Shown: one piece after another, positions 1-64,000 of the stretch
Layout: every line of letters begins with the position of its first letter
How positions within the stretch are numbered: the stretch's first letter is position 1
DNA from: Escherichia phage vB_Eco_F27
Sequence record: OP870146.1
Reading direction: 5' to 3' (one strand)
DNA length: 64,000 bases
Made by a program: the position numbers and the translations under genes
The notes under the pieces: model-generated
Seen by the model: only the letters and a program-made list of their open reading frames with translations
Databases searched by the model: none
What the model was told of the DNA's origin: nothing

Positions 1-2206
1 CCGCTTCCACGGCCTTCATGAATTTAACGATTTGAGCGACCTGTTCTTTGGAAAGAGTACCACGTCGTCCCATGTAGTCTGACACAATATGATAATTGGT
101 TTCGAATTCAATAACCATTTTATCATCATTATCGTAAGCATTATCTTTAAGCTTATCGAAAATTTTAGCACACAATTCTAACTTCTTATTCAGGTCTCGG
201 TTAGTAGCACCTGAGAATCGATTCCATCCCCAACGATTATTTACTGTTGAAAGTTTTGCAAAGTCTTTACTGATTTCTTTGTTCTTAGAGCTAAAATACT
301 TACTAAGGAAGTTAAGCTCTTCATTACGAGTAATATGATTCAAATAAGGCTGTGCTCTACGACTTGGTGATACATACTCATCATAATCCACTTTATCAAT
401 TAGCGTAATATAGTCATTAATTGATTTTTCGAACAAGCATTCTACTTCACCAAGTTTACGAACTTTCTTAGCAATCTGTGGACGGACTACAGTGAACTCT
501 TTAATACCTGACAAATCAGCAATACGGGTCAAGAAATTGGAGTCATAGTTCAACCAACCTTTATCTGCGTCAAGACATTCAGCATTAGAACGATTACGAA
601 CTATAGCATAACCTTGGATTTCATCAGCTTCACTCGCTGGAATAAAGAGATCTTCTGATACCCAAACATCGTTTTCATTCTTAAAGAACCGATGAGCACT
701 TGGGGATTTAGGACGAGGCCCATTAGAACGAGTCTTGACTTCAATCCATGGCTTAACGATTTGTAAAAGCTCTGAAGTCTTGTACATGTTAATGTTGTCG
801 CCATCAAAGATAACTTTAAGGCGTTCCAGAAGTTTCATTGCATCTTCGTCTGTGGGGTCAACGAATAGTACGCTTTTACCAAAACCGCGTGGAACTTTAC
901 CGGTTAATTTAACCTCGTCTTTAGACATTTCAATTGAATTAAGAGCTCGCATTAATGGAACGCGTCCCTTAACGTCATCAATAACAATTTCAACGTTTTT
1001 AATGTTAATGCCAATCAGACTGTTAATTGAAATAGTTGCCGATGAGCTTCCGCTTTCACGAATACGACGAAGTCGTGGGTCTGAAACGATATCATATACA
1101 ACACCAAGGTTGCACCATTCAGGTCCCATTTTAAAACGTTTGTACAACTCGGAATAAGTTAGTTGTTCTTTAGAGTATTTCAGTGATTCAATATTAGACC
1201 CAGCCTTTTCCATGTATTTACGAGCGGTATAGCCAAGAGAATCAATTTCACGGAACACATGACGTGGGTATTTACAATCAATCCATTTCTTAGAATCTTC
1301 AGCGAACAATTTAGCATCGATTTCTGCAACGCGTTTATGGATATTTGCTACTGTACGTTTATCAAACGACAATGCTTCACGAGACGGGGCCACATCTAGT
1401 TCACCCATAGGGAATTTAATATAAGCTGTAGTGCATCGCGTCATCATCCATGTTTGTTCTTTAATAACACTTCCAATTGGATATACAATACCACCATAAA
1501 CAGCCATGATATTACCACGTTCACCCCATGGAGCTTCCTTGGCCAAATATACATCGTCAAATTCTGGGAAGTATTTAATATCTTTAACACCGCGAACTTC
1601 TGCAATATCACCTAGAGGACGCATAACATATGCAATTTCGGATGCGAACTTTTCAAAATCTTCCGGGTTAACCGGTACAACTACTTCTACACCCGTACGG
1701 TCATCAGGACCCATCTTATCTACGAAGGTTGGCTTAATCTGTGGACCACTGTCATCTTGATAAATTACATAACCACGAACTTCACCATTGTGATAAGACG
1801 TAAGGTTAAACGTATCAGTATATGCTAGCGGAGCTTTAGAACCGAGTCCGAATCCACCAATGAAATCGTTACTCGATGTTTTAGTTGAAGCAAAATATGA
1901 GTTATAAATTCCTGGCTCTTCGTCATTACCTCGAATGGTGAAATCGCTCATACCAGGACCAAAGTCTCGAACTACAAAACGTGGGTCTAAACGACCTGGT
2001 GCCTGAACAATAAACTTATCAGTGCAACCATTAAGAATTTGCCCATCGATACAGTTTGTGATTAATTCACGTACACAAGCCAATTCTTTATTTGTATAAA
2101 GGTCATTAGACAAAATCTTATAAACTTTGCTATTGCCTTGAATAGTGAATGCTGTGCTCTTACCGCCTGAACCAATAATCGTTTCTTTAGCCGTTTCAAT
2201 AATCAT
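1..2206 (-). CDS. rIIA: rIIA protein, partial (C-terminus lies beyond window start)
   Basis: Open reverse-strand frame from ATG at 2204-2206 (MIIETAKETIIGSGGKS...DFGPGM...) to the window edge, >735 codons; not in ORF track because it has no in-window stop; position next to gene 39 as in T4. Confidence 0.8.
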   Translation of the reverse strand, partial: MIIETAKETIIGSGGKSTAFTIQGNSKVYKILSNDLYTNKELACVRELITNCIDGQILNGCTDKFIVQAPGRLDPRFVVRDFGPGMSDFTIRGNDEEPGIYNSYFASTKTSSNDFIGGFGLGSKAPLAYTDTFNLTSYHNGEVRGYVIYQDDSGPQIKPTFVDKMGPDDRTGVEVVVPVNPEDFEKFASEIAYVMRPLGDIAEVRGVKDIKYFPEFDDVYLAKEAPWGERGNIMAVYGGIVYPIGSVIKEQTWMMTRCTTAYIKFPMGELDVAPSREALSFDKRTVANIHKRVAEIDAKLFAEDSKKWIDCKYPRHVFREIDSLGYTARKYMEKAGSNIESLKYSKEQLTYSELYKRFKMGPEWCNLGVVYDIVSDPRLRRIRESGSSSATISINSLIGINIKNVEIVIDDVKGRVPLMRALNSIEMSKDEVKLTGKVPRGFGKSVLFVDPTDEDAMKLLERLKVIFDGDNINMYKTSELLQIVKPWIEVKTRSNGPRPKSPSAHRFFKNENDVWVSEDLFIPASEADEIQGYAIVRNRSNAECLDADKGWLNYDSNFLTRIADLSGIKEFTVVRPQIAKKVRKLGEVECLFEKSINDYITLIDKVDYDEYVSPSRRAQPYLNHITRNEELNFLSKYFSSKNKEISKDFAKLSTVNNRWGWNRFSGATNRDLNKKLELCAKIFDKLKDNAYDNDDKMVIEFETNYHIVSDYMGRRGTLSKEQVAQIVKFMKAVEA

Positions 2207-2218
2207 ATTTTTCTCTCA

Positions 2219-2419
2219 TCACAAATTACGTTTAAAAATTTCTGCTACTTCAAGAAGTTCTTCTTTAGTAGCTGTATCGGTTTGTATTTTATATCGAATT
2301 TCTTTAAAGCGTTCTTTAAAGGACTCTGCTGACTCAATATCAAAAAATCTTTGGATAAGCCGGAATTCCCGGAGCACTGCTTTATCAAAAAGTTCCAAGT
2401 CCACGTTATATGTTCTCAT
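2219..2419 (-). CDS. small hypothetical protein (rIIA.1 position)
   Basis: 66-aa ORF directly upstream of rIIA on same strand. Confidence 0.45.
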   Translation of the reverse strand: MRTYNVDLELFDKAVLREFRLIQRFFDIESAESFKERFKEIRYKIQTDTATKEELLEVAEIFKRNL

Positions 2420-2511
2420 AATATTCTCTTCAGTAGATTCCTAGGGCACTATTACTAAAGACTATATAATCTATCATCTTATGTGTAATAGTGCCTCAGG
2501 CTATTCAGGAT

Positions 2512-3612
2512 TTACGCTGTGAAGATTTTATCCCACATCGCAACAACTGCATCTCGATTATACTTCTTCCATACTGCTTCAGCACGTTTAACTCGAGCTT
2601 CGTATGTGTCAGTAAATTCTAATACAGCTTTTGTGTAAAGCGCAACTACTTCTTTCTTAGGAGTAGAGGAATCAATTTCTACACGCACAGTATCTGGGTC
2701 GTATTCAAATGTCGCATGAGGATAATCCTTAAAAACTAACTGGATTACAGGGACACCTTTAGAGATGGCTTCAATAGAACTATTCTCTACCGTACCTGTG
2801 TCAGGACACGTATTAATAAGTGCTTTAGCTGTTTTAAGACGTTCCATGATTTCACTGTGTGGAGCATCAATAATAACAGGATACTTAGCCGGTGGTGCCC
2901 ATTTGCTTGGACAATAACCAATACCATTTTCGCCTAGTGCTTTAATCGCTTCAAGAGCAACATCAGTACGACGCATTTTAGTGTCATAACGTTGTGCACT
3001 AATAATCAGATCAGTCGCCGGAAGAACTTCAGGTTTCTCATTCAAACAAATAACCGGATAATCTTCGGCTTCAAACAACGGATTTGCTCGCCAATAATCA
3101 TAATCAATTTTGTCAGTCAGACCTGAAGTCATATAACAATATTTGCGTTCAAATTCACGGAAGGCTTTAGTAGGAGCATAACTCTTACCGCCATTCTTAT
3201 GAATTTGAATAGTCTGGTCCCAAATTTGAACAATGCCACGAGATACCGGTTCAAATGGTGTTGCCATAAAATTCTTATGAACTTTAGAGAGACCTGCGTC
3301 TTTAATTGCCTGAACGGTTAGTTTAGTCGGTTCCATAGTAACAACAAAATCGTATTCATGGATGCCGGCTAGTTCAACAATCTTACGAGCCATAGTATAA
3401 CTCATACCTAGACTGAATTTTGTCAGATGACCAACAGGATGATGATTAACCTTCCAATCACCAAACGTGTCATTATCAAAACCGATATAATCAATATCGG
3501 CACCAATAGAAACTAAATATTTCAACACATTTAAATGTACTGCTTCAAGACCACCTTGTACACGGTCAGGATTAAATGGGACTGCACGAGATGGGATAAA
3601 CATAACTTTCAT
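2512..3612 (-). CDS. putative glycosyltransferase, GT-B fold (candidate DNA hmC glycosyl/arabinosyl-transferase)
   Basis: 366 aa; N-terminal MKVMFIPSRAVPFNPDRVQGGLEAVHLN and C-terminal ENSSIEAISKGVPVI resemble GT1/GT-B donor-binding motifs; sits between rIIA and gene 39 where T4 has gene 60 and mobA. Confidence 0.55.
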   Translation of the reverse strand: MKVMFIPSRAVPFNPDRVQGGLEAVHLNVLKYLVSIGADIDYIGFDNDTFGDWKVNHHPVGHLTKFSLGMSYTMARKIVELAGIHEYDFVVTMEPTKLTVQAIKDAGLSKVHKNFMATPFEPVSRGIVQIWDQTIQIHKNGGKSYAPTKAFREFERKYCYMTSGLTDKIDYDYWRANPLFEAEDYPVICLNEKPEVLPATDLIISAQRYDTKMRRTDVALEAIKALGENGIGYCPSKWAPPAKYPVIIDAPHSEIMERLKTAKALINTCPDTGTVENSSIEAISKGVPVIQLVFKDYPHATFEYDPDTVRVEIDSSTPKKEVVALYTKAVLEFTDTYEARVKRAEAVWKKYNRDAVVAMWDKIFTA

Positions 3613-3627
3613 AATTAAGCCTTATTA

Positions 3628-3656
3628 AAATTAAAATGAAGCTCCCGAAGGAGCTT
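3628..3656 (-). terminator. rho-independent terminator (UUCG tetraloop)
   Basis: AAGCUCC-UUCG-GGAGCUU then UCAUUUUAAUUUU on minus transcript; between HNH and glycosyltransferase genes. Confidence 0.55.
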
Positions 3657-4452
3657 AGGACATCCAACACATTTTATAACCTTTGCAGGTTCTGTTAGGA
3701 TTATTTAATGCTTTCAATATATTAGAAGACCCTATATCTAAATACTCCCTTAATTCATAAAGATAGTTAAAATCAATAGTTTCACCTGTTTTTACACTTG
3801 TGATTCTTATAGGCCTTCTTTCATATTTAGATTTATACAACTCTCTAGTCTTAGCTTTAGTTTCTTCCGACCTAGGAGTGTATGGTTTAAATCCTTTTGT
3901 TTTAAATGTTTCCATTCTTGATTTAGTTATTTTATCCTGGTGTTCTTTTGTTTTTACAGGTGCTTTTCGCCCATTCTCCCAAGATAACTTATTGGCCTGT
4001 ATTATTTTATCTATTGCTTCTTGCGTATGAGTTTTACCATAAAATGGATTTAATTCGCCTATACGTTGTGAAGCAATATGTGACATTAATTCTCTTGTTG
4101 CTTTAGTATGTTTTTTACCTTTAAATGGGTTGCCATTTTTAGCAATCCATTCTTTCATAAATCTAGAGTGCTCTTTAGAGAATTCTTGTTTAAGCCAATC
4201 ATAATCTCTAGAATTTCTAGCTCCCATGTAAAAAGCTCTAATAGCCATAAGCATAGAACGGTTCTTATGAATTTTATAAAGCAATAAATGGGCGATAAAA
4301 TGCTCTCTAGGGGTCAATTTAACTAGATTTGATTTAGCATTACTCCCGCCCATAGATTTTGGCAATATATGATGTGTCTCAGTATAATTAGGAATAATGC
4401 TGCGGTTTTTAGCCGCAGCGATAAGTTTATCATAAATTTTACGATAATTCAT
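3655..4452 (-). CDS. HNH homing endonuclease with NUMOD3-type DNA-binding repeats
   Basis: HHILPKSMGGSNAKSNLVKLTPREHFIAH HNH motif; repeated GNPFKGKKHTKATRELMS / NPFYGKTHTQEAIDKI modules; start may be 4467 or 4452. Confidence 0.75.
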   Translation of the reverse strand: MNYRKIYDKLIAAAKNRSIIPNYTETHHILPKSMGGSNAKSNLVKLTPREHFIAHLLLYKIHKNRSMLMAIRAFYMGARNSRDYDWLKQEFSKEHSRFMKEWIAKNGNPFKGKKHTKATRELMSHIASQRIGELNPFYGKTHTQEAIDKIIQANKLSWENGRKAPVKTKEHQDKITKSRMETFKTKGFKPYTPRSEETKAKTRELYKSKYERRPIRITSVKTGETIDFNYLYELREYLDIGSSNILKALNNPNRTCKGYKMCWMS

Positions 4453-6272
4453 TATCCTAGCATCCAATCTTTACGGAGTTCAGGGTCGTTACCCATGAGC
4501 ATTTCAAATAGTTCTTTCCAATTTTCAGGAAGTTTAACTACGTCGTACACAGGGTTTTGAATCATTTCTTTATATTCATCTCGCTGAAGTGAGCCCAATC
4601 CCTTGATGTATCGAATACTATGCTTAGGCAGTGTATCTTTAACTTCTTCATACTCAGCTACAGTATAAAACCATTTTTGAGTTTTGCCAATTTGTGCAAT
4701 AATTACAGGCGTTTTAACAAAGCGAATACGTCCTTGTTCAAACAATTCAGGCCAATTACTAAAGAAAGCAAGCAAAGCCGGATAGATACTTCCAAGACCG
4801 TCATGATCGGCATCGGTCATAATTGCAATATTACGATAGTTCGTATTCTCTGCCTTTTCACCAAGAATAAGACCCGTGATAGCACAGATATCGAAGAGCT
4901 CTTTGTTCTTCATCATATCAGCATATGACATACCCCAGCTATTCATCACCTTACCACGTAATGGGAATCCGCCGTGTAGTTCACGGTCACGAACATCAAT
5001 GAGATAACCAATTGCCGAATCACCTTCTGTTAAGAACAATGTCGTATCTGCATCTTTACCACATTGGTTAGCTTTAATATGCTTATGAACCTTAGCTTTA
5101 GTTGCCTTTTTAGCTGCTTTAGTTTCTGCAGCCTTTTCTGCTGCCAATTTACGAGCTAATGCGGCTTCAACAATAGGCATAATCAAGGCTTCGTTTTTAA
5201 GAAGCGCCTGAGCAATTTTCTTAGCATCTAATTGGATATGATTACGAATATCACCATACGTTGACGTTAAACGTTCTTTAGTCTGAGAATCAAAACGCAT
5301 GTTGCTCATGTCTCTAATAAACATCAACATTGTGAGGCATTCTTTAACACGAGCTTTAGTGACTTCAATACCCTTATATTTCTTTTTAATACCCGGCAAA
5401 AGATGTTCGCAGATATCGTCCATTACACATTCAACATGATGTCCACCATTTTTAGTATGGATGTTATTCACATAAGTTAAATGACGGAAGCCATCTGGTG
5501 ATGTTGTGAATGCTATAGAGACTTTATCATTTTCTTGAATGATGTTATCTTCACCAAATTGTTTAGCAAATCGTTTAAAATTACCATCAACCTTTTTACC
5601 ATTAAATGTGAACTTGATATCAGGATAAACGACTGCCAATGTTTGAAGTCGGTCTAAAGTAATATCTAAATAAATTTGAGATAAATTATGCTCTTCAAAT
5701 GAAGAGAAATCAGGAGTGAAGATTACTTTAGTGCCTTTACCTTTAGATTTCTTAGAAGACCATGATTTGTTTTCCATTCCGTTTGAACAGTTAACAGTGA
5801 TTTCGTTTTCGCCATCTGACGTGATGCCTGTAAACAACGTAGAGAAGATATTAGTTAAACTACTCCCGACGCCGTTCATACCACCAGTCTTGCGTTCAGA
5901 GTCATCACCAAAGTTACCACCAGCCTTTGGAATAGTCCAGGCTGCTACAGGCCCAGGAATTTGTTCACCTGTTTGGTCGGTAACTAAACCTTGAGGAATA
6001 CCACGTCCGTTATCTTCCACCGAAACTTGATTATTTTTAATTTGCACATCAATTTTATTTGCAAACTTAAATGATGTACGAATAGCTTCATCAACCGAGT
6101 TGTCAATAATCTCATCGATTAATTTAACCAGACCAGGAACATATTCAACTTGTTGATATTTACCAAACAAAAAACGCTCATGGGCTTCTTTAGCAGAAGA
6201 ACCAATATACATACCACTACGTTTCTTAATATGTTCTACATCTGACAATACCTTAATTTCATTTTTAATCAT
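4452..6272 (-). CDS. 39: DNA topoisomerase II large subunit (GyrB-like ATPase), unsplit
   Basis: 606 aa, MIKNEIKVLSDVEHIKKRSGMYIGSS..., GHKL ATPase and Toprim motifs; single continuous ORF covering what T4 splits into genes 39 and 60. Confidence 0.9.
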   Translation of the reverse strand: MIKNEIKVLSDVEHIKKRSGMYIGSSAKEAHERFLFGKYQQVEYVPGLVKLIDEIIDNSVDEAIRTSFKFANKIDVQIKNNQVSVEDNGRGIPQGLVTDQTGEQIPGPVAAWTIPKAGGNFGDDSERKTGGMNGVGSSLTNIFSTLFTGITSDGENEITVNCSNGMENKSWSSKKSKGKGTKVIFTPDFSSFEEHNLSQIYLDITLDRLQTLAVVYPDIKFTFNGKKVDGNFKRFAKQFGEDNIIQENDKVSIAFTTSPDGFRHLTYVNNIHTKNGGHHVECVMDDICEHLLPGIKKKYKGIEVTKARVKECLTMLMFIRDMSNMRFDSQTKERLTSTYGDIRNHIQLDAKKIAQALLKNEALIMPIVEAALARKLAAEKAAETKAAKKATKAKVHKHIKANQCGKDADTTLFLTEGDSAIGYLIDVRDRELHGGFPLRGKVMNSWGMSYADMMKNKELFDICAITGLILGEKAENTNYRNIAIMTDADHDGLGSIYPALLAFFSNWPELFEQGRIRFVKTPVIIAQIGKTQKWFYTVAEYEEVKDTLPKHSIRYIKGLGSLQRDEYKEMIQNPVYDVVKLPENWKELFEMLMGNDPELRKDWMLG

Positions 6273-6311
6273 GTTGTCTCCTCGTTATGAAGGTATTCTA
6301 TCATCCGAAAT

Positions 6312-6337
6312 CTAAAGCAAAAAGGGCCGAAGCCCTT
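6312..6337 (-). terminator. rho-independent terminator (UUCG tetraloop)
   Basis: AAGGGC-UUCG-GCCCUU then UUUUGCUUU. Confidence 0.6.
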
Positions 6338-6761
6338 ATTTAAATTTAATTTTCTGAAGTGCATCAATTGCAGCTAAACGCCCTTGTTCACTTTTAACTG
6401 TAATGACCACATCGCCTGATACGATCACCGAACCATCAACAAATTCTATAGAGCCTTTTTTGAAATCGACAGCTGTATCTGGTTCCGGAACTTCTTCAAA
6501 GAATTTAAATTCTGCACCATAAAGCAGAATATCACCTTGCATACTATGAATAGTTCGGCCATAATCGCCTACGGCTTCTACAGCAATAATCGAAACGCCA
6601 TAACCAATCATCTCTTCCACAATAAAATCTTTGGACAATAAAGTAGTATGCAGATTAGTATTAAGACGTTTACCAGTTGTATTAAGAATTCTCAAGAAAT
6701 TATCTTCTTGTCCTTTGATAATACGATATTTCTTACCAACTTCAAAACCTTTAAAAGCCAT
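6336..6761 (-). CDS. hypothetical protein
   Basis: 141-aa ORF, minus-strand operon context. Confidence 0.5.
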   Translation of the reverse strand: MAFKGFEVGKKYRIIKGQEDNFLRILNTTGKRLNTNLHTTLLSKDFIVEEMIGYGVSIIAVEAVGDYGRTIHSMQGDILLYGAEFKFFEEVPEPDTAVDFKKGSIEFVDGSVIVSGDVVITVKSEQGRLAAIDALQKIKFK

Positions 6762-6763
6762 AA

Positions 6764-6943
6764 TTAACCCTTCTTAAGTAAGTCGTAAAAACCACCGTTC
6801 ACATGTTTAGGAGCAGAAACCCGACGAGTAGACAGACGATGACATTCAGGGCAAACATCGTTTTCTCGTTCAGAAATTCTTTTAATTTTTTCATATTCAT
6901 GACCACAATCTTCAGATTGGCATTTATAGTCGTATAACGGCAT
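6764..6943 (-). CDS. small zinc-ribbon protein (FmdB-like CxxC...CxxC)
   Basis: 59-codon ORF missing from track: MPLYDYKCQSEDCGHEYEKIKRISERENDVCPECHRLSTRRV...; fills gap between flanking genes. Confidence 0.5.
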   Translation of the reverse strand: MPLYDYKCQSEDCGHEYEKIKRISERENDVCPECHRLSTRRVSAPKHVNGGFYDLLKKG

Positions 6944-6948
6944 TATTA

Positions 6949-7377
6949 TTATTCCTTAAAATGTGCTTTCAACATTTGATACAAAGACCATGCCTGGTCA
7001 TTATTTTTGATAGTAATCGTCATCACAGGAAATTCAGACAATTCATCAAGTTCACCAGAATCTTGCTCTTCGGACGCTTGATACGGATTTTCAACTTCGT
7101 CAAAGAACTCTGCTTCATTCGTGGAAAGCCAGATAAAGTTTTCATCAAGGATATCACCGCCTGATGCATATCCAACCATGCCAGTAGATGTCACAATTTT
7201 GGTAGGACGTCCAAGATGGTCAACATCTAATACTTTAAATGGTTCCATGCCAAGACGTCGTGCATAAATCCCATTATCAGTGTGGTCTTTAATAAACTCT
7301 TCTTGGGCACGTTTATCTATAAATTGGTACCATGAATTAACGCGGAATTTATTAGCCATTAGTAAGTTTCCTTCCAA
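6949..7377 (-). CDS. hypothetical protein
   Basis: 142-aa ORF; acidic C-terminal half. Confidence 0.5.
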
Positions 7378-7586
7378 TAAGTTGTACCGTTTTCAGTGAT
7401 TTCACGGAAGATACCATAGATAGGCATTTCATCACCGAGTTTTTCGTAAACGTAAACCACTTCTGTGTAGCATAAAAATTCGGTCCAGTTTTTCTGTACA
7501 ACAACTAAATCAGGATTAAACAGAACATCTTCAAACTCATCGATGTTTGAATCAGTAGTTACGTTTTTAATGATTTGACGTTTCAT
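7359..7586 (-). CDS. hypothetical protein
   Basis: ORF with start at MKRQ (7584-7586) preceded by GAGGAG SD and early promoter; upstream 15 codons of listed ORF overlap the promoter. Confidence 0.45.
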
Positions 7587-7610
7587 AATATTCTCCTCTT
7601 GTTTTGATAG

Positions 7611-7644
7611 GTCTATAGTATCATAGACCATAGTTGTTGTACAT
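7611..7644 (-). promoter_or_regulatory. early-type promoter (minus strand)
   Basis: TGTACA-spacer-TACTATAGACC then 5'UTR TATCAAAACAAGAGGAGAA shared with promoter at 55670. Confidence 0.5.
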
Positions 7645-8168
7645 CATTTTAGCAAAATAAAATCAACTTGTTCTGCCAATGAACGTCTAAACATTAATTG
7701 ACAACTTCCGAGGATGAAATCAGGTGCTTCATAGACCGCGATGTAGTATCCTTTAGCTTTCAAGAGTTCAACATCCACCTGGTCATCAAACCATGCATAA
7801 ACCGCGTCAACACTTTCAAATCCAAAATAGAACCCTTGAGCCCAATCTTCGTTCAATTCAAATGTGTGCTCAATTCTATAGTATCTTAAGATATTTTGTT
7901 CAAGGAGTTTGTCTTCATTTACTGTAGGACGATTGGGGACATTATAGTTGTCGCCGTGATGGTAGAAGTTACCTGAGATTATTCCATGTTTATCAAGGAA
8001 CTCCCATGTTTCTTCAGAGTTGTCGGTGCCCGACCAACCGTATGGCGAACGAGGTTCTTTATTCCAAGAGGTTTCCCAAATTCTGACGGCTTTACCGTCT
8101 TCGATAGCAATTCCCGGTAATGATTCACGTTGAGTACAAAAACTACGTTCTACGCGGTAAACTAACAT
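7644..8168 (-). CDS. hypothetical protein
   Basis: 174-aa ORF with own promoter and SD. Confidence 0.5.
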   Translation of the reverse strand: MLVYRVERSFCTQRESLPGIAIEDGKAVRIWETSWNKEPRSPYGWSGTDNSEETWEFLDKHGIISGNFYHHGDNYNVPNRPTVNEDKLLEQNILRYYRIEHTFELNEDWAQGFYFGFESVDAVYAWFDDQVDVELLKAKGYYIAVYEAPDFILGSCQLMFRRSLAEQVDFILLK

Positions 8169-8189
8169 ATTATTCTCCTCTGGTTGATA

Positions 8190-8223
8190 TGGTTATAATA
8201 CAAAAACCAGAGGAGAAGTAAAC
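8190..8223 (-). promoter_or_regulatory. early promoter GTTTAC-N17-TATTAT, spacer complementary to downstream SD
   Basis: Minus strand GTTTAC ttctcctctggtttttg TATTATAACC; spacer CTCCTCTGGTT pairs with 5'UTR AACCAGAGGAG. Confidence 0.6.
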
Positions 8224-8227
8224 AACT

Positions 8228-8647
8228 TTATGCGAAAGCAGCTGGGCTATATTTTTTAATTTGGAATTCAGGAACTACCATGAACTGTCCGGCGAAAACG
8301 ATGTTATAAAGCTTAACACCATCTTCTACCCAACGGTCGCTAATAAATCCGGCGATTTGCTTAGTTTTCCACGGTGTTCCATCAGTTGCCGCAGCAATAG
8401 TGAATTCATGGTCTTTTTCAACAGAAACTGATCTGCATAATCCCCATTTGAACGCTTTTTCTTCTGGTTCAATGAATTGGCTTGAGACATAACCAATGTT
8501 ACCATCAGCGTCACGAACTTTAACTTCGTTACGTCCAAAAACCGGATCACTCACAGAAAGAACTTCAACCAACTTCCCAGCAACTTTAGAGCGAGAAGCA
8601 ACGGATACATATACATAATCACCTGTAGAGAGATTTACAATATTCAT
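8228..8647 (-). CDS. hypothetical protein, tandem paralog family member 1
   Basis: Shares C-terminal motif GFISDRWVEDGVKLYNIVFAGQF with next two ORFs. Confidence 0.55.
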   Translation of the reverse strand: MNIVNLSTGDYVYVSVASRSKVAGKLVEVLSVSDPVFGRNEVKVRDADGNIGYVSSQFIEPEEKAFKWGLCRSVSVEKDHEFTIAAATDGTPWKTKQIAGFISDRWVEDGVKLYNIVFAGQFMVVPEFQIKKYSPAAFA

Positions 8648-8656
8648 AATAATTCC

Positions 8657-9112
8657 TTAAGCTTTACGAGGAGACACGTAGCGAGTGATTTCAGATTCTT
8701 TAACAACTCGGAAGTCACCTAAGAATACGATATTGTATAACTTTTCACCATCTTCAACCCATTGGTCACTAATGAAGCCACACATAGTATCAGTTTTGCT
8801 TGGATAACCGTATTCATCGATGAAGTCAAATTCTTTATCAGTCTGGAATTCAACACCTTTGCAAAGGGCCCATTTGAACTGTGCATTAGGTTCAGTAGAA
8901 GCAAAATGAGCGCTCACATGAGTTTCCAAAAATTTAGGACTTACGTAAGCGTACTGAGTTTCAGTTTTTCCAGAACTAGGAATGATTCTAACTTTAACTT
9001 CTTTAACACGACCAGTACCATTAGTACGAAGTCCTACCACTTCAACTAGACGACCTGCAGCTTTAGAACGAGATGCAGACGATACACGCTTAATTTCACC
9101 AATAGTAATCAT
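8657..9112 (-). CDS. hypothetical protein, tandem paralog family member 2
   Basis: Start taken at MITIGEIKRVSSASRSK (aligns with paralog 1 N-terminus); GFISDQWVEDGEKLYNIVFLGDFRVV motif. Confidence 0.55.
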   Translation of the reverse strand: MITIGEIKRVSSASRSKAAGRLVEVVGLRTNGTGRVKEVKVRIIPSSGKTETQYAYVSPKFLETHVSAHFASTEPNAQFKWALCKGVEFQTDKEFDFIDEYGYPSKTDTMCGFISDQWVEDGEKLYNIVFLGDFRVVKESEITRYVSPRKA

Positions 9113-9140
9113 AATTTCTCTCTCTTTGTTTAAATTGAAT

Positions 9141-9171
9141 TCACTATACTCCATCCATCCTTGGATGTACA
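9141..9171 (-). promoter_or_regulatory. early-type promoter
   Basis: TGTACA-spacer-TATAGT upstream of paralog 2 start. Confidence 0.45.
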
Positions 9172-9174
9172 ACA

Positions 9175-9669
9175 TTAATTAAGGATATTAACCACAGCAC
9201 TACGTGGAACTACACTAAAATCACCTGCATGAACAACGTTCAGAAGTTCAACACCGTCTTCAATCCACTGGTCGGTTACCCATCCACTCACTGGTCCTGC
9301 AAACGGACGTCGAATTGAAACAGCTTTACACAACAAATCAGTAGGCTCAATAGGCTTAATCAGAGTACCGTACATACAAGCGATATCCATATCAATACAG
9401 ATGTCTTTAACGGGTTCTACTTCTTCAATCAACAGTTCAAAGTCGGTGCTTGGAAGGGCGGTAGTAGAAATTGTACCATATGAATTTTTAATTTCTAAGA
9501 ATAACCAAGGGCCTTCAGCTTGTTTGATGAAGTTAACAATAGTGAAACTATTACCTTGAGTGGCACCTAAAATTTCACAAAACTTTTCATAAGCTCGCAC
9601 TGAAGCACCGTACCAGTTGATTTGTTTTTCGTCTTTCAGGATGTAAGTAGCCGTAGTATTGATATTCAT
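9175..9669 (-). CDS. hypothetical protein, tandem paralog family member 3
   Basis: GWVTDQWIEDGVELLNVVHAGDFSVVP motif related to paralogs 1-2. Confidence 0.55.
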   Translation of the reverse strand: MNINTTATYILKDEKQINWYGASVRAYEKFCEILGATQGNSFTIVNFIKQAEGPWLFLEIKNSYGTISTTALPSTDFELLIEEVEPVKDICIDMDIACMYGTLIKPIEPTDLLCKAVSIRRPFAGPVSGWVTDQWIEDGVELLNVVHAGDFSVVPRSAVVNILN

Positions 9670-9700
9670 AATGTTTTTCCTGTTTGGTTAAGATAGAAAG

Positions 9701-9730
9701 ATTATACTCCAACCATCCTTGGTTGTAAAC
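9701..9730 (-). promoter_or_regulatory. early promoter with hairpin in spacer
   Basis: GTTTAC aaccaaggatggttggag TATAAT; about 40-bp cassette nearly identical to 52264-52304. Confidence 0.6.
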
Positions 9731-9735
9731 TGATT

Positions 9736-10413
9736 TTATCGCTGTTTTACACTTAACGGGTCAGGATTCTCAGGGACATCTTCAAGGCCAAGCGCATAAC
9801 GCTGAGCATATTTTAACATCAAAATATCTTTAGCACAATCATGAATACTATCATGGGCAACGAATCCTTTTAGCGTACCCATCGGTAATGGACACATACT
9901 TAATCCTCGTGTCAACGAGTAAGCTTCGATTGCCGTACGAATATCGCGTTGAGCCCAGAATTTAACAGGTTCTAATTTATCAGTATCGATCTCTGGTTCA
10001 AGAACACCTTCATCACGATAGAGGTCACGAATCAAATCGACCAAGATCGGGAAGTCAAAGCTCATACCACGGCACCACATCTGTGATTTCCATTGGTCAA
10101 CTTTATTAGCTCGGCAATAGTCTAAAAAGATTTTAATGCCTTCAAGCGTAGTGACATCGTCTTCAGACGGAGCCAAGTTTTTACGCGCTTCTGCCGACTG
10201 TTCTTTCCACCATTTCATAGTGGATTTAGCGAAAACTCGCTTCCCTTTCTGAGAAGCTAAATTAAATTTAATTCGCTTACCTCGTTGAACAAGTTCTTCA
10301 AATGATTCAACAACTTCAGGGTCGGAATTATATGCAATAACCGCAAGGTCAATAACAGCCGCTTTTGATGTATTGCCGAATGTTTCAAAGTCTATAATAA
10401 CATCAGTGCTCAT
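9736..10413 (-). CDS. dexA: exonuclease A (DnaQ-like 3'-5' exonuclease)
   Basis: MSTDVIIDFETFG...AVIDLAVIAY N-terminus matches recalled T4 DexA; synteny upstream of dda. Confidence 0.8.
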   Translation of the reverse strand: MSTDVIIDFETFGNTSKAAVIDLAVIAYNSDPEVVESFEELVQRGKRIKFNLASQKGKRVFAKSTMKWWKEQSAEARKNLAPSEDDVTTLEGIKIFLDYCRANKVDQWKSQMWCRGMSFDFPILVDLIRDLYRDEGVLEPEIDTDKLEPVKFWAQRDIRTAIEAYSLTRGLSMCPLPMGTLKGFVAHDSIHDCAKDILMLKYAQRYALGLEDVPENPDPLSVKQR

Positions 10414-10422
10414 AATTTTCTC

Positions 10423-11736
10423 TCAAATAAAATGGACGTCAAAACGACCACGAGTCGTGCCGACATACAATAACTGTTTAGCTAATTCTGAATCGGCATA
10501 ATGGATACACGGTGTATAAACAAAGGCCGTGTCAACAGACATACCCTGGGCCTTATGGAAGGTTGATACAGGTAGTGCCTTCACCTTAGTGAACATACGT
10601 TTAGCATCCCAGAACTCGCTCCATGGAGCTTTACCACCTTTATTCCAGAATTTGTATGTTTCTGCGGTCTTAGCCAAAAACAAATTGAATTTATAAAGCT
10701 CTTCTTCAGAAGAAATAACCTTTATATCTTCGCGGATGTATTCTTCATCATCCCCATATGTTTCTACTGTAAGATTCCAGTATCGTATCATATATTCGCC
10801 TGAAACACCGCGTGCTTTAACGAATGTAGACGTTTCTACAGCATCTCGAATACGAACGAATTGCCCGTTATTGAAAAGCATTTCGGTCATATTTTTGCCA
10901 TCTAGTTTATATGTCTTAGTAAATGGCTCTTGTAGAACAATGACTTCGTCTTTAATAAATGGTTTTTCTGTTTCAAGAAGTTTTCGGCGAATAATTGAAT
11001 TTAACTTATCCACCGACTTATTTGTGAATGCCATCATTCGATTTTCGAAAAGGTCTTCAGGAGTTTTAACGACATTAAAATAGTTCATCATATACGATTT
11101 AAGGTCTGTATATCCGTGAACACCGTGTCCATCAACTACTTTATCGTAAATCCATTTGCCATTACGAATATCAGTCGCAACATCAATAATTGGTGCATTG
11201 CTACGTTTAACTTCTGTAAGGTCGCATTGCACGAAGTCTTTGTGAGTGAAGAAAGGACTTAGATACGCAGTTGATTCGCCTGGGTCCACCGGTCGAATCT
11301 GACATCGGTCGCCAATTCCAATTACTGTACACCATTTAGGGATACTAGCTAACATTATTTTAAACAGAGGACGGTCGCACATTGACGCTTCATCAAATAA
11401 CAGTACACGACACAAGGCTAAGTCGGGAACCTTTTTCTGTTCAAACAATACGTTTTCTTCGTATGTAGTTGGGTTGATTTTAAGAATGCTATGAATAGTC
11501 GATGCTTCTTGACCTGCAAGTTTGCTTAGAACCTTTTTAGCAGCATGTGTAGGGGCTGCTAAAATAATACCTGATTCTCCAGAAGAAATAAGGGCTTCAA
11601 CGATGAATCTAGTAAGGGTTGTTTTACCTGTACCAGCAGGTCCATTAATAGTTACGTGATGTTTCTTTTCTTTAATAGCTTTCATAACAACATTGAAGGC
11701 GTTTTTCTGGCCTTCGGTCAAATCATCAAATGTCAT
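10423..11736 (-). CDS. dda: Dda DNA helicase (SF1B)
   Basis: 437 aa, MTFDDLTEGQKNAFNVVMKAIKEKKHHVTINGPAGTGKTT Walker A; near-identical N-terminus to recalled T4 Dda. Confidence 0.92.
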   Translation of the reverse strand: MTFDDLTEGQKNAFNVVMKAIKEKKHHVTINGPAGTGKTTLTRFIVEALISSGESGIILAAPTHAAKKVLSKLAGQEASTIHSILKINPTTYEENVLFEQKKVPDLALCRVLLFDEASMCDRPLFKIMLASIPKWCTVIGIGDRCQIRPVDPGESTAYLSPFFTHKDFVQCDLTEVKRSNAPIIDVATDIRNGKWIYDKVVDGHGVHGYTDLKSYMMNYFNVVKTPEDLFENRMMAFTNKSVDKLNSIIRRKLLETEKPFIKDEVIVLQEPFTKTYKLDGKNMTEMLFNNGQFVRIRDAVETSTFVKARGVSGEYMIRYWNLTVETYGDDEEYIREDIKVISSEEELYKFNLFLAKTAETYKFWNKGGKAPWSEFWDAKRMFTKVKALPVSTFHKAQGMSVDTAFVYTPCIHYADSELAKQLLYVGTTRGRFDVHFI

Positions 11737-12044
11737 CGTAAAGTCCCTGCAATTGGAATACTAACAATACGGCCAGTATCTAGAATTCGTTGATACAATC
11801 TTTGCGTCTCCGCATCTAGTTTAATGTGTTTCATTTCAAGCTTATTAAACCAGAACTTACGCGGAGTTTCGACCATTCTTAGAACTCCCATTTTTAAATC
11901 TGTTTTATACTGTGTTTTCAAAGTATCGAAAACTTTATCTGCAATATCCTTTCTAAAAAATACTGCAGGACGATATTCATCAAGAGGAACAGGGACAGTA
12001 AATCCTTCCATATCTCGATAAACTATTGCATATACATAAACCAT
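11733..12044 (-). CDS. hypothetical protein (dda.1 position)
   Basis: 103-aa ORF overlapping dda start by 4 nt. Confidence 0.5.
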   Translation of the reverse strand: MVYVYAIVYRDMEGFTVPVPLDEYRPAVFFRKDIADKVFDTLKTQYKTDLKMGVLRMVETPRKFWFNKLEMKHIKLDAETQRLYQRILDTGRIVSIPIAGTLR

Positions 12045-12046
12045 AA

Positions 12047-12793
12047 TTAACCTTTAATCAGTTGGAATAATGATGCGCTAAGTGGTAAGCCACGTTTCAA
12101 TTTTAATTTACCAATGAAACCAATCTTTTCAAAACGTTGCAAACCTTGGATAACTTTATCATATGTATCGAAAAGCGATTCAGCGTCAGTTAATTTAGTT
12201 TTAGTTTTCCAGTCAGAGCCTTTAAGAAGAACGTTGAGTTTAGTAAGTTCATGTCCTTCTGCTTGATGTGAGCCATTAATGCGTGCTTTCAAAGCAACAA
12301 TTCTAAGTTTAGATTCGTTAGATAAAGGTTGATTTTTCAACATGTTCGCCATATGCTTAACACGATTTTCACGTTTTGCTCGGATTTTTAAAATAGTATC
12401 ATAAACCTTTTTAATTTGGGCCCATTTCTTCTCGTCGAGATTAAGTTTCTCTACTTTACGGGCAGAAGGATTAGCGATACGTCTTGCAATGGCATCGCGT
12501 TTCTCAATAAGTTCTTCTAATGTTAAATCAGAACGAGCCGTGTTATATTTTTTCTTAACTGGGATAACATTACCTTTAATGTAGCCTATATCATTATTAA
12601 AACGTTCTAAGGATAATTTCTCACCTTCAACAGAGTTATTAAAAGATTCACCTGAGTAAGCGCAGACCTTTTGATCAAGAATGTTTTTAAGGTAATTAAA
12701 GTCTAAGTTAAAATCCTTAGAGCGTCTCTTCGCAGAAGCTCTGGTGTGGTCAAGACGACGATTGATTTTGTTAATTTTATTATTTGATAACAT
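12047..12793 (-). CDS. hypothetical basic protein, Srd-like by position
   Basis: 248 aa, lysine/arginine-rich; located between dda and modA-like genes as srd is in T4; assignment by synteny only. Confidence 0.45.
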   Translation of the reverse strand: MLSNNKINKINRRLDHTRASAKRRSKDFNLDFNYLKNILDQKVCAYSGESFNNSVEGEKLSLERFNNDIGYIKGNVIPVKKKYNTARSDLTLEELIEKRDAIARRIANPSARKVEKLNLDEKKWAQIKKVYDTILKIRAKRENRVKHMANMLKNQPLSNESKLRIVALKARINGSHQAEGHELTKLNVLLKGSDWKTKTKLTDAESLFDTYDKVIQGLQRFEKIGFIGKLKLKRGLPLSASLFQLIKG

Positions 12794-12840
12794 AATATTT
12801 TCCTCTGTCTTACGGACGTTAGGTCATTTAGCTGATAAGC

Positions 12841-12869
12841 TTATAATATCATGCCCTCAGGTAGTGTAC
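12841..12869 (-). promoter_or_regulatory. early-type promoter
   Basis: GTGTAC-N17-TATTATAAGC upstream of Srd-like gene. Confidence 0.5.
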
Positions 12870-12946
12870 ACTCTTTTTTTCGTAAAATGCTTTAATTTTT
12901 TATGTGTTATAATGGTTCTGAGTTCCATCCGGTTATTCCAATTCAG

Positions 12947-13555
12947 TCAGTAACTTACAATAGACAGATTCCAGATTGTATAACGTCCATCCTGAATAAT
13001 AGAATCTACACGCAGTGTAGTCCCTATAGGGAGCATAAATTCACATTCGTCAGATATAAGTCTAGCATTAGACCTTCTTGTCGCTTCAGGGAAAGCTCCA
13101 TTGAACTCACAAGATGGCGCAGCCAGAATCATGTTAAGCATATGTTCACGGAAGTTGAAAGCAAATGGCGCATCTTTGATGCAGAACATATTAAATGTTC
13201 CGTAAAAATTATACGAAGCAAAGTTACGTGCTACACCGAACACTGGGCTGAAGCTCATTACTCTGTCAAATTTAATAATACTACCAATGCCTTTATCATC
13301 GAGTGTGGCCATAGTTTTCTTAGAGATTCCACGATACATTGTCTCAGGAACAGAAGACGTCCAATTTCTACGAACGATTGAACTTAACTCCTGTTGAATA
13401 CAGTCTGGCTTGTTTTCCATACACTGCCAAAGGATGCTTTGTTCATTATCGTTGAATTGACTATCAATTTCGTACTGCAATACATCTTGATATTCGGGGT
13501 TTTGAGCACGACGAACCATTTCTTCAATTTCACACTCGTTATACGGCATAAACAT
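12947..13555 (-). CDS. modA: ADP-ribosyltransferase, ModA-like
   Basis: R-S-E ART signature (MYRG ... SFS ... ECEFMLP); paralog of next gene; synteny. Confidence 0.65.
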   Translation of the reverse strand: MFMPYNECEIEEMVRRAQNPEYQDVLQYEIDSQFNDNEQSILWQCMENKPDCIQQELSSIVRRNWTSSVPETMYRGISKKTMATLDDKGIGSIIKFDRVMSFSPVFGVARNFASYNFYGTFNMFCIKDAPFAFNFREHMLNMILAAPSCEFNGAFPEATRRSNARLISDECEFMLPIGTTLRVDSIIQDGRYTIWNLSIVSY

Positions 13556-13612
13556 TTAGGTTTCTCCTGTGGTTGATAAAGGTATAGTATCATCATCGGA
13601 AGAGTTTGTACA

Positions 13613-14194
13613 CTAAAAATTCAACATTTTCAAATGAATGATTTTGTATAACCGAGATAAAGGGTCATATTCTAAGTCTTCAATTTCTACAATCTCAAAT
13701 CTAGAGATACCTGAGACCATGTACTCTTGTTCAGATTCAATCATATCTAGGACGTCAACACGCTTTTCTTCCATAACATGCTTAGGGTTCTTTCCGGCGA
13801 GTACAATGTTAATCATGTTTTGGTAGTAATCAAAAATGAATGGAGCATTCCTGAGACTAAGAATAGTGTACGTCTGATATTCCCATCTCCCAGAGAATTG
13901 ACGAGCTGTACTGAAATCAGTTGTGAACGATGTTACTCGTCCAGGAGACCAATGGCATCCAACAGAAAGAAGGGAAAGACGTTCTACTTCTTCTGGAGTT
14001 ACACCACGGTAGAGTTCTACTGGTACTGTAGAAGTCATATGCTTACGAACAAGATGGTCTAATTCATAGTGGAAATCTGGGTCTTCCTTAGAATCAGTGC
14101 AAGCCCAGAGAATGTTTTGTTCTTGGCGGGTGAATTTGCTATCAATCAGATTTGTTAGGTATTCACGTTCTTGAAGTTCAGATTGACATGTCAT
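13613..14194 (-). CDS. modB: ADP-ribosyltransferase, ModB-like
   Basis: R-S-E signature (LYRG ... SFT ... ESEQEYMV); paralog of preceding gene. Confidence 0.65.
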   Translation of the reverse strand: MTCQSELQEREYLTNLIDSKFTRQEQNILWACTDSKEDPDFHYELDHLVRKHMTSTVPVELYRGVTPEEVERLSLLSVGCHWSPGRVTSFTTDFSTARQFSGRWEYQTYTILSLRNAPFIFDYYQNMINIVLAGKNPKHVMEEKRVDVLDMIESEQEYMVSGISRFEIVEIEDLEYDPLSRLYKIIHLKMLNF

Positions 14195-14220
14195 GATAGA
14201 CCTCCATTTAAAGATAAGCC

Positions 14221-14250
14221 TATCATAACACGAGAGGAGGGAATGTAAAC
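14221..14250 (-). promoter_or_regulatory. early promoter, spacer complementary to SD
   Basis: GTTTAC attccctcctctcgtgt TATGATAGGC; spacer CCTCCTC vs 5'UTR GGAGG. Confidence 0.55.
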
Positions 14251-14401
14251 TACTTTTTAAGCTTTCCTACTAAAGGTCCATCAGGGACAGGTTGTTCTAA
14301 CATGAATAACGATGCTTTAAAAAGCAATGTCAACCCTTTCACCATTCGATACCATGTCTCAAAGTCTTTTTCCTTGATTTCTAGTAAGAATTTCTCTTTC
14401 A
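14248..14401 (-). CDS. small hypothetical protein
   Basis: 50-codon ORF (MKEKFLLEIKEKDFETWYRM...) not in track; ATGA stop-start overlap with upstream gene. Confidence 0.35.
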
Positions 14402-14587
14402 TTTCCAAGGACTCCATGGTGGAGGGTCATCATAATAAGAGGCGAGGTCTTTCAGGACATCTAATGGTAAACTAAAGCCGTGTCGTTGTATAATACTATC
14501 TAGTTCATCAACAAGTTCACTACGATGCACTTTAGGAGCCTCAACTTCAGGCTCGTCAAACATACTCATAAGGTCCATATTATTCAC
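14399..14587 (-). CDS. hypothetical protein
   Basis: 62-aa acidic ORF. Confidence 0.4.
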   Translation of the reverse strand: MNNMDLMSMFDEPEVEAPKVHRSELVDELDSIIQRHGFSLPLDVLKDLASYYDDPPPWSPWK

Positions 14588-15044
14588 CTAAATAAAAACT
14601 AGGCTGCTCGGAGAATGTTTCTAGCGTTACACCTTTTGTCTTAAAAAATTTCCAAATAGCTCGTTGCAAATGGATTAAATCTGCTAATGATGTAATAAAG
14701 TATTTTTTGGCAAAATACATATGGTCTCGATTTTCAAACAGGTCTAAACGCTTTTCAGGATTCACATAAACAGCATTTTCTGTAGATTCATACCCTAAGT
14801 CCTTTATGCCTTCTTCAAGACTAAACGGAGAATTTTTAGAATGAGTAATAGCTCCAACTCGCTCTACACGAATTTTGTAACCTTTAGGAATCTGCAATTT
14901 GCAGAATTCTTCTACGATATATTGCGGATTATTTAGACTTTTGTTAATGAGAATAGCTATTTCTAGTGGAGTCTTATCTTCTACTGGTATATGTTTAAAT
15001 GACTTGGCTTCAAGCAAATACATTTTAAATAACATAGCATCCAT
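14580..15044 (-). CDS. hypothetical protein
   Basis: 154-aa ORF. Confidence 0.5.
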   Translation of the reverse strand: MDAMLFKMYLLEAKSFKHIPVEDKTPLEIAILINKSLNNPQYIVEEFCKLQIPKGYKIRVERVGAITHSKNSPFSLEEGIKDLGYESTENAVYVNPEKRLDLFENRDHMYFAKKYFITSLADLIHLQRAIWKFFKTKGVTLETFSEQPSFYLGE

Positions 15045-15223
15045 TATAATTTCCTCGATGGTTCACCCATATAAAGTTTTACAATACGTTCGCCTTCATC
15101 TTCGACGAGTTTTTCTTCATGTTTCTGGAATTCTTTAGCCATATTCTCTTCAAGAACATCTAACCAATCTTCTGGTCCGACTCCATCATTCCAGCTTTTA
15201 AACCATTTTACTATTCTGTTCAT
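15044..15223 (-). CDS. small hypothetical protein
   Basis: 59-codon ORF (MNRIVKWFKSWNDGVGPEDWLDVLEENMAKEF...) not in track; TAATG overlap with downstream gene. Confidence 0.4.
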   Translation of the reverse strand: MNRIVKWFKSWNDGVGPEDWLDVLEENMAKEFQKHEEKLVEDEGERIVKLYMGEPSRKL

Positions 15224-15408
15224 TCGCAGCTCCCTGAGTCCGAACTACAATCAGAATAACTTGAACCAGAATCTCCAGACCAGGATGATACGTAAGAATG
15301 ATTATAACTTGAAGAGCTTGAAGCAGACTTAGGACGAATAACTTCTTCCATCATGCCGTCACCAATATATTCCCAACTTTTTTCATGTGTATCAGGAATA
15401 TGCATCAT
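15220..15408 (-). CDS. small protein with Ser/Gly-rich C-terminal tail
   Basis: Start taken at MMHIPDTHEK; C-terminus SASSSSSYNHSYVSSWSGDSGSSYSDCSSDSGSCE. Confidence 0.4.
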   Translation of the reverse strand: MMHIPDTHEKSWEYIGDGMMEEVIRPKSASSSSSYNHSYVSSWSGDSGSSYSDCSSDSGSCE

Positions 15409-15421
15409 ACCTTCGCCTGGT

Positions 15422-15649
15422 TTAACAACAAATAACTTCTTCAGCATCGTAAGCATTAATTGTTCCTCGAACAAAACGAACACCACCATCATCCCAACGG
15501 ATTTCGGCATTAAATTTGACGTCTTCACCATCCATCATGAATGAGTGTACGACTACATCATCGTAATATCCAAGACCGTATTTCAACGAAACTTCTTGAG
15601 CAATCAAAGCACCTAATGTGTTATTAGGTTTAATCCAACGATTTAACAT
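15422..15649 (-). CDS. hypothetical protein
   Basis: 75-aa ORF. Confidence 0.4.
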   Translation of the reverse strand: MLNRWIKPNNTLGALIAQEVSLKYGLGYYDDVVVHSFMMDGEDVKFNAEIRWDDGGVRFVRGTINAYDAEEVICC

Positions 15650-15710
15650 AATGTTCTCCTCTTGAGTAAGTAAGAATATCTTAACATAGTTTTTAGTGGA
15701 TGTAAACTCT

Positions 15711-15740
15711 AGAAACGAAAAAAGGAATCCTTCGGGATTC
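15711..15740 (-). terminator. rho-independent terminator after soc
   Basis: AGGAAUCC-CGAA-GGAUUCCU then UUUUUCGUUU. Confidence 0.65.
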
Positions 15741-15750
15741 CTTAAATTAT

Positions 15751-15987
15751 TTAACCACCTACTTCCGTGGGTGTGAACATTGCTTTGTTCTTAGTACGCC
15801 AATCTGCTGCGTCAGTCACCACAGTAGTGTAAGCAGCTTTTTCGGACGGGAAAGTCTGATAATGAGAATCTGCAATCCGATGTTCGTTTGAATAAATCTC
15901 AAACGGAACAGAAACTTCCATACCTTTAACTTCTTTGCCTTCACCAGCAGGATGCGTAAAGGTTTTGATGTTTACATAACCACCCAT
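15751..15987 (-). CDS. soc: small outer capsid protein Soc
   Basis: GYVNIKTF...HYQTFPSEKAAY matches recalled T4 Soc; followed by terminator. Confidence 0.85.
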   Translation of the reverse strand: MGGYVNIKTFTHPAGEGKEVKGMEVSVPFEIYSNEHRIADSHYQTFPSEKAAYTTVVTDAADWRTKNKAMFTPTEVGG

Positions 15988-16032
15988 AATTAACTCCTTT
16001 GTTGTTTAATTACAGGTGTATTTATAACTTAA

Positions 16033-16554
16033 TTAGTAACCATTATCCTGACGTTCAAAGTTGTGTTGGTTTTTCAAGTAGTAAAGTTTGAAGATTTCTT
16101 CAGCAGAAAGACCCAGACCTTGGAACATGTTCAGAACGAAGTGCAGAATATCAATCATTTCGAATTTAATTTCGAGCTGGTCTTCAGGAGACAGTTCATC
16201 AATACGACGATTACGATATTCAGCATGTTGTGCTTTCCATGGCTTCCATACACTGCTGGCAGCTTTTTCACCGTTGGACATACCACCAAGTGAAGTCAGC
16301 AGTTCACGGAATTCATCATCAATATAATCTTTCTGATTACGCAGCCAATCAACAACATCGCCAGCAGTAGCCAATTCATCAGGATGTTTGTTATGTTCAG
16401 GCTTGTCATTTGCCAGACGAACCTGTAAAGATTTCTGCATATCAAGCATTACCTGCAGTGGGTCTTTATCTTCGTGAATCAGAGCATTAAAATAAGCTTC
16501 TTCTGCTTTATCAACACCAGAAATAAGTTGTGAACATTCGTTAAAGTGCGCCAT
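16033..16554 (-). CDS. 56: dCTP pyrophosphatase (dCTPase/dUTPase, MazG-like)
   Basis: MAHFNECSQLISGVDKA...DPLQVMLDMQ...IDDEFRELLTSLG...EIFKLYYLKN matches recalled T4 gp56. Confidence 0.9.
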   Translation of the reverse strand: MAHFNECSQLISGVDKAEEAYFNALIHEDKDPLQVMLDMQKSLQVRLANDKPEHNKHPDELATAGDVVDWLRNQKDYIDDEFRELLTSLGGMSNGEKAASSVWKPWKAQHAEYRNRRIDELSPEDQLEIKFEMIDILHFVLNMFQGLGLSAEEIFKLYYLKNQHNFERQDNGY

Positions 16555-16642
16555 TATTTTTCCTTTCAATTCAGTATAAGAGAGTTAATTCTAACATTAA
16601 TTTTATAAAGCATAATAAATAATAGGTAACTAAGGAGATATT

Positions 16643-16840
16643 ATGTTTAAACTTCCATTGTTAATCAACGCTATTAAAGGCAATAAAAAGAAAACTGCTA
16701 TCGCCGCAATAGTTGTAGGTGGCATTATTTCATGGAACTTTGGGATTGCACCATTGTTAGTTGCCCATGGTATTATAGTTCCTTCTGTTCCATTGGATAC
16801 TGTAGTTGATTTGGCCTTTGCTATTATAGGGCTTGTTTAA
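16643..16840 (+). CDS. small hydrophobic (membrane) protein, plus strand
   Basis: 65-aa ORF with strong SD (TAAGGAGATATTATG); predicted TM segments; convergent with primase gene. Confidence 0.45.
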   Translation: MFKLPLLINAIKGNKKKTAIAAIVVGGIISWNFGIAPLLVAHGIIVPSVPLDTVVDLAFAIIGLV

Positions 16841-17859
16841 ATCTTCGAATAACGAGATAATCTCATTTTAGCATGCAACCCACTTGAAATATTCTGTTTC
16901 ATATATTCTAAAATTTCTTGTGGTGTTGCATTTTCTTTTATTACCATATCATTCACGTCCTTTGATCTCCATGGAGCTCGATCCCAGAACATGACACGTT
17001 CGCCTGCATCAACTAATCGCTTCATGCGAGCTATAGTATCTGGATGCCTAGGTTCATTATCCATTACCCATACCCGACGTTCTTTAAATGGTACCACATC
17101 TAAATCTATCGAGCCGCCTGTAATAGCGATTGCATTGGGTATGAATAAACTATCAATAGGGCCTTCCATTACCCAGACGTCCCCTTCCTTAACACGTTCA
17201 ACACCATAAATTTTTGTTGCAGACTCAAACGCTTTAATAGTGATATATTTCTGAGGAGCATCTTTACGAAGTGCACGTCCTTGGAATGACTCAGCCTTCC
17301 CATCTTTATTAAAAATAGGAATCACTAAACGTGGTTCGGGGATCTCTTTCTTATACGTACCAGGTTGAATCTTGTTGACCAATTTAGGCCATTCTAACGT
17401 GAACCATAATCTGTTCCATGATTCTTTAGGAATACACCGAGACTTAACATATTTCACAATAGGATGCTCTTCAGGCAACTTGTCCAGACGAGAACAAGAC
17501 GGCAAAGAATTTATAGTCTTTTTCTCTGGCTCCGGCTTAGCTTCAGGAACCTTTTCAATCTTTGGTTCCATTCTAGCTTTTTCTTTACGAACTTCCATTA
17601 GATATTCGCGATAAAGCTCTTCATCATACTCTTTTAAGTATCCGGAAATTGTATTGTGGTATTGACAATTATAGCAATGTACATTACCAGGAGTACCGCC
17701 ATAATACCATCCGCGAGCTTTCATTGCATCTGTCTGAGAGTCGCCACAAACTGGACAACGAAACGTTAATTTAAATGTGCTTGAATTATTGATTTGTCTA
17801 AAACGAGGGAGGTGAGAAAACGCACGATAAGCAAATTCATTATCTATCCATTCAGCCAT
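16837..17859 (-). CDS. 61: DNA primase
   Basis: 340 aa; N-terminal zinc ribbon CPVCGDS...CYNC and Toprim region; size and synteny as T4 gp61. Confidence 0.9.
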   Translation of the reverse strand: MAEWIDNEFAYRAFSHLPRFRQINNSSTFKLTFRCPVCGDSQTDAMKARGWYYGGTPGNVHCYNCQYHNTISGYLKEYDEELYREYLMEVRKEKARMEPKIEKVPEAKPEPEKKTINSLPSCSRLDKLPEEHPIVKYVKSRCIPKESWNRLWFTLEWPKLVNKIQPGTYKKEIPEPRLVIPIFNKDGKAESFQGRALRKDAPQKYITIKAFESATKIYGVERVKEGDVWVMEGPIDSLFIPNAIAITGGSIDLDVVPFKERRVWVMDNEPRHPDTIARMKRLVDAGERVMFWDRAPWRSKDVNDMVIKENATPQEILEYMKQNISSGLHAKMRLSRYSKI

Positions 17860-18378
17860 AGTATTCTCCAGAGGCCTTAAATTAATAAGGCCATCATATC
17901 ACAACTTATTAATATTTACTTTAATTCGCTTTCTTTTCTTGGAAGGAATTTGTTCTGGACCTTTATTTACGACTGCACCTGTAGTTGTTCCTGATGCAAT
18001 AGCTTGAGGACTACCGCCTGAATCACCGGCAACCAGTACCGCCATAATACCATCCGCGAGCTTTCATTGCATCTGTCTGAGAGTCGCCACAAACTGGACA
18101 ACGAAACGTTAATTTAAATGTGCTTGAATTATTGATTTGTCTAAAACGAGGGAGGTGAGAAAACGCACGATAAGCAAATTCATTATCTATCCATTCAGCC
18201 ATAGTATTCTCCAGAGGCCTTAAATTAATAAGGCCATCATATCACAACTTATTAATATTTACTTTAATTCGCTTTCTTTTCTTGGAAGGAATTTGTTCTG
18301 GACCTTTATTTACGACTGCACCTGTAGTTGTTCCTGATGCAATAGCTTGAGGACTACCGCCTGAATCACCGGCAACCA
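17693..18378. repeat. perfect tandem direct duplication, 2 x 343 bp (17693-18035 = 18036-18378)
   Basis: Direct sequence comparison: unit spans the 5' end of gene 61, the intergenic region and the 3' end of the upstream gene. Confidence 0.9.
18023..18202 (-). pseudogene. duplicated 5' fragment of primase gene 61 (59-codon chimeric ORF)
   Basis: Second copy of primase start MAEWIDNEFAYRAF...CPVCGDS...WYYGG runs into duplication junction and stops after TGCR. Confidence 0.6.
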
Positions 18379-18709
18379 TATCCTCAAATAAAGGGAGTTC
18401 TTTAAATATTTCTTTCTGTTGTTCTTCCGTAATGTTATAGCGTGAAGCTACAGCACTCCAGGCAGACATCATTGAGGCCATTCCATTAAGACCTGGAACA
18501 GTGCTCATCATTCGCTTCATTGAACGAACTGAAGCATGAAAAGGTGTATAAGCCGCTTTCTCTTCAGGAGTAGAAGGACGTTTAAGAACACTTCCACGTT
18601 CATCGATGATTTTGGCTTCGTACGCTTTCCATTCTGTAAAAGGTTTTTGCATTAGTCGAATAAACTTATATGCATAAACTGAATCTATTGCAGTGTTAAT
18701 AATACCCAT
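18242..18709 (-). CDS. hypothetical protein
   Basis: Start taken at MGIINTAIDS (AGGAGG SD); C-terminal basic tail KKRKRIKV; 3' end lies in duplicated unit. Confidence 0.5.
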   Translation of the reverse strand: MGIINTAIDSVYAYKFIRLMQKPFTEWKAYEAKIIDERGSVLKRPSTPEEKAAYTPFHASVRSMKRMMSTVPGLNGMASMMSAWSAVASRYNITEEQQKEIFKELPLFEDMVAGDSGGSPQAIASGTTTGAVVNKGPEQIPSKKRKRIKVNINKL

Positions 18710-18728
18710 AGGTACCTCCTGAGTATAT

Positions 18729-18926
18729 TTAATCAATTACAAAGATTGCTTTGTCACCATTTATATCTGTGACTTCATATGTAGTGCCTTCATACTGTGG
18801 AATATTCCAAATTACACCGTCATTAGCTTTTACGCTAATATAGCATTGGTGTTTTGAAACAACTTCATAATCTTCAAAACTTGTAAAAACACTAATTTTA
18901 GAACCAGTGCAAATTGCAGTAGTCAT
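18729..18926 (-). CDS. hypothetical protein
   Basis: 65-aa ORF. Confidence 0.4.
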   Translation of the reverse strand: MTTAICTGSKISVFTSFEDYEVVSKHQCYISVKANDGVIWNIPQYEGTTYEVTDINGDKAIFVID

Positions 18927-18927
18927 T

Positions 18928-19587
18928 TTAACCTCGATTCATAAATGCATTAAATATTTGGTCATCAACAGAAATTTCTAATTTGACTTCAATTGCTTCA
19001 GCCTTTTCTTCAGGTGGTAATTCGTATCCACACACTACAATTTTTTCATCGATATCAAAATATACAGAAGCAATACGATTAATGTTACTTTCAGTTAAGT
19101 CTAAATCAACATCAACATCTTTTTGACCTACACTTAAAGGATAACTAATACGGGTTATTTTATTATCTTTAACAAAGAGTCCACCAACATACTCTGTACT
19201 GCGTTTGAAGTTTACACGTTTCCGAATTGAAAGATATGATACATCTTTACCGTGAGCTCGGCTCATAGGACATAATGAATAGCTAGAATAAGAGATGTCA
19301 AATCCTACACCTTCAATATGAGCCAACGTGTCATGATTAAACCAATTATAATCATATGCCAAATCCATTATATTGTAATATGTGAAAGGCACAGGATTAA
19401 CATCATATGTTGTACCTTTAAAATCTGCCCAGGCAACGATTTCGTTATCTTTAACAATTACAAAAATTACACCAATATGGTATCCGTTATTATTTTCGTT
19501 CGGCGTTATATTATAACATTGTGCATTAGGAAATTTACCATATTTAAATGGTGCGTTTTTGTGCATATAATAAATCATATTATTCAC
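18928..19587 (-). CDS. hypothetical protein
   Basis: 219-aa ORF. Confidence 0.5.
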   Translation of the reverse strand: MNNMIYYMHKNAPFKYGKFPNAQCYNITPNENNNGYHIGVIFVIVKDNEIVAWADFKGTTYDVNPVPFTYYNIMDLAYDYNWFNHDTLAHIEGVGFDISYSSYSLCPMSRAHGKDVSYLSIRKRVNFKRSTEYVGGLFVKDNKITRISYPLSVGQKDVDVDLDLTESNINRIASVYFDIDEKIVVCGYELPPEEKAEAIEVKLEISVDDQIFNAFMNRG

Positions 19588-19873
19588 CTGTGATTTCGGT
19601 TACGATATCTTTGTTATCGAAATTAGGGTCACAATACAAAACATAGTTGTACTGCATGATACCGCCGGACTTAAGTTGTTCAACAACTTTATTAACCATA
19701 TTAGGACGGTCTCGTTTAGTGATGTTCATGATATCAGAGAAGATTTGTTGTTCAACATCTTCTTGATTTGCAGTCATTGACCACTCACAGAGGTCTTTAT
19801 CATAACCTGCCGTAACTGGAGCCGGTGCACATGATACTGCAAGTAAGATTGCTGCCAATGATAACTTTTTCAT
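19580..19873 (-). CDS. sp: spackle periplasmic protein (lysozyme inhibitor / superinfection exclusion)
   Basis: Signal peptide plus AGYDKDLCEWSMTANQ...SGGIMQYNYVLYCD matches recalled T4 Sp. Confidence 0.85.
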   Translation of the reverse strand: MKKLSLAAILLAVSCAPAPVTAGYDKDLCEWSMTANQEDVEQQIFSDIMNITKRDRPNMVNKVVEQLKSGGIMQYNYVLYCDPNFDNKDIVTEITGE

Positions 19874-19902
19874 TTTAACTCCTTAGTTGATTTGATAGGA
19901 CT

Positions 19903-19932
19903 ACTATACTATAGTCCATCTATAATGTAAAC
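19903..19932 (-). promoter_or_regulatory. early promoter (spackle)
   Basis: GTTTAC-spacer-TATAGTAGTCC; -10 flanked by inverted repeat GGACTA/TAGTCC. Confidence 0.55.
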
Positions 19933-19936
19933 AAGT

Positions 19937-20185
19937 TTATTCTTTTTCGCGAATAATAATTACTTGTTGAGGCTGCTGAGCAGATTTCTTTTCGGCAACG
20001 ATAGACCAAATTAAAGTTCCAATCCAACCAATCATCGTCCAGTTAAAGAGTAAAGATACAAAGAAGATTGCTGTTGTGCTTTTTGTGCCACGAATAAGTG
20101 CGATTACCCAAGGCAACATGTAAATGATGATTGAACCGATACCTGCGATTAAAACTGCTACTGAACTAGCTACGAATAATTCCAT
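19937..20185 (-). CDS. small integral membrane protein
   Basis: 82 aa, two hydrophobic helices. Confidence 0.55.
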   Translation of the reverse strand: MELFVASSVAVLIAGIGSIIIYMLPWVIALIRGTKSTTAIFFVSLLFNWTMIGWIGTLIWSIVAEKKSAQQPQQVIIIREKE

Positions 20186-20212
20186 GTTAATTTCCTCTTG
20201 ATTTGTTATGTT

Positions 20213-20243
20213 TATAGTATCTTATTTTAACTTTGGTGTAAAC
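20213..20243 (-). promoter_or_regulatory. early promoter
   Basis: GTTTAC accaaagttaaaataaga TACTATAAAC upstream of membrane protein gene. Confidence 0.5.
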
Positions 20244-20246
20244 CAA

Positions 20247-20615
20247 TTAATTAAATTTGTTTAAACGTTCAATACACTGGACATAGTTATTCGCGATTTG
20301 TTTCTGGGTAGGCTCTTTACCAGTTGTTTCAACATAGCGAATGAATGCGATTTCAGTAGCCTGTAAGCAATGTTCTTTAACGCGTTGTTCTTTTGACAAC
20401 GCTACGGTATCAGAATCACGATAACGTTGAGCATGGGCATCAGCTTGAATCATTCGATTACCTACAGTAACCGGGTCTTCCACTTCAACTTTAGGTTGGT
20501 CGTACTGTTTAACATTCGGATTGTAAATCAATTGGCCGACGTTATTAGGGATAAAGCCATGGGCACCACATCCGGTTAATCCAAATACCATTGCTAAAGC
20601 GATTAATTTTTTCAT
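20247..20615 (-). CDS. putative lipoprotein
   Basis: Lipobox LTGC after signal peptide. Confidence 0.55.
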   Translation of the reverse strand: MKKLIALAMVFGLTGCGAHGFIPNNVGQLIYNPNVKQYDQPKVEVEDPVTVGNRMIQADAHAQRYRDSDTVALSKEQRVKEHCLQATEIAFIRYVETTGKEPTQKQIANNYVQCIERLNKFN

Positions 20616-20675
20616 TTCAATTTCCTCTGTAGTTGATAGAAAGATAGTAACACAGTATGTGGTGCTTGTAAACAG

Positions 20676-20888
20676 CTATTTTAAACTTTTTCGAAATTTG
20701 CGTTTTTCTTGACGAATCTGTCGTTTAGTCGGACGTACAGCAAATTTAACGAAGTCCACTTTGCCGTGTGGAAACTTTTCAGATGCTTCACAGTCCATCA
20801 TTAGTTCCCATCCTTCCAGAATAAGAGCTTTCCATTGTGTAGTTGATGCAAATTCATATGTTGATGGTTTAAACACAGTTGAATACAT
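20676..20888 (-). CDS. small basic hypothetical protein
   Basis: Start at MYSTVFKP; C-terminal VRPTKRQIRQEKRKFRK. Confidence 0.45.
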   Translation of the reverse strand: MYSTVFKPSTYEFASTTQWKALILEGWELMMDCEASEKFPHGKVDFVKFAVRPTKRQIRQEKRKFRKSLK

Positions 20889-20889
20889 A

Positions 20890-21081
20890 TTATCCTCTGA
20901 AATCAGCTTCAAAAACTTTCTCGTCATTAATAAATGCTTTAACTAATGTTTTGTTCACTTCAGCAAGTTGTACCGTAACCCACTCGATTTCTTCGCGATC
21001 ACCTGATAACATCATATCTTTAGTGAACATCTCACCGCTTTTAAACCAACCGATAAAAGTAACTTTAGTTAATTTGCTCAT
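20890..21081 (-). CDS. dmd: Dmd antitoxin (discriminator of mRNA degradation)
   Basis: MSKLTKVTFIGWFKSGEMFTK...AEVNKTLVKAFINDEKVFEADFRG matches recalled T4 Dmd. Confidence 0.85.
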   Translation of the reverse strand: MSKLTKVTFIGWFKSGEMFTKDMMLSGDREEIEWVTVQLAEVNKTLVKAFINDEKVFEADFRG

Positions 21082-21395
21082 ATTTCCTCGCAAAAGGCCC
21101 ATTCAGCGTGATAAACTGTAGCACCTTTAGTATTATTCATTTGAACTACGTCTACCGGAGAAATTACTCGATAGAGACGTGGTTCACCTCCATAAGAGCG
21201 TGCTGCTCGTCCTGCATAAATCTTTGCTAAACCGATATCTTCAGTAAAGAATACACGATCCAAGTTTTTCTTACGTCCAGTTTCAGACAGAACTCCTGTT
21301 TCTTCAGGAGGACAAAGCATGTTTTCGATGTTAGCTGAACTACTTGAACCGTGATAAAAAATCTTAAATTCTGCTTTACAATCGATGGTTTTCAT
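21078..21395 (-). CDS. hypothetical protein with Arr/Tpt1-like ADP-ribosyltransferase motifs
   Basis: FYHGSSS ... RVFFTEDIGLAKIYAGRAA ... GEPRLYRVISP resembles rifampin-ADP-ribosyltransferase (Arr) H-G-S/T, Y-F-T and Y-x-V/I-x-P blocks. Confidence 0.4.
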   Translation of the reverse strand: MKTIDCKAEFKIFYHGSSSSANIENMLCPPEETGVLSETGRKKNLDRVFFTEDIGLAKIYAGRAARSYGGEPRLYRVISPVDVVQMNNTKGATVYHAEWAFCEEI

Positions 21396-21420
21396 TTTGT
21401 TCTCCAGTAGTTGATAGGTC

Positions 21421-21450
21421 TATAATAACACAACTACTGGAGAAGTAAAC
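21421..21450 (-). promoter_or_regulatory. early promoter, spacer complementary to SD
   Basis: GTTTAC ttctccagtagttgtgt TATTATAGACC; spacer CTCCAGTAGTTG is exact complement of 5'UTR CAACTACTGGAG. Confidence 0.65.
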
Positions 21451-21825
21451 TTAAAAACGTAATTTAGATATATCCGCGTTGATTTCGTTTTGGTTTGCGT
21501 CATATGCAATTAAACGAACCGCTTTAGATGGGTCATTCAATGCATAGAAATGATGGAACATTGCTCGAACGATATCACCATTTACGAGTTCTACCTGGAT
21601 AGGAGAACCTTTTTCGAGTTGGAAATGTTCATAAGCTTTGATGGTTCGTAGATAATCAAGTTTTTGATTTCCGGCTCCAACAATTTGTACGATACGTTTG
21701 CCCGTGTTTTCCATACGAGATACAATAGTTTTAGGAGCAAGAATAACGTAGGTTGCCAGCGGAGAAACTACTTCAACAGTTGTGTTTTCGGTGATTGCAG
21801 TAAAAATTGCTTGAGACATATTCAT
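21451..21825 (-). CDS. hypothetical protein
   Basis: 124-aa ORF with own promoter. Confidence 0.5.
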   Translation of the reverse strand: MNMSQAIFTAITENTTVEVVSPLATYVILAPKTIVSRMENTGKRIVQIVGAGNQKLDYLRTIKAYEHFQLEKGSPIQVELVNGDIVRAMFHHFYALNDPSKAVRLIAYDANQNEINADISKLRF

Positions 21826-21854
21826 AATGTTTTCCTCTTGGTTTGTGTAAGTAC

Positions 21855-21884
21855 ATCATATCATGCCTAGAGGAAGATGTAAAC
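21855..21884 (-). promoter_or_regulatory. early promoter, spacer complementary to SD
   Basis: GTTTAC atcttcctctaggcatga TATGAT; spacer TTCCTCT vs 5'UTR AGAGGAA. Confidence 0.55.
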
Positions 21885-21885
21885 C

Positions 21886-21912
21886 ACGAAAGGAGACCGA
21901 AGTCTCCTTTTT
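21886..21912 (-). terminator. terminator-like hairpin after gene 41 (possibly bidirectional)
   Basis: GGAGAC-UUCG-GUCUCC; short U-run on minus transcript, longer T-run on plus side. Confidence 0.45.
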
Positions 21913-21913
21913 A

Positions 21914-23356
21914 TTAAAATTTTAACTCATTGGCTAAGCTATCTAGGTCAGCACGTGTTGCTTTGGCTTTACCTACGCGTTCCGTACGATTCACCTCTGC
22001 CTGACGCATCTGAGCACCTGCGTTTTCATTTACTGTGTTAGGTGTGTTCATGCCTTCTTGCTCAATCTCAACCCATTTCTGATTGCCTTTACGTACACCC
22101 ATCAGGAATTTATTCCACTTATTCTTATCGCCGTATCGTGATTTGATTTGTTTGATAAGTTGTTGTTCAGCTTGTGCAAGTTCTTCGGTTTCAATTACAG
22201 CCAACATGAAATCTGCCGTTGCTGGTAAACCTGCTGATTCTGCGATATCACTCATGTTCATGTCTGAAGCATCCCATGCTGCACGTCCTACTTGAGCTGC
22301 AGTCCATAGAACTGTTTCAGATTCTACTGCTAATGCACGAAGTTCTTCTGCGATAGCTTTAACTAATGTGTAGCTATTTTCAGTGTAAACTCTGATACGA
22401 CAAGACCCACAAATACCTAAGTAATCAACCATGATTACAGATGGCACAAAGTTCTTCTTAAGTTTTAACTCATTAAGCAATGCACGAAATGTATTAGCAT
22501 TAGCTCCACCAGTAGGATACTGTTTAACTACTAAACGTCCTAATGTGGATTTTGAACGCCATTTTTCCATCTTGGCTTTATATTCAGCATAAGATACGTT
22601 ACCATCATCAATATCATCAAGTGATACGTCAAGCATGTTTGCATCTATACGCTTAGCGCAAACTTCTTCAGCCATTTCCATAGAAATATAAAGAACGTTA
22701 TGACCTGTTTGAAGATAATCTGCGGCAAGTGAACAAAGGCCTAAAGATTTACCAACGTTAACACCAGCCATTAAAACATTCAGTGTACCGGTTTCAGCAC
22801 CACCTTTAGTGATTTTATTCAGAATGTTTAATTTGAACGGGACCTTACGTGCTTTGTTCAGATAAGAAAGCCAGCGTGCTTCATAGTCTTCCATCCAGTC
22901 ATGCCCAACATAACTATCAAACGAAATTGAAAGTGCTTGACGCATAATATCAGGAATAGCTCCTACGTCAGGCATTTTCTTGTTACGTTGTTCTGGAGGT
23001 AGTTCAGCATTAGACTGAATCTCAATGATTTTGGATGTAGCATTATACATCGCTTTTTGCTGGACATATTTCTCAGTTTCTTTAACCAACCATTCATGGT
23101 CTTCAGGAGTATCAGCCAATTTTTCAATTAGGTCTGAAGTTCCTTTATATTCGGCTTCAGTTAAAGAACTGTTATCTAAAGCCACCTTTAATGCATTGAT
23201 AGATGGCATTGCATTATATTCGTTAACGTGGCTCTTTATAATTTTAAAGACGTTTTTTGCCGGTCCACGCTCAAAATACTCAGAATCCATATAAGGCCAG
23301 ACCTTAGAAAAATAAGCCTGGTCATATACGAGATGAGACAAAATAATTTCTACCAC
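21914..23356 (-). CDS. 41: replicative DNA helicase (DnaB-like)
   Basis: 480 aa; Walker A GVNVGKSLGL, Walker B VIMVDYLG; synteny. Confidence 0.9.
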   Translation of the reverse strand: MVEIILSHLVYDQAYFSKVWPYMDSEYFERGPAKNVFKIIKSHVNEYNAMPSINALKVALDNSSLTEAEYKGTSDLIEKLADTPEDHEWLVKETEKYVQQKAMYNATSKIIEIQSNAELPPEQRNKKMPDVGAIPDIMRQALSISFDSYVGHDWMEDYEARWLSYLNKARKVPFKLNILNKITKGGAETGTLNVLMAGVNVGKSLGLCSLAADYLQTGHNVLYISMEMAEEVCAKRIDANMLDVSLDDIDDGNVSYAEYKAKMEKWRSKSTLGRLVVKQYPTGGANANTFRALLNELKLKKNFVPSVIMVDYLGICGSCRIRVYTENSYTLVKAIAEELRALAVESETVLWTAAQVGRAAWDASDMNMSDIAESAGLPATADFMLAVIETEELAQAEQQLIKQIKSRYGDKNKWNKFLMGVRKGNQKWVEIEQEGMNTPNTVNENAGAQMRQAEVNRTERVGKAKATRADLDSLANELKF

Positions 23357-23365
23357 GATAACTCC

Positions 23366-23707
23366 TTAAAAGAATTTAAATTTTTTCTTGGTTCGTTCAT
23401 TAAAAGCTTGTTGTACTTGCATTGTAACACATTTTTCAACATGTGGTGCAAGTTCTGCTTTTCTGTCCTGGTCAAGAACTGCAAAGTCCATTACGATTTT
23501 ACCATCAACCCAGTCTAGTTTTGTAATATAGACTATATGATGGGAACCGTCTTCAAGTGTAATCAGAATCTCTTGAATGACATTTTCCATTGCTGAACGG
23601 ATAATTTTAAGAGATTCATTAAACACTCGTTCTTTGCGAATGTCTTCCCCTTCCGAAGAAGGGGATTCATCAACGATTTCTAGATTTAAATCATCGAGAT
23701 TATTCAT
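23366..23707 (-). CDS. hypothetical protein at gene 40 position
   Basis: Located between 41 and uvsX as T4 gene 40; start taken at MNNLDDLNLEIV (alternative start 23728). Confidence 0.5.
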   Translation of the reverse strand: MNNLDDLNLEIVDESPSSEGEDIRKERVFNESLKIIRSAMENVIQEILITLEDGSHHIVYITKLDWVDGKIVMDFAVLDQDRKAELAPHVEKCVTMQVQQAFNERTKKKFKFF

Positions 23708-24872
23708 CGAAATCTTCCATTTCGTCAAGGTCGTTTTCTATATCTGCTGCAGACGGAGCATCAGAAGTTTTAACCGGAACTTTAGTTGTTGCTTTGCAAT
23801 TAATAAGGTCGTTAACAGCGTCATCAACTTCTTTAATAGAAGAGATAGCACCTAGTTTATATTTAGTTTCAATTGCATCTCGGAAAGGTTTGTGTTTAAA
23901 CAAAGGTCCCCAGAATTCTACACAATCAGTAGCTTTAGCACGCCATGATTTTTCTTCACGAATCATTTCACCTGTTTCTTCGTCAAGGAATTCACGAGCA
24001 TACCAACCAGCTTTAGGCTTAACAACAAATCCAATTTCAGTTGCCATTTCTAACAAGCCACTGAATGGATCAATACCGCCATCAAAATTAACCGTGATCG
24101 GGAAAGTAGATTTCTCTTTAACTGTACGAGATTTTTCTGCTTTCAACGTGAAGTCATAACCGGTCAATTCTGTACCTTCTTTAACCTGACGTTTAGAGAT
24201 AAAGAATACAGTGTTAGCAGAGTAAAGAATACCTGTACCACCACCCATAATCTCTTTAGGATATAGTCCGCCGATTTCCATTGCGGTATGGTTAATTGCA
24301 ACACACGGAATATCTTTAATAGTCAGATACGGGGTCACAATACGGAAAAGAGATTTAAGTGCCTTAGCACGAGACATATCACCTACAACTTTCTCGTTCA
24401 ACGCATCTTCGGTTTCTTTCTTAGATGCAGTATTACCGATTGAATCGATAAAGATAATAACTTTATCACCGCGTTCAATCGCGTCAAGCTGATTAGTCAT
24501 ATCAACTTTAAGTTGTTCGACAGATTGAATCGGAGTATGAACTACACGGTCTAAATCAACACCCATTGAACGAAAATAAGATTCCGAAGCACCGAATTCT
24601 GAGTCATAAAACAAACAGATTGCATCTTTATATTTCTTCATATATGCTGCAACCATGGTCAGTCCAAACAACGTTTTAAAGTGTTTAGAAGGAGCAGCAA
24701 AAATAGTCAAGCCTGATTGCAATCCTGCATTCAGAGCACCACCTAGTGCAATATTCAACATCGGAATACGAGTAGGGACTTCATCACGATTATTAAACAG
24801 CTTAGACTTAGTCAAGTCTGCAGTCATTTTAGAAGTAGAAGCTTTAATCAGACGAGATTTTAAATCAGACAT
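23700..24872 (-). CDS. uvsX: UvsX recombinase (RecA-like)
   Basis: 390 aa, MSDLKSRLIKASTSK..., RecA Walker A/B; close to recalled T4 UvsX. Confidence 0.95.
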   Translation of the reverse strand: MSDLKSRLIKASTSKMTADLTKSKLFNNRDEVPTRIPMLNIALGGALNAGLQSGLTIFAAPSKHFKTLFGLTMVAAYMKKYKDAICLFYDSEFGASESYFRSMGVDLDRVVHTPIQSVEQLKVDMTNQLDAIERGDKVIIFIDSIGNTASKKETEDALNEKVVGDMSRAKALKSLFRIVTPYLTIKDIPCVAINHTAMEIGGLYPKEIMGGGTGILYSANTVFFISKRQVKEGTELTGYDFTLKAEKSRTVKEKSTFPITVNFDGGIDPFSGLLEMATEIGFVVKPKAGWYAREFLDEETGEMIREEKSWRAKATDCVEFWGPLFKHKPFRDAIETKYKLGAISSIKEVDDAVNDLINCKATTKVPVKTSDAPSAADIENDLDEMEDFDE

Positions 24873-24925
24873 TGTATTTTTCCATAGGCATCATTATATT
24901 TTACTCATGTTTAAAAGATAAGATG

Positions 24926-24953
24926 ATTATATACTAAGGGTTATACAGCATTT
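24926..24953 (-). promoter_or_regulatory. possible MotA-dependent middle promoter upstream of uvsX
   Basis: Minus strand AAATGCTGTAtaacccttagtaTATAAT: MotA-box-like TGCTGTA 12 nt before -10. Confidence 0.35.
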
Positions 24954-24970
24954 AAAACTTTAAATGGCTC

Positions 24971-25519
24971 TTAACGAGCCCATTTGATAATTTCTGTAAT
25001 CAAATAATTACGTTCGCTTGCATTAAATCCTATAACTTTGTTAGCACCATCATGATTAAGTAATTGATACGTTTGGATTTTGTTATGAATTGCAAACTCT
25101 TCAAAATGTGAAATGACTGTATTAAAACCGAATGAAGACAAAGTAATAAGGTCGTCTTCAAAACTTTCAGTCATTTCGTTACGTGTTAAAATAATTGTGA
25201 ACACATCATGGTTTTGGCAAAGACGAACATAATCCTGCTCATAAACATCAAGAACAGAGTCCGCATCTTGTCGAATACGTCCATAAACCCAGTTACTAAT
25301 ATATCCACGGTCTAACAGATAAATCTTAGTAGGGTCTAAATAATTCAACATCGTTTCGAAACAACCAACTTCGTTTCGAGACTTAACATCGAAACGTCCA
25401 TCAACCGTTCGTTTAGGGAAATCAATCTTTACATATCTTTCACTAATTTCCATTATGTCATTAATGAAAGTTGTTTTACCAGCATTATCCGGGCCATCTA
25501 CTAAAATAATTTTAGCCAT
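24971..25519 (-). CDS. P-loop nucleotide kinase, thymidylate-kinase-like
   Basis: Walker A ILVDGPDNAGKTT; LLDRGYISNWVYG resembles Tmk DRY/S motif; occupies the slot where T4 has beta-gt. Confidence 0.55.
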   Translation of the reverse strand: MAKIILVDGPDNAGKTTFINDIMEISERYVKIDFPKRTVDGRFDVKSRNEVGCFETMLNYLDPTKIYLLDRGYISNWVYGRIRQDADSVLDVYEQDYVRLCQNHDVFTIILTRNEMTESFEDDLITLSSFGFNTVISHFEEFAIHNKIQTYQLLNHDGANKVIGFNASERNYLITEIIKWAR

Positions 25520-25520
25520 T

Positions 25521-26420
25521 TTATTCCTCGATTACAACATCTTCGTATTTAGGTATATTATACGGTGAAGAAATTAAAGCATTAAAGTAGATGAACTCAC
25601 CAAGACCTGGATGGAATACTTCTTCAGGATTTTCGAAATATTGAATCTTCGGACGTCCTTTAAGAATTTGATAGTACTCAGTTTTAGTTGGTTTAAAAAT
25701 TCGAATCAACGCTTCTTCAGGATACTTATTTCTGTCGAAGCTATTATTTGGATCGGTTATATAAAGCGGTTGACCTAATTGAATTGCGCATTCAACCACT
25801 TGTTCAAAACGATAGCATGGGTCACTAATTCGAAATGGATGAAAAATACCATCTAGATGAATAGGAGCCAAATCACCTACAAGACGCTGCATGATGGAAG
25901 GACGTATAACTTTCTGCGTTACGATAATCTTATTACCATCTGCACCAGCGTTAACCAGCACTTCTTTTTGACGTTCATTCAACACAGTAGTTTGAAGTGA
26001 ACGATTAACCGACAACATATCGGTTTTTAAGAATTCGTCAATATAAAAACGTGGTTTATTAGGGTCTGCAGTGATATTGAAATTGAATTCCACATCAAAA
26101 GCGCCGTCATATCCAGTGATATCTGTGATTAGAAAATCACAATCATAATAAGCAATTAATGAATCAACCACAAATTCATTTTCAGACCAGAAATATTTAC
26201 GAGTGTTATACGCGTTATCTTTATACCATAATGGAACAAACTTAAATTCTGGGAAAAGACGTTCACATTCTTTAATATCAGATGCATTACGTGGATATGT
26301 AATCACATCACCCGGATTAGCACGGTGCAAATGAAGTTGGAAGTTGCCATCCTTAAGGATAGCATACTGTCCAGTTTCATAAGACCGCATACTCAAAATA
26401 GGTACGCGGAAAATAGCCAT
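25521..26420 (-). CDS. hypothetical protein (candidate modification enzyme)
   Basis: 299 aa, no recognisable motif; in operon with gene 42 and Tmk-like kinase. Confidence 0.45.
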   Translation of the reverse strand: MAIFRVPILSMRSYETGQYAILKDGNFQLHLHRANPGDVITYPRNASDIKECERLFPEFKFVPLWYKDNAYNTRKYFWSENEFVVDSLIAYYDCDFLITDITGYDGAFDVEFNFNITADPNKPRFYIDEFLKTDMLSVNRSLQTTVLNERQKEVLVNAGADGNKIIVTQKVIRPSIMQRLVGDLAPIHLDGIFHPFRISDPCYRFEQVVECAIQLGQPLYITDPNNSFDRNKYPEEALIRIFKPTKTEYYQILKGRPKIQYFENPEEVFHPGLGEFIYFNALISSPYNIPKYEDVVIEE

Positions 26421-27136
26421 TAGTCAAGGAATCCTTTAACATAATCAAAATCACGTTCAAACACATGGGCACTTACCATGGTATGAGTATAATCACCAAC
26501 TTCTACACCGCATTCGTTAGCGATATAATGAAGTAATTTTCCTTGGAGATAAAAATCCAACTGCATAACAACAGCACAGTTCTGAGAACGCATATGACAA
26601 TGGGTATAAAGCTTACCATCACGAATATAATAAGTCACTGAGTCAGTACATGGATATTCAAGCGTTTCGTCTGAATCAAGCAAAGCCTGATCAGAACTTT
26701 CTAGAATTTGGAACACAACTCTTCGGGAGTTAGGCTTCTCTTTAAGTTCTTTTAGAAGAGCTGGTAATTGGGCCGCAATGCGAGGACCATAGAAAGTGTT
26801 GAAGTTCGCCGGCAAAACATCTGATTTTGGTTTAGAAATAAATTTAGCGACATTAGGATATGCCTTAAACGCTTCTTCTGCGTTGGTACCACCAGAAATC
26901 ATAAACTTCCAGAAGTCTTCGGCATATTCATAAGAGATGCGGTTAATACGTGGGTCGGTCATTTTGAATGATGATGGAGTGTCAACAACTACTGTCATAG
27001 ACCCAATTTCATTACAACGTCCAATACGAGAATCAGTTACGAATTCCGGGTTTTCTAAAATTTCACGATTGACTGCTTTAAATGCGGTTTGAAAATCTGC
27101 GGCTTTGATATATTTCATTGTGTTATGTTTTCCCAT
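26420..27136 (-). CDS. 42: dCMP hydroxymethylase (thymidylate-synthase superfamily)
   Basis: PCTDSVTYYIRDGKLYTHCHMRSQNCAVVM...HTMVSAHVFE matches the TS-fold active-site block (catalytic Cys, MRS, D); 238 aa close to T4 gp42 size. Confidence 0.8.
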   Translation of the reverse strand: MGKHNTMKYIKAADFQTAFKAVNREILENPEFVTDSRIGRCNEIGSMTVVVDTPSSFKMTDPRINRISYEYAEDFWKFMISGGTNAEEAFKAYPNVAKFISKPKSDVLPANFNTFYGPRIAAQLPALLKELKEKPNSRRVVFQILESSDQALLDSDETLEYPCTDSVTYYIRDGKLYTHCHMRSQNCAVVMQLDFYLQGKLLHYIANECGVEVGDYTHTMVSAHVFERDFDYVKGFLD

Positions 27137-27178
27137 GTTTACCTCAATACAATTTATTATATACTCAATTCGTAAAGC

Positions 27179-27418
27179 TTATTTGAATTTCTTGACAATG
27201 TTGATATAACGTAAAGCTTCAGCATCGATACTTCCAAGAACACTATGAAGAAATGCATCAGCGTAGTATTCCAATTGAACAGGTTCTTTAATCACTTTAG
27301 CCGCTTTAGTTTCAAACAGGCCCATCAGGGCCTTTTTAAGAATTTGTTCATTAGTGTTCAGTTTAATAGTCAAAATCTCTTCATTAAGTTGGTGGTTAAA
27401 AGTTTTTCTAGAAATCAT
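27179..27418 (-). CDS. hypothetical protein
   Basis: 79-aa ORF between Cys-rich enzyme and gene 42. Confidence 0.45.
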   Translation of the reverse strand: MISRKTFNHQLNEEILTIKLNTNEQILKKALMGLFETKAAKVIKEPVQLEYYADAFLHSVLGSIDAEALRYINIVKKFK

Positions 27419-28575
27419 TCCGGGTACCTCAAAGCGTCATCAGAGTTAGTTATATCAATAATAGATATAGAGTTTTCTGCTAACCCGTTTTTAGATAATT
27501 GACGTTTATAATATCTTTCACAATATGTACACGTCGTCCCGCAGATTTCATTAGCACAATCGAAATCTGGATGTCTGAACCACCTTTTTTCTAAAAAGCC
27601 ATCTAACAAAGAGGTTTCAATATTTACTGTATGTGAAAACTCGGTCTCATTTTCAAGAGTGAAAATAGTCTCTAAAGGCTTCCACAGTTCTAACAAATTA
27701 CCTTCAAACTTTTCAGAAGCGTATGCTTCAAGAACTTTCAAAATGTAGTCTGTGCTACCTGTACGTCCTGAAACTTTGAATTGAGTGATACCAATATCAT
27801 TATAAAGTTTCAAATCTTGAGGACGAACAAAACGAGTTCTCAACCAGTTAAATGGGTCTGTATCACGAGCTTTAATGCAGTGTTGCATTGGGTATCCGTT
27901 TAAGGATTTAGCATCATCAGCTGTAACATCAGTACTATGGAAAATATAGCAAGAGTCACGATAGCTACAATGTGTTGTATACCCTTTACCAGCATTAGAA
28001 CAGAACTCATTTACAAGAACTTCAAATATTATATTGTTCTTATTGCAAAACTCTGCTGCACGCTTCAGGAAAGAAACTGAACGGTTCTTATGAATTCCAC
28101 AGCAGACCTTTTTGATATTATATTGGTCATGCAAGTATTTGATTTGAGTTACAGCATCGACATGTAGAATTGTTGAAACTTCAATCTCAATGTCTTTATT
28201 GACTTCACGAACAATTTCCATAACAACAGGGTTAGCGATAGTAATACGCCATACGCCTATTGACCAAAGATACTGAACATAATCCTGAATAGCTTTCTTC
28301 TTCCACTCAACTAGTTCTCTTTTTGAACCAGGATTTATCGTGTTGAGTGTATAGTTAAAGCAAATACCTAATTCGTTACAACGTTTAACGTAATCTTCTA
28401 ACATCTTTTTGTCAACGTCAGGAAGCCTAAAATCAGGTCTGGCTGCTACAAAAGCCATTTCTCTTGTAGAGCCGTATACTTCGTTTATCAAGCTATTAGG
28501 ATAAGTTTTATTGAGCTCTACGATTTTATCAAGAAGAGCTAAATCAAAATTCGTTCCGATTTTAAAAGTATTCAT
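27415..28575 (-). CDS. Cys-rich hypothetical enzyme (possible Fe-S/metal cluster protein)
   Basis: 386 aa; FCSNAGKGYTTHCSYRDSC and C-terminal CANEICGTTCTYC (Cx4Cx3Cx2C); faint resemblance to peptidase-U32/TIM-barrel family. Confidence 0.45.
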   Translation of the reverse strand: MNTFKIGTNFDLALLDKIVELNKTYPNSLINEVYGSTREMAFVAARPDFRLPDVDKKMLEDYVKRCNELGICFNYTLNTINPGSKRELVEWKKKAIQDYVQYLWSIGVWRITIANPVVMEIVREVNKDIEIEVSTILHVDAVTQIKYLHDQYNIKKVCCGIHKNRSVSFLKRAAEFCNKNNIIFEVLVNEFCSNAGKGYTTHCSYRDSCYIFHSTDVTADDAKSLNGYPMQHCIKARDTDPFNWLRTRFVRPQDLKLYNDIGITQFKVSGRTGSTDYILKVLEAYASEKFEGNLLELWKPLETIFTLENETEFSHTVNIETSLLDGFLEKRWFRHPDFDCANEICGTTCTYCERYYKRQLSKNGLAENSISIIDITNSDDALRYPE

Positions 28576-28634
28576 TTTTTTTTTGCATCTCGCGTTAATT
28601 GGTGCGATGGTTTTTGCAGGTCTTACTTAAATTA

Positions 28635-29036
28635 TTATAGATTCGGTTTATATGATTTAAATGTTTCGAATTCGCCTTTATTCATAAGAGCTTTGAATTC
28701 GTCAGGACGCATAGCTTTGTCGTCGATAATCCAATCATATACTGGTTTATGTGTTAGCAAATTATGGTACTTCAAGCCAATGTTTGCCAAGTTCTGAATC
28801 AGACTTGGGAGAATGTCAATTGCTATACGACCAGGACCTACTGACTTCATACCGCGAGCAGTGTAAAGCGTTATGGTATGCCCTGCATCATACAGAGCAT
28901 TAATGGCAGACACCATTTCGACGTCTGGTTTGAAGTTCACGTAATCACGATTGTTATTCCACTCTGTTATACAATCATCGACATCAAAACAAAGATTAAG
29001 CATGTTTTCTACACGGTGCATTAGATTCGTTCCCAT
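28635..29036 (-). CDS. small HAD-family phosphatase, KdsC-like
   Basis: Motif I FDVDDCIT (same spacing as KdsC FDVDGVLT), motif II TLYTAR, Lys and terminal DD motifs. Confidence 0.6.
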   Translation of the reverse strand: MGTNLMHRVENMLNLCFDVDDCITEWNNNRDYVNFKPDVEMVSAINALYDAGHTITLYTARGMKSVGPGRIAIDILPSLIQNLANIGLKYHNLLTHKPVYDWIIDDKAMRPDEFKALMNKGEFETFKSYKPNL

Positions 29037-30706
29037 TGATGAGTGATATCGCCACCGATTGGACGATAGGAAACACCAGTTTCTTTATCAGTTAGTACCC
29101 ATTTACCAGGATTTTTTGTAATCAGAGTAGCCGTTACAGGTTCTGCTACGTCATAACTAATAGAGCCGTCTTGAAGTACACGGCCCATATTACGTAATTG
29201 CTTAGTCAGAAGTTCCATACCTTTATAATATGCGGCTACCGCTTTAAGTGGATTATTCTTGAAATAACCACCTAATGCAATCCAGATAATTGCCACTGCC
29301 AAATGATGATACTCGTTAAACGAACTCATCTTTCCATATTTGTAAACTAATGGATTGATGTTAATAGTCACATTACAAGTTGTTTCATCAATAGTAAACT
29401 GTCCCCAGGTCGGATTAGCGTTGAATTCATCATAACCTGAAACAGCATAAAGCACTTTAGCTTCATCATACAATTTTGGCCCGTAAATCTTTGTTTCGCC
29501 AAAATATCCACGAGGGTCGATAAATTTGACTTCGCCGTTATCAGTAATCATAGTATTACTGAAGTTCGGGTCACCATGAATAACAGAGTACTGTCCCTGA
29601 GAACGGTTATGATAACGAATAAGGTGTTCTAAAGCTTGTTTCAGCATTGGCTTCAGACGTCCAATCTTAGTGTAGTTCACATGTGTGATTTTACCAAATG
29701 AATCAATCAATGGTTGAATGCTTTCACAACGATCAATAACTTTCGTATAGAATTCTTTAGTGAAATCACGACGAACAGTTTCAGGACTTACAAAATAAGT
29801 GTCTGTGCTGAATTTCAGTGCATCTAAAATTGCATCAACAATTTGTGGACGAGCAAGACTTGATTTGGATTTAATATATTCAAATGCCGGCTTACCTTTA
29901 ATGCGTTCCATTTCAAAGTTATTTTCATTAACAGAAACTAACTGAGGGACTGAATCTGATTTCACTTTCAAATACCACGAAATCTCATCTTTCTGAAGAG
30001 CTCGGCCCTGTTCGGTTAATGCGAATTTAGTTACAGTTTCTTCACCAATTTCAACTGCATTAAAACTACGATTAAGTTCACGAACTTCATGAGCTTTTTC
30101 AAGTTTAGGCATATCACCTAAATCAATTAGATTCATAAGCTCTGATTTATTGAATGCGCTGGCGTAAAGGAATTCTACGAAATCACGTCCTTTGCAGTAT
30201 TCATGAATTTCCTCATCGGTAGAACCCATATAGAATTCCCAGTCTTTGAACTGATAAATTCCTACAACATTACCACCTGTTGAACCTACGTTAGTGATAT
30301 TTTCACCGTCGAAATTATATCGACATTCGTCACCCTTAACATAGATTGCGTTAACATTCCAAGACCATGAACCAAAATCAGGAATAATATCACACCAGTT
30401 AACAATTACGTTATGGCCGTCTAAATCTTTGTGTAATTTAGCAAGAGCATAAGCAGAACCATACGCTTCATCAACTGTACGAATAGTCACATTGAACCCT
30501 TCTTGCTCACAATAAGCTCGAACAGTTTCAGCAAATTTTGAATGAACTACTACAATAATTTCATCTGCGCCAAGGTCAGAATAAATTGTATACAAATTGC
30601 TCAGAATAGTGTCTTGTTTATAGTTAACAAGCACCTTAGGAATATGATGCGTTATTGGATATAAACGAGTTGCCAATCCAGCACCAAGAATAACAGCTTT
30701 TTTCAT
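29021..30706 (-). CDS. bifunctional sugar-1-phosphate nucleotidyltransferase / APH-type sugar kinase
   Basis: N-terminus ILGAGLATRLYPIT..PKVLV (RmlA/GlmU-type G-x-G-T-R-L); C-terminus HGDPNFSNTMITDNGEVKFIDPRGYFG (APH/choline-kinase Brenner and DFG-like motifs). Confidence 0.7.
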   Translation of the reverse strand: MKKAVILGAGLATRLYPITHHIPKVLVNYKQDTILSNLYTIYSDLGADEIIVVVHSKFAETVRAYCEQEGFNVTIRTVDEAYGSAYALAKLHKDLDGHNVIVNWCDIIPDFGSWSWNVNAIYVKGDECRYNFDGENITNVGSTGGNVVGIYQFKDWEFYMGSTDEEIHEYCKGRDFVEFLYASAFNKSELMNLIDLGDMPKLEKAHEVRELNRSFNAVEIGEETVTKFALTEQGRALQKDEISWYLKVKSDSVPQLVSVNENNFEMERIKGKPAFEYIKSKSSLARPQIVDAILDALKFSTDTYFVSPETVRRDFTKEFYTKVIDRCESIQPLIDSFGKITHVNYTKIGRLKPMLKQALEHLIRYHNRSQGQYSVIHGDPNFSNTMITDNGEVKFIDPRGYFGETKIYGPKLYDEAKVLYAVSGYDEFNANPTWGQFTIDETTCNVTININPLVYKYGKMSSFNEYHHLAVAIIWIALGGYFKNNPLKAVAAYYKGMELLTKQLRNMGRVLQDGSISYDVAEPVTATLITKNPGKWVLTDKETGVSYRPIGGDITHQWERI

Positions 30707-30747
30707 GTTGAAGTCCTCATTGGTAAGTAGGAGTATTGTACACTATT

Positions 30748-30891
30748 CTAGTTAAAGCATTCATACTTTGCTTGTAGTCCAATCATAATCCATCCAATTA
30801 CAAGTGTTGGAATCATTACTGGAGCCGTTAAGCTCCAGTAGATAGTCATGACAAGCATCAATAGTAAAAGTCCTATTGTTATTGCTTTCAT
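30748..30891 (-). CDS. small membrane protein
   Basis: 47-codon ORF not in track (MKAITIGLLLLMLVMTIYWSLTAPVMIPTLVIGWIMIGLQ...); ATGA overlap with SIS gene stop. Confidence 0.4.
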   Translation of the reverse strand: MKAITIGLLLLMLVMTIYWSLTAPVMIPTLVIGWIMIGLQAKYECFN

Positions 30892-31523
30892 TGCTCGCCT
30901 CGTAACATGGCACCTAGTGCACCACCTGGATGGAACTTAAGGAAATCATTAGAGGTAAATCCACGTTCAGACGAAAGGTTGATAGCAAACGTATCGATAA
31001 GCGCTAACAACAATGTAGTGGACATAGTCGGAGCCAGAGAATTCTCATCAACCTCTACTGCGATGCCTGCACAGAAAGAATAATCAAAAAGGGCTTCATT
31101 TTCTTGTGGAATGTCCGGGTTACAATGCAACAGAATCTGTTTGACGTTCGGTCGAATCATTTTAAGATGCTTAGCCACGCCTATCATTTCTTCAGTTTTA
31201 CCAGAACGACTAATATGAATCAACACGTCATTAGGCGCAATAAATCCTGCATCACCGTGAGAATAATGCCCAGTGTTCAAGTACATACTCGGGATACCGA
31301 GTGAAGCAAATGTCTCAGAAGCTTTAGTTGCAATATTAGCATTCTTACCAACACCTGTAATAATTACACGACTTTCATAATTACTCAGTCCCGGGCGTCG
31401 AAGAGTTTCTAGAATAGCATTATAACGAGCAGGGTTTTGACTAATTACTTTGGCCATAGCGGCCAAAGAAGAAGCTTGTTTTATGATTGCGTCAATAGCG
31501 ATAGTAATAGGAGTAGTTTTCAT
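30888..31523 (-). CDS. SIS-domain sugar-phosphate isomerase, arabinose-5-phosphate isomerase (KdsD/GutQ)-like
   Basis: VIITGVGKNANIA ... HGDAGFIAPNDVLIHISRSGKTEE ... APTMSTTLLLALIDTFA ... FHPGGALG match SIS motifs. Confidence 0.75.
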   Translation of the reverse strand: MKTTPITIAIDAIIKQASSLAAMAKVISQNPARYNAILETLRRPGLSNYESRVIITGVGKNANIATKASETFASLGIPSMYLNTGHYSHGDAGFIAPNDVLIHISRSGKTEEMIGVAKHLKMIRPNVKQILLHCNPDIPQENEALFDYSFCAGIAVEVDENSLAPTMSTTLLLALIDTFAINLSSERGFTSNDFLKFHPGGALGAMLRGEQ

Positions 31524-31563
31524 ATTTCTCTCATTTAATTAGTTTACCGTCCATGACATTATA

Positions 31564-34275
31564 TCAAAAATCGAACATATCGAACAGAGATGCTTTCTTC
31601 TCGTAATCGAGTTTCGCTGCTGATGTGAATCCTTCAAGTGGTTTAATAAATGTCTTCTCAAGGAGAACAGTGTAGTCCATCCAATGAAGTACATCGTCTT
31701 TAATTAAATCTGTGATTTCAGTACCAGAAGGCCATGCGATACATTTATCACCGAATGGGTTTCCTTCACGTAAAGGCAGAACATATACTTTTTCACCTTC
31801 TACAACTTGCGGTGCATCGATATTACCTTTGATAGCCCGGTTATACGTCAGAATTCCACGAATATGGAACGGGCATTTGGGACCAGGGAATCCACCTACG
31901 TCATATTTAGCAATGTTATTCGCAGAAGATACCGACGCGATGCTAATATAATTCAATTGACGGAATTCTTTTTCAAACTCTTTAAAATATTCTTGTAATG
32001 ATTCTTCACCTTCTTGAAGCATACGACGAATACATTCTTTAAGAGCTTTCTGTACTGCTTTAGGGGTCGAAGATTTCTGAGTTTCTAGACCCATGATTTT
32101 GAGTTTAGGCTCGGCGTAACGAGTACCTTCCATATCCCACACGTTTAATGCATAACGTTTCTTACCAGTCCAGAATCCACCAATACCTTTAGAACCGAGC
32201 GGAGGACCAGCGATAGCTTCTCGGTCCATGAACATTAAGTGTTGTTTATTGTTCATGTATTCACACATTTCACGGAAACCTCTATCAATAGCAGGTTCCA
32301 TACGTTCACGTGCAAACTTATCTAAGAAGTCTACCCAATGGTTAGTATCGCGGAATTTAGATTCACCGACCTTATCGATAATTTTATCGGCGGATACGTA
32401 AATAGAGTCTGTATCACCATAAAGAACGAAAGCTTCACCTTCTGTACCACAAACTTCATTCAGATATTCATTAACTTTACGTTCAATCCACTGTAAAGCC
32501 ATTTGACCAAATGTTGTGATTGCAGTTGCATTACGCAAATCGTAATAACGGAACCAAACGTTTCCAAGTGCACCATAAAGCGAGTTGATAAGCAATTTAC
32601 GGTTAATTTGTGCAGTCATACCTGCAACTTCAGTACGTTGAGCTCTAAACAACATTTCATTAAGAGATTTAGCAGACAACTTTTTAATCTTTTCTTTAAT
32701 CTCATCACTGAAGTCGAAACGATAATCAACATCTAATGGTTCGTCAACAGAAAGATTAGGATTATGCAATGCCTCTTTAATTATTTCGCCATTACGTTGA
32801 GCTGCAAGCATGTAACCTTTATGTTCTTTACGTTGATTAAAGACCTTAGTGATTTCAGTTGGAACTACACCATCACGGTCTTTATAATACATCATGCCGT
32901 TAGGAGAGCAACTGTACACATCTGAAGGACGTTCAGCGATTGCGTTAATATAATCATGCAGTGGAGCTACTTTAAACGTTCCTGCTATTGTTTCAGGGCT
33001 AATATTCACTTGGCGAATAATACTTGGATACAGAGATGTAAGGTCGAAACTCATTACATATTTGTATCGATTTGGAATAGGTTCCTTAACAAAAGCGCCA
33101 GGATAAGGTTGAACCGGGTGAGAACGACCTTGTGGAATCACCTTGTTCTGCTCTTTAAGGCTATTAAAAATAATAGCATCCCATGTTTTAATTGGACTGA
33201 ACACAGATTGAATCTGAATTTTAGCATAATAACCCATGTCCAAACTCAAGTTGATGAACTGACGCTTAGCATCAATTTGCAATACACGATATACGTCGAT
33301 AATGTTATAAGAAATATATCGTTGGTGATTGCTTTCACGAAGTTTAGAAATAGGACCGTCGTATTTCAGTTTACCAACGTTCAATTCAAATTCTGAAATG
33401 TAATCCAGAGAATACGACGGTTGGTTCGTGAAAGAGAACTTTTTGTAAAGGTCAATGTAATCAAGAACAGAGATACCGAACAATGTAATGATTTCACGAG
33501 AACCATACATGTTTTCGATAACTTTAACACGAGTTTTACGATGTGGTGATAAACGTTTAGCGGTAGATTCGCCAAAAATATTCTTGATTCGGTTATACAC
33601 ATATGGAATATCAAATGACTCAACGTTCCATCCAGTCAAAATGACAGGAGTTTTCTGTTGCCAGAAATTGAGATATTCCATCAATAATTCTTTTTCATTA
33701 TCAAACGGCATATAAACAATTTTGTCGATAATTTCGGATGGAACTTCATCACCACCTTGTTCTTGAAGCTTAGCCGCAATTTCGATAGACCATTCTTCTA
33801 CATTACCATATGGAGAATTCAATAGATCAAATACGTAGAACCTGTCGTCAATTGAGTCATAATGGGTGATAGCATCAATCGGATGTTTTGCTTGTGACGG
33901 CTCAGGGAACCCGTCCGGAGATGTTACTTCGATGTCGAAGTTAGCCACACGAATTTTTGTATGGTCGTATTTGATTTCATAGTTATAAGTGTCAGACAAA
34001 TACGCCAATTTGAAATCGTCCATGCCAAGTGCTTCAAGTCCGATATCTTCCATGCGTTTAATCCATTGTGAGGCATCACGCATATTAGCGAACAACTTAC
34101 GAGTACACGGCTTACCATAGATATCGAAATATTTCGTAGCCTGACTTTCTGGACAATGAGCAAACAGTGATGGTTTATATTCTACTTCACGAGTACGTTC
34201 ACGGCCATTAGAATCGATGTAACGTTCAAAAATTGAATCACCGATCTGTTCAACCGTTAAGTAAAATTCTTTCAT
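31564..34275 (-). CDS. 43: DNA polymerase, family B
   Basis: 903 aa; exo motifs FDIEV, YNIIDV; pol motifs DLTSLYPSII, KILINSLYGALG, YGDTDS; N-terminus as recalled for RB69 gp43. Confidence 0.97.
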   Translation of the reverse strand: MKEFYLTVEQIGDSIFERYIDSNGRERTREVEYKPSLFAHCPESQATKYFDIYGKPCTRKLFANMRDASQWIKRMEDIGLEALGMDDFKLAYLSDTYNYEIKYDHTKIRVANFDIEVTSPDGFPEPSQAKHPIDAITHYDSIDDRFYVFDLLNSPYGNVEEWSIEIAAKLQEQGGDEVPSEIIDKIVYMPFDNEKELLMEYLNFWQQKTPVILTGWNVESFDIPYVYNRIKNIFGESTAKRLSPHRKTRVKVIENMYGSREIITLFGISVLDYIDLYKKFSFTNQPSYSLDYISEFELNVGKLKYDGPISKLRESNHQRYISYNIIDVYRVLQIDAKRQFINLSLDMGYYAKIQIQSVFSPIKTWDAIIFNSLKEQNKVIPQGRSHPVQPYPGAFVKEPIPNRYKYVMSFDLTSLYPSIIRQVNISPETIAGTFKVAPLHDYINAIAERPSDVYSCSPNGMMYYKDRDGVVPTEITKVFNQRKEHKGYMLAAQRNGEIIKEALHNPNLSVDEPLDVDYRFDFSDEIKEKIKKLSAKSLNEMLFRAQRTEVAGMTAQINRKLLINSLYGALGNVWFRYYDLRNATAITTFGQMALQWIERKVNEYLNEVCGTEGEAFVLYGDTDSIYVSADKIIDKVGESKFRDTNHWVDFLDKFARERMEPAIDRGFREMCEYMNNKQHLMFMDREAIAGPPLGSKGIGGFWTGKKRYALNVWDMEGTRYAEPKLKIMGLETQKSSTPKAVQKALKECIRRMLQEGEESLQEYFKEFEKEFRQLNYISIASVSSANNIAKYDVGGFPGPKCPFHIRGILTYNRAIKGNIDAPQVVEGEKVYVLPLREGNPFGDKCIAWPSGTEITDLIKDDVLHWMDYTVLLEKTFIKPLEGFTSAAKLDYEKKASLFDMFDF

Positions 34276-34287
34276 TTAATTTCCTTT

Positions 34288-34303
34288 AGACGAGTTATTG
34301 TCT
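34288..34303 (-). promoter_or_regulatory. hairpin directly 5' of gene 43 SD (possible autogenous translational operator)
   Basis: mRNA AGAC-AAUAACUC-GUCU (4-bp stem, 8-nt loop) followed by AAAGGAAAUUAA-AUG, like the known T4/RB69 gp43 operator arrangement. Confidence 0.4.
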
Positions 34304-34336
34304 TTTGTTTGTTGATGAACTTATTATACTCCAAAT

Positions 34337-34350
34337 GGGACCGAAGTCCC
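34337..34350 (-). terminator. GC-rich UUCG-tetraloop hairpin after regA
   Basis: GGGAC-UUCG-GUCCC; weak U-tract. Confidence 0.4.
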
Positions 34351-34356
34351 ATTGCT

Positions 34357-34725
34357 TTAATTACCAATTGTATATTTTGCTTTCAAAGTCCAGTCATCTT
34401 TCTGTTTAAAAGAGATAACTCGGAAGTTATTAGTCAGGCCAAACAGATCTTCACGAGCAGAGTCTTCAATAACAATCAATCCCCAGTCTTCAAGCAACTG
34501 AGCAATCGAATCACGTCGTTGGTAGTCTTCACCATCGATATCAACTTGACGTCCGTCCATACGCAGCATTTCTTTAAAGTGGACGATATAGTATTTACCT
34601 TGCTTTTGGAGGATATGACAAGACTGGTAAAGGACTTTATCCTTGTTATTAGCGATGCCCATACGGGTCAAAGTCTCTTTGACTTTCAGAAAATCTTCAG
34701 GGTTCTTCAATTTAATTTCAATCAT
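34357..34725 (-). CDS. regA: RegA translational repressor
   Basis: MIEIKLKNPEDFLKVKETLTRMGIANNKDKVLYQSCHILQK...NNFRVISFKQK matches recalled T4 RegA. Confidence 0.92.
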   Translation of the reverse strand: MIEIKLKNPEDFLKVKETLTRMGIANNKDKVLYQSCHILQKQGKYYIVHFKEMLRMDGRQVDIDGEDYQRRDSIAQLLEDWGLIVIEDSAREDLFGLTNNFRVISFKQKDDWTLKAKYTIGN

Positions 34726-34727
34726 TT

Positions 34728-35291
34728 TTACCATTCCAATGCTAATTTTTTAAATTGTTTTTGTTCTTTCACATTTTTTGTAACTTCTTTGAGAAACTCA
34801 TCAGTGACCATGGCCTTCAGTTCTTTAAGGACTATTGGCAACTTGTTATTTTTTTCAAGGAGCCGCTTATACACAGTAGCATCATTCATGTTGATTGTGT
34901 AATGTTTCATCAACAGTTTGATAACTAGTAACTCTGAAGTGTCTTCGACTAGTTTAGCCCATTTAGAGAATCGTCGGCCACGTGGAATTGCCGCCATCAT
35001 ATAGTTGAAGTGCGCTTCATCACTTAATTCAGAACCGACCAAGTTCATCATGTAAACTGCGGGCATACATTCTGGAAACTGGGACAATGAGTTTTCAACC
35101 ATAAATTTTGAGTAGTCAACCTGAGCAATTGACATCGATTTCTTTTCATTAATTGCGTTAATGATTTTAAAGAATTCGTTCTCAGGTTTTTCTTTAAACA
35201 TGTCAGCACATTTTTGAATCGCATCAGCGTCGTTAGACTTCCATGCGATTTGGTGCTCGTTAAGTTGGACGTCATCATCAAATAAGTTCAT
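34728..35291 (-). CDS. 62: clamp loader small subunit
   Basis: 187 aa; [17 protein letters not shown]...; synteny with 44/45. Confidence 0.9.
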
Positions 35292-35292
35292 A

Positions 35293-36255
35293 TTATTTCC
35301 AAGTCAATTCACAAGTCAATTGAAGAAGCATATACATAACATGTAATTCAATATTACTAGCTAGTCCATGAAACTTATTATTTTCACCTGCAATTTCATA
35401 AAGCGAAATAATACTTTTACCTGGTGCGACTTTGTCATAACACTCAGAAACTAATTTATCGATGAACCATGAATAATCAGCGGCATATTTTGGAGCTAAT
35501 GCACGAAGCTGTTTGATATCTTTATTTTTCATTGCTTCTATGACATCATCTACCGTGCCACGATCATTGGTTACAATCGACAAAATACCTGCATCAAGAA
35601 CACCTTTAGACGAGTACTGGTCTAATTGACCAATTGTACGACGAAAGTCCGGGAAGTTCTTTTTAACCAGAGCTGCAACAACTTTCATGTCAGCGATTTC
35701 GATATTTTCGTTCTTACAGATTTCAACCATACGATGAATCATTTTCTTCATCATCGAGATTTTATCTTCTTCGGTTGGACGACCGAATTCGATAACTCGA
35801 CAACGACTACGTAACGGTTCGATAATTCCATCGATGTTGTTGGCAGTAATAATAATAGAACAGTTACTAGAGAATTCTTCCATGAATGTACGAAGGTGTC
35901 GTTGTGATTCAGCAAGGCCACTACGGTCAAATTCATCGATAACGATAACTTTAGGCTTGCCTTCCATTGAGACTGAACGAGCAAATGCAGTTAACGGACC
36001 GCGTACAAAATCAATTTTACAATCAGAACCGTTGACGAACATCATTTCAGCGTTGATATCGTTACATAATGCTTTTGCCACGGTTGTTTTACCGGTACCA
36101 GGAGAAGGAGAGTGTAAAATAATATGAGGAAGTTTTCCTTTAGATACTAAAGACTTGAATGTTTCATGGTCATACGCAGGCAGAATACATTCGTCAATGG
36201 AAGAAGGACGATATTTCTGTTCTAGAATGTGTTCTTTGGAATTGATAGTAATCAT
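35293..36255 (-). CDS. 44: clamp loader large subunit (AAA+)
   Basis: Walker [11 protein letters not shown], Walker [12 protein letters not shown] motif. Confidence 0.95.
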
Positions 36256-36330
36256 GTAATTTTCCTCATTATCATTAAACTGGAGGATTTCTCCTCCATA
36301 ATCGTACTACATTAAACGTAAAGCTTTGAC

Positions 36331-37017
36331 TTAGAAGTCGTGAGTAGAATCGGCTTCCATCGCAATAACATAACTTACTTGAGAGCTTTCAAACTTGGCT
36401 GCAACTTTATCACCAGCTCCCCACAACATTACTTTATAGTTACCTGGCTGGATTTTCATATTAGCCATATTGATTACGAAGTTAAAGTTGTTAGAACCAT
36501 CATAATCGGTAAGAGTCAAAGAATACTTAGGACGAGTTAGTCCGGAATCTTCAACTTTATTATAGCCATTGATAACAATTTTACCATCTTTATTTGTAAT
36601 AGCAATTGTATCAATCTGAAGTCCACGTGAAACTCGAAGCAATTGTTGAAGGTCTTCAGCTTTAATTTCAGTAATCACAGAAGCCACTGGGAATTGAATT
36701 GGCTTATTAGGAAAAACAATGGTGCTCTTGTCGGCAGCAGGCCAATAAACTGTGGAACGTGTATCTGCAATTTTAATATTGCCATCAGTATGCATTGAAA
36801 TTTCGGCATCATCAGACACTAGACTCAAAATGCTTAAGAAGCTATTCAAATCATAAAGTGCTACGTCAAAATCAATTTCATCAGAGATATTTGCTTCCGC
36901 ATAAGTGGTGCCATTAACTGCGCGAGTCATAATAAATTTACCTTGACTCAGCAGAATGCCAGAGTTAATAGAGGCAAAGTTTTTCAGAATAGCGATAGTA
37001 TCTTTAGACAGTTTCAT
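36331..37017 (-). CDS. 45: sliding clamp
   Basis: Start at MKLSKDTIAILKNFASIN; 228 aa; synteny. Confidence 0.9.
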   Translation of the reverse strand: MKLSKDTIAILKNFASINSGILLSQGKFIMTRAVNGTTYAEANISDEIDFDVALYDLNSFLSILSLVSDDAEISMHTDGNIKIADTRSTVYWPAADKSTIVFPNKPIQFPVASVITEIKAEDLQQLLRVSRGLQIDTIAITNKDGKIVINGYNKVEDSGLTRPKYSLTLTDYDGSNNFNFVINMANMKIQPGNYKVMLWGAGDKVAAKFESSQVSYVIAMEADSTHDF

Positions 37018-37059
37018 TTTATTTCCTTTCAAGACAATTCAAAGTTTATAACAAATTTA

Positions 37060-37476
37060 TTACGCAGCAACCATCTGCTTTTTAATAGCTTCAGGCAGTG
37101 ATTCAATATATTCTGGAATTTTAGAAGCAACAATTTCGCCAGCTGCAATTAGTTGTTCGTCGGCATCAACACAGTAAAAATCTTCAAGGCGTTCAGAACC
37201 GTCTTTATCAAGAACGATTTTAGCACCTGCTTCGATAGAATCTTTATAGTGCTTACGCATCAAATGAATCCACATATCAGACACATCGTTATCAATAAAA
37301 CCATAAATCATAAAACGAGTTTCTTGTGGCAAAGATTGGAGTTTTTTAGCACTTGCGTCATCACAATGCAGGACCCATGCTTTACGAACACGATTATGGT
37401 TATGTGGGTTAGCGTCAGTACGGATAGAAGTAACTTTCAGATCAGCAGCAGTGAAACCTTTAGCAGTAGTAAACAT
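37060..37476 (-). CDS. hypothetical protein at rpbA position
   Basis: 138-aa ORF between 45 and 46; synteny only. Confidence 0.45.
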   Translation of the reverse strand: MFTTAKGFTAADLKVTSIRTDANPHNHNRVRKAWVLHCDDASAKKLQSLPQETRFMIYGFIDNDVSDMWIHLMRKHYKDSIEAGAKIVLDKDGSERLEDFYCVDADEQLIAAGEIVASKIPEYIESLPEAIKKQMVAA

Positions 37477-37488
37477 ATTATTTCTCTC

Positions 37489-37689
37489 TTATTCGTAGAA
37501 GTCGGTAACTGTCCATGCGGAATTGCGATTAGACATTATTTTATTATACTCATCTTTAAAAGCAGATTTGAGCATTTGTTCAGTAACAATATGTTCTTCA
37601 CCTGAAAACGTATTGGTCAAAACATATTTTTTAATTTCAGGGACAACGAGAAGATGTTGTCCAGTTGAATACTCCATGTTGTTCTCCAT
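37489..37689 (-). CDS. hypothetical protein
   Basis: 66-aa ORF. Confidence 0.4.
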   Translation of the reverse strand: MENNMEYSTGQHLLVVPEIKKYVLTNTFSGEEHIVTEQMLKSAFKDEYNKIMSNRNSAWTVTDFYE

Positions 37690-37731
37690 TTAATTTGATG
37701 TGGTCATTATAACCACATCGTGTTAAAGCGT

Positions 37732-39420
37732 TTATGAAACAGTCATTACAGTAAATCGTCCAACTTTGCTCATTTGCAAATGTTGTCCATAACGTTGAGG
37801 GTCATGGTCCCTATGAGAAATAATGAACACGTTAGTATTTTGTAAACTTCCAAGAATGGTATCTATAGCCTTAACAGCTTCAGAATCAACTGCCCCATCA
37901 AAAACCTCATCAAGAATCAGAGTGTTGATTTTAACACCAGAGACCTTTTCAGCAATATCTCGCCATGTAAACAACAACGCGATATCAATGCGTGCTTTTT
38001 CACCTTGACTAAATGAAGCATAACTAAAATCTTCACGACCACGTGATTTTATAGATTCATTGAATTCTTCATCAATAGAAAACACGTAATCAGCTTCCAT
38101 AATTTTAAGATAATGGTTAATCTGCTTGTTGAACAGAGGCACATATTTTTTAATGATAGCACCTTTAATACCAGAATCTTTTAACATATCTGTGATAATA
38201 CCACGATGGTATTTTTCAAGAACGGTATCCGATTTTGTTTTAATGATTTTATCAAGTTCTTTTTGAAGCAAAGCTATCTCATCGGCATGGTCGATAAATT
38301 CTGCTGAGGCTTGCTCTATTGCAGCTTTAACTTTCTTAGCTTTATCAATAGTGGCAATCATTGCTTGTTTCTTGGTACGAATATCAGATGCAAGGTCCTG
38401 CTTAGTCTTAACATTAGCTCTATATTCATCAACTAGGACACTCAGATTATCTCTGTGACAGGTAAGTTGCTCGAATGAGTGATTACATTCATGAAGCTTA
38501 TCGGTAATCTTAGAGACAATAGGGTCACCCTGGTGCAATTGTGATGCACAAGTAGGACATGTGCCACCGTCATGATACATCTTAATAACTTTGTTATATG
38601 AGTCAATTTTAGATTTAATCAAGAATGCTTCTTGTCCTATCTTATTGAATGCCTCAGTAGGGTCTTCATCAAGAACGATATTAAGTAGTCGCTCATTAGC
38701 TTCTTCGATTTCTGCTTTTAATGAACGAGCTTCTTTGGCTAGGTCGTCATACATATTCTGTAGACGCGCTACATTATCACCAGATAATTTCTTTTGACGT
38801 TCGATATTCTCATTATAAATCTTAATTTGTTGGATAACACCATCTTTCTTGGCATCGAGAACTTGCCCCTGGGAATTAAGTTCGCGAACTTGAGACTTAT
38901 TGATTTTATCCATTTCAGCGAGTGTGCCGACTTCTAAAAGGTCTTCGACAAGTTTTCTACGAGCAGGGGTGCTAAGAGCCATGAAAGGGGTATACCCTGC
39001 CGTCCCAAGCACAACGATCTGTTTAAAAGACGCGTATGACATTCCGATGCTACGTTCAAATTCTTCTTGGAAGTCACGACTGCTGGCAGATTCATCGAGA
39101 CGAACACCGTCAACGGAGATTTCGAAAATATTGGGCTTTTGGCCGCGTCTAATGAAGTATTTTTTATCATCGAATTCCATCCAAAGCTCAACTAAGAGCT
39201 CTTTCTTGTTCGTGCTATTAATGATTTGTCCTTTCTTAACATCACGAAATGGTTTACCGAAAAGTCCGAAAGTAATGGCTTCTAACATCGTAGATTTACC
39301 ACCGCCATTTTTACCAGTGATTAATGTCTTTTGGACTTTATCTAATTGGATATCAATAGGATTCCCACCTACCGACATGATGTTTTGATAACGAACACGA
39401 TTTAATTTAAATGATTTCAT
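37732..39420 (-). CDS. 46: recombination endonuclease subunit (SbcC/Rad50-like ATPase)
   Basis: 562 aa; Walker A GKNGGGKST, coiled-coil, CPTC zinc hook, signature/Walker B LILDEVFDG. Confidence 0.9.
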   Translation of the reverse strand: MKSFKLNRVRYQNIMSVGGNPIDIQLDKVQKTLITGKNGGGKSTMLEAITFGLFGKPFRDVKKGQIINSTNKKELLVELWMEFDDKKYFIRRGQKPNIFEISVDGVRLDESASSRDFQEEFERSIGMSYASFKQIVVLGTAGYTPFMALSTPARRKLVEDLLEVGTLAEMDKINKSQVRELNSQGQVLDAKKDGVIQQIKIYNENIERQKKLSGDNVARLQNMYDDLAKEARSLKAEIEEANERLLNIVLDEDPTEAFNKIGQEAFLIKSKIDSYNKVIKMYHDGGTCPTCASQLHQGDPIVSKITDKLHECNHSFEQLTCHRDNLSVLVDEYRANVKTKQDLASDIRTKKQAMIATIDKAKKVKAAIEQASAEFIDHADEIALLQKELDKIIKTKSDTVLEKYHRGIITDMLKDSGIKGAIIKKYVPLFNKQINHYLKIMEADYVFSIDEEFNESIKSRGREDFSYASFSQGEKARIDIALLFTWRDIAEKVSGVKINTLILDEVFDGAVDSEAVKAIDTILGSLQNTNVFIISHRDHDPQRYGQHLQMSKVGRFTVMTVS

Positions 39421-39671
39421 ATGTATTCTCTTCGAATGAAGTCCTCTACATATTTTAACATGTCATCTCTATCAGCAAAATATTCATCTAGTTCTGCATA
39501 CATAACAACACCTGGTGCGTACTCACAGGTAACATACATTGTTCCAAAGAAACGAGGAGTTGATTCCTCGTAATTCTCAGTCCATTCAACGATACCAATA
39601 TAGCCGTCACCAATACTAAATTCATGACGATGGATTTCATAATCAGTCTTCGTCATTATACGCATCCTCAA
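39417..39671 (-). CDS. hypothetical protein
   Basis: 84-aa ORF. Confidence 0.4.
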   Translation of the reverse strand: MRMRIMTKTDYEIHRHEFSIGDGYIGIVEWTENYEESTPRFFGTMYVTCEYAPGVVMYAELDEYFADRDDMLKYVEDFIRREYI

Positions 39672-39900
39672 TACACGCTTCAGCCATTTTAATAATAGAG
39701 CCGGGAGTATCGTTGTCCATTATATTAAAGCTAAATTCAATAGCCCAGTCGGTGCAGACATGAACTGCTTTAACTTCATTGCCTTCAACGCGTAATGGCT
39801 CAATCCAATACTTGATGGTGTTCTCGAATCCATCATCATCTTTAACGTCTATTTCAACTTCAAGCCCGAGCCCAGCATTGTTAAATTCATCTAAAGTCAT
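39643..39900 (-). CDS. hypothetical protein
   Basis: 85-aa acidic ORF. Confidence 0.4.
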   Translation of the reverse strand: MTLDEFNNAGLGLEVEIDVKDDDGFENTIKYWIEPLRVEGNEVKAVHVCTDWAIEFSFNIMDNDTPGSIIKMAEACIEDAYNDED

Positions 39901-40916
39901 TGTGTTGCCTCAATATAAAGTTCGTTGGAATATTTGACCAGCGCTTCTCTGTCTTCGTCTGAGATATCTGGAATCGCGTCAATATATTCTTTAATGATAT
40001 CTTGAAGTGATTTAATCTCGATTTCCTGGTCGTCATCAGATTCAACACTGTTATCAACTTTAGAAACCATACGAAGAGAGTGAACTACTTTTTCAAGTTC
40101 AGATTCAAACTTAGTCAACTCTGAATCAATTTCTGATACTATAACACGTACGGCTAGATTAGTATAATCAGAATAATTAATTTTGCCTTTAAACGGATAA
40201 GTGATTCGTCGATGCCATGTTGTTTCATTAGGAATAAATTCCATACGTTCAACATCAGTGTCAAATACCCAGAATCCGCGTGGGTCGTTCTCATCGCCTG
40301 CAGTAAGGGTCCATGGTGTCCCAATATATTTGACGTTAGCAGCTTCAGAGATTGTGTGGAAGTGGCCGGACCAGACTTGTTTATAGGTCTTTAAGAAATC
40401 AGGTTCAAGCCCATGAGACTTCATTCCTTTATAGAAATAAAAGCCATTCAGTTCCCAGTGACCAACACAATACGCAGCAGAAGAAGTCTTGATGTGCTCT
40501 AATATTTCACCTGTATTTTCTTCACACATCCATGGAACGATATCAATCAGACATCCGTCAAAATCTACAGTAGTCGGATGCTCGTAAATAGTAAAGTTTT
40601 CAAATTGAGTTAACAATTCAGAAACAGTGTTAGGTGTTATTGTATTCTTAAACGCCATGTCATGGTTTCCTATCGTGACATGAACGTGAATGCCTGCTTT
40701 AGAAATCATATCAACGATTTCACGATTGAATTCCATTGTACGATGTGTTATTGCTTTACGGACGTCAAACCAATCACCGTACTGAATCCAAGTTTTAATC
40801 CCGTGTTTCTTAGAGTATTCAATTGCTTGATGAATACCATCACGTTGAATATCTTGAACCCATGGGTCGTCTTGTTTGACTCCGATATGGAAGTCGCCTA
40901 AGTGCAAAATTTTCAT
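39897..40916 (-). CDS. 47: recombination endonuclease subunit (SbcD/Mre11-like phosphoesterase)
   Basis: MKILHLGDFHIG ... GNHDM calcineurin-like motifs; 339 aa. Confidence 0.9.
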   Translation of the reverse strand: MKILHLGDFHIGVKQDDPWVQDIQRDGIHQAIEYSKKHGIKTWIQYGDWFDVRKAITHRTMEFNREIVDMISKAGIHVHVTIGNHDMAFKNTITPNTVSELLTQFENFTIYEHPTTVDFDGCLIDIVPWMCEENTGEILEHIKTSSAAYCVGHWELNGFYFYKGMKSHGLEPDFLKTYKQVWSGHFHTISEAANVKYIGTPWTLTAGDENDPRGFWVFDTDVERMEFIPNETTWHRRITYPFKGKINYSDYTNLAVRVIVSEIDSELTKFESELEKVVHSLRMVSKVDNSVESDDDQEIEIKSLQDIIKEYIDAIPDISDEDREALVKYSNELYIEATQ

Positions 40917-40959
40917 ATTATTTCCTCATTAGTTAATTCATTCTATCATCCGTTTATAA

Positions 40960-40988
40960 AGCAAAAAAAGGAACTCCGAAGAGTTCCT
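40960..40988 (-). terminator. rho-independent terminator
   Basis: AGGAACUC-UUCG-GAGUUCCU then UUUUUUUGC. Confidence 0.65.
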
Positions 40989-41159
40989 ATCCACATAGTA
41001 CACCATACAGAGGCTCATTTGAACTTTTAAATCGAATGGGCTTGTACGTAATAGTTCCTTCGGCTTTAGCTTTATCATAAGACTCTTTAAAACGTCTCAT
41101 TCTTTCTGCTTTGCCTTTACGGATTTTATCGAAATTTTCAGAAGTCGGGATGTTCGTCA
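40986..41159 (-). CDS. small hypothetical protein
   Basis: 57-codon ORF not in track (MTNIPTSENFDKIRKGKAERMRRFKESYDKAKAEG...). Confidence 0.35.
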
Positions 41160-41199
41160 TGCATAAGCACCTCTCAGAAAATACCTAAACCGATTTCTC

Positions 41200-41403
41200 T
41201 CATTGTTTCCACCATTTCTTAACTTGAAATGAATCAACCCACACGAGTTGTTTTGGGTCTGCCTTTACAATAGGCGGACAAATTTCTGTAATAGAACCGT
41301 CATGATATTCCTTTTCAGAAATTTTAACACAAAGAGGACCTCCCAATTTAAGGGTGAACCCTGCGTTCAGCTTCAGACGTTTAAACTTTGTTTGAACTAG
41401 CGC
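41200..41403 (-). CDS. hypothetical protein
   Basis: ORF, start uncertain. Confidence 0.35.
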   Translation of the reverse strand, partial: ALVQTKFKRLKLNAGFTLKLGGPLCVKISEKEYHDGSITEICPPIVKADPKQLVWVDSFQVKKWWKQ

Positions 41404-41704
41404 CATTAATGATGTCCTCAATAGCCTGACGAGTAGTAACCCACTGGATTTTAATTAACTTGTCATTATATGGTTGTCGTAGAATATCCCGAGATTTCTT
41501 AATAGCATATTCGTAAGCTTCGAAGTTGTTTTGAATTGCTGCTTCTTGAGCATGTGCATAAAGACGGTTTAGTTCAAAACGATTCTTTTTAAGAATCTTT
41601 TCGGATTTTTTACGTGCTTCAGCTTCATTTTTCTTTTGGATTTCTTGTAGCATTTTAGCTACTGCATCTTCTGCTTCTTTATTTTCAATAATCTCGGTAG
41701 TCAT
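41381..41704 (-). CDS. hypothetical protein
   Basis: 107-aa ORF, lysine/glutamate-rich. Confidence 0.4.
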   Translation of the reverse strand: MTTEIIENKEAEDAVAKMLQEIQKKNEAEARKKSEKILKKNRFELNRLYAHAQEAAIQNNFEAYEYAIKKSRDILRQPYNDKLIKIQWVTTRQAIEDIINGASSNKV

Positions 41705-41705
41705 A

Positions 41706-41921
41706 TTATCTCATTAAATTAAAATAAAAACGTCCGTCCTCTTCAATACAGAACTCGTACTCAACTGGAGTTCCATTTATCGAAAATGACACGTCATGTG
41801 GGTTCAAAGGGTCGATGTCAAAATTAATTTTAAATTCTCGACCCAACAGTTTTACCAAATAAGGGATTGCTTCGTCAAAAGGTTCTTCTAAGTAGTTAGA
41901 GATGTCAATTGTCATCCTCAT
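41706..41921 (-). CDS. hypothetical protein
   Basis: Start taken at MRMTIDIS downstream of gene 55 stop. Confidence 0.4.
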
Positions 41922-42480
41922 ATAAAAAATCCAAACTAGGCGAATCGCTAACAACTTCCTTCTTTTCAGCCCCAGGAGCTTTATAAGCGGATTCTTCATA
42001 ATGCGTCATTTTATCGTAGATGTCTTGAATAAACGTTTCATCTACCAACGCTACCATATCATCGTCATGACTGTCGTAGACATTATGAACGAAGTAACTA
42101 TATTTCTTTGCAACTTCCTTACGTTCTTTTTTGATACGTTGGACAAAAGCATTAAAACAAGCTCGAGTTATGTATGCATGTGGGTTATTGTACTTAGTTT
42201 CGTCGAAATTATGAAGTCCCTTAATAGAGGCTTCAATCCCATCTGCAATCATCTCCTGCTTCCAAGACTGGGTATATCCTGAAAAGTTGAAACGTTTGGA
42301 CAGGCCTTCGGCGATAAGCATAATTGCTAAACCGATGGTATCATTCTGACGAATAATTTTGTTTGGGTCTTTATTATTTAAGAGCTCCTTTTTCCATTCG
42401 ATTATAGCGGCGAGAAGCTCTTTATTATTCACATAGTTATTTTTAGGTTTTTGTTCAGTCATAAGTACCTCTTGGCTCAA
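41905..42480 (-). CDS. 55: late-transcription sigma factor
   Basis: [83 protein letters not shown] nearly identical to recalled T4 gp55. Confidence 0.95.
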
Positions 42481-42617
42481 TTCATAGGTCTATTATATCA
42501 TAATATTTAGAGACCTATCTTAAAGCACGAGATACTATCAAAGATACGTAACTTTTATAAAGTTGTCGACTTAAAATTCACCAAACTTTTCTTCGGTTAT
42601 AGTGATTCGAGATAGTT

Positions 42618-42845
42618 TCATTCTATTTCCTTTGCTGCAAATAAGGCAGCATCCAACGAATCAAATTGGTCAACGAAATCAATATTCAACGCATCGTCAA
42701 CCGTAGCATATAACCACCATTGTTTGAATTCGTATTCTAGAATAAATCCAGGACCTTCAATCTGAGGAAGACCTAGGCTATTTGTACCAACTTCGTAACC
42801 AGCTAGACGCAAGTCATTAATCAAAGTTTCTGTTAATACGCTCAT
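42618..42845 (-). CDS. hypothetical protein
   Basis: 75-aa ORF. Confidence 0.4.
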   Translation of the reverse strand: MSVLTETLINDLRLAGYEVGTNSLGLPQIEGPGFILEYEFKQWWLYATVDDALNIDFVDQFDSLDAALFAAKEIE

Positions 42846-43174
42846 TTTACCGCCTTAACAATTTTCAAGTCAGCGAATTTTTTCTTACGTTGATTTTTCA
42901 TACGACGGATAGTCTTTTCAGAGATTTCATGTTTCTGATAAGCTTTAGATTCAACACCAAATGCAGCAACGTCAAATTCAGAAAGAATATATTGTACTAG
43001 AATTTCGCGAATAGAATTACGTCCAATTTTCTGGTCGTGTTTTTGCATGATTTCATAAAGACGGAATTCCCACGCATCAAGAACTTGAGGAGTAACAATA
43101 TTGCCGGATTCCAGAAGAGCAACAACTTTATCGAAAGCGAAAGAATTAACTACGTTTTTGATTTTAGTAGACAT
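42842..43174 (-). CDS. hypothetical protein
   Basis: Start taken at MSTKIKNVV. Confidence 0.4.
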   Translation of the reverse strand: MSTKIKNVVNSFAFDKVVALLESGNIVTPQVLDAWEFRLYEIMQKHDQKIGRNSIREILVQYILSEFDVAAFGVESKAYQKHEISEKTIRRMKNQRKKKFADLKIVKAVK

Positions 43175-43243
43175 ATTATTTTCCTCGGTTATTTTATTAT
43201 CCAATGAGAGCATTATACTCTGCTCTCAAGAGTTTGTAAATCG

Positions 43244-43444
43244 TTATCCGAACTTTTTAGCGCCTTTCCAGCCTTCGTACATAACTGCGCAAGTCAATAG
43301 CACAGCGTGTTGGCATTCTTTGTATTTGTAAATCCAGAACCAGCGTAAGAAGTCTTCATCCTCAACGCCGTTGAGTTTCATATTGGCAAAGAATTCAGCT
43401 CGTTCTTCGCGAAGTTTTTGAGATAACATAGATTCAGGATTCAT
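43244..43444 (-). CDS. hypothetical protein
   Basis: 66-aa ORF. Confidence 0.4.
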   Translation of the reverse strand: MNPESMLSQKLREERAEFFANMKLNGVEDEDFLRWFWIYKYKECQHAVLLTCAVMYEGWKGAKKFG

Positions 43445-43575
43445 TTTATATTCCAGGCCCCATTTTCATCGATGAACTTAATCCAGTCATTTACAGACCA
43501 TTTAGTTGTATCACCCTTTGGATTAACATTTAAAGTATATAATCCCTGCTTAAAAAGCATTCGTTTGATATTCAT
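43441..43575 (-). CDS. small hypothetical protein
   Basis: Start taken at MNIKRMLFKQ to avoid overlap with upstream gene. Confidence 0.3.
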   Translation of the reverse strand: MNIKRMLFKQGLYTLNVNPKGDTTKWSVNDWIKFIDENGAWNIK

Positions 43576-43582
43576 AATTTCC

Positions 43583-43876
43583 TCAACTGTAACGATAACA
43601 TTCGTTAGCTTTACGTTTGGCTTCAGTATGAGAAGTATTATAATCATACTCTTCTTTACTGTAAACATCTTTTTTCAACTTACGAACTTCTTTGCGGAGT
43701 TGTCGATTCATTTCATTCTTGACTTCAGAATCAACGCCTTTCATACGTTTCCATTTATCTGAGCGGAAAATGTTTTCAACCATGTCTTTGTGGCTAACAC
43801 CGTCAGGAGCTTTACGCTTACCAAAATAGTCGTAATCACGAACTTTCAAATCTTTACGACGATATGTTTTACCCAT
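43583..43876 (-). CDS. hypothetical basic protein
   Basis: Start taken at MGKTYRRKD. Confidence 0.4.
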   Translation of the reverse strand: MGKTYRRKDLKVRDYDYFGKRKAPDGVSHKDMVENIFRSDKWKRMKGVDSEVKNEMNRQLRKEVRKLKKDVYSKEEYDYNTSHTEAKRKANECYRYS

Positions 43877-43883
43877 AAGTACC

Positions 43884-44132
43884 TCAAAGGTTGATTGATA
43901 CAATGCGTTTGATAAAATTCACTTCACTTACTGAAAGGTCTTTAAGACCGATTGATTCTAAACGCTGAGTAAGCGTCAACATCGGGATATAATCCCAATG
44001 AGTTTTATTTGCTTGATAAGTACGAACGCCATTAGCAATTTCAACATACAAATCGGAAATGGTAACGAATACCGGTCGCTCGTCATTAACTTTAAGGGTT
44101 AGAACAACTTTCTTTGAATCTAAACTAATCAT
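43884..44132 (-). CDS. hypothetical protein
   Basis: 82-aa ORF. Confidence 0.4.
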   Translation of the reverse strand: MISLDSKKVVLTLKVNDERPVFVTISDLYVEIANGVRTYQANKTHWDYIPMLTLTQRLESIGLKDLSVSEVNFIKRIVSINL

Positions 44133-44431
44133 GGCTTAATTTCCTTCGCAATTGAACAGAAGATACCACGGTCACAAAGCATTTCACCAATTTCTGGATA
44201 TTTGATTGAACGGTACCAAACATCCAGGCTTGAAACTCTGGTTATCTGTACGGCATTACCATTGACAGAATAGTACTGGTCAACCTTAATTTCTTTATCT
44301 TCAATTGTCATTTTATTTTCCTCTATAGTAGATGGTTTAATCTTAACACATCTATTGAGGATGTAAACTGTTTTATGAAAATATTTTTGATTTGAGAGGG
44401 GCACAAGGAGATAGTGAAGTGAAGATTCCAA
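44129..44431 (-). CDS. hypothetical protein
   Basis: ORF, start uncertain (MESS or MTIEDKEIKV). Confidence 0.4.
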   Translation of the reverse strand: MESSLHYLLVPLSNQKYFHKTVYILNRCVKIKPSTIEENKMTIEDKEIKVDQYYSVNGNAVQITRVSSLDVWYRSIKYPEIGEMLCDRGIFCSIAKEIKP

Positions 44432-44476
44432 TGGATTATATTAGAAATGAGATAAAGAAGACCAGGCGGCACCTGG

Positions 44477-44800
44477 TCAATCTTCTATGATATCAGAGTC
44501 ATATCCTAATGAAATCAAGGACTTTTTAAACTCTGCAATATTCTTTTGTTTCTTATCATTTAAAAATATGACAGGATAACGAATGTTAAGAGATGTGAAT
44601 CCTGCACGTTTAGCAAGAGATACGATTAAAGGACGGTCATATTCAATCTTACCATTATTAGTGAGGACTTTATAAAATGTATAAGGAGCATTGAGCTCCT
44701 TTAAAAGTTTTGTAACAGTATAACATCCTGGACAACGTCCTACTTCTTCAGGGATGCCATAGATTTCAATCTTGTTCTTTAAGTTCGAGTTTTGTTCCAC
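44477..44800 (-). CDS. glutaredoxin/NrdH-like redoxin (start codon uncertain, possibly GTG)
   Basis: KIEIYGIPEEVGRCPGCYTVTKLL ... YPVIFLNDKK thioredoxin-fold CxxC; no in-frame ATG downstream of overlapping upstream ORF; GTG at 44798-44800 preceded by AAGGA. Confidence 0.5.
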   Translation of the reverse strand: MEQNSNLKNKIEIYGIPEEVGRCPGCYTVTKLLKELNAPYTFYKVLTNNGKIEYDRPLIVSLAKRAGFTSLNIRYPVIFLNDKKQKNIAEFKKSLISLGYDSDIIED

Positions 44801-45083
44801 AAGAAATAATTCCTTGGTAAGCCCAATAAGGAGGATTAACAGGATCCTCGCCAGAGTTTTCTTCAGGAAAATAAACCTGGATAACGAAGCCGGATTCATC
44901 AAAGGTAAAATAAACCGTAGGCAGTTCACCTAACAAATCGGCACGAGCGTTGATTTCTTCGAGGTCTTGTTCACGTCCAGCCCAGAAGCTTGGGTTCAGA
45001 CTACATTCATAGAAATAATAGTCATTACCGAACATATCAAAACCATTCCAACTCTCTACTACATACCGCTCAAAACTAATCAT
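44766..45083 (-). CDS. hypothetical protein
   Basis: 105-aa ORF. Confidence 0.45.
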   Translation of the reverse strand: MISFERYVVESWNGFDMFGNDYYFYECSLNPSFWAGREQDLEEINARADLLGELPTVYFTFDESGFVIQVYFPEENSGEDPVNPPYWAYQGIISCGTKLELKEQD

Positions 45084-45085
45084 AA

Positions 45086-45301
45086 TTAAGCCTTTTTATC
45101 AAGAACAGAATTCAGTTTATTAGTAATTTTGTCCAAACGTTCATTGAATTCGCTGGAGGATAAACCCTTTTCTGGAGAAATTAAACTAATCACGAAAAAT
45201 ACGCCAGTAAAAGGAATAAGAAAAATAGCTCCAACTGCCATAAACAAAAAGAACGTTACAGTTGTAAGAAAATCAGCTAAACCTTTACGAAATTTGTACA
45301 T
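45086..45301 (-). CDS. small membrane protein
   Basis: 71 aa with hydrophobic core. Confidence 0.5.
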   Translation of the reverse strand: MYKFRKGLADFLTTVTFFLFMAVGAIFLIPFTGVFFVISLISPEKGLSSSEFNERLDKITNKLNSVLDKKA

Positions 45302-45411
45302 ATTTACCCTTAATTAACTAAGCATTGATAATCATTAAACTATATTGCGAATAAAATTCTGGACCAAAACGAAAAATCATATCATTTATAGTATCCATAA
45401 TGTAATTCAAT

Positions 45412-45882
45412 TTAATCATGTTTCCACACCCCATCGGTATTTGACCAAAGTCGCTGATTATCTGATCCTCGCCACAGCTTTTTAGTCGGAAGATTTTTCT
45501 CATACTTCCCATCAATAATAACATCAACATATTTAAGCATTTCTAGTTGTTTAATATCTTCAAACTTATATCCTGTCCACAACCAAATGCTTTTATTGGG
45601 ATAAAGATTTTTTACTGTTTGAACAATGCAATGAATAACATCTCGGTTATCAGGATAGAGAGGGTCACCTCCGGTTATAGTTAATCCTTCTATATAATCA
45701 TTATTCAAACATTCAATTAATTGTTCTAGTGTTTCACCAGTGAATGGAACACCATTTCTAGCATTCCATGTTGATTTATTATAACACCCTTCGCATTTAT
45801 GCAAACAACCCGTAACGAAAAGAACGACCCTGCATCCAGGGCCATTCACAAAATCGCAAGGATAAAATCTATCATAATTCAT
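45412..45882 (-). CDS. nrdG: anaerobic ribonucleotide reductase activating protein (radical SAM)
   Basis: CLHKCEGC CxxxCxxC motif near N-terminus; 156 aa. Confidence 0.93.
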   Translation of the reverse strand: MNYDRFYPCDFVNGPGCRVVLFVTGCLHKCEGCYNKSTWNARNGVPFTGETLEQLIECLNNDYIEGLTITGGDPLYPDNRDVIHCIVQTVKNLYPNKSIWLWTGYKFEDIKQLEMLKYVDVIIDGKYEKNLPTKKLWRGSDNQRLWSNTDGVWKHD

Positions 45883-47158
45883 TGGTGTTTAACCCTATGC
45901 ATGATTTCTTTATTTTTACCGAGATTAAATCCGCGTTCGTTCGGATTTCCCAAATAACCACATGTTCTTCTTATTGTGTTCATCTTTTTAGGATCAGTTT
46001 CTCCACAAATAGAACAAACAAATCCGTTTTCAGTAGGAGTCATTTCATGGGTACTTCCACATGTAAAACATTTATCTACTGGCATATTAACACCAAAATA
46101 ATCTAAATGTTGTGCAGCATAATCCCATACGGCCTCAAGGCCTTTCAAGTTATTTTTCATATCAGGAAGTTCAACATAAGAAATGTGACCACCTGTCGCA
46201 ATGAAATGATATGGCGCTTCACGAGAAATCTTTTCAAACGGAGTAATATTTTCTTCTACTGAAACATGGAAACTGTTAGTGTACCAACCTTTATCGGTAA
46301 CATCTTTTACGCTTCCATATTTTTCTGTATCAAGTTTACAGAAGCGGTAACAAAGGTTTTCAGCAGGAGTAGAATACAAACTAAAAGCAAATCCAGTTCT
46401 TTCGGACCACTGTTTAAGATGAGCATTCATTTTAGTTAAAATTTCTTGCCCAATATCACGACCGACAAGAATATTCAATTCGTGAATACCAATGTATCCT
46501 AAAGACACTGAACTTCTACCGTTTTTAAATAACTCAATTATGTCGTCATCAGGTTTAAGACGAACCCCGAATGCACCTTCTTGGTAAAGAATAGGAGCAA
46601 CAGTCGCTTTAACACCCTTTAAAGAACTAATTCTACACATCAAGGCTTCAAAACACAGATCCATTCGTTCATTAAACAATTCGATAAATTTCTGTTCATT
46701 GAACTGTGTTCCAATATAAGAATCTAATGCGATACGAGGAAGATTCAGTGTTACAACACCAAGATTATTACGTCCATCAAGAATTTCATTACCGGTTGAA
46801 TCTTTCCACACACTCAAAAAACTGCGGCAACCCATTGGAGAAACAGGAATAGATGAGCCGGTGATAGCTTTATTGTTCTTAGCTGAAATAATATCAGGAT
46901 ACATTCTTTTGCTTGCACATTCTAACGCAAGTTGTTTAATATCATAGTTCGGATCATCTTTATAAAGATTAACACCTTCTTCAACAAACATAACAAGTTT
47001 AGGAAAAATAGGAGTTATTCCATCACGACCAAGGCCTTTAATGCGGTTTTTAAGAATTGCCTTCTGAATCATTCGTTCAGTCCAGTCAGTTCCCGTACCA
47101 AATGTAATTGTTACAAAAGGCGTTTGACCGTTTGAACTGAAAAGTGTATTTACTTCAT
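45879..47158 (-). CDS. nrdD: anaerobic ribonucleoside-triphosphate reductase, exon 2
   Basis: C-terminal glycyl-radical motif RRTCGYLG and Zn site CFTCGS...CSICG; joins exon 1 to give 605 aa. Confidence 0.88.
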
Positions 47159-48202
47159 CATTATATTCAGCATGAGTCGCAAATTCATGCCCGTTTATAT
47201 GAAACAACAAAATTTGGATAGTCCATAGATATGCAACGTTCTTTTATAGTGCTAGGATGAAAATTTAGCGCTTTAGCTGCTTCTATATAAGACGTATACT
47301 TAATACCGTCAACAACCACATATTCAGGAACTTTATGAATAGTAGTCTTAATACTCAAAACAAGAGGATGAGTTTCGACTTCACTTTCAGTGCAATTTAA
47401 ATATTCCGCTGCTTTTTTAAAACTTCTAAAAGTTTTATTTTTAAGCTTTATCGATACTTGTTTTTTACTTTTTCGACTATTGATATTATTTTGCACATGT
47501 TCCTTAGATCTTCCGTTTTTAGCATAATATTCAGCTACAGAAGATTTTATATTGTTTTTATGAGATTCGGATAACACTTTACCCTTATGAGCATCTCTTA
47601 ATTTTTGAATATGTTCTTCAGTATCCGGATGCTTATAAAACTTTTTACCGCCTATGGATTTATTTAAACATTTTTTGCTATAAAAATATTTACGTATGAC
47701 CTCTTCTTCATGTTTTAATGCATCTTTATAACTATCAAATGTTTTTAAAATTATCCATTTAGTAGGTGTATCAGTTTTTAAGCGTTCATTTATATACTTA
47801 GATGACGTTGTGTAAGTTTTCCAGTTTGTGGGCTTGTTTTTAATTGTTCTAAATTTTTTATAACCGATATAAATGTCGCCATTAGAAAACTTAACTAAGT
47901 ATGTAAATGCGTCTTTATCTTTTATTTTAGTACAACGTCTTTTATCCATTTCATTGTTTCACCTCGTATTCATAAGATAATCTTATTTATACAAGATGAC
48001 TGCTGCATGTCGCCATGCAGATTAGACTATATCTTCATCTTTCGATGCCGGTCGTTTCGAATAGCATTAGCTTCTATTCTACACCGCTACATTCATCACG
48101 GTTAGTCGTTAGGCATTTAGTTCAAAAGAACATTTAGCACGGGATTGTCTACTAGAGAGGTTCCCCGTTTAGACCGGTTTTACATGAGCCTGAATTAAAT
48201 TA
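47159..48202 (-). mobile_element. group I self-splicing intron in nrdD carrying a homing-endonuclease ORF
   Basis: nrdD frame interrupted for 1044 nt; exon 1 ends in U, intron ends in G; joining restores ...AFQAYE-YEVNTLFSS...; untranslated structured segment 47950-48202 then HEG ORF. Confidence 0.8.
47185..47949 (-). CDS. GIY-YIG homing endonuclease (I-TevII-like), intron-encoded
   Basis: N-terminal TYLVKFSNGDIYIGY GIY-YIG module; basic C-terminal DNA-binding repeats; lies inside nrdD intron. Confidence 0.75.
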   Translation of the reverse strand: MDKRRCTKIKDKDAFTYLVKFSNGDIYIGYKKFRTIKNKPTNWKTYTTSSKYINERLKTDTPTKWIILKTFDSYKDALKHEEEVIRKYFYSKKCLNKSIGGKKFYKHPDTEEHIQKLRDAHKGKVLSESHKNNIKSSVAEYYAKNGRSKEHVQNNINSRKSKKQVSIKLKNKTFRSFKKAAEYLNCTESEVETHPLVLSIKTTIHKVPEYVVVDGIKYTSYIEAAKALNFHPSTIKERCISMDYPNFVVSYKRA

Positions 48203-48740
48203 ACTCATACGCCTGGAACGCGTCATAGACATCTTTTTCTGTTTTAGATTGAGCATAATTCAACGCATCAGCGATTTGCCATTTTTCTGCATCTTCAACA
48301 TGTTTAGCGTATGTGCGTTTAACATAAGGAGAAAGTACTTTATCGACATTCGCAAATGTAGTTCCGCCATACTGGTGTGAAGCAACTTGTGCAGTAATTT
48401 GTGCCATAATTGCAGTAGCAACGCCAATAGATTTAGGCGTTTCAATTTGAGCATTGCCTAATTTAAATCCATTCTCAAGCATCCCCTTTAAATCGACCAA
48501 ACAGCAATTAGTAAACGGAAGAGCAGGAGAATAATCAATATCATGCATGTGAATGATTCCGCTTTCATGCGCATTCATAATAAAAGACGGGACCATATTT
48601 TTGGCAATGTGCTTAGACACAATACCAGCCATAAGGTCCCGTTGAGTTGGAAAAACACGAGAATCTTTATTAGCATTCTCGTTCAAAAGATCTTTATTAG
48701 TTTTATGAATTAATCCTTCAATTTCTTTTTCAATTTTCAT
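48203..48740 (-). CDS. nrdD: anaerobic ribonucleoside-triphosphate reductase, exon 1
   Basis: MKIEKEIEGLIHKTNKDLLNENANKDSRVFPTQRDL...; in-frame stop 2 codons after splice point. Confidence 0.88.
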
Positions 48741-49210
48741 TTTAAACTCTTTCTAAGCTGCTTTTTGAATGAAGCTATTAATTGTGTTTTAGTATCAGAT
48801 TCATTATATTCAAATCCTCTTTGAAGCATCTCGGCCATCATTTCCTCTTTACCTAGTCTTGAGAACTCTTTAGTTTTGTCTGGAACAAAATTAGGATGGA
48901 TATTATTAGCAGAATAATCTTGTTTCAAATAAGCAAGAAGAGCTTCAAGCCATTCGAGGTAGTCGACATCACGACCTTTAAGACCAGAACGGTTGAACTT
49001 ATGCTTCATTTGTCCTTCTGCTGCGTTGCACAGAGAACAGAGTAATCCACGAACTCTACCGGCTTTTGGCCCGTTTAATTCATGGTCGTGGTCAAGATGG
49101 TTACCTTGAACATCAGGGTCTAATTCACGGTGGCAAATAGGACACTTACCGTTCTGTGCATCATAAAATTTTTGTTTTTCTTCTTTATATTTTGCGCCTG
49201 ATAATAACAT
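48737..49210 (-). CDS. 49: endonuclease VII (Holliday junction resolvase)
   Basis: 157 aa; CPICHREL...HLDHDHELNGPKAGRVRGLLCSLCN near-identical to recalled T4 gp49. Confidence 0.95.
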   Translation of the reverse strand: MLLSGAKYKEEKQKFYDAQNGKCPICHRELDPDVQGNHLDHDHELNGPKAGRVRGLLCSLCNAAEGQMKHKFNRSGLKGRDVDYLEWLEALLAYLKQDYSANNIHPNFVPDKTKEFSRLGKEEMMAEMLQRGFEYNESDTKTQLIASFKKQLRKSLK

Positions 49211-49245
49211 GATAAACCCTTACCTTAAATAGATAAGGGTATTTA

Positions 49246-49671
49246 TTAACTTAAACGTCTTTCTAAATATTCAATGTATTCTGCGGCTGCTTGCATCAGG
49301 TTACCTTCATAGCCGTCGTTATTTTCTTGTCCGGCTAATTTAGCTAATGCATAAGAAATTCGTTCACCTTCGAATTCACCAAGTTTACTACCTAGCACAT
49401 CCGCAATATCAGCCGAATCAATTTCTTCGAGTTCATCTATTGAATGTGATTCCCAGAAGCACCAAAGAGAAGTATCACGGTCATAGATGCAAAGTTTCTC
49501 ACCAGTGTTCAACATCACTTCAATAATGCCATGGTCGCCATAACCATCTTCGGTAGTAGTACCAATTACCTTGATGATTGTATCTTTCTTTAATTCAGGA
49601 AACTTGACTTGTAGTTCTTCATCTTCTTTAACAATCTTGAACCATTTACCGCGAGTTTCAGAAATATTCAT
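49246..49671 (-). CDS. hypothetical protein
   Basis: 141-aa ORF. Confidence 0.45.
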   Translation of the reverse strand: MNISETRGKWFKIVKEDEELQVKFPELKKDTIIKVIGTTTEDGYGDHGIIEVMLNTGEKLCIYDRDTSLWCFWESHSIDELEEIDSADIADVLGSKLGEFEGERISYALAKLAGQENNDGYEGNLMQAAAEYIEYLERRLS

Positions 49672-49672
49672 A

Positions 49673-49870
49673 TCAATATTCTCTATAAAAGTTATGATGA
49701 GAACGTTTAGCTTTGCGAAGCTGACGTTTAGTAGGACGAACTGTAAATGGTTGTCCGGAGAAAAAATTTGGTTCAGTTTTAATCAACACATACCAATCGT
49801 GTTCGCCACTTTTTAATAAACGGTATAACAATTTAACTTGCATAATAATCTCTTCCCATTTCCAAATCAA
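49673..49870 (-). CDS. small basic hypothetical protein
   Basis: C-terminal FTVRPTKRQLRKAKR, paralogous tail to ORF 20676-20888. Confidence 0.4.
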   Translation of the reverse strand: MIWKWEEIIMQVKLLYRLLKSGEHDWYVLIKTEPNFFSGQPFTVRPTKRQLRKAKRSHHNFYREY

Positions 49871-49971
49871 TTATATCGTTTACTGTAGGTTCATTATAAC
49901 ACGTTTCTTCGTCGTTGTAAACTGTTTCGACGTCTGGCTCGACAGTTTCCCATCGAGCCGAATACCATGGT

Positions 49972-50328
49972 TTAGCCCCGGAGTTTATTGAGCTCTTCAT
50001 AATCAATCCAGGATTCTAGCCCTGACGGCAGGTCACATTCAATGTTCCACAGAAGCTCTTCAATGGCTTGCAGGCGATTATATTCTTCAACGGTAATGGT
50101 AACCATTGGTGCAACCGGTTCTGCCTTTTTAACCATCATATCGTTCATCAGGACGTAAAGGTCATCACGAACGTCAGTGTCGTTCCAACCCCATGATTTG
50201 GCTTCGTAAGCTAATGATGAAGTGAGCACATTTAAAACTTCAATAATAGTTGGAGCATCAGGACCAAGTTCATTGGCACAAACTTCGTATACATCTTGGA
50301 AATCTTTAAGATTTAATGAATATGTCAT
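49972..50328 (-). CDS. hypothetical protein
   Basis: 118-aa ORF. Confidence 0.45.
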   Translation of the reverse strand: MTYSLNLKDFQDVYEVCANELGPDAPTIIEVLNVLTSSLAYEAKSWGWNDTDVRDDLYVLMNDMMVKKAEPVAPMVTITVEEYNRLQAIEELLWNIECDLPSGLESWIDYEELNKLRG

Positions 50329-50588
50329 TTAAAATATTCTCGTAGTTGGTCAAAGCCACCGATCGAAGTTCCATCAGGAGCAAACACCTGAGGCATCGTC
50401 AATCCAACATGTGTTTCACGTCCAAGCTTAGCCAGAAGCTCAGCAATTTTTTCTTCATCGAATACACCTTTTTCTGGCATAACATTAATGAATTCGAACG
50501 GCTGTTTCTTAACAGTCAGCAATCGTTTCGCATTATCACAATAAATGCATTTATGAATAGTAGAGTCATACCCGTACACTTTAAACAT
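50325..50588 (-). CDS. nrdC: glutaredoxin (thioredoxin) NrdC
   Basis: MFKVYGYDSTIHKCIYCDNAKRLL...GLTMPQVFAPDG matches recalled T4 NrdC. Confidence 0.9.
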   Translation of the reverse strand: MFKVYGYDSTIHKCIYCDNAKRLLTVKKQPFEFINVMPEKGVFDEEKIAELLAKLGRETHVGLTMPQVFAPDGTSIGGFDQLREYFK

Positions 50589-50994
50589 TATTTTTCCTTT
50601 CATCGATTAAATATGCAATGCCAAATACAATACATGTAATAAAACCTGTGATACAGATAGAGACCAACAACACTGTACCAAAGAACCAAATCAAGTTATC
50701 TTTAGTAGTTTGTTTGATATCCATCTCACGAATTTCTATAGCTATCGTATCACCTTTATTCAGAAGCGTATAAAATGATGGAGATACACGCCTGTCAAAA
50801 ACTCGTCCTTGCTCATCTTTATAGACTGCAATAAATTCTAATTTAGAATATTTTCCTGTAGATTGGCCTGAGATTAATTCCACTACCTCCACAGGAATTA
50901 CTTTAGTTTCCATGTAAGTATTCTGACTGTTCCAAATGAATGGAATAATGGCAAAAACTAAAGCTGCGATAAAACAACGAAGACTATATCTCAT
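50581..50994 (-). CDS. membrane protein
   Basis: N- and C-terminal hydrophobic helices. Confidence 0.5.
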   Translation of the reverse strand: MRYSLRCFIAALVFAIIPFIWNSQNTYMETKVIPVEVVELISGQSTGKYSKLEFIAVYKDEQGRVFDRRVSPSFYTLLNKGDTIAIEIREMDIKQTTKDNLIWFFGTVLLVSICITGFITCIVFGIAYLIDERKNNV

Positions 50995-51299
50995 TATAAT
51001 GTTCTCTCAAATTTGTGGAAGCATTTACGGCATTTCAATTTCAAGTTATCAGTGGTCCAGTTAACCAGTTGGACTTGGATAGTTCCACATTCTGGGCATG
51101 GATGTTTTGCTGCCGATTTGGCAGCATTTTCACGTCGTTCAACCATTTTCATTATTTCGTTCCATGCCGGAGGAACGAACTCTTCTTCACCGTGGATTTT
51201 ATCTCGCTGAACAAATTCAATCTTTGAACTATCGCCAATAAACTTAACCAAGCGGTGATTAGTGTTCATATCAATATCCTCTAAAAGACGTAGTTTCAT
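50994..51299 (-). CDS. zinc-ribbon protein
   Basis: CPEC ... CRKC pair. Confidence 0.5.
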   Translation of the reverse strand: MKLRLLEDIDMNTNHRLVKFIGDSSKIEFVQRDKIHGEEEFVPPAWNEIMKMVERRENAAKSAAKHPCPECGTIQVQLVNWTTDNLKLKCRKCFHKFERTL

Positions 51300-52249
51300 T
51301 ATAATACCTCAATGGCATTTCGTAAACCATCCGCTTTTGCATTCAGAGCTTTTAATGATTTAGTTTGTTCTGCAATTTGGGCTTCGACTTCTTTCAGACG
51401 AGATTTGAGATATTCGCGTTCTTCAGCCATGATATCGACCTTTTCTGCTTTAGGTTCTTTAATAAGCTTAGGTTTATACGTATTAGGGTTCTTCAGCTTA
51501 ATTCGGGTACGAGAACTGAATAACATTGAACCGTTATCTTCGGTTTCGTCGAACATTTCAACAACATCCATAGTCTCTAACAATGTAATAAGTTTATAAG
51601 ACAACGAACGAATAGTTTTGTTGTGCTTATTAATTTCTTCGGCTTTCATGGTACCGAGATTACGTGAGTAATAATAAGGAACCTGGATATCAATTGATAA
51701 TGATGCGTTACCATTACCGGTTGGTTTGAATACTGCAGTAACCCAATCTTTAACATGAACTTTATTTGTACGACCATCACCGCCTGTGAATAATTTACGA
51801 GAATGTTTAAAAAGCATATTCACTTGTTTATTGAATTCACAAGCAAATTTATCAGCAAATTTAGTTTCAGGAATGGTAGTTAACCAATCAGCCAAATGAG
51901 TCTTTTTAACATCGTTAATAATAGTGAATTCAACCAAATCGGTTTTAGACGTCACAGATTTAATAAAACTCGGCTTCATAAAGTTTTTAATGTTATCGCG
52001 AGCTACAGTAGAAGATAATAAACGAGAACGTTTGAACCATTGAAGCAACGTCCCTAACGAATGAGAATACGCATTTTGAGTATCTTTACAGATATGATTT
52101 TCTTGGCCTATGTATGTACCAAAATCGCGAAGAATACCACTTACCACATCTCGGTGTGGAACATCAAATCCTAGTGCACCAGAAGCGCGCTGAGCATGAA
52201 CGTTAGCGATAAGACCTGCAAAATAATCAATGTAATGTGAACGTGTCAT
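51299..52249 (-). CDS. hypothetical protein with C-terminal coiled coil
   Basis: 316-aa ORF with own promoter. Confidence 0.5.
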   Translation of the reverse strand: MTRSHYIDYFAGLIANVHAQRASGALGFDVPHRDVVSGILRDFGTYIGQENHICKDTQNAYSHSLGTLLQWFKRSRLLSSTVARDNIKNFMKPSFIKSVTSKTDLVEFTIINDVKKTHLADWLTTIPETKFADKFACEFNKQVNMLFKHSRKLFTGGDGRTNKVHVKDWVTAVFKPTGNGNASLSIDIQVPYYYSRNLGTMKAEEINKHNKTIRSLSYKLITLLETMDVVEMFDETEDNGSMLFSSRTRIKLKNPNTYKPKLIKEPKAEKVDIMAEEREYLKSRLKEVEAQIAEQTKSLKALNAKADGLRNAIEVL

Positions 52250-52277
52250 AATATTTTCCTCTCGTTAAGATAGAAAG

Positions 52278-52306
52278 ATTATACTCCAACCATCCTTGGT
52301 TGTACA
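52278..52306 (-). promoter_or_regulatory. early promoter with hairpin in spacer (copy of 9701-9730 cassette)
   Basis: TGTACA aaccaaggatggttggag TATAAT; overlaps stop codon of upstream gene. Confidence 0.55.
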
Positions 52307-53302
52307 TCATTCCTTAAGAAGTTTTACTACTTGAATAAGATTAGCTCGTTCTGTTTTATTTTTACCGTTTAAGCCTGCTAATCGTGAGATTTCATCGTCA
52401 GTCTGTTGAATAGTTACATTAAGTTCGTTAATCAAAGCTTCAAAGTATTTGATTTGCTCAGCATGTTTTGATTCAAATTTCTGAACCGGAATAACGTCTT
52501 GATTCAGTTCATCAATAAGGTCTTTAAGAGCATCTTCTTGGTTGATATCATATTCAACTTCTTTTATTTCTTCAACGAGCTCGTCTTTATATCTAACGTC
52601 TTTTAGTCCTGGAGCTGGTCCTAAAATCTCTTCTTTAAGAGTACAAACATATCCAATACGATATCCAGTGCCGTCTCGCTTGATATCAACTTCGTCGATA
52701 AATCCACAATGTTTAAGACCAGAGCCGATTAGGTTAAAATATCCTTGACGTCGTCCTTCAAACGTTACGCGAACTACTAAGACAGTTTTACCTGCAACCT
52801 TTTGAAGCTCACATTTATAAAAGTCAGTTGAACCTGAATAACGTGGATGAGTTTTAAAGTTCATCTGACGATCTAGGCCCATTTGTAAACGTGCTGATAC
52901 GGCCAGAAAACGTGTTTGGTTCTCGTTAAGATGAGCAACAATCTGTTTCAAAGGCATTTTACCATGTTCACGACCGAACAAATCAGTACGTCCTAAATTA
53001 CGCAGGATATTGTTAGAGTTAATCATCGACAGAACGTTAAGTTTATTCAGCGCGCTGAAGATTCCATCAGCCATTGATTTTCCATAACCTTTACACGCTT
53101 TAATAAGTGCTCGCGGCAGATTAGTATAGATTTCAGACGGCATATGAAAATCAAATTTACTAACCAGTAATTGATGAACTTGGATAGAAATTTGTTCATA
53201 ATTAAGTGCTCTGCGATCATTATGGTCTTTAAACCACACTTTAATCTGTGAAGCACATAAACCATTAATTTCATGTTTTACCGCATCAGATGTAATGCTC
53301 AT
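52307..53302 (-). CDS. hypothetical protein with C-terminal coiled coil
   Basis: 331-aa ORF. Confidence 0.5.
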   Translation of the reverse strand: MSITSDAVKHEINGLCASQIKVWFKDHNDRRALNYEQISIQVHQLLVSKFDFHMPSEIYTNLPRALIKACKGYGKSMADGIFSALNKLNVLSMINSNNILRNLGRTDLFGREHGKMPLKQIVAHLNENQTRFLAVSARLQMGLDRQMNFKTHPRYSGSTDFYKCELQKVAGKTVLVVRVTFEGRRQGYFNLIGSGLKHCGFIDEVDIKRDGTGYRIGYVCTLKEEILGPAPGLKDVRYKDELVEEIKEVEYDINQEDALKDLIDELNQDVIPVQKFESKHAEQIKYFEALINELNVTIQQTDDEISRLAGLNGKNKTERANLIQVVKLLKE

Positions 53303-53364
53303 AACTATTTCCTCAGATTGAATTGGAACTCAAAACCATTATAACCCGTCCTTGGGTAAAGCGT

Positions 53365-53889
53365 TTATGCGTGAACCGTCTTTAAACGTTCTTCAAATTT
53401 CCGAAGAAGTGCTTGGCGTTCTGCTCGTTGTTCCATATAAGTTTTAATACGACCTGAAGTGAGGGCGTATTGTTCGTTTACCGATTCCTTCATAAAATCA
53501 GGAATCTCACGACAAGTTTTGATTTCGTCGAACTTGTCAATAACTGCTTGTTGTTCTGCAATCAGATTATTGTAGTATTCGATATCTGATTTAATGTTTT
53601 GGATATCAGACTCAGTAGGCATGTTACGTGCTTTACGTTTTGCCTGATATTCTGCGTTTGTAGCACGACTCCAGTGAAGAGTACGTTTTTTGTTAGTGTT
53701 TTTGTAGACTTCCACAATTCCAACTGAATCGATGATAACAATCCAATTCCAGCGAGATTTGAAAATCTGACCTCCGTCCACGGTAATCTCGTTACCATAA
53801 GCAACATCATTAAAGAACTTGCTTTGTGCTTCAGATTTAAATTTACCGTCGTTATAATTTACCAGGTTGAAAATATCTTTAGCGTTCAT
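53365..53889 (-). CDS. hypothetical protein
   Basis: 174-aa ORF with own promoter. Confidence 0.5.
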   Translation of the reverse strand: MNAKDIFNLVNYNDGKFKSEAQSKFFNDVAYGNEITVDGGQIFKSRWNWIVIIDSVGIVEVYKNTNKKRTLHWSRATNAEYQAKRKARNMPTESDIQNIKSDIEYYNNLIAEQQAVIDKFDEIKTCREIPDFMKESVNEQYALTSGRIKTYMEQRAERQALLRKFEERLKTVHA

Positions 53890-53915
53890 GTTTTACCTCC
53901 AGTAGTTGATAGGTC

Positions 53916-53945
53916 TATAATAACATAACCGTAGACCTTGTAAAC
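53916..53945 (-). promoter_or_regulatory. early promoter
   Basis: GTTTAC aaggtctacggttatgt TATTATAGACC; 5'UTR CAACTACTGGAGG shared with promoter at 21421. Confidence 0.55.
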
Positions 53946-53947
53946 AA

Positions 53948-54235
53948 CTAAAAGAAACTTTTTTCGGTATTTTTTCCACTGAACCAAACAGACTTCGGTA
54001 TTTTCTGTAATTTTTCAGATTTAAGTTTCTCTTCCCGTTCTTTCTTATATACACCCTTGTCGTACTGGAGCATCTCTATGGCATTCTTTTGCAAACGATC
54101 TAAGGTAATTAAGGCTTTAGTTTTTCCTTTCAAGGAAGAGTCCTGGCGAACCTCCTCGCTATATTGCATTGTAGAACTAACCATATGATGAGCATAGAGT
54201 TCGACTGCGGCTTTAATTTTTTGCATAAAATCCAT
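53948..54235 (-). CDS. hypothetical protein
   Basis: 95-aa ORF. Confidence 0.4.
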   Translation of the reverse strand: MDFMQKIKAAVELYAHHMVSSTMQYSEEVRQDSSLKGKTKALITLDRLQKNAIEMLQYDKGVYKKEREEKLKSEKLQKIPKSVWFSGKNTEKSFF

Positions 54236-54373
54236 AACATATCCTCTTTGATTTGTACATCATTATTTTTAAATATTTCTATGCCCTAAGTAGGTTCCTG
54301 GTGTCCTTCTTTGAGGTAAGCCATATGATTATTCATCTTTATGGCTTTTGTTACCTCAGAACTTCCTATAAGC

Positions 54374-55375
54374 TTATTTCAGTAAAGTTACTTCAGAGAT
54401 TTCCTCCCAACCATCTTTATCAGTTGAAATAAAATCTGCTACATAAAGAGCCGTACGTAATGATACATTGCGAAGACGAGATACGTTAGCCTTCATCCAG
54501 GACAATGCTTTATACGTTTCTGCATCCGTCAGACCACGTTTCTGCATCATGTCAGTAGATAATATTACATCTTCAACTCGAACCATAATCTCTTCATTAG
54601 AGTGTACTCCAAGGTCGAGATACACTGAACGAGATACTAAAGCTTGAAGGTGCGGAGCAAGTTTCGAACCGCGTTCTAACTCTTTATCGATATCAACGTT
54701 TGTAATGAAAACGATAGTACCTTCAAACTCAAATTCTTTATCAATACCCTTATCATCGAGATAAGATGACGCAGTGCTCCAACAAACTTTGCGTTTATCT
54801 CCGGTATCTAATGCTGCTTTAAGAAGGTTCAAGATGTCCATATCTGAGAATACATCAACGTCGTCGATTAAGAGAACGCTGTCTGCATCACGGTTGAGCC
54901 AAAGTTGTTCGTAAAGGCCAATACCAGAGATTTTACCATTAATGCTTTTGTATTTGATGAAACCATTATCATTAGCATTATTAAGTGCTTTATCCAGAGA
55001 ATACGTCTTACCAATACCGGCTGCACCTGAAATAATGAGTGAACGAATTTTGCCATCGATAATGCCATTCGTCATCATGTTCATTACTTTAAAGCGTTTG
55101 TTGATACGAGTTTTCATATCTTCAGTGCTTTCAACAACTGCAACTGGTGGTGTCTCAACTCCTTCCATTACGATGTCTGATTTGAAGACCCATACTCCAC
55201 GTTCAGAACCATCAATCATAACGAAAATTTTACCATCACCTAAGTGGGAACATTCAGGATTAAGCTTTGCCGGGAACCATGTCTTTGTGGCAACATAAGA
55301 ACCAGAGATTTCGTTATTACGATAGATACCTTTTTTGATTTGAACGTTGAACATTTTATTCTCCAATTTACTCAT
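54374..55375 (-). CDS. P-loop NTPase (AAA-type)
   Basis: Walker A ISGAAGIGKTYS, Walker B VLLIDDVD. Confidence 0.6.
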   Translation of the reverse strand: MSKLENKMFNVQIKKGIYRNNEISGSYVATKTWFPAKLNPECSHLGDGKIFVMIDGSERGVWVFKSDIVMEGVETPPVAVVESTEDMKTRINKRFKVMNMMTNGIIDGKIRSLIISGAAGIGKTYSLDKALNNANDNGFIKYKSINGKISGIGLYEQLWLNRDADSVLLIDDVDVFSDMDILNLLKAALDTGDKRKVCWSTASSYLDDKGIDKEFEFEGTIVFITNVDIDKELERGSKLAPHLQALVSRSVYLDLGVHSNEEIMVRVEDVILSTDMMQKRGLTDAETYKALSWMKANVSRLRNVSLRTALYVADFISTDKDGWEEISEVTLLK

Positions 55376-55392
55376 TTCGTTTCGATAGGTCT

Positions 55393-55421
55393 ATAATAAC
55401 ATGTTTAAAGCAAAAGTAAAC
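55393..55421 (-). promoter_or_regulatory. early promoter
   Basis: GTTTAC ttttgctttaaacatgt TATTATAGACC. Confidence 0.55.
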
Positions 55422-55423
55422 AA

Positions 55424-55642
55424 TTATTTGCGACGAGATTTTTTGGTAAGAGGTTGAAAGAACACTGCTTTACCTGCTGGGGATAAGGTGACTCGTAATG
55501 CATTACCGATTCCTAAGGATGCTTTAACTAAACCTTTAGCTTTCAGTTCACCAAATGCTTGACGTTGGTCTGCATCACGAGTGTTAACCATAAGACCTTT
55601 ATCACCTGCTTCACGAATCATTTCTAACATTTTGGTTTTCAT
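55424..55642 (-). CDS. hypothetical protein
   Basis: Start at MKTKMLEMIREAGDKG with GAGGAG SD. Confidence 0.45.
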   Translation of the reverse strand: MKTKMLEMIREAGDKGLMVNTRDADQRQAFGELKAKGLVKASLGIGNALRVTLSPAGKAVFFQPLTKKSRRK

Positions 55643-55669
55643 TTTGTTCTCCTCTTGTTTTGATAGGTC

Positions 55670-55699
55670 TATAATAACATATCCTAAAAGCATGTACAC
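55670..55699 (-). promoter_or_regulatory. early-type promoter
   Basis: GTGTAC-N17-TATTATAGACC; 5'UTR identical to that at 7590-7610. Confidence 0.5.
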
Positions 55700-55711
55700 T
55701 ACTTTTTAAAA

Positions 55712-55745
55712 ATATTTTAACCCCCTAAAGGGACCCGAAGGTCCC
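55712..55745 (-). terminator. terminator-like hairpin
   Basis: GGGACC-UUCG-GGUCCC then UUUAGGGGGUUAAAAUAUUUUU. Confidence 0.5.
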
Positions 55746-55750
55746 CACAT

Positions 55751-56032
55751 TTACTTATCGCACTTAGCAACATAATTAGGCATATCACAGAATACGGAGC
55801 GAGTAACTACTCGGCCCTTTGACCATGCTTCAGTTGCTTGTCCGGCCGTGCTATTAATATAGCTTGATTTGATATTCTCAATACCCTGAGAATGTGATGC
55901 ATTTACCGAACCATTAGAAGGCCCAGAAGACTGGTTACCACCAGCTCCTGCACTACCGCTAGCTGCACCTGTGGTAGCGCCAACAGAGAATGCCATCATT
56001 ACTGCGAATAAACCAATTACTAATTTTTTCAT
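55751..56032 (-). CDS. secreted Ser/Gly-rich protein
   Basis: Signal peptide MKKLVIGLFAVMMAFSVGA; followed by terminator. Confidence 0.5.
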   Translation of the reverse strand: MKKLVIGLFAVMMAFSVGATTGAASGSAGAGGNQSSGPSNGSVNASHSQGIENIKSSYINSTAGQATEAWSKGRVVTRSVFCDMPNYVAKCDK

Positions 56033-56063
56033 ATTTACCTCAAGTTAAGGGTTATTTATCTAC

Positions 56064-57053
56064 TTATTTATAGTAAGAATTATGATTTTCGAGATAGACT
56101 TGTTCAAGGAAGTCATCCCAGAAACTCATATCTACTTTTTGTTGCATACCGTTCTTAGTGGCTTGTTCCGATGCTTGTTCAACTTGGTCAACGATATCTT
56201 CTAGGAATTCTTGTACAGTTTTAAACGTATGTTTACCAAGCTTAACATCGAGAATAAATGGAGCATCCTGAAGTGGGTAAACCAGGTCGCCGGTTTTGTA
56301 AATTTCCAATAGTTGAAGTCCACCACGACATGCATGACTCAATGCTTTCCAGTCAATACCTTCGTTGGCTTCTGCCTTACGAGCACGTTCACCATAGTTC
56401 TCTTCCAGTTTAACCAGGATGGCATTGAACTCTTTATTGGTTAACGTGTCTTGGAATTTACGGTCTAACAGATTATAGAATGTTTGCTTACCTGTTTTCT
56501 CGTTTTCGGTTTCAACCCACGAAGCAAATTCACCTACAGGCAGAACATTCTTCATATGTGATAAACGAATTACTGCACCATTATCAAAGTATTGTCCCCA
56601 TTCATTAGAACGTTTAAGGGCTTGACGAAGAACAGCCAGTCGAGAACCCTTGACACCGTATTTAGAAGCTTGCTTACGGACATACCCTAAATAAGATTTC
56701 ATGTTAGTAGTATAGAAACGAGACCTGTTGTCTTGAATATACTTCCACACGTCAGGCAAATCAGATTTAACTACTAGACTTGGTGGAGTGTGAAGCATAT
56801 CTAATGCGACGGTTTCACCATCCGCAGCTAGTTTAAAGAAATATTTGAGACTATACAACTCATGGTCCACGTCGTCTTTTGTGTTCTTAGAAGATGTGTT
56901 ATTCGTGTTCTTGCTCATGTGTTCTTTAACGTTACCGGTCAAGATATCACGAGCATGAGGGACATAAATTTCTTTAAAATCGACGTCAGATTCAGGAGTA
57001 GACGTTCCATAAAGGTGGCTACCAAAGTAGCCTTTCATAATTGTTTTCATCAT
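56064..57053 (-). CDS. putative nucleotidyltransferase (Pol-beta superfamily fold)
   Basis: GSHLYGTSTPESDVDF = [GS]-x9-D-x-D nucleotidyltransferase signature. Confidence 0.5.
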   Translation of the reverse strand: MMKTIMKGYFGSHLYGTSTPESDVDFKEIYVPHARDILTGNVKEHMSKNTNNTSSKNTKDDVDHELYSLKYFFKLAADGETVALDMLHTPPSLVVKSDLPDVWKYIQDNRSRFYTTNMKSYLGYVRKQASKYGVKGSRLAVLRQALKRSNEWGQYFDNGAVIRLSHMKNVLPVGEFASWVETENEKTGKQTFYNLLDRKFQDTLTNKEFNAILVKLEENYGERARKAEANEGIDWKALSHACRGGLQLLEIYKTGDLVYPLQDAPFILDVKLGKHTFKTVQEFLEDIVDQVEQASEQATKNGMQQKVDMSFWDDFLEQVYLENHNSYYK

Positions 57054-57523
57054 TTAGCCTTATATTCAAGAGTAGGACAGACTTTTTCTTTACGAGCTTT
57101 AAGGTATTCGCCTATTAATGATTTCTTACGTTCAATAGGCTCAAGTCCATTTTTAATTCGTTCTTGGTTTTGTGCAATGAGCTCAATTTCTTTATAATAT
57201 TTTCTGTCGTTATATTTGTCTAACAACCAAGACGGACCAATTACCAACCCGGTAGCAATAAAAGCCATGACTGCTACAATTAAAACGCCTACACCAATTG
57301 AGGCTGGAACTAATGTCCATAGACTGCTAAAAACAAAGAATTTAGTTAAAATTTCCTGGCCAATGATTGTGACTGCTGCTAAAATCGCAAATCCAATAAT
57401 TGAAACAGCTAATACCGGGATTAGCGTTTTCCAAAAATAAGCACACAACGTTTTCGGACGATTCCATGTACTATTGAACGCGGCATAAATTTTAAAGTGC
57501 CAAGAGTTTTCATTGATAATCAT
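57050..57523 (-). CDS. integral membrane protein
   Basis: Several hydrophobic helices. Confidence 0.5.
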   Translation of the reverse strand: MIINENSWHFKIYAAFNSTWNRPKTLCAYFWKTLIPVLAVSIIGFAILAAVTIIGQEILTKFFVFSSLWTLVPASIGVGVLIVAVMAFIATGLVIGPSWLLDKYNDRKYYKEIELIAQNQERIKNGLEPIERKKSLIGEYLKARKEKVCPTLEYKAK

Positions 57524-57532
57524 AATAATTCC

Positions 57533-58063
57533 TTATTTCAAAGTTGGGATAATAGAATCGAGATAAGCTTTAAGAGCAACTGCTTCATCTTTGTCTAATG
57601 TAATGATATGTTGACGAAGGTCATCAATTTGGCGAATAACTACGACATCACCGTCTTCATAAGAAGGATTAACGCCTAGGACTGTTGTATAGTCAGGGCG
57701 GTCCTGATTTGTAATAAAAGCATTACGGCATTTAGCCCATTGAAGTTTGGCCTTTTTGGCTGTTTCAGATTCCATTAATTCTTTCACCTTAGTGACGAAT
57801 GTTTTCCAATTATTGATAGAAAGGCATTCATCTTCTGTTTCGATATTAACCCCACTATAAAGACCGTGATAAAAACGAACTTGAAGGTCTTCATCAATGT
57901 TAATTACAGATGCATGGCCGGGCGGATTGAGTTTCAAAATCTTGTCCAGTTCCATAGGAAGAATAGTAACAGCATCATCTTCTTGTGTCAGAACGTAAGC
58001 ATAACCACGTTTTTCGATACATAAATCACCAAACAACTCAGTCGTTTCAATTACAGTTTTCAT
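57533..58063 (-). CDS. hypothetical protein
   Basis: Start taken at MKTVIETTE. Confidence 0.45.
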   Translation of the reverse strand: MKTVIETTELFGDLCIEKRGYAYVLTQEDDAVTILPMELDKILKLNPPGHASVINIDEDLQVRFYHGLYSGVNIETEDECLSINNWKTFVTKVKELMESETAKKAKLQWAKCRNAFITNQDRPDYTTVLGVNPSYEDGDVVVIRQIDDLRQHIITLDKDEAVALKAYLDSIIPTLK

Positions 58064-58312
58064 ATTATTCACCAATTAAAGTTTCAACAAAATTCACTAA
58101 AGCATTCTGGCAAGCATCAACCTGATTTCTATAAAAATTAAATAAGATCCATCAATTTATTAGCTTGTTCACGAGTCATTTTACCATGCTCGCTTCAATA
58201 AGATTCATTACACCATTTACCATGTTATAGGTAAACATCGGATAATTGTATTGTACTACAACATAAGCGATAAGCAAAAGTTTCATTTTGTTCTCCATTT
58301 GTTTTGGTAGGA

Positions 58313-58344
58313 CTACTATAACATAGTCCTACCAAGTTGTAAAC
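58313..58344 (-). promoter_or_regulatory. early promoter, -10 flanked by 9-bp inverted repeat
   Basis: GTTTAC aacttGGTAGGACTatgt TATAGT AGTCCTACC; perfect IR GGTAGGACT/AGTCCTACC. Confidence 0.55.
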
Positions 58345-58577
58345 TACCGATTGTGTTTTAAATGTTGATAAAGCTCTTCAACTTGTTTAGGGTCCAAAAC
58401 AATTAAGTCATTTTCTTGACGAAGATAAATCCATCCCTTATCCCCAGGACCATTTTTACAAAACATCACCACCATATCATCATCTTCAGCGCTTTCAGGT
58501 AAAAGTTCAAGTACACCGTCTTCAGATTTTCCAGTATAATCGTAAAGCATAATATCCTCACATAATCTCGTTAACAT
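58344..58577 (-). CDS. hypothetical protein
   Basis: 77-aa ORF. Confidence 0.4.
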   Translation of the reverse strand: MLTRLCEDIMLYDYTGKSEDGVLELLPESAEDDDMVVMFCKNGPGDKGWIYLRQENDLIVLDPKQVEELYQHLKHNR

Positions 58578-58737
58578 ACATTTGCAATTCGGTGTGGGCG
58601 TCAGCCATCTTTTTCATAGCTCTGTTAATGTCGATGTCTCCATCTTCGCAACCATGAGCATTTTCCCAATCAGATACCGCATTAGCGTACTCTTCAATCA
58701 AAAACATTAACTTAGAAATTTTTTCTTTACGTGACAT
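58558..58737 (-). CDS. hypothetical protein
   Basis: Start at MSRKEKISK after promoter and SD. Confidence 0.4.
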   Translation of the reverse strand: MSRKEKISKLMFLIEEYANAVSDWENAHGCEDGDIDINRAMKKMADAHTELQMYVNEIM

Positions 58738-58764
58738 AACGTTCTCCTCTAGTAAGTAAGGTTT

Positions 58765-58793
58765 ACTATAACACAACCTGAGGAGAAGTAAAC
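58765..58793 (-). promoter_or_regulatory. early promoter, spacer complementary to SD
   Basis: GTTTAC ttctcctcaggttgtgt TATAGT; spacer CTCCTC vs 5'UTR GAGGAG. Confidence 0.55.
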
Positions 58794-58802
58794 TGATAGA
58801 TG

Positions 58803-58832
58803 CCAAAAAGCCCCAACCTTTCGGAAGGGGCT
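58803..58832 (-). terminator. rho-independent terminator after rI
   Basis: AGCCCC...GGGGCU stem then UUUUUGG. Confidence 0.55.
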
Positions 58833-58838
58833 AGTAAA

Positions 58839-59141
58839 TTAGATAGATGTAGGCTCTAATTTTATTTTCATGAACTCGGCAAATTGTCTGGCAGTTTTTA
58901 TGCCTTGTTCATGACATTCAAATGCATCATCACAGGGGCTATTTTTGTAATGCTTTGCCATATACTTATAGAATTTTTCAGAATTCTCGACATTTTGAAT
59001 TTCAAACAAAGTATATACGTTTTTAATCCCTGATTCCATAAAGTTATCAAAATATGGGTCGATATATGCAGTACCAACGATAGGAGTTGTTGCTGCAAAA
59101 AACCCCAGCATCGCCATGACAGCTATCGCTCTTAAGGCCAT
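58839..59141 (-). CDS. rI: lysis inhibition regulator rI
   Basis: DPYFDNFMESGIKNVYTLFE...YKNSPCDDAFEC matches recalled T4 RI; synteny next to tk. Confidence 0.85.
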   Translation of the reverse strand: MALRAIAVMAMLGFFAATTPIVGTAYIDPYFDNFMESGIKNVYTLFEIQNVENSEKFYKYMAKHYKNSPCDDAFECHEQGIKTARQFAEFMKIKLEPTSI

Positions 59142-59153
59142 ATAGGCCTCCTG

Positions 59154-59366
59154 TTAATTTTGGCCAGTATTTATTTTTCGCCTTTGGACGGCCTTAACAT
59201 CTGTGAGGTATTTTTCCAGCTTGCGCTTGCGTGTATAATCAGCTTTAGAACCAGTTTGACGGATATCCTCGTTTAAATGAGAAATAGAATGTCCTAATTC
59301 TCTTCGGATTTCATCCAATTTGGTTACAGTAAGATTACGAAGTTGTCTTTCGTTTAATTGCTGCAT
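59154..59366 (-). CDS. hypothetical protein (rI.1 position)
   Basis: 70-aa basic ORF. Confidence 0.45.
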
Positions 59367-59393
59367 ATATACCTCTTGGTTAGATATTAGTAT

Positions 59394-59975
59394 TTATAAC
59401 AACCCTGTCAAATCGTTCCAATGCTTCCGGCATAATGACACATATCTATCGGTATCACCAATTTCAATTTGACTGCCATCTGTAATTGGAAGTCCGTCTT
59501 CCGTGACTCTAGCTACCATTGTGGCCTTTTTACCGCAATGACAGACACCTTTAAGTTCAACAAGCTTATCGGCAATAGCCATTAATGCTTGAGAACCTTC
59601 AAATAGATTACCTTTAAAATCTGTTCGTAGTCCATATGCCATTACCGGCACATTGTATACGTCAACAATACGACTAAGTTGATACACCTTTTCAGTAGTT
59701 AAGAACTGAGCTTCGTCAACAAATACGCAGTGAATATCCTTTTGTGCTGCAGCCCATTTATAGAATTCAAAGATATCCATGTCTTTTGTAATTATATTGG
59801 CGTCCTGGCGAATACCAATACGAGAGACTATTTCACCTTTTGAATCGCGAGTATCAATAGCCGGTTTAAGAACTAATACACCCATGCCACGTTCTTTATA
59901 GTTATGTGCGGCAGTAAGTAATGAAGCAGACTTACCAGCGTTCATAGCGGCATAGGTAAAAATTAAACTAGCCAT
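59394..59975 (-). CDS. tk: thymidine kinase
   Basis: Walker A AAMNAGKS; Zn ribbon CHCGKKA...CRKH; 193 aa. Confidence 0.93.
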   Translation of the reverse strand: MASLIFTYAAMNAGKSASLLTAAHNYKERGMGVLVLKPAIDTRDSKGEIVSRIGIRQDANIITKDMDIFEFYKWAAAQKDIHCVFVDEAQFLTTEKVYQLSRIVDVYNVPVMAYGLRTDFKGNLFEGSQALMAIADKLVELKGVCHCGKKATMVARVTEDGLPITDGSQIEIGDTDRYVSLCRKHWNDLTGLL

Positions 59976-59984
59976 AAGAGTCCC

Positions 59985-60167
59985 TTATAGTGAATTCACG
60001 TAGTCAATGAGTTCTTGTTCTTTCCTGTCAAATGATTCCAACAATGCTTGATATTCTTCGTCCGTCAAAGGAGCATATTCATCATACGCATTGGTGGCTG
60101 CTTGCTCATCCAATAGGTCATGGATAAGTTCAAACAGTTTAGTTTTCTCTTCTTTAGTCAATTTCAT
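59985..60167 (-). CDS. hypothetical protein
   Basis: 60-aa acidic ORF. Confidence 0.4.
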   Translation of the reverse strand: MKLTKEEKTKLFELIHDLLDEQAATNAYDEYAPLTDEEYQALLESFDRKEQELIDYVNSL

Positions 60168-60391
60168 TTAGGTTCACCTTCTTTAACGAAATCTGGGTAA
60201 GGGTAAAATCCTGAGTAAAACCCTTCACCTTTATGATTGCTACAACCTTTGTTCGAACAGTAACACCAATAATCAAAATCACAAGCCATTTCGTCATTGC
60301 ATAAAGCAAAAACTACAGGCCATTCGCATTTTTCGCATTTAGCACCTGTAAGAATTTTTGTTTGACTCATAGCCATGTCACCTTTAAGCAA
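60164..60391 (-). CDS. Cys-rich small protein
   Basis: CEKCEW ... CYCSNKGCSNH. Confidence 0.4.
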   Translation of the reverse strand: MLKGDMAMSQTKILTGAKCEKCEWPVVFALCNDEMACDFDYWCYCSNKGCSNHKGEGFYSGFYPYPDFVKEGEPK

Positions 60392-60594
60392 TATTCTTCT
60401 ACATGTTGTTTACGGCCTTTCTTATCAATAAAGGTATATTCAACGAATGTTCCGATGTAGTCTTTATCTACATCATGTGGACTATTAATTGGACATTTAG
60501 TACGACAAATGCGTTCCCATTGACGAATAATTACTGCCTTATTCTTTGGATCATATGGATGTGGATAATGTATATTCATAATAACGGTTCCCAA
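60367..60594 (-). CDS. hypothetical protein
   Basis: 75-aa ORF. Confidence 0.4.
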   Translation of the reverse strand: MGTVIMNIHYPHPYDPKNKAVIIRQWERICRTKCPINSPHDVDKDYIGTFVEYTFIDKKGRKQHVEEYCLKVTWL

Positions 60595-61073
60595 TCAACA
60601 ATCACAATTTCTAGTTTAGTGGAATACGTATCTAAAATCTCTTCGATGACATCCCAGTTTCCACCACCAATACCTGCACCAATTCTTGGCATATAAATTA
60701 CAGGCTTTGTTATCTTATTCTTTCCGAATTCATTTAATTCTATTATACAATTCATTAAAGCAGAGTACTCAAAATTAGGTCCCGGCTCAAACTGTGTATA
60801 AAGATTAAAGCAATAAGCTTTATGGGTCTTAAAATATTTTTCATAAACCGAATAAGTCCAGAGTTTAGACTTGTCTCCGAATTCGGTTTGAAGTTTATCG
60901 GCTTCCAGAATTTTTGGATAAGCCTTTGCTAATTGCCCTGCCACACCAGCGCCCATTGTATGAAAACAATTACACCCATGAGCAATATTATTACCTTTAG
61001 AAAACAGGGCGACAATATCGCCCTTGATATAGTTTTTAATCACTTGCTGCAAGTCCTCTATTATAAGAGTCAA
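60576..61073 (-). CDS. macro-domain protein (ADP-ribose binding / ADP-ribosyl hydrolase)
   Basis: HGCNCFHTMGAGVAGQLAKAYP and MPRIGAGIGGGNWDVIEEIL match macro-domain glycine-rich loops. Confidence 0.7.
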   Translation of the reverse strand: MTLIIEDLQQVIKNYIKGDIVALFSKGNNIAHGCNCFHTMGAGVAGQLAKAYPKILEADKLQTEFGDKSKLWTYSVYEKYFKTHKAYCFNLYTQFEPGPNFEYSALMNCIIELNEFGKNKITKPVIYMPRIGAGIGGGNWDVIEEILDTYSTKLEIVIVDWEPLL

Positions 61074-61383
61074 CTAAACGGTCCACCATAGAATTGCATG
61101 CTGCCTTATCTTTAGGTTCCGCCACCGAGCATTCTAATATTTGCCATTTTTTATAGTATCTTTTAATTAAGGTAGACGCCTTGAACCTACTAGACGCCCC
61201 ATCTTTTTCTCCGTCTTTATAAGCGTATAACAATTTTTGTGAAAAATCTACTTTACACTCTTGACTTTTACCACAATAATCAGACGCCGTTCTGTTTGTA
61301 TACTCCGTTACATCAGTATATGTAGTATTAGCAAGAGCGTTAAATGAAACCAAGCCAACTATTAAAGCCAACATTTTGGTCAT
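61036..61383 (-). CDS. secreted hypothetical protein
   Basis: Signal peptide MTKMLALIVGLVSFNALA. Confidence 0.45.
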   Translation of the reverse strand: MTKMLALIVGLVSFNALANTTYTDVTEYTNRTASDYCGKSQECKVDFSQKLLYAYKDGEKDGASSRFKASTLIKRYYKKWQILECSVAEPKDKAACNSMVDRLVDSYNRGLAASD

Positions 61384-61922
61384 TCTTTTATTTCCAGTAG
61401 TTTATTTGATTTAAGGTAATTAGCCTTTTCTAGGACTTCAGAAGCATATTTACTTCCAGCACTTGTCTTCCATCCCGCATTATATGAGGATATAGCTTTT
61501 CTTATATCCCCGTTATGTATATTTAACCAATAAGAAAATTCGATATAAGCCCATCTGGTTGAATTAGACCGCTTAGATAGCATTTTCTTAATTTGGGCAT
61601 CAGTCATATTATAACCAAGCTGGTTAATTCTTGCCCTCATTGTTGGTAGATAATTTTGGAACATTCCATACGCATGGTGACCTTTCTTATCTTTAAGATT
61701 AATACCGGCAGATGATTCCTGCCATAGTATTGCGGCCATTATGTATCCAAGTCCTTTCTTATGCATATTTTCATGCGTTTTAAATTTTCCATCCTTAGAA
61801 AACTGTTCCCCAAACTGATAAGCATAATTCAAGTTATCGAGTTGGACATTACTAAAAGTATGCTCGGAGCTATGTGCTGATAACGAAAGAGCAAATAGAC
61901 CAGCGAGTAGTGCTTTTCTCAT
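61380..61922 (-). CDS. secreted lytic-transglycosylase-like protein
   Basis: Signal peptide; AILWQESSAG ... HAYGMFQ resembles SLT-domain catalytic Glu and GLMQ motifs. Confidence 0.5.
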   Translation of the reverse strand: MRKALLAGLFALSLSAHSSEHTFSNVQLDNLNYAYQFGEQFSKDGKFKTHENMHKKGLGYIMAAILWQESSAGINLKDKKGHHAYGMFQNYLPTMRARINQLGYNMTDAQIKKMLSKRSNSTRWAYIEFSYWLNIHNGDIRKAISSYNAGWKTSAGSKYASEVLEKANYLKSNKLLEIKE

Positions 61923-61930
61923 GTTTACCT

Positions 61931-62389
61931 CTAGATTTTAATCACTGCTTTAGAAGCTTTTCCTGGTAGTCGTTTACTGTTAATAATAGCCATTCTGCAT
62001 TGAAGAGTCTTCATTTTGAATGCTGGATTTTCGCGACAAACTGTAAGTCCTAACCAAAGATTTCCGTCAGTTATTTCTAAACGGCCTGGACGATACTCGA
62101 CACCTTCGACAAAATCTTCATCAACATCTGGACGGGCCGGCATTGATAAAAATTCTGCAACTTCTTTAACATGATTTTTTACTTTATGAAATAATTCAAA
62201 AACGTAATTCTCATCTATTTCTCTCTGGATGGCACGATCTAAGAGATGTTGAGAATACTTGATATGAAAGCCTGGTAGTCCAAGAGACTTTGCAGCATCT
62301 TTTATACTGGCATTTATTTTGCGGAACTCCGTTTCAAAGATTCGACGGAGTTTATTACGGCGGATAAAAACGTCTGAATTGATAGTCAT
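61931..62389 (-). CDS. regB: RegB sequence-specific endoribonuclease
   Basis: MTINSDVFIRRNKLRR...YSQHLLDRAIQREIDENYVFELFHK...CRMAIINSKRLPGKASKAVIK matches recalled T4 RegB. Confidence 0.93.
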   Translation of the reverse strand: MTINSDVFIRRNKLRRIFETEFRKINASIKDAAKSLGLPGFHIKYSQHLLDRAIQREIDENYVFELFHKVKNHVKEVAEFLSMPARPDVDEDFVEGVEYRPGRLEITDGNLWLGLTVCRENPAFKMKTLQCRMAIINSKRLPGKASKAVIKI

Positions 62390-62415
62390 TTTGATTTCTC
62401 CTCTAGTTGACAGGT

Positions 62416-62446
62416 CTATAGTAACACAACTAGAGGAGAAGTAAAC
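62416..62446 (-). promoter_or_regulatory. early promoter of regB, spacer complementary to SD
   Basis: GTTTAC ttctcctctagttgtgt TACTATAGACC; spacer CTCCTCTAGTTG is exact complement of 5'UTR CAACTAGAGGAG. Confidence 0.65.
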
Positions 62447-62449
62447 TGC

Positions 62450-62701
62450 TTATTCTTGGAATGGTGTGAGTTTTCCAGCTATCGAACAAATTTCTACCAT
62501 TGCAGGATAAAACTCTTTCACTTGTTCAAGGCGCTGGACAGCGTACCGCATTTCGCCTTCTTCAAGACAAGCCACCTGGTCATCGAGCAAATATTTGTGG
62601 TAACCAGTACAGGCTTCACTAATGATACGTTGGAATTCTTGCAAACTTTCAATTTTCACTAGTATTTTTCCTCGGGTCGAAATACTGCACGACATGCCCA
62701 C
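62450..62701 (-). CDS. hypothetical protein
   Basis: 83-aa ORF. Confidence 0.4.
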   Translation of the reverse strand: MGMSCSISTRGKILVKIESLQEFQRIISEACTGYHKYLLDDQVACLEEGEMRYAVQRLEQVKEFYPAMVEICSIAGKLTPFQE

Positions 62702-62925
62702 ATGCTGGCTTCTTTTAGATGTTGCTTAGCATACTTAAGAGCCTGTACTGCATCCATATCTTCTTTGGTTTGTTGCTCTGTTTCATTTTCTTTCAAGATA
62801 TATGCTTCTTCAATCAGAGCATCAAACAACAATCCAAGACGGACTTCTGCATCTTTAATAGCGTTCACTTTACCGATTTTATCGTCGGTATGTGGCTTGT
62901 AGCCTTTAATATCTTCAATCGACAT
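62659..62925 (-). CDS. hypothetical protein
   Basis: Start taken at MSIEDIKGYK to avoid overlap with upstream ORF. Confidence 0.4.
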   Translation of the reverse strand: MSIEDIKGYKPHTDDKIGKVNAIKDAEVRLGLLFDALIEEAYILKENETEQQTKEDMDAVQALKYAKQHLKEASMWACRAVFRPEEKY

Positions 62926-63139
62926 AAGGAATTTCCTCATCGGTGGCAAGGTCATATTCGACCAATTGGATAGGCTCATTAATACCATATCCACGTACAG
63001 TGATATCAGTTGCCGGATAGTTTCCAGTAATATCACCCATTCTAAATGCTTCAGTGAATGATTGCTCGCCTGAGCAACTAAACCAGGCGGCAAAACATTT
63101 TAAAACATCTTCAGACCCTTCTATAATCAATTTAGCCAT
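62915..63139 (-). CDS. hypothetical protein
   Basis: 74-aa acidic ORF. Confidence 0.4.
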   Translation of the reverse strand: MAKLIIEGSEDVLKCFAAWFSCSGEQSFTEAFRMGDITGNYPATDITVRGYGINEPIQLVEYDLATDEEIPYVD

Positions 63140-63501
63140 TATAGACTCTCAGTAAAGGTACGAGCGATAACGTCGCGCTGCTGTTCCGGAGTCAGAGAGT
63201 TAAAGCGAACTGCATAACCGGATACACGGATGGTCAGCTGCGGATATTTTTCCGGATGCTTAACTGCATCTTCCAGAGTTTCGCGACGCAGAACGTTAAC
63301 GTTCAGGTGTTGACCACCTTCAATTTTAACTTTAGGTTGATGTTCAATTTCAATTTCACGGGCATGCAAACCGTAGAAAATTTCCGGGTCTACAATAGAG
63401 TCTTCTTTAAAAGTCTTAGAGACGATAATCCGGGCTTGAGTACCGTCTTCAAAATAAATAGTGCCTTTATGTGTACCTTCAAGAATTTGATATGCTTTCA
63501 T
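63139..63501 (-). CDS. autonomous glycyl-radical cofactor (GrcA/YfiD-like)
   Basis: C-terminal [15 protein letters not shown] glycyl-radical signature; 120 aa; a T4 YfiD homolog has been described. Confidence 0.8.
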
Positions 63502-63507
63502 ATAACC

Positions 63508-63816
63508 TCAATTAGAAAATAAATTTATCCAAGATTTTTCTTTAATCAAAAATGGGTCGGAATTAAACGCCATTAAACTTTGAGTGATTAATCCCTTAAA
63601 TGGCCCATCAATAAATTCCATTTTGAAATGTGGAATACTAGTCATCAACCGTGCATTAGGAGCAGTACAAAGAACATGCTGCCCTGCGAACGGACCTTTA
63701 GTTAAACGATATCGTTTAGGTTTAAAATGGTAAATCTCGTAATTTTCTACAAGAGCCCTTTTATTGCATACTGGGCTGTTATAACAATACTCAAAAACTT
63801 CAATAGTGGTCATCAT
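63508..63816 (-). CDS. hypothetical protein
   Basis: 102-aa ORF. Confidence 0.4.
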   Translation of the reverse strand: MMTTIEVFEYCYNSPVCNKRALVENYEIYHFKPKRYRLTKGPFAGQHVLCTAPNARLMTSIPHFKMEFIDGPFKGLITQSLMAFNSDPFLIKEKSWINLFSN

Positions 63817-64000
63817 TGCATTCCAATCACAAAAAATTGAGGACGAGCATTACCGCCGATGCAATATTTGCTTTTGCAGCAGTGCTGTACTGTTTTAATG
63901 TGGACATTGTAAATCTTATCCATATCAGGAGCTTTAATAGGCTCGTCAATTATATACAGAATACGAGAAAGCGTTAATCCACGGAATTTAGAACCTTCAT
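63813..64000 (-). CDS. hypothetical protein, partial (start beyond window end)
   Basis: Open reverse frame from window edge ending ...CCKSKYCIGGNARPQFFVIGMQ; ATGA overlap with next gene. Confidence 0.35.
   Translation of the reverse strand, partial: EGSKFRGLTLSRILYIIDEPIKAPDMDKIYNVHIKTVQHCCKSKYCIGGNARPQFFVIGMQ

Follow-up and report, generated by a model that had tools for sequence, protein, structure and literature searches.

A phage U32-family protein as a candidate oxygen-free route to the 5-hydroxycytosine of sugar-modified DNA

The open reading frame at 27,415..28,575 (minus strand, ATG start, 386 aa) of Escherichia phage vB_Eco_F27 (OP870146.1; the window, i.e., the whole analysed stretch, comprises 64,000 nucleotides) is equivalent to RB69 gp50 and appears, judged from its sequence, to be a member of a distinct viral subfamily of U32-family iron-sulfur enzymes. 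The gene neighbours found in many phages suggest that U32 gives this RB69-like phage an oxygen-free way to the 5-hydroxycytosine under its DNA sugar modification. Our preferred reading, to which we assign a probability of roughly 60%, is that the protein acts as a prephenate-dependent, O2-independent C5 hydroxylase, i.e., as an anaerobic back-up for 5-hydroxy-dCMP synthesis.

With regard to family membership, the Pfam search of the ORF yields a Peptidase_U32 match (PF01136) of 42.2 bits against a gathering score of 22.4; its envelope spans residues 94-286, i.e., the TIM-barrel core encoded at 27,718..28,296 (minus strand). PHROG 5757 aligns with the protein end to end, and copies at least 80% identical are found in 221 phage records, such that the statement of the earlier note that there is no obvious homolog is wrong. 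Among RB69-like records, 152 of 153 carry a U32 that is at least 99% identical, which suggests that the sequence is under constraint in these phages. The protein shows the TIM-barrel fold of the Mk0906 (5D88) type. The structural-homology check that had been proposed for this ORF returns a U32 barrel as best match and not a radical SAM enzyme, while a PDB search with the protein sequence gives no match at E<=1. The sole NCBIfam match at E<=1 is UbiU with 18.5 bits, compared to a cut-off of 440, so the NCBIfam models place the phage protein in none of the characterised subfamilies (UbiU, UbiV, TrhP, RlhA). Around it lies a separate large U32 subfamily with 1712 cluster representatives at E<=1e-3.

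The ORF encodes 13 cysteines (3.4%). Both cysteine clusters quoted in the earlier note are present, and the cysteines it picked out are the conserved ones. The first cluster, FCSNAGKGYTTHCSYRDSC, covers residues 191-209 (C192, C203, C209) and the second, DCANEICGTTCTYCERYY, residues 339-356 (C340, C345, C349, C352; Cx4Cx3Cx2C). In a close-family alignment of 111 homologs (identity down to 47%, mean column identity 50%), nine cysteines are invariant, namely C158, C192, C203, C209, C233, C340, C345, C349 and C352, and E185 is at least 90% conserved. Within the wider family, represented by 131 full-length representatives of 50%-identity clusters, C233 is retained in all 131 and C192 in 129, the four C-terminal cysteines are kept in 109-115, and about 25 show G/H in place of C203/C209. 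C158 (28,102..28,104, minus strand) is found in only 72/131 of them, and in an alignment with the E. coli U32 members UbiU, UbiV, RlhA and TrhP nothing corresponds to it. As read from these alignments, the conservation pattern is far beyond chance.

Two putative metal sites can be proposed from this pattern. The invariant U32-domain cysteines C192, C203, C209 and C233 (27,877..28,002, minus strand) are putative [4Fe-4S] ligands, and the C-terminal C340/C345/C349/C352 (27,520..27,558, minus strand), invariant in all 111 sequences, may form a second metal site, either [4Fe-4S] or zinc. In the alignment with the E. coli proteins, phage E185, C203 and C209 correspond to E161, C169 and C176 of RlhA. 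There, both cysteines are essential, E161A restores merely a trace of ho5C, and the C-terminal cysteines C580/C611 are required as well (PMC5727448); C169/C176 of UbiU are cluster ligands (PMC6747719). The canonical four-cysteine motif of the family, CX6CX15CX3/4C, ligates a [4Fe-4S] cluster (Pelosi 2019, PMC6747719), whereas the four invariant cysteines of the phage domain are spaced CX10CX5CX23C and only one pair, C203/C209, aligns. The experimentally defined ligand pair of the family thus aligns with the first cluster and not with the C-terminal CxxxCxxC highlighted in the earlier note, whose likeness to radical SAM is superficial.

The ORF was correctly placed within a modification operon: the operon is tight and all its genes lie on the same (minus) strand. 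On one side of U32 it comprises a 79-aa ORF (RB69 gp49, 27,179..27,418), whose start overlaps the U32 stop (ATGA), followed by the ThyA homolog (RB69 gp48, 26,420..27,136; Pfam Thymidylat_synt), a 299-aa DNA glycosyltransferase (RB69 gp46:47, 'arabinosyltransferase 1', 25,521..26,420; PHROG 3891, role from PMC13326640) and a thymidylate-kinase-like nucleotide kinase (RB69 gp45, 24,971..25,519; PHROG 761). On the other side are a HAD-type sugar phosphatase (RB69 gp51 / AfhF-like, 28,635..29,036; PHROG 1238, role from PMC13326640), a bifunctional nucleotidyltransferase and sugar kinase (RB69 gp52:53 / AfhE-like, 29,021..30,706; NTP_transferase and kinase-like matches), whose product is UDP-arabinose (PMC13326640), and an arabinose-5-phosphate isomerase (RB69 gp55, 30,888..31,523; SIS domain, JK45 annotation). 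Promoter and terminator scans gave nothing exceeding the shuffled expectation. The anaerobic ribonucleotide reductase NrdD/NrdG is also encoded in the window.

The ThyA homolog, at least 97.5% identical among the RB69-like records listed, is an O2-/flavin-dependent 5-hydroxy-dCMP synthase that uses FMN and O2, as seen by 18O2 labelling (PMC13326640). In RB69 virion DNA dC is undetected, and the modification pathway is pre-replicative and operates at the mononucleotide level (PMC13326640). In the literature that we surveyed, U32 is not linked to phage DNA modification, and no role for gp50 is discussed. A role of U32 in UDP-arabinose synthesis was rejected, since that pathway is complete without it and the sugar nucleotide is also produced by Acinetobacter phages, which have no U32.

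Since flavin and O2 allow the ThyA homolog to form this very nucleotide, the phage would have two parallel routes to it, with U32 serving in the absence of oxygen and the ThyA homolog in its presence; phage replication would then be possible in the anoxic gut. In the mechanism that we infer, U32 would hydroxylate C5 of cytosine without O2, most likely on dCMP and ahead of replication. Prephenate, supplied here by the host's PheA/TyrA and in most related phages by an adjacent phage chorismate mutase, would be decarboxylated and aromatised to phenylpyruvate, with its C4 oxygen passing to the pyrimidine C5. Electrons may travel via one or two Cys-ligated clusters, with C192/C203/C209/C233 as ligands in the U32 domain and C340/C345/C349/C352 as those of the C-terminal site. 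The resulting 5-hydroxy-dCMP would be phosphorylated, incorporated into DNA and arabinosylated by the glycosyltransferases of the cluster. Of the earlier suggestions, a metal-dependent tailoring enzyme comes close, i.e., the protein is very probably an Fe-S enzyme of the DNA-modification pathway, and its context points to a prephenate-using hydroxylase; the other one, an unusual transferase, is without support.

The prephenate connection is drawn from gene neighbourhoods. Of 11 non-RB69 T4-like loci that we read in detail, 10 have a gene for an AroQ chorismate mutase closely following U32, covering 10 host genera (Enterobacter, Klebsiella, Pectobacterium, Providencia, Yersinia, Proteus, Edwardsiella, Serratia, Escherichia with phage EcS1, and Shewanella). 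The gene scores above the Pfam gathering threshold for CM_2 and sits between U32 and the next gene, usually directly 3' of U32 with an overlapping start; four loci have a short ORF in between. The phage chorismate mutase occurs in 51 records, each time at the U32 locus, and profile comparison pairs it with AroQ mutases of known structure (1ybz, E 1.5e-17). In Thanatos-2, U32 and chorismate mutase have been relocated as a pair.

The RB69-like phages are all without chorismate mutase, and six-frame scans of the whole window found none. Its slot is held here by the 79-aa ORF, which we considered as a degenerate chorismate mutase and rejected: it has no CM_2 or NCBIfam match, scores about zero with the phage chorismate mutase HMM and reaches an hhalign probability of 0.2%. 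Its AF2 model (pLDDT 64, three helices) is too weak for a fold search, and its homologs, many of them truncated, are confined to RB69-like phages.

A comparable pattern is seen in a set of 33 distant viral contigs. In 12 of these, the gene next to U32 encodes a chorismate mutase, a DAHP synthase or both fused together. Among viral contigs with a U32 of only 45-55% identity, and with all flanking genes scoring above the Pfam gathering thresholds, U32 is flanked by fusions in L057, L059, L060, L061 and L071, by a stand-alone chorismate mutase in L063, L066, L068, L069, L072 and L074, and by a stand-alone DAHP synthase in L045 and L020. A reading of the DAHP_synth_1 neighbours as KDO8P synthases was dismissed (216-237 bits for DAHP synthase vs. 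63 for KDO8P; several are fused to chorismate mutase). We likewise discarded the idea that the chorismate mutase feeds CmoA/Cx-SAM carboxymethylation (PMC12783734): all genes of the cluster are otherwise assigned and none is annotated as CmoA.

The same distant loci also tie U32 to a hydroxylated base. The RB69 gp46:47 glycosyltransferase family is found in 23/33 of them, often overlapping the U32 start (hhalign 99.6%), and in uncultivated phages a glycosyltransferase of this type lies directly upstream of U32. A UDP-sugar enzyme is present in 16/33 and an A5P isomerase in 9/33 loci, while one locus (L021) has a TET-associated glycosyltransferase (TAGT) directly 3' of U32. Further neighbours are dNMP-kinase-like genes, dCMP deaminase, dUTPase, UDG and PolIII-alpha. 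The kinase family of RB69 gp45 (PHROG 761) occurs near U32 in metagenomic phage contigs, and one metagenomic locus holds two U32 paralogs. No ThyA-type hydroxylase is encoded within 6-10 kb on either side of U32 in any of the 33 loci.

We also compared the distribution of the two enzymes among phage records, where counts are not phylogenetically independent. The ThyA-type enzyme occurs in 373 records, including 57 from Acinetobacter and 20 from Rhizobium phages, and U32 in 221, for which the hosts listed are all Enterobacterales or Shewanella. Acinetobacter and Rhizobium phage records contain no U32, and where synteny would place the gene, Acinetobacter and Pseudomonas phages have nothing; for an O2-independent activity of U32, the absence from Acinetobacter and Rhizobium phages that carry the O2-dependent enzyme is indirect evidence. 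In about 40 records of Escherichia phages (e.g., Bp7, Dhakavirus) the ThyA-type enzyme is present without U32, which is thus dispensable for the modification as such.

These observations also bear on other readings of the gene. An alternative that we regard as unlikely keeps the chemistry and changes the substrate, i.e., U32 would hydroxylate cytosine in polymerised DNA or in dCTP as a post-replicative 'mop-up'. The characterised nucleic-acid U32 enzymes RlhA and TrhP do act on polymers, and at L021 the U32 gene occupies the place of the DNA-acting TET, the usual companion of TAGT. However, the undetected dC of RB69 virions and the pre-replicative, mononucleotide-level pathway point to a precursor, as do the recurrent dNMP-kinase-like, dCMP deaminase and dUTPase neighbours, and the phage protein lacks the domains that RlhA and TrhP carry in addition at their C-termini. 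That U32 is a redox helper, i.e., a sugar or heterocycle reductase or an Fe-S protein passing electrons to the flavin of the ThyA-type hydroxylase, we judge to be quite improbable. Here, the ThyA homolog is active in E. coli without U32, the gene is absent from Acinetobacter, Pseudomonas and Dhakavirus phages, the 33 distant loci have U32 with no ThyA-type enzyme nearby, and a redox helper would give no reason why chorismate mutase and DAHP synthase genes lie next to U32 again and again. The idea draws on Table 1 of Lee et al. 2026 (PMC13326640), where RB69p050 is labelled 'sugar or heterocycle reductase', on the nine conserved cysteines, possibly forming two clusters, and on the need of a flavoenzyme for a reductant.

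A phage copy of a TrhP- or RlhA-like RNA hydroxylase, tuning translation via tRNA or rRNA and unrelated to DNA modification, would fit the fact that RNA is the only nucleic-acid substrate proven in the U32 family; moreover, T4-like phages carry tRNA genes. We nevertheless deem it very unlikely given that U32 is embedded in and co-inherited with the 5hoC/arabinose operon, that distant phages couple it to a 5hoC-type glycosyltransferase and NDP-sugar genes, and that the protein is no UbiU equivalog and has no RNA-binding C-terminal domains. Hardly credible is the literal sense of the database name, a collagenase-like U32 peptidase with a protein of phage or host as its substrate. Many records are annotated as 'peptidase' or 'collagenase-like protease', but no catalytic mechanism has ever been established for U32 'peptidases' (PMC5727448), the members studied since 2017 are all linked to hydroxylation, and neither the invariant cysteine clusters nor the nucleotide, sugar and shikimate gene context fits a protease. 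We give equally little credence to a radical-SAM-like enzyme relying on the CX3CX2C near the C-terminus. While the spacing C345-x3-C349-x2-C352 is that of the radical SAM motif, Pfam reports no Radical_SAM (PF04055) match at E<=1, the motif is part of a short C-terminal stretch beyond the barrel, and the best structural match is U32. In addition, the fourth invariant cysteine, C340, would complete the ligation and fill the SAM site, leaving no open iron for SAM.

An anaerobic cytosine hydroxylase would matter in several respects. It was only in 2025-2026 that arabinosyl-5-hydroxycytosine DNA was elucidated, and its single known hydroxylase needs O2. The coliphages considered here, however, inhabit the anoxic gut and encode an anaerobic ribonucleotide reductase; a prephenate-dependent U32 hydroxylase would keep their DNA modified and replicable without O2. 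If this applied to the subfamily at large, phages of facultative anaerobes would have U32 beside the O2-dependent ThyA-type enzyme as a dual pathway, while in many uncultivated phages, including jumbo phages of 190-290 kb, U32 would be the only route to glycosylated DNA based on 5-hydroxycytosine; hundreds of such phages would be flagged as likely carriers of 5hoC-based DNA. The reading would also offer a reason for phage chorismate mutase and DAHP synthase genes, which some phages would import to feed U32. With regard to phage therapy, phages with and without U32 may differ at anaerobic infection sites. Whether the whole large, mostly viral subfamily consists of O2-independent, prephenate-dependent deoxycytidylate C5-hydroxylases is, in our estimate, an even bet; no U32 enzyme would have been known before to work on a DNA precursor, and no virus to have an anaerobic base hydroxylase. 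The 'organic oxygen donor' chemistry would thereby extend from RNA and quinones to DNA precursors, and dCMP, a soluble small molecule, would be a substrate suited to an in vitro assay, which research on U32 enzymes has so far had to do without.

Finally, we relate the phage protein to known systems. Prephenate-dependent hydroxylation is genetically established for RlhA (ho5C in 23S rRNA), TrhP (ho5U in tRNA) and UbiU/UbiV (ubiquinone). For UbiUV, prephenate is the oxygen donor, and in vitro reconstitution of the hydroxylase activity has been achieved for no family member (PMC10990095). Closest in product is RlhA (YdcP; 23S rRNA 5-hydroxycytidine-2501 synthase), which makes 5-hydroxycytidine and requires prephenate and Fe-S biogenesis (PMC5727448), i.e., its product is a C5-hydroxylated cytosine, as proposed for the phage U32. 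Both proteins share the cysteine pair and the glutamate, and both have further cysteines in the C-terminal region, which are essential in RlhA. RlhA, however, is a protein of 653 aa with a DUF3656 domain, and its substrate is the rRNA of ribosome precursors, whereas the phage protein has 386 aa and a deoxynucleotide/DNA-modification context; the C-terminal Cx4Cx3Cx2C segment of the phage protein cannot be aligned to RlhA, and the GxCxxxC part of the canonical motif is absent from it. Mk0906 (PDB 5D88), the only solved U32 structure found, has 247 residues, is 14% identical to the phage protein and contains nothing equivalent to the C-terminal cysteine segment of the latter.

The proposed division of labour has precedents in cells. 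TrhP is prephenate-dependent and a back-up of the O2-dependent TrhO (PMC6599085), and UbiU-UbiV stands likewise beside UbiI/H/F; in both cases, an O2-dependent and a prephenate-dependent hydroxylase yield one product over the whole O2 range. The phage pair would mirror both of these host systems, with the ThyA-type flavoenzyme in the O2 role and U32 in the prephenate role. These systems are cellular and act on tRNA and quinones, and UbiU-UbiV is a heterodimer working with UbiT, in contrast to the single U32 protein of the phage. Furthermore, the phage U32 is often coupled to its own chorismate mutase or DAHP synthase, while the E. coli ubiU/ubiV, rlhA and trhP loci that we read have no such neighbour. 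The ThyA-type 5-hydroxy-dCMP synthases (RB69 gp48, DLP3 gp80 and the HY126 enzyme) would share product and pathway position with U32, from which the window's copy lies two genes away, but they have an unrelated fold, depend on FMN and O2, and occur in U32-less phages of strict aerobes. Similar in layout are the phage TET/JBP and TAGT modules, where an oxidising enzyme makes a cytosine hydroxyl that a neighbouring glycosyltransferase decorates. TET enzymes require O2, Fe(II) and 2-oxoglutarate and convert 5mC in DNA to 5hmC, whereas the phage U32 would be O2-independent and give 5hoC.

The ORF at 27415-28575 (minus strand; 386 aa) encodes a protein that has the fold of the U32 family (Pfam Peptidase_U32, PF01136), belongs to it, and is 99.5% identical to RB69 gp50. 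An earlier note, made from the sequence alone, had described a cysteine-rich ORF with two cysteine clusters. This description is confirmed: the protein has 13 cysteines, the two clusters correspond to residues 191-209 and 339-356, and nine cysteines (C158, C192, C203, C209, C233, C340, C345, C349, C352) are invariant across 111 homologs down to 47% identity, i.e., the pattern is not due to chance. With regard to the wider family (131 full-length representatives), the best-kept positions are C192, C233 and the four C-terminal cysteines. In about 25 of these 131, the canonical pair C203/C209 is replaced by Gly and His, while the six positions just named are retained; this sub-clade may differ in how its cluster is arranged, or may be a non-catalytic partner.

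We aligned the protein with E. coli UbiU, UbiV, RlhA and TrhP. The U32 signature falls in the first cluster, i.e., E185/C203/C209 correspond to E161/C169/C176 of RlhA, where both cysteines are essential and E161A restores a mere trace of ho5C (PMC5727448); UbiU C169/C176 are [4Fe-4S] ligands (PMC6747719). Beyond this pair, the canonical CX6CX15CX3/4C motif cannot be aligned, and the phage family has the invariant C192 and C233 in its place (CX10CX5CX23C). The C-terminal Cx4Cx3Cx2C forms a second invariant four-cysteine site. The metal enzyme of the modification pathway proposed in the earlier note thus survives as a putative Fe-S enzyme of that pathway, but not as an orphan, since it is a recognisable U32 protein; the radical-SAM-like reading of its C-terminal spacing is not borne out. 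Among named U32 proteins no equivalog was found (UbiU match 18.5 bits, cut-off 440), and the phage protein belongs to a separate, large subfamily, with 1712 representatives of clusters at E<=1e-3 and 493 at E<=1e-30. Directly before its ATG lies a run of ten A (28576-28585), and no Shine-Dalgarno sequence is obvious there; in other genera, the annotated orthologs begin slightly further upstream, by a few codons (388-390 aa).

The region shows 99% DNA identity to RB69-like T4-type coliphages, e.g., JK45, APCEc01 and vB_EcoM_G2469. The U32 gene is part of a tight operon, all on the minus strand, in which it is preceded by genes for an A5P isomerase (30888-31523), a nucleotidyltransferase/sugar kinase (29021-30706) and a HAD phosphatase (28635-29036), and followed by a 79-aa ORF (27179-27418; RB69 gp49), a ThyA homolog (26420-27136), a 299-aa glycosyltransferase (25521-26420) and a kinase-like gene (24971-25519). 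RB69 DNA contains mono- and di-arabinosylated 5-hydroxycytosine (5hoC) and not hydroxymethylcytosine, and its ThyA homolog gp48 makes 5-hydroxy-dCMP by means of a flavin and O2, as found by 18O2 labelling (Lee et al., NAR 2026, PMC13326640).

All studied U32 proteins are tied by genetic and isotope work to O2-independent, prephenate-requiring hydroxylation (PMC5727448, PMC6599085, PMC10990095). RlhA forms ho5C2501 in 23S rRNA (PMC5727448), TrhP, alongside the O2-dependent TrhO, forms ho5U34 in tRNA (PMC6599085), and UbiU-UbiV performs three ubiquinone hydroxylations whose oxygen was traced to prephenate (PMC10990095); none of them has been reconstituted in vitro. The Discussion of PMC13326640 cites the RlhA and TrhP pathways and makes no tie to gp50.

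A prephenate source lies beside U32 in many T4-like phages. In the GenBank record of Enterobacter phage Entb_45, the small gene after U32 is annotated as chorismate mutase, and its product scores 40.9 bits against Pfam CM_2 (gathering score 27). In phages of Klebsiella, Pectobacterium, Providencia, Yersinia, Proteus, Edwardsiella, Serratia, Escherichia (EcS1) and Shewanella, the ORF that separates U32 from the following gene likewise exceeds the gathering score. The phage profile matches solved AroQ mutases over the full length (1ybz, E 1.5e-17). The gene mostly lies directly downstream of U32 (a short ORF intervenes in four loci) and occurs in 51 phage records (tblastn), every one at a U32 locus; record and neighbourhood counts, here and below, are raw and ignore kinship among phages. 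In Shewanella phage Thanatos-2, where U32 is relocated across the ThyA, glycosyltransferase and kinase genes, the mutase has moved alongside. Such a pairing is expected of a prephenate-consuming enzyme, since chorismate mutase makes prephenate.

In the window, the mutase slot of relatives is occupied by the 79-aa ORF, whose start overlaps the U32 stop (ATGA). Comparison by phage chorismate mutase HMM and hhalign rejects it as a mutase; the two are unrelated. Its AF2 model shows three helices at a pLDDT of 64. Found in RB69-like phages alone, the ORF diverges more quickly than U32 (81-97% identity) and is in many cases cut short to 47-58 aa. It may represent a gene in decay or a replaced one. 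In Klebsiella phage vB_KpnM_Clarke_MM3 (L003), which has the U32 most similar to that of the RB69 type (89% identity), the stretch from U32 to the ThyA homolog (3661-3705 of its locus) contains no ORF, which suggests stepwise mutase loss in this lineage.

U32 homologs of 45-58% identity were found on phage-like contigs only. A scan of IMG/VR gave 48 viral loci with ±10 kb flanks, 15 T4-like and 33 distant, some from contigs of 190-294 kb, whose neighbours we counted with custom HMMs. The ThyA-type 5-hydroxy-dCMP synthase is present in 15/15 T4-like and 0/33 distant loci, while the RB69 gp46:47 glycosyltransferase family (15/15 and 23/33) and the nucleotidyltransferase/sugar kinase (15/15 and 16/33) occur in both sets; chorismate mutase accompanies 13/15 T4-like loci, and A5P isomerase, tallied in the distant set only, 9/33. 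The gene immediately before U32 in five metagenomic contigs encodes a glycosyltransferase, and in three of them it overlaps the U32 start; its product is a homolog of the 299-aa protein of the window (hhalign probability 99.6%, E 1e-23). In 12/33 distant loci, U32 is flanked by shikimate-pathway genes, each passing its Pfam gathering score: DAHP synthase-chorismate mutase fusions (L057 8399-9430, L059 3-968, L060 7290-8354, L061 8323-9384, L071 11076-12194), stand-alone chorismate mutases (L063, L066, L068, L069, L072, L074) and a stand-alone DAHP synthase (L045). The fusion joins the first shikimate-pathway step and the prephenate-forming step in a single viral protein; some of these uncultivated phages have contigs of up to about 200 kb. 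L020, from a different collection and outside the 33, also has a stand-alone DAHP synthase (216-237 bits; 63 bits as KDO8P synthase, which was rejected).

Genes for dNMP-kinase-like proteins, dCMP deaminase, dUTPase, UDG and PolIII-alpha also recur near U32. Given these neighbourhoods, U32 is accompanied across very divergent phages by genes of prephenate supply, of deoxynucleotide metabolism, and of sugar-nucleotide synthesis and 5hoC-type glycosyl transfer; the distant phages have no ThyA-type hydroxylase nearby. In one locus (L021), a TET-associated glycosyltransferase (PF20691; 9098-10000) lies directly downstream; U32 there occupies the usual place of the TET dioxygenase, and the contig also encodes UDP-galactopyranose mutase and dUTPase/dCTP-deaminase.

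The ThyA-type enzyme occurs in 373 phage records, among them 57 Acinetobacter and 20 Rhizobium phages, and U32 in 221, all at ≥80% identity, with listed hosts all Enterobacterales or Shewanella. In one Acinetobacter and one Pseudomonas phage, the operon is syntenic and the slot between phosphatase and ThyA homolog is empty. About 40 Escherichia phage records likewise have no U32 (in Dhakavirus Bp7, the one read in detail, the slot is empty); U32 is thus accessory and not required for modification. The window also encodes a strictly anaerobic ribonucleotide reductase on the minus strand, i.e., NrdG (45412-45882) and an NrdD split into an N-terminal part (48195-48740) and a C-terminal part with the glycyl-radical domain (45879-47210) by a GIY-YIG/NUMOD1 homing-endonuclease ORF (47185-47949). 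The phage thus has the means to synthesise DNA anaerobically, a condition under which an O2-dependent hydroxylase alone would not be enough.

We therefore propose, with a probability of roughly 0.6, that the U32 protein acts as a C5 hydroxylase which depends on prephenate and not on O2, with dCMP as the likeliest substrate. It would form the anaerobic arm towards 5-hydroxy-dCMP, with the ThyA-type route as the aerobic arm to the same product; in the RB69-like lineage, prephenate would come from the host, the mutase slot being taken by the unrelated 79-aa ORF. The same chemistry on DNA or dCTP is a distinctly weaker candidate, the pathway working on mononucleotides before replication. A reductase or flavin-reducing partner appears improbable. 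It would agree with the label of gp50 in Table 1 of PMC13326640 ('sugar or heterocycle reductase', 5D88-like), its sole appearance in that paper and one without discussion, but would leave the shikimate-pathway neighbours without a reason. Marginally less probable still is a host-RNA hydroxylase, for which RlhA and TrhP are precedents; the phage genes around U32 concern deoxynucleotides and sugar transfer. A true peptidase, as the Pfam name has it, is very hard to reconcile with the hydroxylations known for the family, and a radical-SAM-like enzyme, to which the C-terminal cysteine spacing had pointed, is just as implausible for a protein with the U32 signature.

The searchable literature, with He et al. 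2026 and Mahler et al. 2025 outside that coverage, yielded nothing that connects U32 with DNA modification in phages. The gene is already annotated in >200 genomes, yet its function is undiscussed in the accessible literature.

In distant phage contigs, a radical SAM gene recurs a few kb from U32 (L016 1-249, L017 12160-13185, L022 5980-7011, L026 3972-5000), with a SPASM domain in 3/4 cases, and might encode a U32 partner or maturase. Two contigs carry, at a distance of 4 kb from U32, a further and divergent U32 paralog of 377 aa (L017 13227-14360, L018 8422-9555), whose neighbours are NT5C, a nucleoside deoxyribosyltransferase-like gene and a deoxynucleoside kinase. By analogy, such a pair may form a heterodimer like UbiU-UbiV or TrhP1-TrhP2. 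As for the second cysteine site of the phage protein, the C-terminal region of RlhA is not alignable with it, but RlhA likewise needs its C-terminal cysteines (C580, C611; PMC5727448).

Follow-up and report, generated by a model that had tools for sequence, protein, structure and literature searches.

A 561-aa kinase/nucleotidyltransferase gene of a Mosigvirus, a probable afhE ortholog predicted to supply the sugar donor for DNA arabinosylation

Introduction

Between the DNA polymerase gene and uvsX of Escherichia phage vB_Eco_F27 lies a cluster of genes that includes an open reading frame of 561 codons, and the question raised by this locus is which sugar its product activates, and in what order of steps. 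The window (the whole 64,000 nt stretch analysed, from record OP870146.1) is a Mosigvirus (RB69-like) genome, and the function of the orthologs of this protein is already known and published for RB69-like phages. RB69 DNA carries beta-D-Araf-(1-3)-alpha-D-Araf on 5-hydroxy-dC, and UDP-Araf is used in vitro by the transferases of DLP3 (PMC13326640). For phage HY126, a passage of the same paper that cites He et al. describes AfhE as a D-arabinose-5-phosphate 1-kinase as well as a UDP-D-arabinose pyrophosphorylase, and its text has AfhE phosphorylating Araf5P to Araf1,5P, which AfhF then dephosphorylates (PMC13326640).

DNA arabinosylation guards against restriction enzymes, CRISPR-Cas and DNA glycosylases, and both the pathway and the protection are in the literature for RB69, HY126, Bas46/47 and DLP3. 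UDP-D-arabinofuranose is not a normal metabolite of E. coli, so the phage would bring its own pathway for cytosine hypermodification. The subject is relevant to phage therapy, to phage engineering and as an enzyme source for UDP-Araf synthesis, and its practical value lies in replacing the labels 'GlmU', 'hypothetical protein' and PHROG 'unknown function', and in recording the correct substrate order. What the present analysis established is the architecture and fold, the catalytic residues, the synteny and the 97% identity with the protein of HY126; what the enzyme uses and makes is taken from published work on its HY126 and RB69 orthologs, and the order of steps from the HY126 text of PMC13326640.

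Results

Position and relatives of the 561-aa protein

The reading frame is real and runs from ATG to TAA on the minus strand (Table 1); the initial annotation had given its limits correctly and omitted the strand. The plus-strand translation of the same interval is crowded with stops. At a GC content of about 37%, a stop falls at about 7% of random codons, so that 561 stop-free codons would occur by chance with a probability of about 1e-17 (both values from our own arithmetic). The frame is conserved at full length in 364 phage records. A scan for promoters and terminators gave sites no more numerous than in shuffled sequence.

Table 1. Features of the afhE-type gene and its neighbours in the window.
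Feature	Position	Strand	Basis or remark
182-aa P-loop nucleotide kinase (RB69 gp45, thymidylate-kinase-like)	24971..25519	-	phrog_761 thymidylate kinase; RB69 annotation
299-aa putative first DNA arabinosyltransferase (RB69 gp46:47)	25521..26420	-	RB69 synteny; assignment PMC13326640
Thymidylate-synthase homolog, 5-hydroxy-dCMP synthase (RB69 gp48)	26420..27136	-	Pfam Thymidylat_synt; PDB 9iqc, 233/238
79-aa ORF (RB69 ORF049c), 4-nt overlap with U32 stop	27179..27418	-	phrog_8601
Peptidase_U32-family protein (RB69 gp50)	27415..28575	-	Pfam U32, E 7e-11
HAD-type phosphatase AfhF / RB69 gp51, 128 aa	28635..29021	-	PDB 9iqw, 128/128 identical
afhE-type gene, 561-aa bifunctional kinase/nucleotidyltransferase	29021..30706	-	ATG at 30706, TAA 29023..29021
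C-terminal 54-aa tail, aa 508-561, beta-rich	29024..29185	-	pLDDT 71-85
APH/choline-kinase (ePK-like) small-molecule kinase domain, aa 213-507; predicted Ara5P 1-kinase	29186..30070	-	
Sugar-1-phosphate nucleotidyltransferase domain, aa 1-212; predicted UTP:Araf-1-P uridylyltransferase	30071..30706	-	PF00483, Foldseek, profile
Shine-Dalgarno-like GAGGA, 7 nt 5' of the afhE-type ATG	30714..30718	-	sequence reading
47-aa hydrophobic conserved ORF between isomerase and afhE	30748..30891	-	phrog_3610
SIS-domain D-arabinose-5-phosphate isomerase (RB69 gp55), Ru5P to Ara5P	30888..31523	-	Pfam SIS; PHROG 'arabinose 5-phosphate isomerase'

The protein exactly matches GenBank QHR68268.1, a Mosigvirus protein, and is separated by three substitutions from the corrected RB69 ORF53_52c (558/561 aa identical, 99.5%). 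Its syntenic counterpart in HY126, XAN60479.1, is identical at 544 of 562 positions and differs by 18 substitutions and a 1-aa indel. Thirteen of the 18 lie within aa 228-265, a mosaic patch in the N-lobe of the kinase where DNA identity is 64-86% and no invariant residue is changed. XAN60479.1 is the sole transferase-kinase gene of the HY126 cluster, and we infer from its position and architecture that it is the protein named AfhE. Equivalents of HY126 AfhE are RB69 gp52:53 (ORF53_52c), DLP3 gp82 and Thanatos TH1_060, and the gene in the window is the same gene: very probably the Mosigvirus ortholog of AfhE, and predicted to encode the sugar-donor enzyme for arabinosylation of 5-hydroxycytosine.

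The nucleotidyltransferase domain

The nucleotidyltransferase signature reported by the initial annotation, ILGAGLATRLYPIT, was found at aa 6-19. Its assignment of the N-terminal domain stands; the size does not, the domain covering about 212 aa rather than about 230. Pfam NTP_transferase (PF00483) matches aa 3-99 with 39.1 bits (cut-off 21.2), and the motif G-x-G-x-x-T-R-L-x-P-x-T is present as LGAGLATRLYPIT, followed by the lysine of the P-K pair (PK24). Residues G10, R14, K24, G83, D106, D195, G197, D198 and K201 are invariant in the family (41 homologs), and by analogy with RmlA the aspartates D106, D195 and D198 would be metal ligands.

The domain adopts a Rossmann-like GT-A fold, with Foldseek matches to RmlA, GalU, LicC, MurU and HddC (E ~1e-8) and a maximum target TM-score of 0.69 for the AlphaFold model. 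HddC, from a heptose pathway, is also the top PDB profile match (E 5e-14). A PDB sequence search with the whole 561-aa protein matched relatives of the N-terminal domain only and found no solved AfhE structure, and only transferases were among the best 60 matches listed when the family profile was compared with the PDB. The sequence does not reveal which nucleotide the domain prefers, as the initial annotation had stated: the position aligned to the uracil/thymine-reading Gln of RmlA and GalU varies across the family, and the UDP assignment is taken from the literature.

The kinase domain and C-terminal tail

Both kinase motifs noticed earlier are present, HGDPNFSNTMI at aa 377-387 and IDPRGYFG at aa 396-403. 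The catalytic loop H-x-D-x4-N corresponds to H377-G-D379-PNFS-N384 and the Mg-binding Asp to D397, while the beta3 Lys is K227 (strand 224-229) and the alphaC Glu is E241 (helix 232-247). D379, N384, D397, K227 and E241 are invariant across the 41 homologs, and H377 is kept in 40 of them; the active sites of transferase and kinase are both invariant in this set, down to 29% identity.

Pfam kinase families remained below threshold (APH, 14.4 bits vs 23.2; Fructosamin_kin, 17.1 vs 22.4; EcKL, 16.2 vs 22), these matches and one to RIO1 falling at about aa 344-409, and precomputed PF01636 matches exist for several homologs. There was no match to GHMP kinases, and the domain has the APH/choline-kinase fold, as had been proposed. 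AlphaFold gave models of high confidence (pLDDT 92.6 and 94.4). In them the C-terminal domain is a bilobal kinase that resembles small-molecule kinases more than protein kinases, with choline-kinase, APH and sugar-kinase matches.

The initial annotation did not describe the tail that follows (aa 508-561). It is kept in the 23 closer homologs (identity of at least 35%) and is absent from 18 more distant homologs and from the four-domain fusions treated below.

Flanking genes

The whole cluster was aligned at the DNA level in Python. Around afhE stand genes for an Ara5P isomerase, the HAD phosphatase AfhF, a 5hodCMP synthase and a glycosyltransferase, and the neighbours of HY126 afhE are identical to these in kind and order. 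The isomerase matches the NCBIfam models KpsF/GutQ (E 2e-32) and KdsD (E 8e-31), in both cases under the full-length cut-off because the CBS part is missing. The small ORF downstream of it is annotated in mobillu, HY126 and KLB31, with a transmembrane domain noted in KLB31. The ATG of afhF overlaps the afhE stop (TAATG, by sequence reading), and the phosphatase matches the NCBIfam EcbF-BcbF capsule phosphatase model (E 4e-13). PDB 9iqc has the same sequence as the HY126 counterpart of the thymidylate-synthase homolog (100% identity), and RB69 gp48 has been shown to be a 5-hydroxy-dCMP synthase (PMC13326640). The putative arabinosyltransferase has no Pfam or NCBIfam match.

The slot of the 79-aa ORF holds a CM_2 gene in other genera, including the counterpart in Klebsiella phage KLB31 (CM_2, E 1e-9); Pfam, BLASTP and profile-profile comparison all failed to identify the 79-aa ORF itself as a chorismate mutase.

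The U32-family gene within the cluster is very conserved, at 82% identity or more in 221 phage records, and all 13 cysteines of its product are kept in comparison with KLB31. No sequence relatives of this protein were found in the PDB at E <=1.

Discussion

A predicted route to UDP-arabinofuranose

The SIS isomerase, whose gene is the second one upstream of afhE, would turn host ribulose 5-phosphate into D-arabinose 5-phosphate, and the C-terminal kinase of AfhE would then transfer phosphate from ATP to the anomeric C1-OH, yielding D-arabinofuranose 1,5-bisphosphate. The HAD phosphatase from the overlapping downstream gene would strip the 5-phosphate, the N-terminal domain of AfhE would join Araf-1-P and UTP into UDP-Araf and PPi, and phage glycosyltransferases would move Araf onto 5-hydroxycytosine in DNA. 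A plausible rationale for this order is that the 5-phosphate, retained during C1 phosphorylation, blocks O5, so that the pentose would be unable to form a pyranose and a furanosyl-1-phosphate would be guaranteed. Independent fusions put the same four activities into one protein, which argues for a functional link between them. Against the scheme stand the sub-threshold Pfam kinase matches and the difference from HY126 in the mosaic patch.

It is improbable that the HAD phosphatase acts first, making D-arabinose (which salvage might also provide), with the kinase then acting at C1 and the transferase next, in consecutive steps. The DNA product is a furanose, whereas free D-arabinose is mainly a pyranose. 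The invariant basic residues R399, K417 and K488 after the catalytic loop would also fit a phosphorylated substrate, although the APH-fold anomeric kinases that resemble the C-terminal domain (NahK, maltokinase and MTR kinase) take non-phosphorylated sugars. Since the same four activities are needed on either route, synteny and fusions do not tell the routes apart. PMC13326640 speaks for both: its Table 1 assigns 'dephosphorylates Araf5p to Ara' and 'phosphorylates Ara to Araf1p' to RB69 gp51 and the C-terminal domain of gp52:53, contrary to the bisphosphate scheme, whereas its text on HY126 biochemistry has Araf5P phosphorylated first and AfhF acting second. The initial annotation had guessed at D-arabinose, which fits the pathway reported for the HY126 and RB69 orthologs. 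Its conversion of a free sugar to an NDP-sugar within one polypeptide does not agree with the HY126 text, where the kinase is reported to act on Ara5P and another protein, the phosphatase, intervenes before the transferase step.

That the enzyme of the window makes a donor with another sugar or nucleotide (xylose, a deoxypentose, GDP or CDP, for instance) is highly improbable. The specificity that sequence leaves unreadable, the CTP- and GTP-specific LicC and HddC among the N-terminal matches, and the activated xylose on which the Thanatos paper speculated for its 54%-identical homolog would all allow it; against these, D-arabinofuranose is present on the DNA of RB69, whose protein is three residues apart, and of other Mosigviruses, the neighbouring isomerase belongs to the KdsD/GutQ arabinose-5-P type, and related phage transferases accept UDP-Araf in vitro (PMC13326640). 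The chance that database labels are right (GenBank names include 'bifunctional protein GlmU' and 'mannose-1-phosphate guanyltransferase', and APH(2''), the top Foldseek match of the C-terminal domain, would suggest an antibiotic or choline kinase) is negligible, this reading being effectively refuted by domain content: GlmU models span aa 3-106 only, where they score about 22 bits (cut-offs 367-505), a kinase makes up the C-terminal half, and of GlmU only the N-terminal nucleotidyltransferase fold is shared, its left-handed beta-helix acetyltransferase domain being absent.

Comparison with known systems

The bisphosphate scheme resembles the ADP-L-glycero-beta-D-manno-heptose pathway of HldE, GmhA and GmhB, reportedly described by Kneidinger et al. 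2002, in its use of a SIS isomerase, a kinase that forms a bisphosphate, a HAD phosphatase and a nucleotidyltransferase. In HldE, as in AfhE, kinase and transferase are fused though their steps are non-consecutive. The two differ in that HldE has an N-terminal kinase of the ribokinase (PfkB) fold and an adenylyltransferase of the cytidylyltransferase fold, whereas the kinase of AfhE is C-terminal and of the APH/choline-kinase fold, and its sugar would be a pentose and not a heptose, linked to UDP and not to ADP or GDP.

The fold pair of AfhE, an APH/choline-kinase-type kinase with a minimal RmlA-like nucleotidyltransferase, recurs in AmgK-MurU of MurNAc recycling and in LicA-LicC, and the 561-aa protein has LicC, MurU and LicA among its structural matches. 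The LicCA fusion of Treponema denticola even has the same transferase-then-kinase order. Unlike AfhE, the AmgK-MurU and LicA-LicC pairs take unphosphorylated substrates in consecutive steps without an intervening phosphatase, and identity is only 12-20%. The parallel drawn in the initial annotation with L-fucokinase/GDP-fucose pyrophosphorylase (FKP) is apt for the bifunctional, salvage-type character, the N-terminal pyrophosphorylase, the C-terminal kinase and the NDP-sugar product, and fails for the consecutive steps and the free fucose; FKP further differs in its GHMP kinase and GDP-sugar, the kinase halves not being homologous.

Giant-virus-like fusions

In giant-virus-like contigs, HAD, SIS, transferase and kinase domains are fused in one protein of 890-1010 aa, in which a beta-phosphoglucomutase-type HAD and a SIS isomerase precede the transferase-kinase pair. 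Such a four-domain polypeptide could by itself take ribulose 5-phosphate through the four steps to an NDP-pentofuranose, and the phage-specific 54-aa tail might be a dock for the separate phosphatase, handing over the bisphosphate intermediate. Taken together, the idea of the transferase-kinase as a portable viral sugar-activation cassette beyond T4-like phages, with a four-step fusion in giant viruses and a tail-docked phosphatase in phages, is tentative and rather doubtful; if true, giant viruses would be expected to have glycans of the arabinofuranose type, or even a DNA modification. The neighbours of the fusion genes on their contigs include MutS7 with HNH, Rpb2 and a B-family DNA polymerase.

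The afhE-type gene and its relatives

The 561-codon ORF reported by the initial annotation is present and runs from ATG to TAA on the minus strand, the plus-strand translation of the same interval being riddled with stops. The window has a GC content of ~37% and encodes all of its long ORFs on the minus strand. At this composition a random codon would be a stop in ~7% of cases, and by our own arithmetic an open frame of 561 codons would then arise with a probability of ~1e-17, so the frame is not a chance occurrence. The ATG is preceded at a distance of 7 nt by a Shine-Dalgarno sequence (GAGGA), and the stop codon overlaps the start of the next gene (TAATG).

In megablast searches, some 150 Mosigvirus (RB69-like) phages of Escherichia and Shigella carry the gene with 95–99% nucleotide identity; it is positioned between DNA polymerase (gp43) and uvsX. 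Its product is exactly that of GenBank QHR68268.1, which bears the label 'bifunctional protein GlmU' in phage moha. The RB69 reference record (NC_004928) still has two ORFs, ORF052c and ORF053c, in place of the one gene; in an alignment with the window, the RB69 DNA has one additional C, at gene position 655. After removal of this base, the two proteins differ at three positions (H92Y, A182G and Q233H). The extra C reproduces the sequencing error reported by Thomas et al. 2018 (PMC6024577), who defined ORF53_52c and proposed a role for it in UDP-arabinose synthesis. The neighbouring glycosyltransferase is likewise split in RB69 (ORF046c/047c); the window encodes it in one ORF of 299 aa.

The window and the locus of Escherichia phage HY126 (PP658200.1) share a common gene order. 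The HY126 protein XAN60479.1 (562 aa) is identical to the window protein at 544 of 562 positions, and 13 of the 18 substitutions fall within aa 228–265, in the kinase N-lobe. This patch looks like a recombination mosaic, since DNA identity drops to 64–86% over ~180 nt (gene nt 631–810) compared with ~98% elsewhere; the invariant residues K227 and E241 are untouched. The thymidylate-synthase homolog matches PDB 9iqc at 233 of 238 residues, the 9iqc sequence being 100% identical to an HY126 protein, and the HAD phosphatase is identical to PDB 9iqw (128/128).

The gene itself is nothing new: ORF53_52c was flagged in 2018 (PMC6024577), a domain-by-domain model and pathway placement followed in 2025–26, and the 97%-identical HY126 ortholog, AfhE, has been biochemically characterised according to the account in PMC13326640, citing He et al. 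Outdated labels persist ('GlmU', 'hypothetical protein', and phrog_4098 'unknown function').

Features of the window and of related loci
Feature	Sequence	Coordinates	Strand	Remark
SIS-domain KdsD/GutQ-type arabinose-5-phosphate isomerase	window	30888..31523	-	
47-aa very hydrophobic conserved ORF	window	30748..30891	-	phrog_3610; between isomerase and afhE
afhE-type gene	window	29021..30706	-	
Patch aa 228–265	window	29912..30025	-	
Tail aa 508–561	window	29024..29185	-	
HAD phosphatase, 128 aa	window	28635..29021	-	identity to PDB 9iqw
Peptidase_U32 protein	window	27415..28575	-	
79-aa ORF	window	27179..27418	-	
Thymidylate-synthase homolog	window	26420..27136	-	match to PDB 9iqc
Putative first arabinosyltransferase, 299 aa	window	25521..26420	-	
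Thymidylate-kinase-like protein	window	24971..25519	-	
ORF052c/ORF053c	RB69 (L005)	5595-7281		
ORF046c/047c	RB69 (L005)	2098-2998		
Long fusion P0084	contig L002	8001-10781		
Long fusion P0089	contig L006	10001-12862		
Long fusions, two paralogs (entry names P0117)	contig L007	1727-4144 and 10001-12679		
U32/chorismate mutase locus	L008	4483-5894		

Domains of the protein

Residues 3–99 match NTP_transferase above threshold in Pfam, and matches to APH, fructosamine kinase, EcKL and RIO1 over aa 344–409 are all below it. NCBIfam matches are confined to the first ~110 residues and far under cut-offs; the GlmU models from which the database name stems reach ~22 bits against 367–505. AlphaFold2, run on aligned sequences of 41 homologs with identities as low as 29%, yields a confident two-domain structure (pLDDT 92.6, pTM 0.89). 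In Foldseek searches of the PDB the N-terminal domain matches RmlA, GalU, GDP-mannose pyrophosphorylase, LicC, MurU and HddC, and no solved structure spanning both domains was found. For residues 210–561, modelled separately (pLDDT 94.4), the Foldseek matches are APH(2''), choline/ethanolamine kinases and macrolide kinases. Among PDB sequences, the best match of the family profile is HddC, a heptose-1-phosphate guanylyltransferase (E 5e-14).

Invariant in all 41 homologs are G10, R14, K24, G83, D106, D195, G197, D198 and K201 of the transferase and K227, E241, G378, D379, N384, D397, R399, K417 and K488 of the kinase. The initial annotation had the architecture and fold class right, and its three motifs are found at aa 6–19, 377–387 and 396–403; a protein-kinase-like C-terminal domain was looked for and not found. 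The last 54 residues form a beta-rich tail of lower model confidence and without a family match, which is kept in the closer homologs of T4-like phages and absent from distant two-domain proteins and four-domain fusions.

Gene neighbourhood

The window genes listed in the table are mostly linked through overlaps of 1–4 nt. The 299-aa putative arabinosyltransferase is without a family match. The hydrophobic 47-aa ORF is annotated in several phages, in one with a note of a transmembrane domain. The RefSeq and PHROGs label 'phosphoheptose isomerase' is wrong for the HAD phosphatase; 9iqw itself carries the deposition name 'Capsule biosynthesis protein', which is misleading.

Proposed route to arabinosylated DNA

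On 5-hydroxy-deoxycytidine, RB69 DNA bears beta-D-Araf-(1-3)-alpha-D-Araf, as shown by Lee et al. (NAR 2026, PMC13326640). The same paper shows that the thymidylate-synthase homolog gp48 produces 5-hydroxy-dCMP, and it matches AfhE to RB69 gp52:53 and AfhF to gp51. Citing He et al., it has AfhE convert Araf5P to Araf1,5P, and it describes AfhF as a Mg-dependent phosphatase acting on this bisphosphate.

The best-supported route has five steps. The SIS isomerase would convert Ru5P to Ara5P, the kinase domain of the window protein would form Araf-1,5-P2, the HAD phosphatase would release Araf-1-P, and the transferase domain would join this to UTP, giving UDP-Araf, from which glycosyltransferases would move Araf onto 5-hydroxycytosine in DNA. 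The present analysis establishes architecture and folds, the conservation of both active sites, and synteny and orthology; substrates and products come from the literature. As the kinase would make a bisphosphate and the phosphatase intervene, the two domains would serve steps 2 and 4, which are not consecutive. A likely reason for passing through a bisphosphate is that a phosphate on O5 prevents pyranose closure, so that C1 phosphorylation would lock the furanose form found in DNA.

In ADP-heptose synthesis the order is GmhA, HldE kinase, GmhB and HldE transferase. The logic is the same, with a fused kinase/transferase performing non-consecutive steps. The folds differ: the window protein pairs a kinase of APH/choline-kinase type with a transferase of RmlA type, a combination that is found in AmgK/MurU and LicA/LicC. 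The analogy with fucokinase/GDP-fucose pyrophosphorylase drawn in the initial annotation is weaker than that with HldE/GmhB.

That free arabinose is the kinase substrate is improbable. Table 1 of PMC13326640 still lists this route and synteny is compatible with it too, but the conversion of a free sugar to an NDP-sugar by one polypeptide, as first proposed, differs from the route via a bisphosphate and a phosphatase reported in that paper's account. The guess of D-arabinose agrees with its account of the RB69 and HY126 orthologs, and the initial caution on nucleotide specificity was justified.

A U32 gene in the cluster

In 221 phage records the U32 protein has an identity of at least 82%, compared with 43–72% between the AfhE homologs of the same phages and the window protein, and each of its 13 Cys is kept in Klebsiella phage KLB31. 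Directly downstream of it, a genuine type II chorismate mutase (CM_2) is encoded in Kanagawavirus (Klebsiella phage KLB31) and in relatives of Edwardsiella phage PEi20, and an Erwinia phage record has a 'putative chorismate mutase' in the same slot. The 79-aa ORF in the syntenic slot of the window has no detectable chorismate mutase similarity.

Among the members of the U32 family are hydroxylases that depend on prephenate and do not need O2, such as RlhA (5-hydroxycytidine in rRNA), TrhP and UbiU/V. Because of this kinship, the adjoining chorismate mutase in other phages and the O2 dependence of the known synthase, the pair suggests a possible anaerobic back-up hydroxylase that may provide a route to 5-hydroxycytosine. 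The phage 5-hydroxy-dCMP synthase requires O2 and flavin (PMC13326640), and gp50 appears in that paper solely as 'sugar or heterocycle reductase'.

Wider family and four-domain fusions

With the kinase domain alone as query, 1269 relatives at E ≤ 0.001 (449 at ≤ 1e-10) were found among 1.84 billion cluster representatives. Among the best 149 representatives, 85 have the two-domain layout (kinase from residue 180 or later, protein of 460–620 aa), 12 are stand-alone kinases of ~300 aa and 14 are long forms of 880–1011 aa with a C-terminal kinase. The long forms combine HAD, SIS, transferase and kinase, in that order, in a single polypeptide; no mention of such fusions was found in the searchable literature. 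One member, P0091, derives from a eukaryote transcriptome. The fusions located on contigs are distant homologs of 890–1010 aa. Their contigs look like giant viruses, and neighbouring genes encode MutS with HNH, a single-gene Rpb2, RNA_pol_N, a 1553-aa B-family DNA polymerase and ubiquitin hydrolase, along with glycosyltransferases, epimerases and a sulfotransferase. A Butyrivibrio fusion has another domain order, with SIS C-terminal (Thomas et al., PMC6024577), which means that fusion of the four activities has happened on more than one occasion.

Follow-up and report, generated by a model that had tools for sequence, protein, structure and literature searches.

In Escherichia phage vB_Eco_F27, 81 nucleotides (nt) separate the gene for the translational repressor RegA from that for the DNA polymerase gp43, and two hairpins can be drawn within them, one directly after the regA stop codon and the other directly before the Shine-Dalgarno (SD) sequence of gene 43. 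Do both belong to the leader of the polymerase mRNA, and is the second the site through which the polymerase represses its own translation? We addressed these questions in a 64,000-nt stretch of the phage DNA (OP870146.1; hereafter the window), in which a sequence-only reading had assigned both hairpins to the gene 43 leader and had likened the second to the gp43 autogenous translational operator. Inspection of the sequence confirms that both are present on the minus strand, in the places that this reading had given them. As set out below, the spacer is very probably a stack of three elements, namely a terminator-like hairpin, a middle promoter of the P43 type and a gp43 operator. The corrected map thus runs from the end hairpin of the upstream unit through a promoter to the operator, in place of two hairpins in a single leader.

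The replication cluster and its regA-43 spacer

The two genes lie within the T4-type replication cluster 45-44-62-regA-43. The regA gene (34357-34734, minus strand) specifies a RegA protein of 125 amino acids (aa), identified from the list of open reading frames (ORFs), from a match to the Pfam family Translat_reg (E = 4.9e-60) and from the regA annotated in RB69; its UAA stop codon occupies 34359-34357. Gene 43 (31564-34275, minus strand) encodes a family B DNA polymerase of 903 aa with the Pfam domains DNA_pol_B_exo1 and DNA_pol_B. The product, which is both the protein of the regulated gene and the repressor, matches over its full length the RB69 polymerase of the crystal structures 1CLQ and 1IG9 (~2090 bits) and is 62% identical to T4 gp43.

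Both genes are encoded on the minus strand, and the spacer between them agrees with that of RB69 at every base (100%); the flanking genes differ from the RB69 genome by ~1.6%. A 1-kb query around the site retrieves RB69 at 98.4% identity along with ~150 other Mosigvirus genomes at 98-99% (95-99% identity in 153 records). Of 157 Mosigvirus records, 143 match the 93-nt leader at 99% identity or more, as against differences of 1-5% in the surrounding kilobase. Judged by its sequence, the window is that of an RB69-type phage. Read from 5' to 3', the regA stop codon UAA is followed by AGC, the hairpin AAUGGGAC-UUCG-GUCCCAUU (34353-34334), a single U, GGAG (34332-34329) and UAUAAU (34328-34323); thereafter come AAGUUCAUCAACAAACAAA, the second hairpin AGAC-AAUAACUC-GUCU (34303-34288) and AAAGGAAAUUAA, which leads into the AUG of gene 43 (34275-34273). 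In many relatives, a small additional ORF stands between regA and gene 43, in spacers of 200-460 nt and often ending in ...IEI* (loci L005-L007, L009-L015, L019-L020, L023, L031, L035, L037-L042 and L068), whose product is called a hypothetical protein in database records.

The UUCG hairpin after regA

The first element is a C(UUCG)G hairpin at 34334-34353 on the minus strand, recognized by its folding, covariation and position. The sequence-only reading had seen it as GGGAC-UUCG-GUCCC after regA; that GC core is present at 34350-34337, but the stem is longer than was claimed, with 8 bp that begin 3 nt after the regA stop codon. The 14-mer has a predicted energy of -7.5 kcal/mol and the extended stem one of -11.7 kcal/mol; relatives range from -11.5 to -15.7 kcal/mol. 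The stem occurs in many compensated forms (GGGAC/GUCCC, GGGGC/GCCCC, GGGCC/GGCCC, GGAGCC/GGCUCC, GGGAG/CUCCC, GGCC/GGCC and GCGGG/CCCGC). Across 22 distinct relatives, aligned by the loop and related by descent, 92.6% of its cells are paired and seven of the eight pairs change on both sides, and none of 500 shuffles attains the covariation score; this covariation rules out a chance hairpin. The loop, UUCG with a C:G closing pair in the window, is UUCG in 17 of the 22 and UUAC, GAAA, UACG or UCCG in the others.

Several observations bear on what the hairpin does. In most relatives, its homologue is flanked by an A-run and a U-run in the manner of an intrinsic terminator, and in Klebsiella phage Metamorpho it is annotated as 'terminator'. 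Where an ORF has been inserted, the hairpin follows the stop codon of that ORF and stays with the promoter-operator module beside gene 43. In the window, the sequence 3' of the GC core, AUUUGGAG, has three U in eight positions, compared with four to six in relatives (e.g., UUUUUGGA in the JS98 types). A terminator scan did not call the hairpin on the minus strand, flagging it on the plus strand only, and the GenBank and RefSeq records of T4 hold no promoter or terminator features in the regA-43 interval. The adjacency to a stop codon, the A- and U-runs of the relatives, the Metamorpho annotation and the recurrence of CUUCGG hairpins elsewhere in the window (see below) together point to a leaky terminator or a 3'-end stabilizer of the 45-44-62-regA unit as the most likely role. 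Given the poor U-run and the lack of a minus-strand terminator call, the hairpin may terminate inefficiently or not at all and may serve solely as a stabilizer. We picture the hairpin with its short, interrupted U-run as marking the 3' end of the 45-44-62-regA transcripts, where it would serve both as a leaky terminator and as protection against exonucleases.

Hairpins of this kind were first described in T4 mRNA (PMC4371310). The window copy resembles the T4 C(UUCG)G intercistronic hairpins in its UUCG loop closed by C:G, its GC-rich stem and its position directly 3' of a stop codon; it differs in lying only 5 nt from a -10 element and in its poor U-run. The hairpins of the T4 intercistronic regions were reportedly the subject of work by Tuerk et al. 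in 1988. On the same strand of the window, five of the seven strong CUUCGG hairpins start between -2 and +4 nt of an ORF stop, and the start codon that follows is 26-63 nt away from these stop-linked copies. Other C(UUCG)G hairpins directly after ORF stops are those at 3639-3656, 21889-21910, 55729-55746, 6322-6337 and 40969-40988. At the last two sites (minus strand), the hairpin is followed by a U-run, TGCTTTA, a 12-bp interval and TAGAAT, i.e., by a canonical middle promoter of the MotA type, which makes 'hairpin plus middle promoter' a recurring way of punctuating genes in this phage. When the plus strand is considered, the palindrome after regA reads AATGGGAC-CGAA-GTCCCATT followed by GCTTTAATTA, and a simple scan calls it terminator-like; in this orientation it could stop antisense transcription.

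A predicted gene 43 promoter between the hairpins

Between the hairpins lies a -10 element, TATAAT (34323-34328, minus strand), which we identify by its conservation and by the mapped T4 start as the homologue of that of the T4 middle promoter P43. TA[T/A]AAT is found at the same place in all 39 operator-bearing leaders, usually within GGAGTATAAT. The hexamer 17 bp further upstream, TGGGAC, matches the -35 consensus at two of six positions; a scan for sigma-70 promoters did not list the gene 43 promoter, because it has no -35 hexamer. In T4, the P43 start is placed at position 29933 (Hinton review, PMC2988021, Table 1), which is 40 nt upstream of the gene 43 ATG at 29893. On the T4 sequence, position 29933 corresponds to the C of TATAATATATCAAGAGCC, which is 5 nt beyond the -10 element and precedes the operator hairpin by 4 nt. 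RNA-seq has shown the T4 region that includes gene 43 to be highly MotA-dependent (PMC6024815); a literature search for a T4 genome-wide data set of start sites or terminators found none. Transcript ends of T4 and RB69 have probably been described by Hsu and Karam in 1990 (J Biol Chem 265:5303) and by Yeh, Hsu and Karam in 1998 (J Bacteriol 180:2005). The window promoter shares with T4 P43 the conserved -10 context, the lack of a -35 hexamer and a distance of ~40 nt to the gene 43 AUG. It differs in having no canonical MotA box, that is, (a/t)(a/t)(a/t)TGCTTtA at 12 +/- 1 bp upstream of the -10 element.

By homology with T4, the gene 43 mRNA of the window should start at about 34318-34316, i.e., 41-43 nt before the AUG and ~15 nt before the operator hairpin, which would place the UUCG hairpin at roughly -18 to -37 of the predicted promoter. 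This analysis speaks against the earlier assignment of two hairpins to the gene 43 leader: the UUCG hairpin ends 5 nt upstream of the conserved TATAAT and the mapped T4 start falls downstream of it. On the predicted start, the hairpin is outside the primary gene 43 leader; since transcripts from this promoter would start downstream of it, only read-through RNA would carry it. We therefore take the TATAAT element, standing without a -35 hexamer 5 nt beyond the hairpin, to be the probable core of a MotA/AsiA-dependent P43 homologue.

The proximity of hairpin and promoter admits a different reading, in which the UUCG region works mainly as DNA, the loop (G/A)CTTCG being the MotA box of P43 and the palindrome incidental. 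Comparison of the loci L002 (T4), L006-L012, L013-L015, L022, L029-L031 and L038-L042 reveals two promoter layouts. One, seen in the Moon, CC31/PG7 and Metamorpho types, has a distinct box (TGCTATY or TACTTTA) at 11-12 bp from the -10 element. The other, that of the short-spacer class (T4, RB69 and JS98 types), places the hairpin 5-9 nt from the -10 element, and its sole MotA-like core is that of the loop, which reads GACTTCG (13-14 bp) or GGCTTCG (13-15 bp); in the window, the best candidate is the GACTTCG inside the hairpin loop, with four of seven positions matched at 13 bp. Relative to the mapped T4 start, GCTT occupies -31 to -28, the usual place of the MotA core. Further, MotA tolerates deviations from its box, and an ACTT core is functional in T4 P46 (PMC2988021). 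A MotA box, however, has no need of compensatory changes in a surrounding stem. Moreover, the UUAC, GAAA and UACG loops lack a CTT core yet stand in the same layout, the relatives with a separate canonical box still keep the upstream hairpin, and the 15-bp spacing of T4 falls outside 12 +/- 1 bp. Hence, we consider it unlikely that the region acts chiefly as DNA.

A dual use of the same bases can also be envisaged, though we advance it only tentatively and regard it as rather doubtful: in the lineages of T4, RB69 and JS98, the gene 43 middle promoter may have taken in the terminator hairpin as part of its -30 region, such that the DNA of the CTTCG loop doubles as the MotA core. What prompts the idea is the place of GCTT relative to the T4 start, whereas the loops without CTT and the wide T4 spacing oppose a strict requirement. 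If it were true, the tetraloop would be under joint selection at the RNA level, as terminator or stabilizer, and at the DNA level, for activator binding; the end of regA transcription and the MotA-activated initiation of gene 43 would then be physically coupled within ~25 bp. On this view, the layout with a separate MotA box, as kept by the Moon, CC31/PG7 and Metamorpho types, is presumably ancestral.

It appears distinctly improbable that the two hairpins act together in the gene 43 5'UTR, with an mRNA derived mostly from regA read-through, in which the UUCG hairpin nucleates folding, stabilizes the 5' region or modulates the function of the operator. The weak U-run does make read-through plausible, in T4, early transcripts extend into the middle genes as well (PMC2988021), and the hairpin is never separated from the gene-43-proximal module, not even by an inserted ORF. 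Against this, a conserved -10 element lies between the hairpins, and the start mapped in T4 is downstream of the first. Their spacing is also variable, with 5-21 nt from the end of the stem to the -10 element and 5-25 nt from there to the operator loop. No pairing between them is conserved, the long-range pairs of the minimum-free-energy fold being weak A-U pairs only, and similar hairpins follow unrelated genes in the window.

A smaller element of the spacer concerns the read-through RNA. The GGAG 5' of the -10 element (34329-34332, minus strand) is a candidate site for RegB: GGAGUAUAAUA (34322-34332, overlapping the -10 element) matches 9 of the 11 positions of the strong cleavage consensus GGAGRAYARAA (PMC3014915). 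It is GGAG in most relatives and GUAG, AGAG or GGGG in others, and is thus not strictly conserved. A role as a RegB processing site on read-through RNA is possible, if speculative.

The gp43 operator beside the ribosome binding site

With a terminator-like hairpin and a middle promoter assigned to the 5' half of the spacer, the short leader that follows would carry the operator, consisting of the hairpin AGAC-AAUAACUC-GUCU (34288-34303, minus strand) and the adjoining AAAGGAAAUUAA and AUG (34273-34287), within which the SD sequence GGA occupies 34284-34282. The 4-bp stem and 8-nt loop next to the SD sequence are as the sequence-only reading had described them; the hairpin ends 3 nt 5' of the GGA and 12 nt 5' of the AUG. 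In both T4 and RB69, gp43 represses its own translation (Uzan and Miller 2010, PMC3014915), through operators that consist of a hairpin and a sequence overlapping the ribosome binding site. The hairpins have 18 bases in T4 and 16 in RB69 with loop nucleotides in common, and the UAAC bases of the loop are those selected in the first SELEX (PMC3014915). The RNA crosslinks to the palm domain of the polymerase, and no structure of a gp43-RNA complex was available as of the 2010 review (PMC3014915). The polymerases of T4 and RB69 have distinct RNA specificities and target sequences, and binding of RNA and DNA by gp43 is mutually exclusive (Karam laboratory, PMC535899), which is the basis of the feedback logic. 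Operators of this class have a 4-5 bp stem and the 8-nt loop AAUAACUC with a UAAC core, of which the 3' AC is critical; the window hairpin has all these features. Its 4+8+4 bases add up to the 16 of RB69, just as the 5+8+5 bases of AGCCU-AAUAACUC-GGGCU add up to the 18 of T4.

Alignment with the characterized operators bears out the earlier suggestion that this hairpin is the gp43 operator: it is identical to that of RB69, and its loop to that of T4. Since the entire spacer is the same as in RB69, the SD-proximal hairpin is, on this sequence identity, the published 16-nt translational operator of RB69 gene 43, and hence already known. The likeness extends from the 16-nt hairpin with its loop beside the SD sequence to the cognate polymerase, which is essentially RB69 gp43, and no difference is detectable. 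The T4 operator shares the loop, the position in the leader, the order promoter-hairpin-SD and the mechanism; its stem, however, has 5 bp (AGCCU/GGGCU, -6.3 kcal/mol) as against 4 bp in the window (AGAC/GUCU, -3.2 kcal/mol), and 23 nt separate the end of its loop from the AUG as against 16 nt. The gene 32 operator of T4 and RB69 (a pseudoknot with an A/U-rich tract) offers a thematic parallel, in that a replication protein free of DNA binds its own leader and represses translation; it differs in the protein involved and in the use of a pseudoknot with cooperative single-strand binding. The RB69 operator is reported, via reviews, to have been studied experimentally by Wang, Pavlov and Karam in 1997 and by Petrov and Karam in 2002, and that of T4 by Andrake et al. 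in 1988 and Tuerk et al. in 1990; the 8-nt loop of the T4 operator was the SELEX target of Tuerk and Gold in 1990. In the 1997 work, T4 gp43 reportedly bound its own operator only and RB69 gp43 bound both. A full-text literature search for AAUAACUC returned only unrelated papers on siRNAs and miRNAs, and a scan of 33800-34900 against Rfam (E up to 10) gave chance matches only, with none to the operator.

Mechanistically, polymerase that is free of primer-template DNA would bind the operator RNA and block the 30S subunit, resulting in autogenous repression. Such repression has been shown experimentally for RB69 and T4 (PMC3014915); for the window, sequence identity and conservation argue for it. 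The gp43 operator is textbook biology and a classic of translational control, and its detection here means that an experimentally proven regulatory RNA was correctly recognized from raw sequence alone.

Folding energy by itself was rejected as evidence for the operator, being marginal relative to shuffled sequences: the predicted -2.2 to -3.2 kcal/mol is matched by 12 of 200 shuffled versions of the 16-mer, and z lies between -1.5 and -2.8 in most sequence contexts. The hairpin is instead taken as real on account of its conservation. From 80 RegA-linked loci in IMG/VR, the gp43 start could be located in 49, which gave 42 unique leaders. Among these, 39 have AAU[A/C/U]ACU[C/G] at 14-28 nt before the AUG, such that the loop is indeed conserved in most of them. 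The loops of 19 distinct relatives read AAU[A/C/U]ACUC, with positions 1-3 and 5-7 (six of eight) and the first base of the 3' stem invariant. The stem takes the forms AGAC/GUCU, AGUC/GACU, AGGC/GUCU, AGACU/GGUCU, AGCCU/GGGCU, AGUCC/GGACU, GGUCU/GGACC, GACC/GGUC and AGACC/GGUCU, with 85% of the cells paired and four of five pairs changing on both sides. In this alignment, which is anchored on the loop and made up of sequences related by descent, the covariation score is 0.767, whereas shuffles give 0.286 +/- 0.042, with none of 500 attaining that score, and slid partners give 0.19 at most; part of the signal comes from a one-pair difference in register between the 4-bp and 5-bp stem classes. 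The covariation rules out a chance hairpin. A covariance model built from the alignment finds a single site in the 64-kb window, at 34308-34283 (34 bits, E ~2e-6), with a runner-up at 13 bits. Applied to 36 distant RegA-linked loci (RegA ~52-58% identical), the model found no further operators, a weak negative since gene 43 lies outside most of the DNA fetched for them.

That the hairpin might be a generic 5' stabilizing hairpin or a RegA target in place of a gp43 operator is highly improbable: the ribosome binding site is A/U-rich (AAAUUAAAUG) as are RegA targets, but RegA sites are without structure (PMC3014915), and the conservation reaches beyond structure to a loop sequence identical to the SELEX-validated ligand of T4 gp43, within a sequence identical to the RB69 operator studied experimentally.

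The aligned operators vary in their stems and at loop position 4 (alignment column 13; 34296 in the window). The variants AAUCACUC and AAUUACUC at this position are scattered over the lineages, differing even between the close relatives L013 and L015, and neither a G at position 4 nor the SELEX 'major variant' loop occurs among the aligned sequences; the pattern is consistent with position 4 being a tolerated one. This catalogue of natural operator variants (A, C or U at loop position 4; 4-bp and 5-bp stems), along with the two promoter layouts, could guide studies of gp43-RNA specificity.

Some T4-related polymerases are without autoregulation, and RB49 uses a UAAA loop (PMC3014915). The AAUNACUC hairpin is lacking from the gene 43 leaders of the RB49-like locus L044 and of L024 and L045-L047; a hairpin with the UAAA loop of the RB49 type was not located in the RB49-like leaders. 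L044 keeps the upstream GC hairpin, whose loop is GAAA and which has a long U-run. At two other loci, promoter and operator are closely packed: only 1 nt in the EcS1-like L018 and 5 nt in L027 separate TATAAT from the 5' arm of the operator stem, so that transcription starting at the normal spacing would begin within the hairpin. The operator of L018 is also shifted in register, as GUCC-U-AAUAACUC-GGAC with a 9-nt loop.

Follow-up and report, generated by a model that had tools for sequence, protein, structure and literature searches.

On the minus strand of the analyzed window, a stretch of 64,000 nucleotides from Escherichia phage vB_Eco_F27 (record OP870146.1), we find the T4-type nrdH gene of a Mosigvirus, which is very probably translated by ordinary Shine-Dalgarno-directed initiation at a GUG codon (44800-44798). 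We put the probability of this reading at about 0.9. In the mechanism that we propose, the ribosome would bind the AAGGA motif and initiate 10 nt downstream at the GUG with fMet, and the product would be a glutaredoxin-fold protein of 107 aa that carries CPGC as its motif, encoded by the last gene of an nrdD-nrdG-55.8-ORF082c-nrdH block. We infer that ribosomes actually initiate at this codon, that the GUG would keep NrdH expression modest, and that the passage of ribosomes along ORF082c may contribute to holding the initiation site open. A GTG-start nrdH is already known from the T4 reference and from several Mosigvirus records, and we saw no evidence of anything unusual about the feature. 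Its biological weight is small, and the practical value of the analysis lies in annotation, where comparative evidence fixes the 107-aa product.

The nrdH locus and its annotations

The window comes from a Mosigvirus, a T4-like phage with ~99% identity to PhAPEC2 and mogra. When an 851-nt query around nrdH was searched, 636 phage records were matched, the best of them being those of the Mosigvirus phages PhAPEC2, mogra and mar005P1, at ~99% identity and 100% query coverage. At least 95% identity to the query was found for 136 phage records, and the same nrdH layout recurs in more than 130 at 95-99% identity. The initial annotation had considered a sequencing error or frameshift at this position, and of this we saw no sign; because 136 records share at least 95% identity, an error private to this record is excluded.

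The features considered are collected in Table 1. On the minus strand, the genes run in the order nrdD-nrdG-55.8-ORF082c-nrdH and are followed by a terminator-like hairpin and by 55.6. This is the synteny expected of T4-type NrdH, namely nrdD-nrdG-55.8-(ORF082c)-nrdH-terminator-55.6. The hairpin occupies 44478-44460 and, together with a T-rich tail, lies directly 3' of nrdH; it is labelled as a terminator in PhAPEC2, and an equivalent hairpin follows nrdH in T4. A match to a sigma-70/T4-early-like promoter (TTTACA, a 16-nt spacer and TAAGAT with TG; 44340-44367, minus strand) lies just past the nrdH terminator and ahead of the 55.6 homologue, a position that would fit with nrdH closing its transcription unit.

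Table 1 Features of the nrdH region in the window
Feature	Position	Strand	Basis
nrdD, C-terminal part	47210-45879	-	ORF
nrdG	45882-45412	-	ORF
gp55.8 homologue, predicted membrane protein of 71 aa, preceding ORF082c	45086-45301	-	phrog_1930 (E=1.9e-35); PhAPEC2 and T4 annotation
ORF082c homologue (RB69 ORF082c), 105 aa, phrog_2749	44766-45083	-	ORF; stop TGA 44768-44766
nrdH CDS, 107 aa, CPGC, GTG start, stop TGA 44479-44477	44477-44800	-	Similarity to T4 NrdH; phrog_22; mogra and F2 annotation
GTG initiation codon of nrdH (proposed)	44798-44800	-	Counterpart of the GTG that starts the T4 reference CDS
AAGGA, putative Shine-Dalgarno motif, 10 nt ahead of GTG	44811-44815	-	Sequence; GG invariant in the 10-lineage alignment
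Dual-coding overlap of 35 nt (ORF082c C-terminal tail and NrdH N-terminal tail)	44766-44800	-	Site variation, tail lengths, ORF082c model
In-frame ATG, start of the PhAPEC2 140-aa product; rejected as start	44897-44899	-	Comparative evidence
Intrinsic terminator-like hairpin, GACCAGGTGCCGCCTGGTC then TTCTTTATCT, overlapping the nrdH stop	44451-44478	-	PhAPEC2 annotation; T4 equivalent

Further upstream, nrdD is split in the window. A 254-aa ORF of the GIY-YIG type (…NGDIYIGYKK…; 47185-47949, minus strand) lies between the N-terminal part (48195-48740, a 181-aa ORF) and the C-terminal part (45879-47210, a 443-aa ORF). In near-identical records, this ORF is called 'intron-associated endonuclease 2' or a homing endonuclease between two nrdD pieces, and nrdD of PhAPEC2 is uninterrupted. 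We take the arrangement to resemble the T4 nrdD intron with I-TevII. An Rfam scan of 43500-49500 returned no RNA family at gathering thresholds, group I introns included.

The T4 genome serves as the reference for the start of nrdH. Its CDS (NC_000866; NP_049686.1, 41805-42113) translates as V-KQNKIEVYGIPDEVGRCPGC... (V-KQNKIEVYG...), corresponding to a GTG start, and as this translation begins with V, GTG is therefore the accepted annotation for the type phage. There, AAGGA is found 6 nt upstream of the GTG, the in-frame TAG stop of 55.8 is found 9 nt upstream, and the 105-aa ORF082c is absent between 55.8 and nrdH. The T4 gene is thus like that of the window in its CPGC motif, in its place downstream of nrdD-nrdG-55.8 and upstream of 55.6, in having GTG behind AAGGA and in the 3' hairpin. 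The two differ in that the start lies 5 nt past the 55.8 stop in T4 and 35 nt inside the ORF082c coding region in the window, in the Shine-Dalgarno spacing (6 nt in T4, 10 nt in the window), and in the N-terminal tail of the protein, which is 5 residues longer in the window (VEQNSNLKNK, as compared to VKQNK in T4). GUG starts are otherwise established in T4, for example in gene 41 (PMC12152347), which is unrelated to nrdH and shares with it only a GUG start in a tightly packed T4-type transcription unit.

Other public annotations of nrdH conflict with one another, and this was counted against the GUG reading. The exact 107-aa GTG-start CDS is annotated in mogra (QHR67109.1) and F2 (YP_010068801.1). 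In PhAPEC2 (PhAPEC2_70; L001 1752-2174), the product is a 140-aa 'putative glutaredoxin' starting at the equivalent of ATG 44899, and in HX01 (L026) and PhiZZ6 (L014) no nrdH CDS is annotated. The JS98 CDS (L017 731-997) starts at an internal ATG, one residue ahead of RCPGC, while that of Marfa (L019 767-1000) begins 24 codons past the real ATG, with the result that the CxxC motif is missing from it. Most of these inconsistencies trace to the non-ATG start, the Marfa case being a missed ATG start. The 10-nt Shine-Dalgarno spacing, which is near the upper limit of what is usual, was likewise counted against initiation at the GUG. Our literature searches found no statement or test of the nrdH start codon, and for NrdH of T4 or Mosigvirus they yielded neither an experimentally determined N-terminus nor evidence from ribosome profiling or mutations.

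Start codon and coding frame

The nrdH frame is open from GTG 44929 to the TGA stop, giving a 150-aa ORF in which the canonical in-frame starts are GTG 44929, TTG 44902, ATG 44899-44897 and GTG 44800-44798. The initial annotation had pointed to the last of these, with AAGGA 10 nt upstream and 35 nt inside an upstream 105-aa gene. These coordinates were reproduced in our analysis, with AAGGA at 44815-44811 and the 105-aa ORF extending over 45083-44766, so that the GTG lies within the final 12 codons of ORF082c but is read in another frame. The same annotation stated that the frame contains no ATG, which is correct downstream of 44899, but an in-frame ATG is present at 44899, deep in ORF082c, and is the one used by PhAPEC2.

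To compare start contexts, we considered ~60 loci from annotated phages and IMG/VR (L numbers in the text), some of which are duplicates. In T4-type loci (L004, L011-L014), in L006 and in the Gaprivervirus loci P479/L028-L030, the GTG is preceded by an in-frame stop codon at a distance of 6-9 nt; a longer product is thus impossible in these loci and the GTG is the sole canonical start. Among them, contig L006 encodes an NrdH that is 97% identical to that of the window but has a different upstream sequence. In a DNA alignment of 10 lineages, neither the GG of the Shine-Dalgarno motif nor the TG of the start codon varies. At the first base of this codon, eight lineages have G, contig L047 has A and Winklervirus X20 has T. 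The L047 start shares its context with JS98 (...ccaaggagttatttcct ATG gaccaaaag). Such an NTG pattern, as read from the alignment, is the behavior of a start codon, unlike that of an internal valine codon. The Shine-Dalgarno motif itself is AAGGA in T4, AAGGAG in JS98 and P479, and GGGGG in L006. The base directly before the GTG varies between T and C, which changes a Cys of ORF082c to Arg and leaves the GTG unaffected. GTG and the Shine-Dalgarno motif are kept far beyond chance across diverged genera.

In nearly all loci that bear ORF082c, the nrdH start lies inside the 3' end of this gene and the codon is GTG or TTG, the exceptions being L047, with ATG at the same codon, and PM2, in which the two frames are fused. 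Where ORF082c is absent, 30 loci use ATG, with the exception of seven GTG loci (T4-type and L006) and L065 (TTG). Among more distant homologues, an ATG is found 1-4 codons before (I/V)EIYG in Jiaodavirus, Marfavirus, Gelderlandvirus, Acinetobacter phages Ac42 and KARL-1, Pseudotevenvirus, RB49-like phages and Aeromonas phages. The GUG start is common to the clade of Tequatro-, Mosig-, Dhaka- and Gaprivervirus. None of the orthologues compared (~60 loci) has a long N-terminal extension that is conserved. The initial annotation had named orthologues with a conserved, longer, ATG-initiated protein as the finding that would speak against it; we found none, and the distant orthologues that start with ATG have shorter N-termini.

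Non-ATG starts of nrdH arose more than once, with TTG being found both in Winklervirus (L016/L031/L032, ~686-700; two candidates, 15 and 6 nt before VEIYG) and in an unrelated 235-kb phage contig (L065, ~595), where it lies behind AGGTG. In the P0002 group of Logan assemblies (4 members), a variant ORF082c C-terminus (…YQGNYFSWNKTQT) reads the third frame through the nrdH start region, implying a 1-nt indel between the Shine-Dalgarno motif and the GTG in those assemblies. As to its origin, the GTG may have arisen or been kept in the context of the overlap (…Y-Q-G-I-I-S-C/R-G… = ..CAAGGA..TGTGG..), with T4 inheriting it after the loss of ORF082c. The sequence at the T4 junction, ...AGTAAGG|AATAGTTGTG, could have resulted from a deletion between two AAGG motifs.

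The frame that is under selection was read from a codon-position test on four ORF082c-bearing genomes of equal length (the window, L007, L008 and HX01). Between the ATG of ORF082c and the GTG of nrdH, 37 of 283 sites vary, and 30 of these 37 are third positions of ORF082c, corresponding to second positions of the nrdH frame. For the shorter segment from ATG 44899 to the GTG, second positions of the nrdH frame account for 12 of 15 variable sites. Downstream of the overlap, 60 of 289 sites vary, with 40 of the 60 being third positions of nrdH. Within the 35-nt overlap, there is only one variable site, as is expected for dual coding. As 30 of the 37 upstream variable sites are third positions of ORF082c, the extension, including that of the 140-aa product of PhAPEC2, is not coding. 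The extension also varies freely at the protein level (MNPASLSRF...ARILLILLIG in one case, MHLDLLSRF...AMILLTRHTG in another), while the ORF082c protein is nearly constant. The view of the initial annotation that the hydrophobic extension of the 150-aa ORF is implausible thus agrees with our results, as the extension behaves as non-coding sequence and it is the ORF082c frame that is conserved. GTG initiation, which it had offered as a possibility, is likewise supported by the T4 annotation, the upstream stops, the ATG and TTG variants at the codon and the codon-position pattern.

ORF082c, for its part, is a real gene under purifying selection. It matches phrog_2749 (E=6.9e-50) and shares 40-50% identity with its homologues in Dhaka-, Gapriver-, Winkler- and Mosugukvirus. 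In its AlphaFold model, which is confident (pLDDT 81, pTM 0.72), only residues 95-105, that is, those encoded by the overlap, are disordered (pLDDT <50). The N-terminal tail of NrdH ranges in length from 5 to 10 residues between genera. Only tails are encoded by the overlap, a flexible one at the C-terminus of ORF082c and a variable one at the N-terminus of NrdH.

Other readings of the overlap

Two readings in which NrdH is part of a larger polypeptide should be considered, and we give neither any real credence. A longer protein, of 140 aa from ATG 44899-44897 as in PhAPEC2 or of 150 aa from GTG 44929, would carry the hydrophobic extension; the frame is indeed open from 44929, contains the in-frame ATG and is annotated in this manner as PhAPEC2_70, and JS98, HX01 and L007-L010 likewise have no stop in the extension. 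However, it is closed by stops in T4, P479/L028-30, L006, L033 and L055, no purine-rich Shine-Dalgarno motif precedes ATG 44899, the 12 of 15 variable sites noted above alter the amino acids of the extension with ORF082c conserved, and distant orthologues begin 1-4 residues before IEIYG. Scarcely any more belief is due to a programmed +1 frameshift, or a frameshift of sequencing or assembly, that would join ORF082c and NrdH in one polypeptide. Such a fusion could draw on the fact that the NrdH frame begins one base past an ORF082c codon boundary, and on Pectobacterium phage PM2 (NC_028940; L039 308-906, L066), where both frames form a single 199-aa CDS annotated as 'glutaredoxin', with the junction tctaGTGgaaaaaaatatcctaaaATTGAA. 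Yet this junction consists of an A7 run and is available from one genome only. With A8 in its place, the two-gene layout would return, nrdH having its usual GTG start and ORF082c ending at TAA; the single CDS in this one genome may be a real gene fusion or a homopolymer error. Moreover, the 35-nt overlap of the window contains neither a homopolymer nor a known +1 shift site, its layout is shared by more than 130 near-identical records, and T4 lacks ORF082c altogether.

A third reading accepts the short product but makes its translation depend on ORF082c, either through re-initiation at AUU 44770-44768 or a scan-back of 30 nt to the GUG, or through the melting of an AAGGAA/UUUCUU hairpin that masks the Shine-Dalgarno motif. 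The nrdH start lies inside ORF082c in the ORF082c-bearing loci (with PM2 being fused), the sequence AUUGA places the stop UGA 44768-44766 and a near-cognate codon 1 nt apart, and in Jiaodavirus and RB49-like phages the nrdH ATG overlaps the upstream stop as ATGA. In addition, AAGGAA is paired in the minimum-free-energy fold of the window with the UUUCUU that directly precedes the GUG, and the equivalent stretch is paired in JS98. We nonetheless consider such dependence improbable. T4, L006 and other T4-type loci keep the GTG and the Shine-Dalgarno motif without ORF082c, and because these phages keep the same start in its absence, coupling, which the initial annotation had offered as an alternative, is not required, though it may modulate efficiency. 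When the start regions of the window, T4, JS98 and P479 were folded, no structure was more stable than those of shuffled sequences (z -0.44 to +0.29), and hence we do not claim a regulatory hairpin. AUU 44770 was rejected as a start, since Winklervirus has GUU at this position and no Shine-Dalgarno motif belongs to the codon. A more speculative thought, which we hold to be a long shot, is that the non-AUG start in the 3' end of ORF082c is a deliberate expression link, with coupling setting NrdH at a fixed low ratio to ORF082c and with the two proteins acting together. If true, ORF082c might, for example, serve as an adaptor that connects the redoxin to NrdD/NrdG, the anaerobic ribonucleotide reductase, and the single polypeptide of PM2 would be a natural 'Rosetta-stone' fusion. 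Against this, T4 gets by with no ORF082c, and an error in sequencing a homopolymer may account for the PM2 fusion.

Relation of NrdH to known redoxins

The NrdH protein of the window is an orthologue of T4 NrdH, with 85-87% identity to it along the entire domain (85% in the alignment, 86.6% by tblastn to T4-type phages) and matches phrog_22, 'thioredoxin domain' (E=1.2e-15). In 13 diverse homologues, C23 and C26 are invariant, and the CPGC motif follows the first beta-strand ((I/V)EIYG...C-P-G-C). The match to the Pfam glutaredoxin family (PF00462) covers 29 of 60 profile positions with E=9e-4, and its score of 19.8 bits is below the gathering cut-off of 22.9. When the single sequence was compared to the PDB, T4 glutaredoxin was matched at E=0.01, whereas a profile of the 13-member family matched it (1AAZ) at E=2.3e-10, with profile positions 4-87 aligned to residues 3-85; with the same profile, cellular glutaredoxins were matched at 3e-4 to 2e-3. 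As the E of EIYG aligns with residue 3 of 1AAZ, the fold needs ~2 residues before EIYG, and the residues before ~K10 form a tail, which fits with its variable length between genera. The single-sequence AlphaFold2 model of NrdH (pLDDT 47) was too poor for fold comparison.

T4 glutaredoxin, the nrdC product also called 'T4 thioredoxin' (1AAZ/1ABA), is thus the closest solved structure by sequence, and it too has its CxxC after strand beta-1. It is a distant paralogue, with ~25-30% identity as estimated by eye, in which the motif is CVYC rather than CPGC; relative to it, the NrdH of the window has ~15 extra C-terminal residues (LISLGYDSDIIED).

Bacterial NrdH-redoxins, such as E. coli NrdH (1H75; GlrX_NrdH), are similar to the NrdH of the window in being small CxxC redoxins of the thioredoxin/glutaredoxin fold class that are encoded beside ribonucleotide reductase genes. 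The bacterial genes, however, are linked to class Ib nrdEF, whereas nrdH of the window is linked to class III nrdDG. Bacterial NrdH-redoxin is an electron donor to class Ib NrdEF and is reduced by thioredoxin reductase, and its hallmarks are a C(V/M)QC active site and a WSGFRP motif. Both motifs are absent from the NrdH of the window, which has CPGC instead. The NCBIfam NrdH models gave no match to it at E<=0.1, no PDB NrdH chain was matched at E<=1 with either the single sequence or the family profile, and BLASTP against E. coli NrdH gave E=7.5. Its sequence makes the protein a paralogue of T4 glutaredoxin (NrdC) and not a bacterial NrdH-redoxin, so that 'NrdH' is the T4 gene name and not a statement of family membership. 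The term 'NrdH-like' used in the initial annotation is hence apt in the sense of T4 naming only, as there is no match to bacterial NrdH-redoxins. The T4 nrdH record carries the note 'has glutaredoxin activity', which is an annotation; annotation and synteny together are the basis for a putative redoxin function and for a putative link to the adjacent class III reductase. Petrov et al. 2010 placed nrdH among the quasi-core genes of auxiliary metabolism (PMC2993671).

In two phages, in-frame internal deletions of nrdH damage the redox motif. Contig L047 (IMGVR_UViG_2974741249_000001, ~580-800) reads IEIYGIPETVMDDKPLIV, with CPGC and ~35 residues lost, and Citrobacter phage PhiZZ6 (L014, MT176424, 686-970) reads IEVYGCGCQS, with IPDEVGRCP lost. 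Given that these deletions damage the motif, they suggest that nrdH is dispensable in some lineages.
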